NCBI GenBank assembly: GCA_964252035.1
Contig: OZ176206.1
Reading direction: 5' to 3' (one strand)
Length of the DNA: 64,000 nt
Source: Podarcis erhardii
Taxonomy: Eukaryota
The notes beneath the pieces were generated by a model that worked only from the letters and a program-made list of their open reading frames with translations, was not told the DNA's origin and searched no databases. The number at the start of each line of letters is the position of its first letter. Within the stretch, counting starts at the first letter, position 1. The position numbers and the translations under genes were made by a program. Shown piece after piece: positions 1-64,000 of the stretch.

Positions 1-3000
1 GCTGCCAGTGCAATCTCCATACTCCGTGTCTATTGTGGAATAAATTATTTAAAGATAGGAACATATCTGCCAGAATTAGGAGAGAAGCAAAATCACAAGA
101 TGTGGCTTTCTACTGACATGCATTCTTGGGCTGAAATAAGTTTAATGAGTAGCAACTTGAACTTTAATCAGTTGGGAGAAACTGAATGCTGAAAGAATAA
201 TCTTCTTACCGCTGTTGTGTATTGACAGGTTTGAAAATCATATGTTTCTGGCTATTTCAGATTAACTATTAGTGCTGCTATGCAGGATTAGGATTCTTCA
301 AGGTTTTGTTTGTTTGTTTGTTTGTTTTGTTCAAATACAGTTTGTGTGCATAGGTAGTAAAAAAACCTAAAAACTTAAGATTTAAAAAATTAAGATTCAT
401 AGGTGTCACCATCATATTTTTAGGCACCTGCAAAATATTTAGTCCACACCTTAAGACGTTTGACTAAAGCCTACAAATTATAGAGGAGACAATTTCCCAT
501 TTGTCCCCAACCCAGTGGTTATAGCAAAAGCTATAAATGCATTTAAAAAATACACATCCAGGCATTTTGGCCAGTTGTGAATCCTGTGTGTTTGCCAAAA
601 TTTCCTTTGTTAGTATTAACTTTCAATGCCAAACTTGTGTGTGTGTGTGTGGATGTGTGGATGTGGTGAATCTTTATAGCTGAGCAGAGTGTGACTCTCA
701 GACATTTTGTATGTTCCTCAGGGTACTGAAATTCAGAGAAAAATTTACTGATTTTTGGCAGATACCTTAGAAAATGCTAGTTATTTCTGACCAGCACTGT
801 TTAGCAAGGTTTCCTGAATTAAGAGTTGTACTTACTATACTTGAAAGAACTGTTTATATCAGTGGCTGCTAGTTTTGTACTCAGAAGTATTAAGTGGAAG
901 TTGAAAAGAGGGGGTGGTGGAAACTTGATTGAAACTGCTAGTTGGATCTCCATTCCTCCATGTAACAATCCAAGTATTTATGACTGAATTAGGATATAGT
1001 TGTTTGTCCTACAGATTGTGGGTTCTGAATGTTGAAGGATGACAGAAGACCCAACTGACTTGTCATAGATGGTCACTTTAGGGCTTCCTTGGAGACAAGA
1101 AGACTTACTCTATTGTTGGGAACACACTTCTACACTCTTCTTCTGCTATTGCTAGTAGATATAGGTTTTGACCCTTTGTGGTTGGTTTTCACCATAAAGG
1201 CTTGCTGAAATCCATAATAACTCTTGCTTGGAATATGTGATTGCATTTGATGCCCTATTGTCTTTCGAAACATGAAGATGATTGAACTACTTTAACTGAG
1301 GAAAGCCAGTTAATTATCTAACCAGCTTTACTGAGTTTAAAAAAGTAGTTAAATCCAGGTTGTCTACCCCAGACTAGAGCAATGAAATTTACAGTTTGGG
1401 GGAACTTAATACATATATTACAGCAGTTCTTAAAGAGGTAATCTTTTGTAAGTATCAGATCTCACATTGAACTGCTTTAATATTGACAAATGTCCCCCAA
1501 ACTGCAGTTTTCATTGCTCTAAGCAAGGAGCAAACAACCTGGTACCCTCCAAATGTGCTGGACTACAACTTCCATTATCCTGGACCATTGAAGCTGGCTG
1601 TGGCTGGTGGGAGTTGGAGTCCAGAGCATCTGCAAGGTGCTGGGCTGCCTACCCCTGTTCTAATCTGTGCACGACTGCTGCTATTTGGAAATTTAGGAAA
1701 CTTGTTCATTGGATAGTGTTACGTGTGAAGAAGTTACAAATAAAACTAGCATGGTAAAATAGACCTGAGTCAATTGAATTTTATTGATGTTCAGTTATAT
1801 TATTTAGTTATATTTGTTTCCTCTCTTTTTTGTGAGTAGATCTTTGCAGCTTCACAACTTACCTGTGAAAGTAGATGAGCCTGAGAGAGAGCAACTTGGT
1901 CACCTTTTAAAATTATCCCTCTGCTGCTAGAATTAGACCTGAAATGAGTCTCTAATACAAGGCTTTTTGGAGTTGGGATCGGATTTTTTTGGCATGAGGG
2001 TCACAGCTGGAGGGGGAAATGGTTAGCCCTCACCTTCCCAGCTGTGACCCGCCCCCCAATTCCCCCATGCTTCCGTCAGCCATGAAAAAAGCCTTGCCTT
2101 GACTGCAGTATAGGGTGGAGGAGTAGGGTGAAGTGGGGAGCCTGGGCACATGCTTAGTGTAGATGCTTAGTTGGCAACTCATAAACTTGACAATGAGTAC
2201 TTTGGAGCACCTTTAATAAAACAATTGCTCAAGTAAACTCTAAACGGTTTGGGTTTTTTTGGCTTAGTTCCATATCTTGATAATTCCCATTGTTTGTGTA
2301 TCATGGTGACTTGTAACATTTTCAAAAAATAGAATACTTTTCTTATAAGCTTCTCTTTTTATTTGCATTTTTTCTTGATTCTGAAACTTTTGGAAAGCTT
2401 TGCATGTTTTCACTTATGGTGAAGTGGACCACATAGTGAAAAGGAAAAAAAAATTGTTTTTTGAACAATGTGATATGTAACCTGTGTGCTTTTTAAAATT
2501 AACTCGGGAAAAGAACTCCTAGAAGAACATTGTAGACATTCCATAAATATAGCTAGTTAACTCAAGAGAAGTCTGCTTTTTCATCAAAAGGAAGCAGTTA
2601 GATGCACTAGTTCTTGCTTGAGAAAGGGAGAACTGTGGGTTCTTGTGGAGTAGACAAAAAGCAACCAACACTAACTTGGCCAGAATTTTTTGCATTCTGT
2701 ATCCTGTGGCTACAGCATCTCTGGATGTGTGTGTGTCGCTAACCATTTATATTTATCCCAGAGCCTGATGTGGGTGACTTCCATGCTCTTTAGGCTCAAC
2801 TTCTCCGTAATTTTTAATGCTGATAATTGGGTATAGACTAAACCAGGGATGGGAAACCTCTTACTCTCCAAATGTTGGATTCCAGCTCCCATTAGCCCCA
2901 GCTTGTATAGCCAATGGACAGGTAGGATGGAGCTGTGGTCCAGCAAACATTTTGAGGGTTCAACTGTTGTTACACTGGCACAAAATTTAGAGTAGGTCCC

Positions 3001-3370
3001 ATTCCCTCTCCTTCAATCCTTTCATAACACCCTTTCCAGGGAAGTGTTCCTGCAGACATGCAATAGGCGTAAAAGCTGGCATATATTTATTTAACTTATT
3101 TCCAAACTACAGTTTGTATAATTACCTGGAACATAACCAAGCTTTGAGTTACTGCTCAGAAATGTGATGTAAAAAATGGCTATTCACCCATTCCTCATAG
3201 GGATGACACTTCTTACTGGAAGAATCAAGCAGGGTCCTCAAAAGCCATTTGCCTAAGAAATGGCTGCCTTCGTCTGAACAGTCATAAAGGTTGGATAGTT
3301 GGTATAGGGTTCCTCATATACTCTGAAACACTCTGCCCATTGATACCTGGGGTGACACCTTTGCTGCATT

Positions 3371-3658
3371 GTTCGAATCCCCACGACGGGGTGAGCTCCG
3401 GTTGCTCAGTCCCTGCTCCTGCCAACCTAGCAGTTCGAAAGCATGTCAAAGTGCAAGTAGATAAATAGGTACCGCTCTGGCGGGAAGGTAAACGGCGTTT
3501 CTGTGCGCTGCTCTGGTTCGCCAGAAGCAGCTTAGTCATGCTGGCCACATGACCTGGAAGCTGTATGCTGGCTCCCTCGGCCAATAAAGCAAGATGAGCA
3601 CCGCAACCCCAGAGTCGGCCATGACTGGACCTAATGGTCAGGGGTCCCTTTACCTTTA
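3371..3658 (+). mobile_element. Sauria SINE, 5'-truncated
   Basis: Starts at the B-box GTTCGAATCC, has the typical body (gcagttcgaaagcatgtcaaagtgcaagtagataaataggtacc) and the tail GGGGTCCCTTTACCTTTA. Confidence 0.85.
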
Positions 3659-4381
3659 AAAGCTTTTGCTTTTTGGGGGGGGGGAGTAGATCAGCTTGTT
3701 TTTACCATTTTTATTAGTATTTTTAATGTGTGCTTTGTTTTATGTAAACTGCTTAGATGTTTTGATGGTTTAGTGGCACGCAAATATGGTTAAATAAAAA
3801 AACAGAAGGAAGTCCTGTTGAAATCTGTGAGACCAAAGACACAACTACACTTACCCAGCAAAGATAAGTTTCCAAGTGTGGATGTCTGGATGAGGGGCAG
3901 TTGTGGGTTACCTGTTAACCCCAGGATTGCCTCCTCTCAACCCACACCTCCTGCACAGCCTGCTTTTTATCTCAGAGCTTGAAAAAAATAAGATGAACAT
4001 TGTCCAGTGGAAGGAGTTGCAGAGATGAATCTTGGGGTGACAAAAGTATTAAAAGAGCCCCTCCTGCCTGCTAGTATCCTGCCTGCCAGTATTTCTCTGC
4101 AAATACTTCGCCTCAGCATAGCATTTTGAGGCAAACACTAGTTTGTACATTTCCTTTTCCCTTAATGAGTTGTAGGTCTGCTCTTATAAGTGATTTTAAA
4201 TTGGTTGAGACTGTTATCCTTACCAGACTTGGGCTGTAATCCAAAGCACACGTAATGTGGATGCAAGTCCCATTGAACACAGTTGGACTTACTTCCAAGT
4301 ATGCATGTACAGGATTGGTGTTAAAGATTACAACTGAGACACTGTTCTTATTTTAGTCATATTACTGTGTAATTAGTCTAA

Positions 4382-23561
<19,180 letters not shown>

Positions 23562-25128
23562 TTCTCCTATCTGACAATTTTGACTGTTCTTCTGTGTGCA
23601 ATGATCTCTCTCATGCTACAAGAGTAAGTTGGGACAGTGAATCCCCAGACCTCATCTGGAGTCTCAAAAGACTATGGGAACGTTGATTAGCAACGCATTT
23701 TAGTTTTTATTTTTTCCAGCTCGCCACGGAACAGATCATGAAGACTGATAACGGCAAAAGGGGGGGAGGGAGGGAAGAGGGAGCAGCAAAAGGCCACTTA
23801 TGTGGCGAGTTATATGCTACCACAGGGTTGTTTAGGATATAAAAGCTTGAATGTAAAATAAATATTTCCCATCAGCTTTTATGCTGACCTGTAAGGGGGG
23901 GTAGTATTCAGTGTGTTTAAGGGGTTGGTAATGAACTAAAATAAAAGGATAAAAAAGTGAAAAAAAAATACTATATTTTGAGGGAAGCCCAAAGTTCAAA
24001 GGAGAGTGAGTAAATTCACGCATGATAATTTTTAAATTATTTTTGCATATATTTACCATTTTATTGTGTATCTATAGACGACCATATAGGAAAACTGACA
24101 TTTGTAATAGTGGATTTGTTAATACTTTTTACATAACATTGCCATTTAAATTGTAGAAACATCCCCCTCCTTTTCCCTCAGGACTAGCTTAAAAATAATA
24201 ATAATCTGAACTGTCAGCTGAACATCGGACAACGTAGTGAGTTATATGGCTCAGAAATTGTGGTGTGCTTCCCCCCCCCCCTTAGCATTGAAATGATTTA
24301 ATAGCACATTTATGTGTCTGTACATGTTGCTTCTCTGAAGGAAAAAAGGCAGATAAGATGCAGGGGCGCAAAGACTTGTTTATAAAGTGTAAAAATGCAT
24401 CATGTGTCAACTTGGAGCTTGTATTTCCTCTCGCACAAGTGGAAAATGAACTCTTCACCTTCTTTCTGATGTGCCATCTTCTCAGGCAAAAAGGGTTATT
24501 CCAGGTTAGTTTTCATCAGAAACCTTAGGTTTTTTTTATTATTGATAGGAAACCAAGCTACTTGAGGGGGGACAGGGAAGGAAGCACTTTGCTACATGAA
24601 GGAAAACATCTCAAGTTCATTGGTGATGTCTACATTTTGGGACCTCCTCTAAACCTTATGTCTTTTTTTGTGCCTTCATCCCCATTTTTTTTCTCCTTTA
24701 CCTTGCAACTTTGTATCTTTTTCTTAAAAAAAAAACCTTGAGAAATGGAACTGTTAAGGCAGTTGGGAAAAAAAATTCCCTTGTTATCTCATTCCTTTTT
24801 CGGTATATTTTTAAATCCACTCAAAGAATTAAACGGTCTTCAATAATGGAAATAAATTTGTATTGCTGTCTAAAGAGCTGAAACCTTTTTCATATCCAAG
24901 TACTTCTTTGTCAAAAATCTCCCATCCCACCTTTTAAAAACATTTGAACATTTCCTAAGCTCAGCCATGGGTTTTAAGACTGACAAGAAGTTCATGCGAT
25001 GAATGCAAAATGGGACATGTAGGTTTGTAGTCACTTGCATTGTTTGCAAAAAGTATTTGGAGCACTTTAATTGATAGAATGTAAAGTGACTTTTACTGTA
25101 ACATTTTTCTTTGAAGAGGAAAGTGTGT

Positions 25129-25130
<2 letters not shown>

Positions 25131-25158
<28 letters not shown>
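25131..25158. repeat. (GCGT)7 microsatellite in the TENT4B 3' UTR
   Basis: Direct reading. Confidence 0.9.
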
Positions 25159-25159
<1 letters not shown>

Positions 25160-26310
25160 TATTCCGTATGTAAGACTGTTCAGTGTATCCAGTCTGGAGA
25201 ATGATGATGATCCTTTTATGAGGAATAATAATTAGCTTTTAGATGTTTTCTTTTATAATTGCAGACCAACTTGACCTTTAATAAGCACTGATCTAGTGCA
25301 AAAGCTTTTTAAGTAAAATAATGCAAAACGACCAAAAACTGTCATCACTGAAAACTTAATAAAACACACACTCTTGATGGTAAAGCATTTATTTAACTTC
25401 CAAGGAAATGGAGGAGGGAAACACAACCCAGCCCACCCTAATGCTCAAGAACACTAAGCTTAAAGGAAAAAGAATGTTAACCTGTCAATGTTTTCAATTT
25501 TAGATCCATATTCTGTTATGATCAGTTTTTATCAACAATATTTTTGTTACTATAATTTGCTGCAAGTACATTATGCATTATTGAAAAGTATTTATTTTGA
25601 ATTTTAAAAATGTTTTATAACTGTGTAGGCCTACCTTCACTGCTTTGGGAACAAATTCTAAATTATAGTAATCCAGTATTACTAGCTGCTGTTATCAAAC
25701 GCTGTTACAAATGTGTAATACATCGATCTGTATTACTTAACCACACTGAAGGGTTGTTGTTATTATTTTTATCATTATTTAATTTTTCTTCTTCAAAGAA
25801 TCACCCTCATTGTTGGAAACAAATGTTCTGTCGGGATGCAGAGTTTGGTGTTCCAATAAGCATGTGATTATTTTAATGTGGTGGTAGCGGGAAGATAATC
25901 TTGATTCCGTTGTGAATCTTAGGTTTGCCTCAATTTATGGTTTTCATAAATTTTAATGGAAAATTAGCTTTTCCTGGACTGCTCAAGTTTCATTTTGTAA
26001 ACAGTATATTTCTTAACAGAAGACAACATCGAAGAAAAATAAAGCATGAAGGAGAAATTGAGGTATTTACTTTGCCTCAGATTACCAGCATTGTATTCAT
26101 GAAACACTGTATGTCTAAGCAAAACTTTTATTTAAACTGGACAGTTGAACTGTTCGCCTTTTTCAATCTGAAGTAAAAAGAAAATAGCTTCGAGTTTTGC
26201 CTGCTCATTTATCTTGTACATTTCATCTTTGTATTCAACTCAAGTCTAATTCCTTTTTTGAGTTTGAATACTTTTTTGTGAACATTTTGTGGAAATATAT
26301 ATAGATATAA

Positions 26311-26316
26311 AATAAA
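26311..26316 (+). terminator. Distal polyadenylation signal AATAAA of TENT4B
   Basis: Canonical hexamer at the end of the AT-rich UTR block, preceded by U-rich sequence. Confidence 0.6.
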
Positions 26317-28339
26317 TGTTTAAACACCCACATTTTTAAAAATCATTCGTGACATCCATTTTCTTTTGAAAGGCATGCGATTCCACCCCCACTCACCCCC
26401 CATATCCACATGCGCACAATCTCCAGCCACCCACTGCAAACTCCAAATGGCCAGACTACATAGGAGCATAGGAACACTGAACGAGACTCGGCTGGCCTGT
26501 CTAGCTCAGCGTTGCCTACAGTGACTAGAAGCTCTACCTGGAGATGGCACCTTCTGCATGCAGAGCAGATGCACCACCACTGAGCTATGGACCTTGCCCT
26601 AAAGACTACACAATAGTGGTGGTAAAGTTGGGGCTGAGGGATGGCATGGAACAATCCCAGGAGTTGAGTGGCAGCCGATCCCCTGGGCGTGAGTCCTGAG
26701 ACTGTGCAACACAGCACATACCTGCATTTACCCGTTCACTCCTCTGCTTGCATGAACGGCAAAACAATTGCAGCTTCCAGGTTTAACACAAGCCTTCCAT
26801 TATGTACAAACTGGAAGATAACAGTTAATGGCTTCTAAAGGAGCCAGGGTTTGGAAGCAAGCTTTAAACCAGGGTTGGATCCTGGGTTTTTTGTCTCCCA
26901 AAATAGTTCTTGCTTCTCACGTGGAACAGGAAGCTTGTTCGTGTGATTGCTTTGGTGCTCGTGAAAGGGGAAGAGTGAAGGAGCTAATGCTCCTGGGCTG
27001 ATTGAGCCAGGATTTGATCTCTGAAACATGGCTGCTGTGCAAATCATCTACTGTAGCGTATGTGACGTTTTGTTTTGAATTTACTGAGACTGGCAACAGC
27101 ACAGTACAAGAATGGCAGGTAGGTGTGTAGATCTTTTTATTATAGGGAAGCCCACATGCTTTTGACTTATCTGTATCCGCAAATGCTACAGCAACCCCAC
27201 GGCCTTCAAGTTGCCTGCTTATTGTATAGTACATTTTATTTCCCACTCCATCTCCTACAAGGGCCTTTATATCTGTTGACAACCTACTTTGAGTGCAGTA
27301 ATTGCAGAAAAGGGTCTATAAATAGACCTGATTTTATTTGTGCCTGAATCCAAGAGGCCAGGAAACATTTCATAGCCAAACTGTCTCCTTCAGCCTTGCA
27401 GTTAATGGGGTTGGCAAGGAAAGCAATTTTTGTGCATGTGTCACGCATGTGGCCTTGGTACAGCAGTTCCTTGTTGAACTCTGTTGTGTGCACAGGGCCA
27501 CCTATTAAGTGTATTTTTGTTTTTGTTTTGTTTGTTTTTTGACGAAAGGTGCATCTCTCTGTATGCAAAGAGAAACCCCACCATAGGCAAGGAGGACTCT
27601 GTAAGCAGTGATATGTATATGGAGCAATAGATTGCAGTGGGGGTGGGGGCACTGTGTGTGATCACAGAATCACCTGCAGAAAAAAGTAAGTCGCATTATA
27701 GTTTACGCTAGTTCAGTTTTTAACAATGGGTTATGCAAGGAAACAATTCTCTCTAGTCCAAGACTGAATGCACACTATGTCATTAAAGCACATTCAAAGC
27801 ACATTTCCCCCCTCTAAAGAATTCTGGGCACACTAGTTTTAAGGTGAGTGGGAGTTGTAGCACTGTCAGGGGGAAACGACAGTGCCCAGAATTCTTTGAA
27901 GGGGGGAAATGTGCTTAAAATGTGTTGTAAGGTGTAGTGTGTACAGAGCCCAAATAGTTCATTAGGTTTCCACAGAAGGAAAATGATTTGTCTTTTACAT
28001 GGAAGATGAGAGCTTGTTTTCACTCTTCATTGTCTCTTGCAAACTGCTAAAACAGTAAGAGAGAAATAAAAAACATGTAATTGACAAGAGCTAAACAACA
28101 TGTGCATTAAAAATAGTCTCTGGTCGACAGTGGCTTGTGGGCAGGCTTACAGCTTGTTAAATCCTGGAAGAAAGTTGAAGAAAACATTACATGAGGAGGT
28201 TGAGAGAGTGCATGAATCCCATGTTTGTTTTCCTACACTACAACGTAATACCAGAGCATGGTTTGGAATCATCTGAATCGTACCACAGACAAGTAGAGGC
28301 AAGAAGCTTGCGGGTATAGGTTTGTGGTGTATTATAGAG

Positions 28340-28700
28340 TTTATAATAGATAGGAATTGGGAGGCACCCCAAGGGTCATCTAGTCCAACCCTCTGTAATG
28401 CAGGAATTACAGTTAAGTAATTCTTGACAGATGACTATCCAACCTCTGTTAAATCTCCAGTGGAGAGGCCACTACCTTGGAGGTAGTCTGTTCCACCGTT
28501 GAACAGTTTTTGATGTCAGAAAGTCATTCTTAATGTTTAATCATAATCTCCTATCTTGTAATCTAAACCCATTGGTTCAGGTCCTACCCTCTGGAGCAGT
28601 AGAAAATAGGCTGCAACAGCCCTTTAGATATTTGAAGATGGCTATCGTGCCCCCTCTTAACCTTCTCCAGGCTGCACATACCCAGTTCCCTCAACCAGTG
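28340..28700 (-). mobile_element. CR1 LINE 3' fragment
   Basis: ggtcatctagtccaaccc...cagccctttagatatttgaagatggctatc is the reverse complement of the CR1 ORF2 end and 3' UTR. Confidence 0.75.
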
Positions 28701-29631
28701 TTCAAAACTCGCATTGTTCTAGGCGCATTTTGTGAAAGGGAATTTCATTAGTGGGAGCAGCTTCTGAGCTCTGGGCGCAGTTCTGCACCTAAGATTTCAG
28801 ATTAAAACTGCAGAGTGGAAGGAAAGGAGGACCTTTTTCTGCCTCCCCACTTCCAGCTACACTCTGAAGACTGGAGAAGAGACCCTCTTAAGAATATTAG
28901 GGGGCTGAGCAGGGGAAGGACTGGAGACCATGTGAAAAATGAATAGAAGATTTTAGCTGCAGTTCATTCATTTTCAGCCTTGCATTATTAAAAAAGCGTG
29001 CCTAGACATTCCGTTGCTGCGCCCATAACCTAGGTTTAAGGTGCCATTTAGCTCCTAGCTTTCATATCTGTTTCTAACACTGCCCTCAACCCATCCTTCA
29101 TAAGGTTTAGTTTCTAGACCCTTGATCATCTTGGTTCCCAACCCCCCTGCACACGTTCCAGTTTCCCAAAATCGTTAAACGGGAGGCGGGGCGGGGAGAA
29201 CTTGGCACATTACTCCAGGTGGAAATATTCTCTGAGGGTTGTCATTCTCACAAGGAACTGAGACAGTATATAGGGATGGTAACAGTCTCAAAACATGGTT
29301 ATGTAAATGTTCATATCTAAGTGACTGCAGTGAGCCACGGAGGTGTTTCTGGTTAAAGAGATAAATCCCTCTTTCTAGGAGCAGATCCCGTGCTTTACAC
29401 TCATCTGAGTGTGCATACCATGATTAACAGAAGTTTTGGGAAATTCGTTTGACCTCGCATGAACAGAAGGTAGCTGTTTTGCCTCTGCTGAGGGCACTTC
29501 GCCTGCTGCTACTTAGATTAAGAAAGGGGGGGGGGGAGTTTGTGTGTGTAAGCAGAACAAGTGCAAATGGCAACATCAGTTCATGCTTTTTGTTTAGTTA
29601 CTTGCTCTGGCTCAGGATGCTGCGCTGTATA

Positions 29632-29857
29632 CAATGGTACCTCAGGTTACATACGCTTCAGGTTACAGACTCCGCTAACCCAGAAATAGTACCTCGGGTT
29701 AAGAACTTTGCTTCAGGATGAGAACAGAAATTGTGCTCCGACGGCGCGGCAGCAGCAGGAGGCCCCATTAGCTAAAGTGGTGCTTCAGGTTAAGAACAGT
29801 TTCAGGTTAAGAACGGACCTCTGGAACGAATTAAGTACTTAACCCGAGGTACCACTG
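29632..29857. mobile_element. Tc1/mariner MITE, family A copy 2
   Basis: TA TSD, same TIRs, 226 bp, opposite orientation to copy 1. Confidence 0.85.
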
Positions 29858-30659
29858 TATTGCCTTCTGAATCAAGTATTTATTTTACGTTCCCTGTAGT
29901 GGGGAGCCTGTGGCCCTCCATCTGCTGTTGGACTTTGACTCCCATCGGCGCCAGCACTTACAGCTAATGCCCACAGATGATGGAAGCTGTAGTCCAGCAA
30001 CATCTGGAGGGCTGCAAGTTCCCTGCCCCTGTTTTACACATCACATTCATCCTAGATTAGCCTCCAAAACAGCTTGCAATTAAAATCCATACAAAAGAAT
30101 CATCAAAATATGCATACAGGGTAGCATTTTTTGCTATCTTTTGTGGACCACCAGAATCTGTGGAAGATTGGCAAGTAAAGATGGTTGAATACATGGAGCT
30201 GTTGAAGCTGACGGGGAAGATTCGGAATCGCTGTGATGATTTGTTCCAAAAGGACTAGCGCAAATTTATACTCTATATGAAAGAAAATTGCAAACAGTTG
30301 AATACGTTTGTAGGTTTAAGTTGAAATGTTTGGTAATGGGAAATTAAGGAGCTGATTTACTTATAAGTAGGTGATTGTTAAAAGATTGATTTAAAGTAAA
30401 AAAGTGAATTTAGGAATGTGGAGAAATTGGTAATGAGATATGGAAGTCTGTTAGAGGGAAGGAAGGAGGTTGATGCTTTATTTAAGCAATGTCTTAAGTT
30501 ATTTTTTGATACTGAAATGTAATAAAATATGGAAAACTTAATAAAAATTATATTAAAAAAAGAAAACAAAGTACGAAGGCATTTGCAAAAATGCAAGCAG
30601 ACAATAAGGGATGTAAAAGAGAGAATCTGAGACATGTAGTAAGTTTTTAGCTTAGTATA

Positions 30660-31560
30660 AAATGGTGTGCTGTTCTGGTGACCTTGCCCCAAAAGAATAT
30701 TGTACAGCTGGAAAAGGTTCAGAAAAAAGCATCCAAAAGGATCAAGGGGGTGGAGCAATTCACCTATAAGGAAAGGTTCCAACATGTTGGCAGAGACCCT
30801 GAGGGTCACCTAGTCCAACCCCTTGCAATGCAGGAATCTCCACTAATGCGTCCAAGACAGATTATCATCCAAGCTCTGTTTAAAAATCTCCAAACAAGGA
30901 GAGTCTACCACCTCTCATGGGAGTCCATTCTACTGTTGAATAGCTCTTACTGTCTGAAAGTTCTTCAGAACGTTTAGTCAGAATTTCCTTTCTTGCAACT
31001 TGAATCCATTGGTTTGGGTTCCAGCCGCTGGAGGAGAATACAAGCTTACTCCATGTGACAGCCCTTTAGATATTTGAAGGTGGCTATCCTATCTCCTCTC
31101 AGTCTCTGCTTTACTAAGCTAAACATACCCAAACGTTCCTCATAAAGCTCAGTTTCCAGACCCTCGATCGTCTTGGTTGCCCTCCTCTGTAGACATTGCA
31201 GATTGTCAATATCGTCCTTAAATTGTGGTGCCCAGAACTGGACAGAGTATTCCAGGAGTGGTCTGACCGGGGCAGAGTAGAGCAGGACTATTACTTGCCT
31301 TGATTGAGACACTATACTTCTGTTGATGCAGCCTAGAATAGCATTAGCTCCCCCCCACCCCCAGCATCACACTGTTGACTCATGTTAAGGTGTGGGTCCT
31401 TTTCACTTGCACTAAGGGCAGTCCAGGTGTCCCCCATCTTATATTTGCGCAGCTGGTTCTTTCTGCCTAAGTGCAGAACCTTAGATTTGTCCCTACTGAA
31501 ATTCATTTTCTTCGTTTCTGCCTAGCTCTCCAATCTTTTACGGTCATCTTGAATCCCAAA
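30660..31560. mobile_element. CR1 fragments: plus-strand piece 30660-30786 abutting a minus-strand CR1 at ~30790-31560
   Basis: Plus piece translates IVQLEKVQKKASKRIKGVEQFTYKERF; minus ORF 31046-31312 reads [43 protein letters not shown] (CR1 ORF2). Confidence 0.8.
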
Positions 31561-34512
31561 TCCAGAAGTGGCTTTTACATCATGTGAAAGCTCAAATATA
31601 ATGTGGAAATTAACCATTCGGAAAATAAAATTAACTCCTTTGTGAATGCAGCTTTCGTTATTTGGGTAGAAAACATAAGTTTCTAAAAAAAACCTCCCAC
31701 TCAGTGTCCTTTGGTTCTAAGAATTTTATTTGTGGTAAATGTAGTCTACCTATTCTGCACGAACTCCACTTGCGACCCTAACAGCCTCTCAGTATTCACC
31801 ACCCCACCCCAATTTCCTGTGCTCTGTAATCCAATTTAGCCTAGTTCAAGTTTCTTGTGGGGGGGGGACTTCTAAAGGTTTGGGGGGGCAGAGGTAACTT
31901 CCTGGATTTCTTCCTTCCTTCCTCCCTCGCAGTCAGAATATAAGCAGGTGTTTTTTGTTCTTAGTAAAAGAGTGACACTTTGTGCTTGAATTGCTTTTTT
32001 CTTTTTCACTAATCTAAACAAGCTTCATATGAATAAGTGCTTTGTTGCTACACAGCCATGTCTTTATCACGGTAATTGCACTGGGAAACTGCAGCTGAGC
32101 TGGCACCAGAAAAACCCAGTGTGAAGATAAGAACCATAGTTTCTCGTGTCTCCACCTTTCTTTGTCATTTTCTTGTTTTTGCATGCATGCATGCCCTCTA
32201 TGAACACTATATATCGCAACCCTCTCAGTGCTTTGTGTTACCGGTACTTTGTCATTGTTTCACCCAATGAATCCTGGGAACTGTAGTTTGAGAAGTGCGT
32301 GGAAGCACAGAATTACAGAGCTGTATGGTTCAAGACCACTGGAGCAGGAGTGGCAAATGGCTGACCTGTGAGTGAAGTTTGGTCTGCAAAGCATTTTTTT
32401 TTTTTGCCCCCAGTAGTTTCTGCCTCTGTGCTGGTGATTTTAAAAACAAAACAAAAAAGCACCAGTTGTATGTATGCAGCACTCTTGCCAAAAGCTTACT
32501 GGCTGCTGTGGCTGCCCAGATGGGGAAGCCAGATAGCTTAGTGGTACAGCATCTGCTCTGAATGTGAAAGGTCCTAGATTCAATTACTGGCATGTTCAAA
32601 TAGGTTACATTTCTTGCCCTATGAGAAACCTTGAAGAGCTACTGCCGAAGGTCATCAGATCCACATAAGCACGTCAGCCCAGGAATTTATTACAGAAAAG
32701 AAGTACACCTAACAATAGGGTTTTTTAAAAAAATACTACTCTTATAACACTCAAATATACTTATTAATATTTGCATTTAAATAAACTAAAAAGGCCCAAA
32801 TGCTGTGACCTTTCTTCACTGGGTGGGGGGGTGTTGCTCCATCCCCCTGATCATTTTGGTTGCCCTAAACTGGATAACATCATCCCCAGCAAAGGGAGAG
32901 GAGAAGGTAAGCAACTTTTCAGGAGTACTTTATTACAATAGCGCTTTACACTTAGCTGTGATTCTCAACAGCTGGTGTTCAGAGGCATACTGGTGGACAT
33001 TACTAAGCTTAATGGACCAATGGTCTGACTCAGAAGAAAGCAGCTCCCAGTGTTCCTACAGATTTCTTAGCTAGATCACCAGAAGGGGGATGCTCTCCAA
33101 GCACTCTGGAAGCAGGAATTAGTGCTTTGATCTGCTCTCCGCCAGCACTTGGGAAACAGTGGAGCAGTTTCATGAGCACTCCAATCTCGCATGTCTGATC
33201 CACTCTGCTCTGTTAAATGGTTAGACTTGGGAATACAGCAGTGAGCTGGTCTCCTGAAAATGAAAAGCATGGTCTGGAAATGGAGGCTGTATGTAGTCAA
33301 AGACTGTCAGAAGTTGCTGTTGCTAATCTTATCTGGGAAAGGAGGGGGGGGGGCTTGATCCAATTTTTATTGGTATCTCTTGCCTTCCTAATGTAGAACT
33401 GCTGTCTCTTGCTTGATTGTTTTTAAAGAACCATGCCTGTTTGTGCATGTACATACACTGCCAGAACATAGAATCATAGAATCATAGAGTTGGAAGAGAC
33501 CACAAGGGCCATCGAGTCCAACCCCTGTGACCATGGGTGACCATGCCCAGTTTTTGGACATCAGAGCATCCTGTCCACCCTTCACAAAACTACAATAGCT
33601 TCCTAGGGTTCTCTGGGCAAAAGGAATGGCCGCTAAGCTGCCTATGCCTTGCCCAAACACAGACGGAAGTTGGCAAAAGGTCAGGGTCACAAGAGGGAGT
33701 GACAATGGTCACTAGCTTAGTTGGCATTGTAGGGGAAAACAGACAAATCCATGAAGGATAGATCTATCAAAACTATTGCCCGTGAAAAGTTGAACATAAC
33801 TGAGTTCCAGAGGCACTGTAACTCTGAACACCAGTTGCCAGGGAGTGACAACACAGGCCCTGCTGTTACCTTCAAACTGTTTGTGGGTTTCTGGAGGAAT
33901 CTGGTTAGGCACTGTGGGAAGCTGCAGGCCAGACTAAATAGACCTTTGGTCTGACACAGCAGGACTTGTCCTATGTGTGGCTATCAATACCACCTGCCTT
34001 CCTACTAAAGGGCACCTCAGGCAGGAGCAGTAGGGCTCAAAGGCAGGTTTTGTCTTTTTGCTTGGAGAACATCTGATGAATGTTCTTTGTATTCATGCTT
34101 GTATTAATGAAATTCAGAAGGCACTCCAGAGAAGATGATGTGTCACCGGTATCCGGCAACCCAGCTGACTGCCACATGTCCAGTGGGTGTCATTCTAAGG
34201 TCACAATCACACCAAACATTTAGCGCAGCAGTATGATATATCTTTGAACAGTCATGGCTTCTGTCAAATTATCCTGGGTGCTAAAGTTTGTTATGGATGC
34301 TGAGAATTGCTAAGAGACCCTATTCCCAGCCCCCAGAGCTACCAGTTCCAGAGTTCCCTGGGAAGAGGGACTGATTACTCTGTGGACTGAACTCTTTGAG
34401 GGGGAAAGGGGGTCTCCAAGCAGCCCTCAGCACTCTTAATAAACTATAGCTCCCAGAATTCTTTGGGGGAAGCCACGAGCATTTAAAGTGGTATCACTGT
34501 ACTTTAAATATA

Positions 34513-34738
34513 CAGTGGTACCTCAGGTTACATACGCTTCAGGTTACAGACTCCGCTAACCCAGAAATATTACCTTGGGTTAAGAACTTTGCTTCAGGAT
34601 GAGAACAGAAATTGTGCTCTGGCGGCCCGGCAGCAGCAGGAGGCCCCATTAGCTAAAGTGGTGCTTCAGGTTAAGAACAGTTTCAGGTTAAGTATGGACC
34701 TCCGGAATGAATTAAGTACTTAACCTGAGGTACCACTG
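34513..34738. mobile_element. Tc1/mariner MITE, family A copy 3
   Basis: TA TSD, TIR CAGTGGTACCTCAGGTTA...TAACCTGAGGTACCACTG, 226 bp. Confidence 0.85.
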
Positions 34739-35719
34739 TATGGTGTGGATGTGGCCTAATCCAGGAGACCAGGGTCAGGGCTGGCTTGAGATGTTTTGTC
34801 ACTGTAGGCAAAATGCTCCAATGTCTCCTGCCGCCGCCGCCACATATCAGTGTCCTCGCCCCCTCCCTGCCCATTCTGTTGTGCCTGTGCTGCTGCCAAC
34901 CCTGTCACAGCAACTGTATCCTCACCTGTGGTTGTGCCTGCACTGCTGCCACAATACTGCAGCAGTGGAGAGGGTAACGGCACTGTATCAGTGGTGTGGG
35001 AAGCCTCGGGGGGGGGGGCTGGCAGTGGTGCAACAGAAGGGGCCTGAAGCCATCTCCCCTGCCTGAAGCAAATGGCTTCACCTTGCCACCCCTCCTTGAA
35101 ATAGGATGCTTAATAAGTCATCCCTGCCTACCTCTCCTGCCACACATAAGAGTTCTGGCTTGAGAGATAAGGGAGGCATATGAACAGGCTCTCCAGAGAG
35201 CTGGGCTCTATTGATATCTAGAGCAAGAAAATTTCAGAACAAGATATTGGTTGGGTGTTTTTCTGTTTTGGGGTTTTTTGTTTTTTTTTAAATGAAGCTG
35301 ATCATGACTGGTTATCCTTTTCTGGGCATGGGAATGAATGTCTGCTACAGAAATAAGAGCTCAATCAGGTTGTGAAGGCCAGCAGATAAAAGGATTCTTT
35401 GTTAAATAGACACCAGCATTCAGGGGGACAAGGTTAACCTGGGGATGATATGAGCAACTGGGTGTTTCTACTTGGATGCATTTTCAGAGGAAACGAAACC
35501 AAGTCACAAAAGGCCTGTAAGGCCTGGACTTAAATAAGTAATAATTATATGTTTTGCAGGGTTGGACAACATTATTTAGAGGTGGTTTCACCAACCGGGT
35601 GCCCTTCAGATGTTTTGGACTACAATTTCATATAAATTGGCCAGAGATGATCTTAGGCAACGCACTGCAGGTGCTGAGTACCAGTATGATCTAGGCTTAA
35701 CCTCAAATGACATGCTAGG

Positions 35720-36290
35720 ACAGATGCAGAGGAGGGTGACTAAGATGATCAAAGGTCTGGAAACCAAGCCTTGTGAGGAAAGGTTGAGGAAGTTGGGTAT
35801 GTTTAGCCTGGAGAAGGCTGAGAAGTGATATGATAGGATACCTGTCTTGAAATACCTGAAGGGCTGTCACATAGAAGATGGAGCAAGCTTGTTTTCTTCT
35901 GCTCAAACCAATGCATTCCGGTTACAATAAAGGAGATTCCAAATAAACATTAGGAAGAACTTTCTGAAGGCAAGAGCTGTTGGACAATGTAAGGGACTAC
36001 CTCAGAAAGTGGTGGACTATCCTTCATGGGAGGTTTTTTATATATATAAAAAAAGAGGTTGGGTGGCCATCGATCAGGGATTCTTTCCTTGTGATTTCTC
36101 TGCTGCAGGGGTTTGGAGAAGAGGTGCCTTGGGGTCCCTTCCAACCATGGGCGTAGCCAGGATTTTTGATAGGTGGGGGTCAGAACCTCAGTTTGCTATT
36201 TATTTTTATTGATTTTTTTATTGGGGGCAGCTGCCCCTTCCTGCCCCCCCCCTTGGCTACGCCCATGCTCACAACTCTACAATTCCAAGC
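35720..36290 (+). mobile_element. CR1 LINE 3' fragment directly upstream of the CpG island; its tail is interrupted by a MITE at 36146-36267
   Basis: QMQRRVTKMIKGLETKPCEERLRKLGMFSLEK; tail ggtcccttccaac...ctctacaattc. Confidence 0.75.
36146..36267. mobile_element. Small MITE with TIR CATGGGCGTAGCCA (probably hAT)
   Basis: 14-bp perfect TIRs; imperfect 8-bp flanks cttccaac / ctcacaac. Confidence 0.65.
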
Positions 36291-37010
36291 TCTCTAGAGG
36301 CCCGCTGCGCCCCGACCCCTGTGCTCCCACCTCATTCTGCAGCTCCACGTGGGCTTATAAAAAGGGGAAGCAACGGGCTGCCAATCGTCAGGCGCGCAAG
36401 GCGCAACTAGAGGCGGGGTTTCCCCAGGCCCCGCCCCTGAAGCACCTGCCTCGGTTCCCACCGCGGAGGCAGGCGAAGCGCGCCTTCCCTCCGCTCTGGC
36501 CCCGCTGCAGTCGTGCTTGGCGAGGCGGGAGAGTGGCCGCGCCGCCGGGGGAGCCGACGCCGCTAGAGGGCAGGGGCGGCACCCGCACGTCGGGCAGGCA
36601 GCGCCTTTCCGCTTTTGACTCACCCCTTCGGCTTGGGCTCTCCTCTCTTTCTCGCACACCCACCTACGCACGCAGGCAGGGTAGGCAAAACCCCGAGCCG
36701 AGGACAGCGACGAAGCCCTGGCCGGATAAGCGGCGGCAGAGGTGAGTTTAGGGGCTGTTGGCTCCGTGCGCCCTGGGCGCGGCGGGCCCGGTACCTCAGA
36801 CGCTTCGGACAAGTGCCCTTAACTCTCACAGCGCCAAAAAGGCGGGGGGGGGGGACGTGAGGGCTTTGCGCACGCGCCGCCGCCCCCTCCTAACTTTTGC
36901 GCGCGGACCTTTCTCCCCCGCAGGACCCCCCAGCTCGCTTGTTTGGTGGGTGTTCTTGCGCTCGGGGAAGAAAAAGGTTGCGCTGCGCTAATTGGCTGGT
37001 TGGGGCTTCC
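36280..37010 (+). promoter_or_regulatory. CpG island promoter with probable non-coding first exon ending at 36741 (next gene, probably ADCY7 by synteny)
   Basis: Sharp rise in GC and CpG; GC boxes, CACGTG 36346-36351, TATAAAA 36356-36362, CCAAT 36381-36385; donor GAG|GTGAGT at 36741/36742. Gene identity rests on recalled HEATR3-TENT4B-ADCY7-BRD7 order, not on sequence seen here. Confidence 0.7.
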
Positions 37011-37403
37011 AGGGCAATAGAATAAGGGGCTTAGGGAAAGGTAGCGTTGTCCCTTCCTCTTCCCCCATCTCCTTTTTTTTTTTTTTTAAGTCAAGGATCT
37101 GAAGACAGAAAACAAGTGTGCCTCTGAGCATGCACGGTCTGCAGACACCTCTAGCCCTAGCTTTGTCCACGTCTCCTCACAAAACTCTGCGGAGTAGGGG
37201 AGGAAGGCTTTGATCCTTGCATCTTTTAGTAGCTCAGGTGGATCTCCTTGGCAGCTGATGGAGTGTAGCTGGGGAGATTTTTCTTTTGTGAACTGTGGAA
37301 GATGAGGGGCATGCTTTCAAAACGTTTCAGACGCGTTGAGATTATTTTTGTGTTATGAAATACACACAGACATATATACATGTGTGTGTATGTGTTCATA
37401 TAT

Positions 37404-37407
<4 letters not shown>

Positions 37408-37436
<29 letters not shown>
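37408..37436. repeat. (CA)n microsatellite
   Basis: Direct reading. Confidence 0.9.
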
Positions 37437-37440
<4 letters not shown>

Positions 37441-40400
37441 TATAACACCCAGTAGAGTCCTATGCAGCACTCAGAAGAAAGGATCCCTGTGTCTTCAATG
37501 GAGCTTACAGCCAGCAAGCTGAGCATTAAGATTGCGATGAAATTTGTCTCCATACTAAATTCTGAATCTTGGCCATTATCTGATGCTATTATGGTAATTG
37601 CTCAAATCAAATAAACATTAAGGTTGTTGGTTGAGTTTAAGAACTTGTTTGATGAAGTCTGCATGCTCTTGCATAGGAGCAGAAGAATGGCCCTGGTCCT
37701 TCCATAAGGGAAAAAAAGAACATTCTTGGTTGGTTCTTCCGTGGTGCATTTGAGGCATTCTCTCCTGCGTGAGAATGAAAGCAGAACCACCTCTCCTAAG
37801 ATGGCACTGACTCTTCTTATAATTCACATTGAAAAATAATGTCTCTCTAAATAATATGTTAACAAAGTTTCTTTTTAAGCCAATTGATTAAAAATTTATA
37901 GCGCTTAGGATGTTTCTTTGCCTCTGAGCATATCCAGAGTGTTCTTCCTCTCTAATGAGCAACCACCAAAGAATCCTGGGAACTGTAGTTTAATCATTAC
38001 AGAGCTACAGTAGCCAGGACCCTTAACAAATTACAGTTCCCAGGGTGTGGGTGTGCACTTTAAATGTATGGTGGGTACATAGACTACAAGCAGAAGCTCT
38101 GTTGGGAAGATATAGGGTAGATTTCAGGCAGTCTTCAATCCTGGCATCTCCCTGTTCAATCTCTCCTCTGGGTCAATTGTATATGTAAACGTCCCTTATT
38201 TCAGAGTGCTTTATTTAAACAAAGATTTAGTCGATTGATCAAATGTTTGCATAAATAACTTTGAAGAAAAAAGCATGAAGTCATCTTTTTAGGTTTATGC
38301 CTTCAAATGTTTGCGTGGCAGCACTTCTTTTCAACTGGTCAAAACTTAAGAGTACAGTTGTATGCAGTAGGGATAGGGAACCTCTGGCCCACCAGATGTT
38401 ATTGGACTCCAGCTCCCATCAGCCCCAGCCAGTGGCAGGGATGATGGGAGTTGTAGTGCAGCAACATCTTGAAAGCTGCAACTTCCCCATCCGTGCTATA
38501 TAGCATATTCAGAAGTCCCACTGTGTTGAGTAAGACTTACTTCCCAGTAAGGAGGGGTGCTAAGGTTATAGCCTACATCAACTGGGCATGTAACAGGTAT
38601 CAAACATTGCAGGCATCCTACTCTGATTATTAGTACAGACATTGATCATATAGAGAGAGGGAGGGTTGAATCCAACTAAATTCTGCTTGACCTATTGAAA
38701 TTAATAGATCTGTGGTTGAATTACGGTAGGTCTTCACCAAGTACATATAATGTTGAATACAACTCAGAGATGTCGTAGCTGAAAACCCTTAATCTCAGTG
38801 GTGCAGAAGATGCCAGTGGTTATTTCAGAGATATGCACTCTGCACACCCTCAGAGGCACAGCTCAGCATTGTTTCATGTGGTTGAATCGTTTTGGCCAAT
38901 AAGTCATGAGTGAGGGGAGGGACGCTATGACTTAGTGGTAGAGCACTTCCTTTGCTTGCACTTGGTCTCAGGTTCAATCATTGGCATCGCCAGTTTTTTC
39001 AAAGGGCCTGGTAGCAAATGATAGGAAAGTCCTCGGCCTCAGATGAGATTAGACTAGAGAGTTTCTGGCAATATTAGGCAATAAAGGCAACCAGCCTTGC
39101 CTGCAGTAAGGCAGCATCCTACATTATGCTATATCCATGAAAATACTGGGATTACTTTTGGGTGTTAGTGAATCGCTGCTTCTTGCCTCTGGGTTGATGT
39201 CCAGAACTTTCAGGAAACTGTCATTTATTAAGCAGTGGGGCTTTGCAAATGCATTAACAGATGCATTAGCAGATGAGCAGCTCATTGTTACCATTTCAGT
39301 GGCAACCCTGAGGTACAGGTGCTTCCCATTATTGGCAGCAGGGGAGGGCAGGAAAACCCCGAATGGTCACTGTGAAGCATATTCCATAATTCACAATTGA
39401 TATGTCCTCTTGCTCTCTGTTTACATTTGGTTTTTCTAGGAGTGAAAGGGAGTGACTGTTCTGATGGGCTGCATCTGTTGACCAATCTGTGCTGTAATCT
39501 GTTCAATATGGCACTGTTCATTTCCCTTTTTAAACTTCATTTCCTTTTGGTGTTGCAGTCTCTGCGTTTCGTAAGCCTACAGATATTGAGCATGTCTCTA
39601 AACTACAGTGGAGAAAGGGTTTTTAATTTTTTTTTTTTGGTAATGCTTTTGTTAAGAGAAGGTGGGAAATTAGCCAACTGCAGCCAAAGTGTTCATTTTC
39701 AGAATAAAGAACAGCGTTTCATGGAGGCTGCTGATTGTCTGAACAAAATGTGCTCCTAGCCTTTCAAGACCATAGTTCTTATTTCTGAAAACAAGTCTTT
39801 CTTTCCTGAATGGAAATGATTTCCAAGAGCTATTTCAAGTTTGACAATTTTTCTCTCTACACTGCTGGCATTGATTTATAAGGCTGTCAGCCACTGGAAA
39901 CAACAAGAATCAAAGAATCATAGAATTGGAAGGGACTACGAGGGTCATCTAGTCCAACCCCTTGCAATGCAGAAATGCATGATTAAGAGCCTCATGCTTT
40001 TACCAACTAAGAGTCTTATAGCACCTTTAAAGACTAACAGACTTATTATGCCATAAGCACTGGAGGATGTTGGCTATTTGCAGTATGGTAGCGCTGCAGA
40101 GAGCTTGCTGGGGAGACCATGCATTAAAAAGGGACTCAAAAAGTACTTAAAGAAGGCTTTAATAAGAAAAACAAAAACTCCATTTACACTAAATACATCA
40201 ACAAACAAACATGACCCAACCACCAACCCATCCCCCCAGGGTAATGGGAGAACTAGGTGCTGCTCCTTATATACTACACCCAAATGCTGACACAGCTTAA
40301 TCAATACAACTCAGCAGCACCTGCTATGTTTCACAGCTGTAAAACTGGGTCTCGTTATTTAGCTCTGGCCCTTGCTCTGGCCCCTTAAAGACATACACAT

Positions 40401-40605
40401 CGAGTGGAACAATGATGAACCTTTACATTTAAAGAAACCATTCAACAGAGGACTACAGTCCACTTCATCAGGTGCTTGAAGTGTGCTTGTTCCCATTCAA
40501 CAAACCACCTAGAACAGTGGTTCCCAATTAGCTAAGTACTGAATGGGGGTTTTTGGAGTTCATCATTTACTCCGTTCCAAGAAATCTTCATTATGAGCCT
40601 GTTTG

Positions 40606-40940
40606 GATCATAGAATTGTAGAGTTAGAAGAGGCCGCAAGGGTCCTCTAGTCAAATCCCCTGAAATGCAGGAATCTCAACTAAAACATGCATGACAGATG
40701 GCCATCCGACCTCTGCTTAAAACCCTTGAAGGAAGGAGAGTCCACAGCCTCCCGAGGGAGTCTGTTGCACTGTCAAACAGCTCTTGCTGTCAGAAAGTTC
40801 TTCCTGATGTTTAGTGGGAGTCTCCTTTCTTGTAACTTGAAGCCATTGGTTCGAGTCCTACCCTACCTTTCATGTGACAGCCCTTGAGATATTTGAAGAT
40901 GGCTACCATATCTCCTCTCAGTCTCCTCTTTTCTAGGCTT
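40606..40940 (-). mobile_element. CR1 3' fragment; similar short 3' ends at ~33465-33530, 39908-39975, 50590-50790, 52704-52870, 62660-62830
   Basis: atcatagaattgtagagttagaagaggccgcaagggtcctctagtc... is the reverse complement of a CR1 tail. Confidence 0.7.
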
Positions 40941-42979
40941 AACATATGGTTTCATCAGTCCATGCAACCTATACAGGCAATAAAAGTGGTGCAGGTTCTC
41001 GGTGTTCTGAGATGAACTGCCTCATTTGAGTTTGTGCAGGCAAACCACATCTTTGCATATGTAGATTACACATGTGTTCATTTTGGAATTGTAGTTGTAC
41101 AAACTTCATGTGATTCACAATCTATTTCGTTCACATTTCATCTATGCAGGAAGAACTAGGTTTAAGCTTCCTCTTATAGCAATTGCTTTCTCCGAGGGTA
41201 CTAACAAGAACCCTTCAGTGTGAAATGTGTCCTTTTAAAGAATTTGTAGCTTTTACAGTAAACCAGATGGACAGGTGGTGAGTGATTCACGATGATGTGA
41301 TAAGCTTGTGAGGGTTCATGACAAATAACAGAACAAACTTCACCCAGGAAATCAGCATGGACAGAATGTAATACTTGCCAGAACCTGTTTCCAAACGCAA
41401 GACTTGACCTCATGTTAGCCAATGTTAACGCACTGGTTTGCGACTGGGGGCAAAAACTGGCCAAAGCTGTCTTGAGTTCATTGTGGTTCTGATAGTGACA
41501 TGTTGCTCCTAAGGAACCTGAGATAGAGAATAAGATAGAGATGATAACTGGCTGAGTCAATTCCAGGTTGGTTTGCAAGGTGTTTACAGCAGCCATTGTG
41601 AGACTGGTAGATGAAATACACCCACCCACCCACCCACCCACACCTACCTTCACCACCATAGTCTACAAAAAGGATCACATTCCACATCCCTCAGGTCACA
41701 GCAGCAGCTTCTGCTACTTCCCAATTCCTTTTAAATGTGGGTTAAGTTGCAAGCTGGACATGTGCTGAAGGATGAGGATGTACCAGGAGACCCCAGGGAT
41801 TGAACCCGTGACCTTCTGCATGCAAAGCAGATGATCCGACCATTCAGCCTGTACTATAAAGTGGCTCTTCCCACCAAGCTGAAGGACCAGGGGCAACAGC
41901 TGTTAGAAGACCAGACCAACACTAAATTTCTCTAATTAAAACCAACCCTTTGATTGTGGCTAAGTTGCATCAGTTCACAGTCAAAGGATGGAAGTGGTTT
42001 ATCATTGGGTGTTCAGTATCTATGGAGGTGGGGGGAGGCCCCCACCCACGTGCTTAAACACTTCTTGCTGGAGTCTGCAGAGTTCTGAAGTGCACAGTTG
42101 TTGGCCCTTCTTCATGCCCACTTCAATATAAGATGATCCAAATTCTTGGGAAAATGTTGCAGGCAAAAAAAGACATGCCCTGTCCTTGCAGCAAGAACTC
42201 GCTTGTGGTGCAAAATGGCCTTGTTGTTATTGTGCTGTGAAATATAGTTTAGGGTTAAAGATGCTCTCCAGGTGTGTAAAAGTTGAATGTGACGGTACTA
42301 CATGTTATTGAGGAAATGTAGGCTGGTGCTAGCCATCCATGCTTGTAATGTCTGGTTGGACACAATGAGATGAGACTAGTCCATAACTAGTCCCTAGATT
42401 CTAGTGTGAAATATCCTATTGGAGTGTGTTTGGTGTGCGCAATGTAGAGATAATTGGGCAAAACGGCTTCTTCCCTGTTTTAGCAACCCTCCTTCAAATT
42501 TTAAATACCTCCCTTTTTAAAAAGCTGTAGTGTAATATGCAAGGTGATTAGAAACCCTTTTATAGAAGCTGAAGCAGGATTAATCATTAAACCCGCTTTT
42601 TTTAAGTGTTTTTTTTTAAAAAAGAAAAGCAATTGCACAGCACAGTGTCACCTTGACAGCATCCTATTCAGTGTAGGATGGAGAATATGCAGATCTGGTT
42701 ACAAAACTGCGTGCTTCATACTTGTGGGATAAGTTCCATAATTACCGGTACTACTTCTTCTTTCTTTCTTTTTTTTAAAAAAGCAGAATAATATAAATCG
42801 GTGTTGGAATGTGATAGGGAGCATGTTTTCTTCCATCATGCTCTAGTTCATAAGCCTATTTCTATTATGCAAAGGTGGCTCTTCAGTTCTCATTTTACTG
42901 AGTTAGGTTTGCAGTGGTAATATGGTGGTTAAGAGCCTCTGCTTCAAGACAGGAAATTCTAAATAGAAATTTGCTGCCA

Positions 42980-43205
42980 CTGTGGTTAGAGTGGCAGCCT
43001 GGGACATGAGAGACCAGGGTTCAAATCCCCACTTGGCCATGAAGCTCACTGAGTGACCTTGGGCAAGCCACTGCCTCTTAGCCTAACCTACCTCACAGGG
43101 GTGTTGTGGGGATTAGATGAGGAGGGGGAGGATACTGCCATGAGCTGCCAAGTATACTGCCTTGAGCTCCTTGGAGAAAAAAGTGGGATACAAATGAAAT
43201 AAGTA
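42980..43205 (+). mobile_element. MIR/CORE-like SINE; minus copies at ~13960-14075, 43270-43440, 51280-51395, 60890-61100
   Basis: tRNA-like head (gtggttagagtg...gggttcaaatcccc) plus core (gtgaccttgggcaag...cctacctcacagggg). Confidence 0.65.
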
Positions 43206-43841
43206 ACTGGCTAGCAAGGGGAGGTTTGGGAGAGTTGCCATGGGATCAAAAGTAAATGTTAAGTAATTAAATTCACGTTCCAACTTATTCCAAGAGCTTA
43301 AGTTGGCATAAATGGTTAATTCTCCCCCCCCCCAATTTATTCTAATAGCCCTTAAGGTGGGTTTGCCTAAGGCAGAGTAGCTGGCTCAATGTCACTGGGT
43401 AGGCTTCAAGGCTAAGTGGGGATATGAACTCGGGTTTCTATCGTGAGATACTGATTCCCCAGTCTGCAGAAGAATTGTGTAAGGTCCCAAGATGGTAATC
43501 CATATTCAGTAAACAGCACCACCCCCAGCAGCCCCTCTCCACAAAAATTCCCAGTTTGCAGGTTATAATTCTACAGTGAAGAACCTCTGAGTGCAGCAAT
43601 GTGTTGCTGTGTGTGTGATTGTGTTTTCCCGACCCCCAAGAGCCAGGATGCAATTCTGCAATTACATGGTTTTGAGGGTGTGTATGGGACCAGGGTCAAC
43701 TGAAGTTGAGTGGATCCTCAAGCTGATAATGTTCAGGAATTCAGTTTAAAATGCTATAGCGTCATTGCTCCTCTCTTACCCTAAATGAGGGCCAGTTCTC
43801 ACACAGCAGTGTTTGTGATGCAATAAGTTGCTTTCCATGAT

Positions 43842-43968
43842 CCCCTTCATGGATCACTGCCTTGCCGTGGCAAAGGGGCTTGAATAACTCAGAGAAGCTA
43901 TGAACTATGCCGAGCAGGGCACCCAAGATGAACAGGTCATAGTGGAGAGTTTTGACCAAACGTGATCC
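43842..43968 (+). ncRNA. Putative HDV-like self-cleaving ribozyme at the BovB 5' end
   Basis: P1 CCCCUUC/AAAGGGG (6 of 7), P2 GGAUCAC/GUGAUCC (7 of 7), P3 GCC/GGC, L3 UUGCCGU, 1-bp P1.1 G43864-C43879, J4/2 C-C-A-A; folded by eye only. Confidence 0.55.
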
Positions 43969-44020
43969 ACCTGGAGGAGGAACCGGCAAGCCACTCCAGT
44001 ATCCCTGCCAAGAAAACTCC

Positions 44021-47000
44021 ATGGACAAAGACAATAGGCATATAAAAGTTATGACGCTGGAAGATGAGCCCCTCAGGTCGGAAGGCGTCCAACATGCTAC
44101 TGGGGAAGAGCGAAGGACAAGTACAAGTAGATCCAGAGCTGATGAAGCGGCTGGGCCAAAGCCGAAAGGACGCTCAGCTGCGGATATGCCTGGAAGTGAA
44201 AGGAAAGTCCAATGCTGTAAAGAAAAATATTGCATAGGAACCTGGAATGTAAGAACCATGAACCGGGGTAAGTTGGATGTGGTCAAAAATGAGATGGCAA
44301 GAATAAATATTGACATCCTGGGCATCAGTGAACTACAATGGACGGGAATGGGCGAATTCAGTTCAGATGACCATCATATCTACTACTGTGGGCAAGAAAC
44401 CCACAAAAGAAATGGAGTGGCCCTCATAGTCAACAAAAGAGTGGCGAAAGCTGTACTGGGATGCAATCCCAAAAATGATAGAATGATCTCGATACGAATC
44501 CAAGGCAGACCTTTTAACATCACAGTAATCCAAGTTTATGCACCAACTACTGGTGCTGAAGAAACTGAAATTGACAAATTCTATGAAGACTTACAAGACC
44601 TTATAGAAGTGACACCAAAGAAGGATATTCTTCTCATTATAGGGGATTGGAATGCTAAAGTAGGGAATCAAGAGATAAAAGGAACAACTGGCAAGTTTGG
44701 CCTTGGAGATCAAAACAAAGCAGGGCAAAGGCTAATAGAGTTCTGTCAAGAGAACAAGCTGGTCATCACAAACACGCTTTTCCAACAACACAAGAGACGA
44801 CTCTACACGTGGACATCACCAGATGGGCAGCATCGTAATCAGATTGATTATATTCTCTGCAGCCAAAGATGGAGAAGCTCTATACAGTCAGCAAAAACAA
44901 GACCTGGAGCTGACTGTGGCTCAGATCATCAGCTTCTTATAGCAAAATTCCAGCTTAAACTGAAGAAAGTAGGAAAAACCACTGGGCCGGTAAGATACAA
45001 TCTGAATCAAATCCCTTATGAATACACAGTGGAAGTGAGGAACAGGTTTAAGGATTTAGATTTGCTGGATAGAGTGCCTGAAGAACTATGGGTGGAGGCT
45101 TGCAACATTATACAGGAGGCAGCAACGAAAACCATCCCAATGAAAAGGAAATGCAAGAAAGCAAAGTGGCTGTCCAACGAGGCCTTACAAATAGCAGGGG
45201 AGAGAAGGCAAGCAAAATGCAAGGGAGATAGTGAAAGATACAGGAAATTGAATGCAGATTCCCAAAAAATAGCAAGGAGAGACAAGAAGGCCTTCTTAAA
45301 CGAGCAATGTAAAGAAATAGAGGAAAACAACAGAATGGGAAGAACCAGAGATCTGTTCAAGAAAATTGGAGATATGAAAGGAACATTTCGCACAAAGATT
45401 ACCATAATAAAGGAAAAAAGTGGTAAGGACCTAACAGAAGCAGAAGACATCAAGAAGAGGTGGCAAGAATACACAGAGGAATTAGACCAGAAAGATATGG
45501 ATGGCTCGTACACCCCAGGTAGTGTGGTTGCTGACCTTGAGCCAGACATCCTGGAGAGTGAAGTCAAATGGGCCTTAGAAAGCACTGCAAATAACAAGGC
45601 CAGTGGAAGTGATGATATTGCAGCTGAACTATTTAAAATTTTAAAAGATGCTGCTGTTAAGGTGCTACACTCAATATGCCAGCAAATTTGGAAAACTCAG
45701 CAGTGGCCAGAGGATTGGAGAAGATCAGTCTACATCCCAATCCCAAAGAAGGGCAGTGCCAAAGAATGCTCCAACTACCGCACAACTGCACTCATTTCAC
45801 ACGCTAGCAAGGTTATGCTTAAAATTCTACAAGGCAGGCTTAAGCAGTATGTGGACCGAGAACTCCCAGAAGTGCTAGCTGGATTTCAAAGGGGCAGAGG
45901 AACCAGAGACCAAATTGCAAACATGCGTTGGATTATGGAGAAAGCTAGAGAGTTCCAGAAAGATATCTACTTCTGCTTCATTGACTATGCAAAATCCTTT
46001 GACTGTGTCGACCACAGCAAACTATGGCAAGTTCTTAAAGAAATGGGAGTGCCTGATCACCTCATCTGTCTCCTGAGAAATCTCTATGTGGGACAAGAAG
46101 CTACAGTTAGAACTGGATATGGAACAACTGATTGGTTCAAAATTGGGAAAGGAGTACAGCAAGGCTGCATACTGTCTCCCTGCTTATTTAACTTATATGC
46201 AGAATTCATCATTCAAAAGGCTGGGCTGGATGAATCCCAAGCGGGAATTAAGATTGCCGGAAGAAATATCAACAACCTCAGATATGCAGATGACACAACC
46301 TTGATGGCAGAAAATGAGGAGGAATTAAAGAACCTTTTAATGAGGGTGAAAGAGGAGACCGCAAAATATGGTCTGAAGCTCAACATCAAAAAAACGAAGA
46401 TCATGGCCACTGGGCCCATCACCTCCTGGCAAATAGAAGGGGAAGAAATGGAGGCAGTGAGAGATTTTACCTTCTTGGGCTCCATGATCACTGCATATGG
46501 TGACAGCAGTCACGAAATTAAAAGACGCCTGCTCCTTGGGAGAAAGGCGATGGCAAACCTAGACAGCGTCTTAAAAAGCAGAGACATCACCTTGCCAACA
46601 AAGGTCCATATAGTTAAAGCCATGGTTTTCCCAGTAGTGATGTATGGAAGTGAGAGCTGGACCATCAAGAAGGCTGTTCGCCGAAGAATTGATGCTTTTG
46701 AATTATGGTGCTGGAGGAGACTCTTGAGAGTCCCATGGACTGCAAGAAGATCAAACGTATCCATTCTTAAGGAAATCAGCCCTGAGTGCTCACTGGAAGG
46801 ACAGATCGTGAAGCTGAGGCTCCAATACTTTGGCCACCTCATGAGAAGAGAAGACTCCCTGGAAAAGACCCTGATGTTGGGAAAGATGGAGGGCACAAGG
46901 AGAAGGGGACGACAGAGGACGAGATGGTTGGACAGTGTTCTCGAAGCTACAAACATGAGTCTGACCAAACTGCGGGAGGCAGTGGAAGACAGGAGTGCCT

Positions 47001-47059
47001 GGTGTGCTCTGGTCCATGGGGTCACGAAGACGAAGAGTCGGACACGACTAAACGACTAA
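44021..47059 (+). CDS. BovB ORF: apurinic-type endonuclease plus reverse transcriptase (first ATG 44021; frame open from TTG at 43952)
   Basis: APE motifs GTWNVRT, LGISE, VYAPT, GDWNAKVG, IDYIL, GSDH; RT motifs FIDYAKSFD, QGCILSP, YADD, LNIKKTK; no stops or frameshifts. Confidence 0.93.
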   Translation: MDKDNRHIKVMTLEDEPLRSEGVQHATGEERRTSTSRSRADEAAGPKPKGRSAADMPGSERKVQCCKEKYCIGTWNVRTMNRGKLDVVKNEMARINIDILGISELQWTGMGEFSSDDHHIYYCGQETHKRNGVALIVNKRVAKAVLGCNPKNDRMISIRIQGRPFNITVIQVYAPTTGAEETEIDKFYEDLQDLIEVTPKKDILLIIGDWNAKVGNQEIKGTTGKFGLGDQNKAGQRLIEFCQENKLVITNTLFQQHKRRLYTWTSPDGQHRNQIDYILCSQRWRSSIQSAKTRPGADCGSDHQLLIAKFQLKLKKVGKTTGPVRYNLNQIPYEYTVEVRNRFKDLDLLDRVPEELWVEACNIIQEAATKTIPMKRKCKKAKWLSNEALQIAGERRQAKCKGDSERYRKLNADSQKIARRDKKAFLNEQCKEIEENNRMGRTRDLFKKIGDMKGTFRTKITIIKEKSGKDLTEAEDIKKRWQEYTEELDQKDMDGSYTPGSVVADLEPDILESEVKWALESTANNKASGSDDIAAELFKILKDAAVKVLHSICQQIWKTQQWPEDWRRSVYIPIPKKGSAKECSNYRTTALISHASKVMLKILQGRLKQYVDRELPEVLAGFQRGRGTRDQIANMRWIMEKAREFQKDIYFCFIDYAKSFDCVDHSKLWQVLKEMGVPDHLICLLRNLYVGQEATVRTGYGTTDWFKIGKGVQQGCILSPCLFNLYAEFIIQKAGLDESQAGIKIAGRNINNLRYADDTTLMAENEEELKNLLMRVKEETAKYGLKLNIKKTKIMATGPITSWQIEGEEMEAVRDFTFLGSMITAYGDSSHEIKRRLLLGRKAMANLDSVLKSRDITLPTKVHIVKAMVFPVVMYGSESWTIKKAVRRRIDAFELWCWRRLLRVPWTARRSNVSILKEISPECSLEGQIVKLRLQYFGHLMRREDSLEKTLMLGKMEGTRRRGRQRTRWLDSVLEATNMSLTKLREAVEDRSAWCALVHGVTKTKSRTRLND

Positions 47060-49350
47060 ACAACAACAAGAAGTTGCTTTATTCGAAAAAGGCTCTTGCA
47101 GATCAGATAAGCCCATCAGTGGGAGCACTGTAGCAACATCTGAAAGGAGGTGCCTGTGTCCCATCAATCCTATTTGGGACTATAATCCAATGTGTCCTTT
47201 TCTGGGTTAGGCTATTTTGCAACCTTTCTCTTTCTCTCAATTGACATGTTAATCAGCTTTGACTCTGATATGACATCTTGAATCTTCAGATTGATGATGA
47301 CAACATTTGCCATTGTTTCTGTGTTCCTAGTTGAGTTTCCACCTCTCCCCCCCCTTTTTTTAAAGTAATGCTTTACCTCGCTCCCTGATTACTTGGTTTC
47401 TTCAGTAGCTAATTGTGAGGAGTTTGTCAAAGGCCCATTGAAAGCCTGAATAAATTACTCCAGCTGGTTCTCCTTTATCCTCTACTTCAACTGGCATTTT
47501 AGCAGCCTGAGATACTGTTTATCCTTTGTGCAAGACTCACAATGGGGACGTTAAGGGGATTTTTCATCTGTGCATGTTCACACAGAAGTGAGTCCCTCTG
47601 AATTCAGTGTGTTTTACTCCCAAATGAGCGTCCATAGGGTTGCAGCCAGACAAATTGAATGTGTGACTTTTTCCTCTCTCCTTTGAGAGAGTGTTATGGC
47701 CTTAATCCAGGTGGGGATGGGCGAAGGCCAAAACACCCCTTTCTCTTCCAAATTCTGCCATGCACTGATCACGAACAAGTAGGACAGCTTTGTTGAAGGC
47801 CTTGTTCAGTTAACCCACTGTTGAGGATTCAAAGATGGAGAGGAAGAAGGAAGAGTTGGGGCAGGTAGAACCTCGTTGATCCTCGTGGGAAGAAGCAGAA
47901 AAGTTTAAATAATGTCGTCTAAGGCTGTGTACTCACTATACCTTTCGAGTACATTCGAAGCACGTTCTTTCCCTCAAAGAATTCTGGGCTCCGTACTTTG
48001 CCTCTGACAGAGTTACTGTTCCCAGCAACCCATTAGAAACTACACTACCCATAATCCTTTGAGGGAACGAAGGTGCTTCAGATGTGCTTTGAAAGGATAG
48101 TCTGTGTGCAGCCATAGCGGAGTCACTGTCTGCTGCCTTTTCCATAGATGCTGAGCCTTTCATGGAATGTGCCCTTCCATTGTTAGCTCTGACAGTTCCA
48201 GACAGATGGGTTTGAATCCTTTTCTTTAAAAAAAAAACCCATCTTAAAGAGCTTCCAGAAAGGTAAGCATGTTTACAACACCAGAGAGCCTCATGGCACA
48301 TTAATACTACTGTTTACTATAGCCTGAGATGCAAAAGGGTTGAACACACTCAAAGAGAGAGAGAGCGTGCAAACGGATGGGGAGGCTAAGGCTGCTTCCC
48401 ACCTCCTTGCCAGAAATATTGGTCCTTGCTCATCAGTGAGCTGCAGTTTTAGTTCGTCTACTGATTTGGAGCTTGCTCTTTCTTTCTTTCTTTCTTTCCA
48501 TTTCAAAGTCTTCCAAAACTTGAAGGAACCAATTGATTAGATATTTCCTTTCCAGCTAGGTTGTGGTGGTCAGAGTACAGTATAATTTGTTACTTGCACA
48601 GTCCTTTTTTCATTGATGGGTAATATGGTGGAGAGAATAAGGCAGGGCACACTGTAATAAAGTGGCCTGACTAATGGTCAGGAATTGGATTTTCTGGAGG
48701 AAAAACCCGAGCAAGTGGTGGTGGGTGAGCTTCAGGTTCAACTTTCTTGTTGCCTCACATGGCTCTGACTTGGAAACTAACAAGGACATTATCCCACAGG
48801 TTAAATTTGCCCCAGAGGTTTCCACTTCCCAATTCCTACTATAATGCACTCATGACACCAAAGATACCTGCTTCCAGCATTTTTTACATACTAACTATGC
48901 CACAGTTATTTCAACAATGTCTAGACACTGAAAACTATCAACATGCCTTATAACCAGGAGAAGATTTGGTGAACTCCACCTTGGTTTGCATAGATTTCTG
49001 AGTACGCCAGGGAAGAAAAGAGTAATGGAGTACCTAGCACATTTTGCATGAATTCCAAAGAAACGTCTGAACCACAATGTCATGTTTTCAGAACCATTCA
49101 TTGAGTTTTCCCAATACTGCAGACTCAAATCATTGAAAGAATTGCTAGGAAATTGGTGGGGGTTATAACCGTGGTTTTGTGTCTGTTAAATGTGGCGTAT
49201 GGAAGCATTATGGCATGGAGTCATTCATTATATGTTGGCTTATTTTGACATCCTGGAAAATTATATCTGATTTTTTTGCCTTATTATAATAAACCTAAAA
49301 GCATGAACTGTCTTATAAACTTGTTTTTCTTAGGGAGGTAAAACATTTTA

Positions 49351-49575
49351 CAGTGGTACCTCAGGTTAAGAACTTAATTCGTTCTGGAGGTCTGTTCTTA
49401 ACCTGAAACTGTTCTTAACCTGAGGTACCACTTAGCTAATGGGGCCTTCCGCTGCAGCCATGCCACTGCTGTGTGATTTCTGTTCTCATCCTGAAGCAAA
49501 GTTCTTAACCCGAGGTACTATTTCTGTGTTAGCAGAGTCTGTAACCTGAAGCGTCTGTAACCCAAGGTACCACTG
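49351..49575. mobile_element. Tc1/mariner MITE, family A copy 4
   Basis: TA TSD, same TIRs, 225 bp. Confidence 0.85.
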
Positions 49576-52500
49576 TAGTAGCAGCTCACTAAAATCAGTG
49601 GAAATATTGTTGCAGATTAAATGCACTGCAGGTTGTAACCATGCAGTCCCAAACTTTGCATACTTATTGAGTTCAGTTATGTTTAATCTCAAGTAAGAGT
49701 GTCTAACATTGTAGCCGTTTCCCTTCCAGTTTTGATTATGGAGAATGCATTGTGTACAAGGTCAACTTCTTCTAAAGGAGATGTATAACTGCAATGTTTA
49801 AATGTTCCTTAGAAAAAAAACAGAACAATTAATTATGGAGGATCATGGAAAATGCGTTTGTTCTTGTAATACACACCCACACACCCACACACACTTCTTT
49901 GTTACTCACCTTGGGTTTATTTCTAAACAAGGAGAAATGGAAACAAAAATATCAATTACAAAAAAATACAGTAAAACAACCAAAGCAAAACAGTGGTCAT
50001 GTTTGCCCATCATGGTAAATCATAGTTAATGGTTTACTATGAATGTGGAGATAGTTTCTACTTTGTTTCTCCCCTAGCATAAGGGGGAAACCCCATGATC
50101 CCCAGCTTAATGTTATGTCCACGCCCTGGGATAATGGTTTGTTTCGCTCCAAACAAACCACATTTGGTAAGCCAATAGCGAAACGTGGCTTAACAATGTG
50201 GTTTGTTTGGAGTGAAACAAATCACACTGCCATCATAATGGTGAAAACAGATGGGAAATAACAAGAGTCACCCAGCATCACAGAACGGCAACAGATGTCT
50301 TCATAACAATCACAGCTAGTTCCTAAAAGCATAGGCCCCAAATATCTGAAATATAGCCTCCTTCCCTACAGACCCTCTTGGGTGTTAAGATCAACCAAAG
50401 GGGGATCGATTTAGTAGTTCTACCCTAGGATATTTGTGTGTGCGTGTGTGCGCACGCCCCTGAATAATCCTGGCCCCATAGGGCACACCATGTTTTGTTT
50501 CCTCAGAGGGGTAGCCATGTTAATCTCTTGCAGCAAAAATAACCAAAGTGCCTTGTGGCACCTGAAGGACTAGCAAGCTTATTTCATGTGCTGTTGGGCA
50601 GACTTTCTTTTTATTTGCCTTGAATCTTCCAACTTTCAGTTTCATTGGACGTCCTTGAGTTCTAGTGTTACAAGAGAGGGAGAAAAAACTCCTCTGTTCA
50701 CTGCATAATTTTATAAACTTCTATCACGTCACTTCTTACGCTCCTTTTCTTTAAATAAAAAGTCCCAAATGCTGCAAGTGTTTTTCATAGTGCTACACAG
50801 TATTCAAACCATCTCCAGCCTGTCTCCCAACTTTGGAGCTGGATTAATGGCAGGGGTTGCCACGAAGGAGCTGGGATAATGGTTGCTCCCAGCAGCTTCA
50901 AAGTTGGGATGAAGGCTAGTTTGCTCATCATCCTTACCAGAGTTCAGTGTCATAATGAAGTATAATTTATACTTAGGAAGACTAAGAAAACATCAAAATG
51001 CATGTGCAGTGAAATGTGCATCTTTTAATTTATTTCCCCCAACAATTAGGTTCTTTAAGCTTAAAGCCCCAAAAAAGTCTAAAGCATTAAAAATTAAGAA
51101 GAAGAGAATGATCTTGAAGAACTAGAAAACCTTCAGAGTTCTACCCCAAAACAAACTTAATTCAGGTTCAGTTCAGCCAGCCGATATGCCTGGGAACCAC
51201 TTACAGGAGTTGTTTGAACTAATTTGGTGAACTTTGTTAAACTGAACTAGTTCGTTCCAAGCACTGTATCTGCACACTAACCCTGTGAGGCTGGTTAGGA
51301 GGAGAGTGACTGGCCCAAGGTCATGGCTGAGTGGGGATTTGAACCCTGGTCTCTCAGGTCCTAGTCCAGCACTCTAACCACTACACCACACTGGCTTTTT
51401 GGTAGAAAGAAACTTTTCTCTCTAGTGCCAGTTTTTCAAGCTTTGGGGAGTAATGGAAGGAAGAGAAAACAAAAGACAATATCAAATTCCAGGCAGGTCA
51501 ACTTTATGCTAACCTTTCCTTCATTTGCCACAGATTGTGCCTATAAACCAAATTTAAACAAAGTCCAAAGGTGGTTGAAGCTAAACAGCTTTATCTAACT
51601 AGCACCAAGCATTTATTTTTAAACATAGGATTAAGCCTATCTTGGCTGCCATCCATGTAGGTTAGGCAAACGTATTTTATAAGACGATTCTGCTGTTTGG
51701 CAACAAAAGATAAAAGCTTTTGCCAAGGTTACAGAAAAGATAAAAGATTTGCCAAGACCTATCTCGGCAAGAAGAGAAAACGGAAACTACATTGCTTTTT
51801 ATTTATTTAGCTGTTAACTACATTTCTTCACTGCTCACTTGGTAATGCACTCAGGGTGTTTGTATGATCCAAAATAATTACTTTAACAGTCCTGTTGACA
51901 TGATACAAAAGGGAAAAGACATGAGGAAGGCGGAGAAAACTGACAAAAGCAGGTACCAACCCTGACAATTTAAAAATCGAAATGAAATGAAATATTAGCC
52001 ATGCTTGGGCTGGCATCTGTTCTGCATGCAGAAGGCCCCGGGGACAATCCCCAGGATCTCCATGTAGCATTGGGAAAGATTCCCTGCCCAACATCATGAA
52101 GAGCTGCTGCCAGTCAGTGTTGATAATACTGATCTAGATGGACCAAGGATCTGACTCAGTACAGGGCAAGTTCCTAAGTTCCTTCGCAGTATGCAACCTT
52201 TTCATTCATTTTATTGGGCCTGGTTCAAGTATGACTTAATTGGATATCACCCTTACACTTCTATTTTGCAAAGAAGGCTTAATTTGTGTGCTATTGGCGG
52301 TCATGTCTTCCTTTTGATCAATTTGATTTCTCCCAGCACCATGTTCTGAGAGTCCAGGTGGGGTGGCCACAAATCTCCTATTTAGTGGTAAACTCTTGTG
52401 TTGCTTCTTAAACGTTTTCATATCTGCACACGATATAAACAGCAATAAAAACCCTAATCTCTTATGTGCAAACATATAGCTTTCCCCAAGAGCAAACAGG

Positions 52501-54016
52501 AAATAAATAACATGTCCATACTGAGGCAGAGCCCGTTTCTCCCAATTGGCTTCACATGCAGAGAGGAGGTACAGAACAGGTGTGGGGAACCTGTGGTCCT
52601 CCAAAAGTTCCCAAACTACAACTCCCATCAGCCATGCTCTCTAAGGCTGATGGGAGTTGTAGTTCAGGGAGATCTGGAGGGCCACAGATTCCCCACACCT
52701 GGCATAGACCATAAGAGGAGCCTGCTGGATCAGTTCAAAGGCCCATCTAGTCCAGCATCCTGTTCTCGCAGTGGCCAACCAGATGCCTGCAGGAAAAATG
52801 CAAGCAGGATACCAGAGCAAGAGCACTTTTGCCTCTTATGGTTTCCAGCAACTGGCATTTTGGGACTACAGGTGAGGTGGAAAGAAAAAGAGACAGGGCA
52901 CACTAAGACACAATTCTTGATGCTTTGCTGTGGAGCATGTGTTCCAGTTCAGGTCTGAGTGAGACCACCCCTGCCTCCCTTTCGACTAAGAACCTGCTGT
53001 CTGGGACTATGCTGGGTGGTTAAGCCCCTTTCCCAAAGACTCTATGTCGGCTGGTGTCTGGCTAGTAGTCAGCAGCTGTTTCTCATACATTGCTTTCAAA
53101 CTATTATGTGTTTGCCTTGAACGGCATGGATCGTCCATTGAGTTGTTTGGCTTTGCCTTACTTATATGCTGTTGTATGTTTCGATGTGGTTATATTGATT
53201 TAAAAGCTATTTGCTAATTTTGATGCTTTTGTGATCAGTGTGAGTCGCTTTGAGGTCAGTGTTGTTGTAAAAGCATCACACGCAAGGCCAGACCGCACAT
53301 TAGCTTCAGTGAGGCAGTTGCCTAAAGCAGCAGGCTGGGCACAGCTAGGAGGAGTACCAGATCGAGGGCCCTGAGGAGCATGCCTGCCACTGCTTGCTCC
53401 TCTCTGGCCACCTTTTTTCTCTTCCACCACCTTCAGCATCCCGGGGCTTCCAGTCACCTCAGGTGGCAGCAGAGGAGGAGGAGTTTGAGGGGCAAAAGTG
53501 CACCATTTTGTTTTGCCTCGAGTGGCAAATGTCTTGGGCCGGCCGTGGCCATATGCATAGCAAATCAGATTTAGATATGCCAAATCACAGAACACCCCCT
53601 TTGATCCTTTTTCATCGTGTCAGAACGACCCCACCCCATTGAGTCTTTCATTCGCTGCCTGGGTCTGGATTAGGCCGTCATGGCTGACACAGAGATGTCA
53701 GGACCCAAGGCCTACAAAAGATATCTTACGCAGGCCCTGAGAGAACATGTTATCTCTGGTACATGCTGGTTTGCATCTTAACAATGGTAGTTGAACTGTG
53801 TTGACAACATGCATTGTATCATGCATGGAGATCTCTGGATGGCGGGGGTGGAATAATTTCCTTCCATGCCTTGTGACAGATGGTGACAAAAGGTGGTTTT
53901 GCTTCTTTGCTCACTTAAGAAGGACCGCTGAGATCTATTTTTGGTATGCAATATCTGGCTGATCTTGTGAGATTTAATTTATAGGAACGTGTAAGTTGCT
54001 GCCTCATACTGAGTCA

Positions 54017-54365
54017 GGTAAAGGTAAAGGGACCCCCAGTCGCGAACGACTCTAGGGTTGCAGCGCTTATCTCGCTTTACTGGCTGAGGGAGCCAGCGTT
54101 TGTCCGCAGACAGCTTCCGGGTCATGTGGCCAGCATGACTAAGCTGCTTCTGGCGAACCAGAGCAGCGCACAGAAACACTGTTTACCTTCCCGCCGCAGC
54201 GGTACCTATTTATCTACTTGCACTTTGACGTGCTTTCGAACTGCTAGGTTGGCAGGAGCAGGGACCGAACAATGGGAGCTTACCCTATCGCGGGGATTCG
54301 AACCGCCGACCTTCTGATCGGCAAGCCCTAGGCTCTGTGGTTTAGACCACAGCACCACGCATGTC
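54017..54365 (-). mobile_element. Sauria SINE, near full length
   Basis: Reverse complement of the 3371 family, including the tRNA-like head (gtggtgctgtggtctaaaccacagagcc...ggttcgaatcc) and GGTAAAGGTAAAGGG tail; nested in an older SINE tail. Confidence 0.85.
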
Positions 54366-54919
54366 AGACCACTAATCTATCTAGCTTAGTATTGTCTACA
54401 CTGACCGGTAGTGGCTCCTCAAGCTTTTAGATGAGAATCTTTCCTAGAACTGCCATCTTAACCAGCGAGCTATGATTTCTATTTGCTCGCCGTACCAGAA
54501 TTGCAAACCAGGATCCAATTCTGGCCAGGGTCAAGGCAAAATGAAATGCAAACCCCTGTGACTTCTTGTTATCTCCCCCCCCTTTAAAAGCAACTTGAGT
54601 GTGTACATAAGCAGTCCAATATTCACTGCCTGGACTGTAATGATCAAAGCTTAAAAGCCTGGGTGTTCAATTGCTAACCCCCCCCCATTCATTCTTTCCA
54701 AGCATGACAACAGATATTCAATAGTAAGTCTAGCTAGGAATGTGGTTGTAGTTGTTTCTGTGCAATGAGTTAAACAAATTTGAGTTGTTGCATGTTGCAG
54801 ATGCAGGGCTCTTCTGCCCTTCCTCAGGAGGAACAGCTCCAAATTAGTTTTAAGGGAAGTAGGATGGGTGATGATTGTCACCATGTTAATTTTACCTGCT
54901 TTTTGGGAATGGGTTAGAG

Positions 54920-55223
54920 GAGGGGCAGGCAATCTAAGGCCTGGGGGTCGGATGCGGTCCAATCACCTTCTCAATCCGGCCCGCAGACAGTCCGGGAATC
55001 AGCGTGTTTTTACATGAGTAGAATGTGTCCTTTTATTTGTGGGGCCTGCCTGGTGTTTTTACATGAGTAGAATGTGTGCTTTTATTTAAAGTGCATCTCT
55101 GGGTTATTTGTGGGGCATAGGAATTCATTCATCCCCCCCCCCAAAAAAAATATAGTTCGGCCCACCACATAGTCTGAGGGAAGGTGGATCGGCTCACGGC
55201 TGAAAAAAGGTTGCTGACCCCTG
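54920..55223. mobile_element. hAT (Charlie-like) non-autonomous transposon
   Basis: 8-bp TSD GGTTAGAG (54912-54919, 55224-55231); ends GAGGGGCAGGCAATC / GGTTGCTGACCCCTG; internal ~35-bp direct repeat. Confidence 0.8.
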
Positions 55224-55399
55224 GGTTAGAGAGACCTTCATTGTCAGAAGAACCACTTGATTGCAGAAGAGGACTCCATCAGGAGTGGGGCCCTCTTCTG
55301 TTGAAACTTTTAACAGAATACAGGTGGGCCTGTGTTAGGGGGAGGGCAGACAGCTGTTGCTTATGAGCTACGAGAGCCACTGGAACAACATCTTATTAT

Positions 55400-55470
55400 A
55401 ATTTATTTTTAAAAATTCTAGTTCATAAAGAAATATCAAAACGGTTCACAACAACTGTGCATAAAACTGT

Positions 55471-55515
<45 letters not shown>

Positions 55516-55850
55516 AGTTGAAATTAGCAAACATGATAACCAAAGATGTATTATTGATTGTCTGCATAAGCCTGGCGAAACAGAAAAGTTTTCAGCAGGT
55601 GTTTAAAAGTTGGCACTGAAGATGCCCGCTTCTTCTCTATTGGCCCATCGTTCCACAGGGCTGGGCCAGTCACAGTAAAGGCTTGGTTTCTTGTTGTCAA
55701 ATGAGCCTCAGTAAGGACCAAAGATGCTCCTGCAGATGATCTCAGTGACTGAGCTGGGGTATGAGGTTTCAGGCGGTCCCAGCAGTACCCTGGATCTAAG
55801 TTGTTCAGGGCTTTGTAAATTAATACAAGGAGCTTGAACCTGGCTGCCAG
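55400..55850 (-). mobile_element. L2 LINE 3' fragment with an (AT)n tract at ~55466-55510
   Basis: Resembles the 22.6-kb L2 (gttccacagggctgggcc...aaaggc...aggcggtccc...gttcagggctttgtaa). Confidence 0.7.
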
Positions 55851-57139
55851 CTATTATGTTTTGTACCTGATCTTAGTTGTCCGCTGACCTGGACCTCAGA
55901 CTGCCCCTTGCTTGAGCCTTTGTTGGGACCTCTGCTTGCGTGGAATTGAACCTTGAACTGGCTTTGGATGTTGCTGCTGTCTGTGTCCACAATATCTTTC
56001 ATTAAGTGAAAAATCTGCTGCAACCTGGGACACATCTAGGACAAGACAGGGCATTTCTTACTCTCTACAGACAAACTGTAGCTTGGAAACTTGCCTTAAT
56101 GTTAAGTTTGGATCTCCTGGGAGCAACCTGGCCATTGTGCCCCCATCTCCATGGAAGCAGACAAATTGCCCTCTGCAATATTCATTTCAGCCCCAAGAGT
56201 ATATTATTTTCTTGCAACAGGAAGCAGCCCTGAGCAACTTCCTTGTAATGGTTCCTCTTTTCTTAACATGTGCCTCTCTTAATTCAGACCAAGCAGTTTG
56301 GTAGCTATGGTTCTTTGGAGAAAATTATGTCTAGATGCCCGTGGGCTCTTGGGTGTTTCCTCTTTCGATGTGTGCTGAATGGAAAGTTTGTACTTAATTT
56401 CCTACCTTATCACTGAATCAACATCCATTTGTAACAGCTGGCACGGCCTCTGCCAATACGTCATAGTTAACGGAGGGGACAAGAAGAAAAGAAATAACCT
56501 CCTTTTCGCATTTGCTTAAGCGACCTAATTGCTCTTTAGAAAAGCAATGAATTAGTGTTTCAATTCACAAGGAGGTGTGGTGGGAGAGAGCAGATCTCTA
56601 CATCTGATCTAGTAGTGGCTTCTGTTTTGAAAGGAAGCACTTTGAATTACACTTCCTCCTGTCGCTTGGATGCAACCTCTCCTGCACTTTCTGCTAAGCA
56701 ACATTTGTCTGTGTTTGCAATTGCAGAAAGGAAGGAAATGCTGCTATCTTTTTAATATACAAAATGAACTTTGACAGAATGCTGGTTACTCCGTATTCTC
56801 CCCCCTCTCCTTGTGTCAAGTATTATTTCTTTGGATATTTGTATGCCAACTTTCAGAGCTATACAAACCCACCCCACCTCCCGGTTCGTATCATGAATTT
56901 TGCTTCAGTTCTAGATTTGTCAGATGTTAAAAAGGGTCTTGCAGCACTACTTCTGTGTGTGTGTGTTTCGGGGGACATTGTGTTGTCACATCGGGCCAAT
57001 CCAAAAGGTTCCTTCCTTCCACCAGAGGAAGAAGTCTTCTGTTGGAGGACGGGAACTTTTAGAGCAATATACTGCTTTGAAGATCTGCAAAAGCTGGTAT
57101 AAAAACCTCAAGTTGTAGTCAACTAAGGTATACTCAGAG

Positions 57140-57800
57140 GAGTTGTTGCTGTTGGCATTTGTCTTTCTTGAAAGACAATGGAGTGCACCTTTGAGGGTGA
57201 AGTCAAACAACAGAGTGCACCTTCGGGGGTGAAGTCAAACTGCTGGAGAACCACGGCACCTTCTGTGGCTGTGGAGACCATTAACTTGTAACTGCTGCCT
57301 CCCATGTTGTTTTTGCTGTGTTAGCAGCACCAAAGTGTCCTGTCTGGGGTGCAAGCTTGGGCAGGACGCATGGAGGTCCTGGGTTGCCCAGACAACAACA
57401 CCCCCCTCTCTGCCTCACTGATGTGGTCCAAAGCAGAACAATAAGTTTGGCACCAGCTTGGCTGCAGAAGTTTCCTGAAGGAGGGGTACAACAAGCCACC
57501 CAACTCTCTCAGAGACTCTCGATTTGTGTAGGGTTTACTCCTTAGCCTTTTCTTCTTCTGAAGATGTCTTGCAAGGCAGCAGGTATGGATTTTTCCTTGA
57601 GTTTTACTCCCCAAATCTTTCTCATGAATATGCATAGCCGCAAGGCACCCAAGTTTTAGCACCAGAGTTTTCCTTCTCTTAGACAGGATACCTTCCCAGG
57701 TTGAGGAGCCACATCTGCCCCTCATTTCCCTGTGCAGCACATGCAAAAACCACCTTCTTGACCATTGGACCCACTCTTGGTCCAGCCCATTGAAATTGGT
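57140..57800 (-). mobile_element. Degraded repeat resembling an RTE-clade 5' UTR
   Basis: Minus strand has ctgggaaggtatcctgtctaagagaaggaaaactctgg, a motif I associate with RTE 5' regions; recalled, not searched. Confidence 0.4.
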
Positions 57801-58110
57801 AGACCTCAGTGAAAAATGTCTACACATTTCAGTGGGTTTTACTCTGAGTAGAATTAACGCTGGATACAGCCCCTTGTAAATAAATCCCAGTGGACCCAGC
57901 AAAAAAAGATATAAGTCCACAGACACTGAAATAGGTCTATTCTCCTTCTCCCCTTCTTTCAACTTCTTCTGTGATGCTGGCACAGCAACAAAGAGACGTG
58001 TGCCAGGTAGCCTGGGGGCAGGATTGAGCTACTCATGTGTGGTCATGGATGTATGTATGTTCAGTTTGCCCTTGAAATGCAACAATTAAAAACATTTTTA
58101 AAAGTGAATA

Positions 58111-58156
<46 letters not shown>

Positions 58157-58157
<1 letters not shown>

Positions 58158-58273
58158 GAAGATGACGAGTGAGACCTCGTCGAAACGTCGCCTAGACACC
58201 CCAACTTTTACACGGGAAGACACCCGAGGACACCAAAACCTGCATTCCTGTACCCGTGAAAATCTACGAAAGC
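58157..58273 (+). mobile_element. Solo Penelope-like pseudo-LTR fragment with hammerhead core lacking the first C, inside a (TA)n array
   Basis: Identical to the 15 kb copy over the shared span; flanked by (TA)n on both sides; ends GAAAATCTACGAAAGC. Confidence 0.7.
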
Positions 58274-58935
58274 ATATATATATATATATATATATAAAGG
58301 GAGAGAGAATCCTAGTCCAATTCTTTGGATGGTTTCTCAAGCTCCTTTAGTAACTAATTTATGTTGGCTATCCTTTGGCAGGTTTGTATTAATTAATCTG
58401 TTGATAAAGCTTACCATCAGGGCATGACACCTGAGTAGGAAGCAAGAGGAACCTGAGACTGTGAAGGAAGGAATGCTGGTTGAAATAAGTGAAATTCCCA
58501 CTAGTGCTGGTTCAAATCATACATAAGAACTTAAGAGGAGCTGGCTGGATCAGGCCAATGGCCCATCTGCAGACTTCAGGATTTGCTCTCAACATTTACA
58601 GCTGAGCATTTGCCACAGAACCCCCCTGCTTTACATGTGTTCCTGGGTATATCTTCCACTGGCTAGACATACACTTGTTTACTTAGAGCACTAGACAAGT
58701 TTATTTAGGCTTCAGTAGGTAAACAGAAACCTTGTCATAAAACACTCCCAACACTACTCCGCAGCTAGCTGCTCATTGCAGGAGCAGGCATTAGCTCTGT
58801 GGGTGGAGCACATGTCTGGGATGCAGAAGGCCCCAGTTTTAATCCCTGGCATCTTCAGGTAGTGGTGGGGAAGGCTCTTGGCTCTGAAACCCGGGAGAGC
58901 TGCTTCCAATCAGTGTTGGGAATATTAAGCTAGAT

Positions 58936-59071
58936 CAGAGTTTCCCAGACTTGGGTCTCCAGCTGTTTTTGAACTCCAGTTCCCATCATACCTGACCACT
59001 GGCCTTGCTAGCTGGGGATGATGTAAGTTGTAGTCCAAAAACAGCTGGAGACCCAAGTTTGGGAAATCCTG
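58936..59071. mobile_element. Palindromic hAT MITE (~130 bp); related copies ~2842-2960, 11320-11445, 29897-30032, 38368-38494, 52577-52702
   Basis: 8-bp TSD AGCTAGAT (58928-58935, 59072-59079); near-perfect fold-back arms. Confidence 0.8.
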
Positions 59072-62000
59072 AGCTAGATCAATAAATAGCTGCCTTATAC
59101 AAATATACAAGGCCAATCTTCCTGTTGTTAGGTGCTCAAAAATAGCACTTTCTTGCTTTCTCCATCCTTCCAGTTGCTGTCCTGCAATCTGCTTGTGTTA
59201 CTTTTGGTTGTTTGTTTCTTTAGATTGCGTCATCCACAGGGGGCATATCTTCGTCTCAGCTGCCTCAGTTCAGAAAACACAAGGAGCTTTATTTTCAGCT
59301 ATTTCCTGGCTTTTCTGAGCAATTTGCCATCAATTTTCCTAATGGAAGAGTTAAATTAACTTTTATCACATTATTGCTTAGACCACAGCAGCACAAAGCA
59401 AAGTTACGAAATTTAAACCAGATGGCAGCAATTACAAGGACTTACCTTTAAAAACAGAACAATACTCGCTATTTAAAATTGATAATTAGCGAAACCATTC
59501 ATTGGATTTAATAAAATTAAAAGCATATATTAAAGCATTTTAAAACACATTCTTAAAATAACAAGCATTACTTATGCAGTGCAAAACATTATAAGCTTGT
59601 ATCAAGGTGCATTTCTCAGATTTTCAAATCTCCAGGGCAATTTGCAGCAGTATTACTGTAGCCACATACTTTCCTCTACATATAGCAGGTTTCCTGCAAA
59701 GGTTGCAACTGTTTGTTCCACATACTGATTAGTCGCTTTTAGCAAGAAACAGAGCTTCCTTTTAGCACCCCAAAATTTGATTTCCAGTGAAAGAGTCATG
59801 ACTACAACTGGCTGGTTGGCTTGACCAATAAGGAACTTTGAGCAATTCTTCCCTTAATTCCTTTCTAATGAAGCACCAAACTCCTTTGTTCCAGTCAGAT
59901 AACAAGCATATACAACTTAATGCTCCTAATGACAGGGAAGTTAATATCAAGCAAGCTTGGCAATGCCTATTTTCCAAGGAAACCTCATTCAGCTTCCAAG
60001 GGATTCAGGTGATTCCAGGAACACCTGTTTGAAAGCCACAGGACGGGAGATTCATTACAGTTTAATTTTACGTAGACAACCAGAGGAGTGGGTAAAAAAA
60101 AAATCTTTATTTTGTCGAAAGCTGTATTAAATGGACATATGGAAAGGTGAAAGTTAAATCAGGGGCCTATTATAAACTCCCAATCCCCACCACTTATTCG
60201 GCCAAGTTTTAATGTGAAATCTCATCTTATGCATATTTACCTGGAGGTTAGTTCCATTATGTTTAATGGAATGTACTCTCAGGTAATTCTACACAGGATA
60301 GCAGCATTAATAAAAATGAATGCATTTTTGTGCCTGGCTGTTCCTACTGTACACATACGCATTATCTAATTTTGGCAGAATGTGAGCGCCATCAGTTCTC
60401 TGTAAATGGTTTTGGTGAGTATGGAAAAAACCAACCTCTGGCTGTAGCAGCTAGTGGGTGTGGGCCTTTGTCGTGAGACTTGTCAACTGTTCTCCAGTCA
60501 GAATGAAATTGGGTGGGTAAACTGTTGCCACGGAAATAGATGCCTGTGGTTATTGCTGTGTGCAGGAGGGGTTTGTGTGCTTTTTGAAGTCGGAAAGTTG
60601 CTTTGAAAGCATGGGCCCTTTTTATATTGCTTCCCCACCCCTAACCGCCCTTCTGTCACAGTGCGTTGGTACCATTTATAGCTGCTACCTTTTTCAGCTG
60701 CACAACATTTCGATTCTGCAAAACACTTTGGGTCCTTATCATTTGAGGGGAGGGGAATCAAAGCAATCCGGTAAAGGAGATTACTGCTGTCCCCATTTTA
60801 CAGCTAGGGAAAGAAGGTTAAAGGCGACAGTGCCTTTCCCTAACACATAGTGGGGCTGTGGCAGGGACTATCAGGAGTGTTATCATTTATGTTGCATTTA
60901 TACCCCATCCAAGGAGCTCAGAGTTGTGTACATGGTTATGCCCTGCCTTATTTAATCCCCACAGCAACCCTGTGAGGTAGAGGTTGGCTGAGAGGCATTT
61001 ACTAGTCAGCAAGTGAGCTTCATGGCTGAGTGGAGATTTGAACTCTGGAATCCCAGGTCCTAGTCCAACCACTCTTAACCACTACACTAAACTGGCTCAT
61101 TTGACCTGGGGCAACACAGGCTCAAATGCCCACAGCCATGATATTCACTGGGTGATGTGTCTCTTGGCCTGACCTGGTTGTGAGGGGCAGGGTGGGGGAG
61201 AGGAACTATGTCCGCTGCCCTGATTGAGTAAGGGTGGAATAAACAATGTCATAAATATACAATATGTGGGATAGTGGAATTTAACTTGCAGGGTGAGTGT
61301 TGGGCATACAGACTTGCTGGCGATAGTACTTTCAGGGAGAAATGTTTCTTGTGAGGGTGGGGTAATGGGACAGAGGAGCACCCTGTCAGCAAGCATCAAA
61401 CTGCTTGCTGTTTCTGTTTTGCTTGAGTTCACAGAAACTTCCACATCTCTTTCAGCTATGTCTAAAAAGGGGAGGCTTTCTAAACTTCTGTTCCATAAAA
61501 GGAGTCCTCAGATCTCTTATCCGTCAACCATATTAAGGTAGATCTGCTATAAATGCCCCCAGATGCTAGTGTTTAAAGCAAATAAGCCAGTGTTTGCTGA
61601 ACATTCAGCAAGTATTGACCTGGTGTCAGCTAACAGATATAATCTTATAGGAAGATGGCAATCTTAAATCATTTTAGCACCCGGGGCAGAATGTGCAAAA
61701 GGTTCCTCCTCACAATAGCATGCTGGTTAAAGTCAGGAACCTCAGAGGCAGTGTTGGGAGGGTGTTTATGTGCTGTGAAAGCCTGGCCCCTTTCAGACCC
61801 CCCCCCCAAGTTAAAGTCCTCTTTCTCATAGATGGGCAAGGAAAAGCATGTAAGCAATTTCAGGGGGTGCCAGCTGTTGTTGTTATTATTATAGTTTATT
61901 AATTTATATGCTTCTTAACTGGCTTGACACCAGTTTGTGTAATTTCCTTACATTATATTTCTCTGTGTTGCAGATTACTGGGGGAAAATTACATCCCTCA

Positions 62001-63065
62001 GGATTGGCAGTCCCTAATGTAGCCCCGTGCAGCCGCCTGACATGTCACTTGCCTGTGTTGTTAAACATCTTGATTCAGCGGCTAATTTTCAGGGGGCAAC
62101 TTTTCTCCTTCATTGTACAATAAGCTTTTTGGTATCCTTATATGCTTCCTGTATTCTAGAATATGAGAGGTAATGAAAGGCTACCTCACTTTTGAGGACA
62201 CTGTTTGCAAAGAAGTAGAATTTTAAAATAGGTCACTGGAAACTTAAAAGGGATAATTGGGGTTATTGATTTGAACAGTTGTTAAGATCAGTTGCAAGTT
62301 AGCTTTGGCTGGAGGGAAAAAAAATCTATCCATGGGGCATAATGAGGAACCTGGTGATCATGAACAAATTGTGTATCTTAAGCTTGGAAAGGCACAAATT
62401 ATATTTGACTCCCACACTGGTCCGATAGCCTTCAGTGCACCCTGGGGCTAGCTTGCTTATGAAAATCGTTGTTATGAAAGTAATGTTCTTGCCTGGAACA
62501 AATTGTGAAGTTAGTAGGTTGAACAGTTTTCCGTTTGAGGTGCGAAGCTTACGTCCAACAACCTTGGCTGCGTGTAGATCGATAGAACCTTGATAGTTTG
62601 GTTTTTGATGGGGTACTCCCCGGGTCATTGCAGGCCAACAATGGCCAGTGATTACAAGAATCATAAGAAGAGCCCTGCTGGATCAGGCCAAAGGCCCATC
62701 TAGTCTAGCATCCTGTTCTCACAGTGGCCAAACAGATGCCTGTGGGAAGCCTACAAGCAGGACATGAATGCAACAGCGCTCTCCCTACCTGCAGTTCCCA
62801 GCAAGGGTCATCAGAAGCATGCTGCTTTGGAGATAGAATGGTTCCTGGGCCATTTGAACCTGTGAGCTGCACTCTGCCACGACACTGATGGATACTGCCT
62901 CTTCCTGCTTCCTCCATGCTTGGGTGTCTTGACAGCAATAAGCTGTATGAGTCAAACCCTTATGAAATATATAACACATTTAGTTGTGTGCTCTCTGGTT
63001 TTTTTGTTTTTTGTGCTTGCTTTTTGGTGTGCAAATATATCTCTAATTTGTAATATATCTCTAAT

Positions 63066-63427
63066 GGACCATAAAGAAGGCTGATTGCCGAAGAATTGAT
63101 GCTTTTGAATTATGGTGCTGGAGGAGACTCTTGAGAGTTCCATAGATAGAACCTATCTATTCTGAAGGAAATCAGCCCTGAGTGCTCACTGGAAGTACAG
63201 ATCCTGAAGCTGAGGCTCCAATACTTTGGCCACTTCATGAGAAGAGAAGACTCCCTGGAAAAGACCCTGATGTTGGGAAAGATGGAGGGCACAAGGAGAA
63301 GGGGACGACAGAGGACGAGATGGTTGGATAGTGTTCTCGAAGCTACCAGCATGAGTTTGACCAAGTTGCAGGAGGCAGTGGAAGACAAGAGTCGGACACA
63401 ACTAAACGACTAAGCAACAATAACAAC
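63066..63427 (+). mobile_element. 5'-truncated BovB 3' fragment with internal deletions
   Basis: Matches 46660-47070 of the full-length copy; 16-bp TSD ATATCTCTAATTTGTA at 63037-63052 and 63428-63443. Confidence 0.9.
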
Positions 63428-64000
63428 ATATCTCTAATTTGTAGTTAGGTATGTGATTATGAATTCCCAAAGTTACCGGTTACCAGTAAAGTAGCAGAGA
63501 ATGTGAAATGTTGCATGGAGAATCATCATCTGGGGTTAATTTTTCTATAGTCGTTACACATCTTTTCCTCTCCCTGTCCTACCTGGGAATGCGGGTGGGT
63601 ATCCCCAGTCCATTAAAACTAAACACAACCCTTTATGGTGATATAATACTGAGATTCATGCACAAAACAAATCCATGGTTTTAAACCATGGCTTGGTGTT
63701 ATTTGTGAATCCTGCCCATCAGTTTAACTATGGTTTGTTTACTGCTTACAGACCTTGGTTTTCTTTAGCTATGGTTTTGCGTTACATACAAACCCAGCAC
63801 TCATCTTCAACCATGGCTTGCTTAGCCATCCCACACCAGACATTCACAGAGCTGAAAAGGTTCTAGGTAACCAGTAGTTGAAAAATGAACTAGAAATTTT
63901 GGAGAAACAAGCCACGGTTTGTTTGTGGGGTAACTCATGGCTTGTTTAACAAACCGTGGATTAGCTTTAGAGCAAACCTGTCCAGTATTTAATTTCTGAG

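Follow-up and report, generated by a model that had tools for sequence, protein, structure and literature searches.

BovB is the textbook example of a horizontally transferred LINE, occurring in reptiles, ruminants, marsupials and their parasites. Ruminski 2011, cited in PMC5786205 and PMC6765202, established that RTE elements carry HDV-like ribozymes, so that such ribozymes are already known in this clade and BovB would be an additional case. In L1Tc, in vitro cleavage by the ribozyme L1TcRz gives a product that begins with C1, and reverse transcriptase stops at G37 and C38; P1 of this ribozyme contains a triple G-C at its base, P1.1 consists of a single pair, and the same 77 nt act as a promoter whose TSS coincides with the cleavage site (PMC3185411). 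A different class, twister variants, has been described at the 5' ends of some RTE elements, such as Perere-3 of Schistosoma (PMC8501958, PMC7761336), and cleavage by these variants leaves AA at the element 5' end (PMC8501958). No paper linking BovB to a ribozyme was found in the literature searched, and an earlier description in Ruminski et al. (2011) is possible. Here, the comparison of a BovB copy from the window (the whole stretch of 64,000 nucleotides that was analysed) with its relatives suggests that a conserved HDV-type double pseudoknot very probably forms the 5' terminus of BovB.

The copy studied, from a lacertid lizard, is an intact BovB/RTE LINE that occupies 43835-47070 as bounded by its TSD:

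43825-43834, plus strand: 5' TSD, AAGTTGCTTT, with an identical 10-mer at 47071-47080
43835-43841, plus strand: seven junction bases, CCATGAT, outside the family consensus and peculiar to this copy
44021-47059, plus strand: intact BovB ORF encoding AP endonuclease and reverse transcriptase (Pfam Exo_endo_phos, RVT_1)
47071-47080, plus strand: 3' TSD, AAGTTGCTTT, a perfect 10-bp match to 43825-43834

The characters of the BovB/RTE clade are all present, namely a single ORF for AP endonuclease and reverse transcriptase, a short-repeat 3' end, which here reads (ACGACTAA)2 ACAACAACAA, and a TSD. The open frame comprises 1035 aa when counted from a TTG at 43952; its ATGGAC start, with the ATG at 44021, is conserved across RTE families. 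The ORF product is nearest to proteins of Podarcis muralis, at 94-96% identity, and of Zootoca, at 90%.

The first base of the family was located by comparing positions 43640-44240 with two DNA runs, taken as contigs, and with two RNA-seq runs, the latter made from a related lizard. In the two DNA runs, the flanking sequence of other genomic copies ceases to match the window at 43841, 43842 and 43844, and the continuations are unrelated and A/T-rich. In the Zootoca copy (L001) the TSD, ACTGGCTTTCTG, directly adjoins CCCCTTC, in a Varanus copy (L002) the TSD, GTATTATAGC, directly adjoins CTCCTTC, and a second Varanus copy (L137) has the same first base behind a different flank. Because the flanks of the copies diverge there and the Zootoca and Varanus TSDs abut it, the family begins at C43842, where P1 also begins, and not at 43835. 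The original prediction had placed cleavage at 43841/43842, which is this family 5' end, and the clustering of BovB 5' ends at the start of P1 that it called for is seen in the other genomic copies, in Zootoca and in both Varanus copies. Its further statement that the cleavage site lies 7 nt from the element start was misled by a junction artefact of this copy. The seven junction bases are the reverse complement of the internal stretch 43847-52 plus one base, and they may stem from snap-back copying once the reverse transcriptase had reached the end of the RNA. Eickbush and colleagues have described variable 5' junctions in those R2 lineages in which cleavage of the RNA falls exactly on the 5' end (PMC3774820). 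An inhibitory pairing of CCAUGA (43835-40) with UCAUGG (43847-52), which had also been suggested, involves complementary strands, but the extra bases are confined to this copy and the suggestion is not upheld.

The first 128 bases of the element (43842-43969) fit an HDV-type nested double pseudoknot:

43842-43848, plus strand: P1 5' strand CCCCUUC, pairing 7/7 with the consensus GAAGGGG; predicted cleavage 5' of C43842
43850-43857, plus strand: P2 5' strand, UGGAUCAC, pairing with 43962-69
43859-43871, plus strand: P3 GCC/GGC with the 7-nt L3 UUGCCGU, in which G43864 is the proposed P1.1 partner of C43879
43872-43879, plus strand: P1 3' strand AAAGGGG (consensus GAAGGGG), with C43879 (P1.1)
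43881-43955, plus strand: P4 domain, a rod of ~75 nt with basal helix 43883-90/43947-53, predicted independently by RNAalifold
43956-43961, plus strand: J4/2 CCAAAC, C-N-A-A plus two more bases, with C43956 as the candidate catalytic cytosine
43962-43969, plus strand: P2 3' strand, GUGAUCCA, pairing with 43850-57

The strand order of HDV-like ribozymes (P1, P2, P3, P3', P1', P4, P4', P2') is thus present, and the coordinates and pairings initially listed for P1, P2, P3, L3 and C43879 are all there as written. The P2 core (43851-57/43962-68) pairs 7/7 and reaches 8 pairs when U43850-A43969 is added, no base separates P3' from P1', and GACCAAAC stands directly before P2'. In the window copy, P1 has 6/7 pairs, with a C48/A72 mismatch (C43848/A43872). 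Position 43872 is G in 1306234 of 1488196 units of contig depth (about 88%) and in 101 of 101 RNA reads of one RNA direction; with about 88-100% of copies carrying G, the interpretation of this mismatch as CpG decay held up. With G43872, the consensus P1 pairs 7/7, at -11.2 kcal/mol.

Taken singly, the window copy is unremarkable. Its MFE z-score is -1.14, our own HDV-type descriptor in its relaxed form matches ~1 time per 300 nt in the window, and its strict form (P1 7/7, P2 of at least 7 bp) gives roughly one match in 10 kb there. In addition, the Rfam HDV-family and twister models gave no BovB match at E up to 10 (searches of 5 kb and of 151 nt), so that the covariance search proposed at the outset came back empty for the HDV family. 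The z-score, the relaxed match rate and the lack of Rfam matches are what would be expected if the strands of a LINE 5' UTR of the usual kind were complementary by accident and had been singled out afterwards. A copy with the P1 mismatch would indeed not stand out alone; the consensus-quality pattern, however, exceeds chance, because a fold as infrequent as the strict one starts on the exact family 5' end and because P2, P3 and P4 covary between lineages. In three species P1 begins on the TSD-defined family 5' end, and the consensus restores all seven P1 pairs. A helix that competes in the MFE structure of the window copy, 43858-65/43916-23, was not chosen by RNAalifold, is weakened in the consensus and was rejected.

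The covariation was assessed on a comparison set of Zootoca L001, Varanus L002 and L137, L003 from a Paragonimus assembly contig (truncated at its 5' end by the contig end) and L004 from an ENA metagenome contig, whose ORFs are 67-90% identical to the window ORF over the first 300 aa. When the full pseudoknotted model was applied to six BovB 5' ends, 95.6% of cells were paired and 10 pairs showed changes on both sides, distributed as two in P2, one in P3 and seven in P4. The covariation score was 0.248 versus 0.135 for shuffles, none of 500 shuffles reached it, and slid controls remained far lower, at or below 0.09. The compensatory changes in P2 replace A-U by G-C in L004 and C-G by U-A in L003, and that in P3 replaces G-C by A-U in both L003 and L004. 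P1 and P1.1 are conserved and show no compensatory change across the six 5' ends, the sole change in P1 being C-G to U.G in Varanus, where the 5' strand CUCCUUC keeps a U.G pair; L003 has U for A at the equivalent of 43873, and its 5' partner lies beyond the contig end. Of the covariation anticipated for P1, P2 and P3, that in P2 and P3 was therefore found and that in P1 was not.

RNAalifold, which cannot predict pseudoknots, was applied to five BovB 5' UTRs and returned P2, P3 with one extra U.G pair, and the long P4 rod, while columns 1-8 and 32-39, which are exactly the two P1 strands, were left unpaired. Nine G.U cells in the six 5' ends would read A.C on the opposite strand, and the sense RNA is therefore the folded strand. 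The HDV-type nested double pseudoknot predicted for the BovB 5' terminus is supported by this comparative evidence, that is, by covariation in P2, P3 and P4 and by the P1 strands that RNAalifold leaves free. The same covariation and RNAalifold results already largely refute chance complementarity, which we regard as very improbable. The tip of P4 carries an insertion of 18-24 nt in L003 and L004, which forms its own hairpin in L004 and is the kind of peripheral variation known from HDV-like P4 domains. At the apical P4 loop (43919-43920), the window copy is one base short (GGG-CA-CCC, a 2-nt loop); other copies read GGG-YCA-CCC, and some reads insert C there.

Covariation proves structure, not catalysis, and the main rival is that the leader, though structured, has no catalytic activity and follows an internal promoter. 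According to this explanation, transcription would begin at C43842 from the internal promoter, and the conserved fold in the 5' UTR would help to initiate translation, assemble the RNP or protect the 5' end. The residues around the putative active site bear on both possibilities. The single possible P1.1 pair, G43864-C43879, is invariant in 6/6 sequences, with a polarity swapped relative to HDV but the same as in L1TcRz. L3 shows the U...CG. pattern of HDV and CPEB3, as UUG(Y)CGU, in 5/6 sequences; the exception is L004 (ACC-CAGGUGC-GGU), in which the G is kept and L3 begins with C, not U. In J4/2, which reads C43956-N-A-A-A-Y, C43956 (C-N-A-A) is present in 5/6 sequences and lies one base later in L004, AAA at 43958-60 is invariant among the six 5' ends, and 43957 is variable. 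Of the two cytosines put forward as catalytic, C43956 and C43957, the first is thus retained as a conserved candidate and the second is not. The topology, a P1 of 7 bp, a P3 of 3 bp, an L3 of 7 nt, the U..CG of L3 and the C-N-A-A are all HDV-like, which argues against a leader devoid of catalysis. On the other hand, two extra bases precede P2', and the cleavage-site pair is C43842-G43878 in all sequences, the usual G.U wobble being absent; in both respects the core of the fold is not canonical, as a non-catalytic leader would allow.

L1TcRz offers a parallel to this cleavage-site pair. In BovB, as in L1TcRz, C1 is paired to the equivalent of G37, which is followed by C38, the base of P1 is G-C-rich, P1.1 (a candidate in BovB) is a single pair, and the first base of the element lies at the (predicted) cleavage site. 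Since active L1TcRz has C1 and G37, the C-G cleavage-site pair is not disqualifying. L1Tc differs from BovB in belonging to the ingi/L1Tc clade, in its total of 77 nt with a short P4 and in having experimentally established activity. It also bears on the main rival from two sides: a TSS explains uniform 5' ends equally well, as L1Tc illustrates (PMC3185411), whereas promoter and ribozyme are compatible, as they are in L1Tc.

CPEB3 has the L3 pattern UU.(.)CGU and a weak P1.1, and BovB appears similar in both respects. The CPEB3 model (RF00622), however, gives no BovB match, its G1.U wobble is replaced in BovB by C1-G, and CPEB3 is a single-copy intronic mammalian sequence, whereas the BovB fold is a transposon terminus. 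The BovB fold is not a member of the CPEB3 family, and the initial comparison with CPEB3 gives way to a closer relationship with the RTE and L1Tc ribozymes.

The comparison was extended to distant RTE elements (L005, L134, L135, Adineta L132/133 and L136), which are ~61-72% identical to the window ORF where aligned within the first 300 aa. The similarity of their leaders to BovB is limited to a block just before the ATG, in which the following feature lies:

43971-43999, plus strand: hairpin CUGGAG...CUCCAG, directly 3' of the proposed ribozyme fold and common to distant RTE families

RNAalifold on nine loci gave 8 pairs for this hairpin, 4 of them with compensatory changes. The hairpin and the block up to the ATG (43971-44020) are kept in L002-L005, L132 and L134-L136, and the leaders upstream are otherwise unalignable across families. 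The block is also the core matched in over a hundred ruminant Bov-A/Bov-tA SINE copies.

Two of these elements from ENA and JGI metagenome contigs, L005 (63% identity to the window ORF over the first 300 aa) and L135 (61%), have a compact HDV-like ribozyme candidate at the 5' boundary of their RTE family. Their mutual similarity begins at L005 2286 and L135 147, and Rfam RF02682, the HDV ribozyme of F. prausnitzii, matches L005 2287-2364 with 36.9 bits and L135 148-225 with 35.6 bits (E 0.001-0.003, under the gathering score of 44). The match comprises P1 CUCUCAU/AUGAGAG, P3 ACC/GGU, L3 UCUGCGU, a 19-nt P4 and J4/2 GCUAA, and P2 ACAUGCA/UGCAUGU was recovered by RNAalifold with one compensatory change. 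A close BovB relative thus has a recognisable predicted HDV-like ribozyme at the same place, and BovB appears to share its topology with a much larger P4; this correspondence in position weighs against the non-catalytic leader. The BovB fold resembles the RTE ribozymes of L005 and L135 in that it, too, forms the very 5' end of a LINE of the RTE clade and has its parts in the order P1, P2, P3, L3, P1', P4, J4/2, P2'; it also resembles them in its 7-nt L3 ending in CGU, the C-N-A-A of J4/2 and the conserved hairpin before the AUG; in the BovB lineages L003 and L004, P3 is ACC/GGU as in L005. It differs from them in its P4 rod of ~75 nt (versus a 19-nt hairpin), its J1/2 of 1-2 nt (versus 9) and its candidate P1.1 of one G-C pair with swapped polarity (versus two pairs), and the two extra bases between C-N-A-A and P2' set it apart from HDV and CPEB3 as well as from L005 and L135. 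Between the BovB fold and the L005/L135 ribozyme there is no detectable sequence or covariance-model similarity. Similarly, a covariance model built from the BovB alignment (R1) recovered only BovB copies and no distant RTE families. Our own descriptor, with J1/2 of at most 6 nt, misses the sister-family ribozyme, and its negatives on L132 and L136 mean little.

The occurrence of another ribozyme class at RTE 5' ends also has to be weighed, since the BovB terminus could be, for example, a truncated twister variant. A CACUGCC..UGCCG stretch bears a loose resemblance to a twister core and may favour this possibility, and twister variants do sit at some RTE 5' ends, Perere-3 among them (PMC8501958, PMC7761336). 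Against it, twister models searched at E up to 10 gave no match, the element starts with CCCC and not with the AA left by twister-variant cleavage (PMC8501958), and the covarying helices follow one another as in HDV, the partner of the 5'-terminal strand lying directly after P3. We consider a different ribozyme class to have hardly any probability.

The RNA data are to some extent in line with the main rival. In two RNA-seq runs of the related lizard, there was no pile of read starts at 43842, and 54-69 reads crossed 43842 from one specific flank (the library strand convention is not on record), so that junction-crossing reads are not depleted, as would be expected of a non-catalytic leader. 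Most reads of the one direction come from other loci than most reads of the other, and the crossing reads may be antisense or derive from a dead copy; ordinary RNA-seq, moreover, under-samples 5' termini. The RNA-seq data are mild evidence against efficient cleavage at the read-crossing locus and do not amount to a refutation.

With all of these observations considered, self-cleavage of the BovB 5' fold in functional copies is the best explanation, and we hold it to be probable; the non-catalytic leader is unlikely by comparison. In the proposed mechanism, BovB would be transcribed, probably within longer host or read-through transcripts, and 43842-43969 would fold into a P1 of 7 bp, a P2 of 8 bp, a P3 of 3 bp, a 7-nt L3, a one-pair P1.1 and an expanded P4. 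This fold would put C43956 of J4/2 beside the phosphate 5' of C43842, where the RNA would be cut. The released RNA would begin exactly at the first base of the element, would be translated from the AUG 179 nt downstream and would then be copied by target-primed reverse transcription; as the released RNA would start at C43842, new full-length copies would start at C43842 as well. If this is true, BovB would need no promoter of its own, since the self-cleaving 5' end would turn any read-through transcript into a source of exact full-length RNA, as it does in R2, L1Tc and insect RTEs, and thousands more HDV-like ribozyme copies would exist in squamate and probably ruminant genomes, where current Rfam models miss them.

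A more tentative and rather doubtful extension is that the BovB 5' end is a composite module, consisting of a ribozyme with a conserved and unusually large P4 rod and the hairpin common to the RTE relatives, which would both free the RNA and drive cap-independent translation. Such a module would make BovB free of host promoters and could help to explain its repeated horizontal transfer between vertebrate classes, and non-autonomous derivatives, for example a form reduced to the 5' and 3' parts, would retain this module, its action being in cis. In the two RNA runs, 33 and 30 reads leave the window at 44041 and resume with 46985-47014, which indicates a transcribed, internally deleted BovB derivative. 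This derivative keeps the first ~200 bases, including the proposed ribozyme fold, the hairpin and the ATG, and the last ~86 bases.

A metagenome scan with the conserved block returned 120 contigs, nearly all of them ruminant Bov-A/Bov-tA SINEs and from one sample, with no BovB 5' end among them; scans of viral contigs found nothing; and none of six BovB pieces in bacterial genome contigs included a 5' UTR. The short contigs L126-L131, from assemblies of Adlercreutzia agrestimuris, Sinisalibacter lacisalsi, Paraclostridium tenue, Aureimonas endophytica, Neobacillus muris and Parasutterella muris, code for BovB proteins that share 68-95% identity with that of the lizard, and the BovB in these bacterial assemblies is almost certainly eukaryotic contamination.

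A minus-strand ORF of 187 aa (43762-44325) runs across the proposed ribozyme fold. A protein search with this antisense ORF showed that the P1 and P1' strands are kept at the amino-acid level in P0139 and P0141-P0143, in which the compensating positions are codon wobble sites; P0004 is a BovB copy without the 5' UTR. Similar antisense translations occur inside two annotated proteins, P0138 from Podarcis raffonei and P0142 from Varanus, and these two annotations are probably artefacts.
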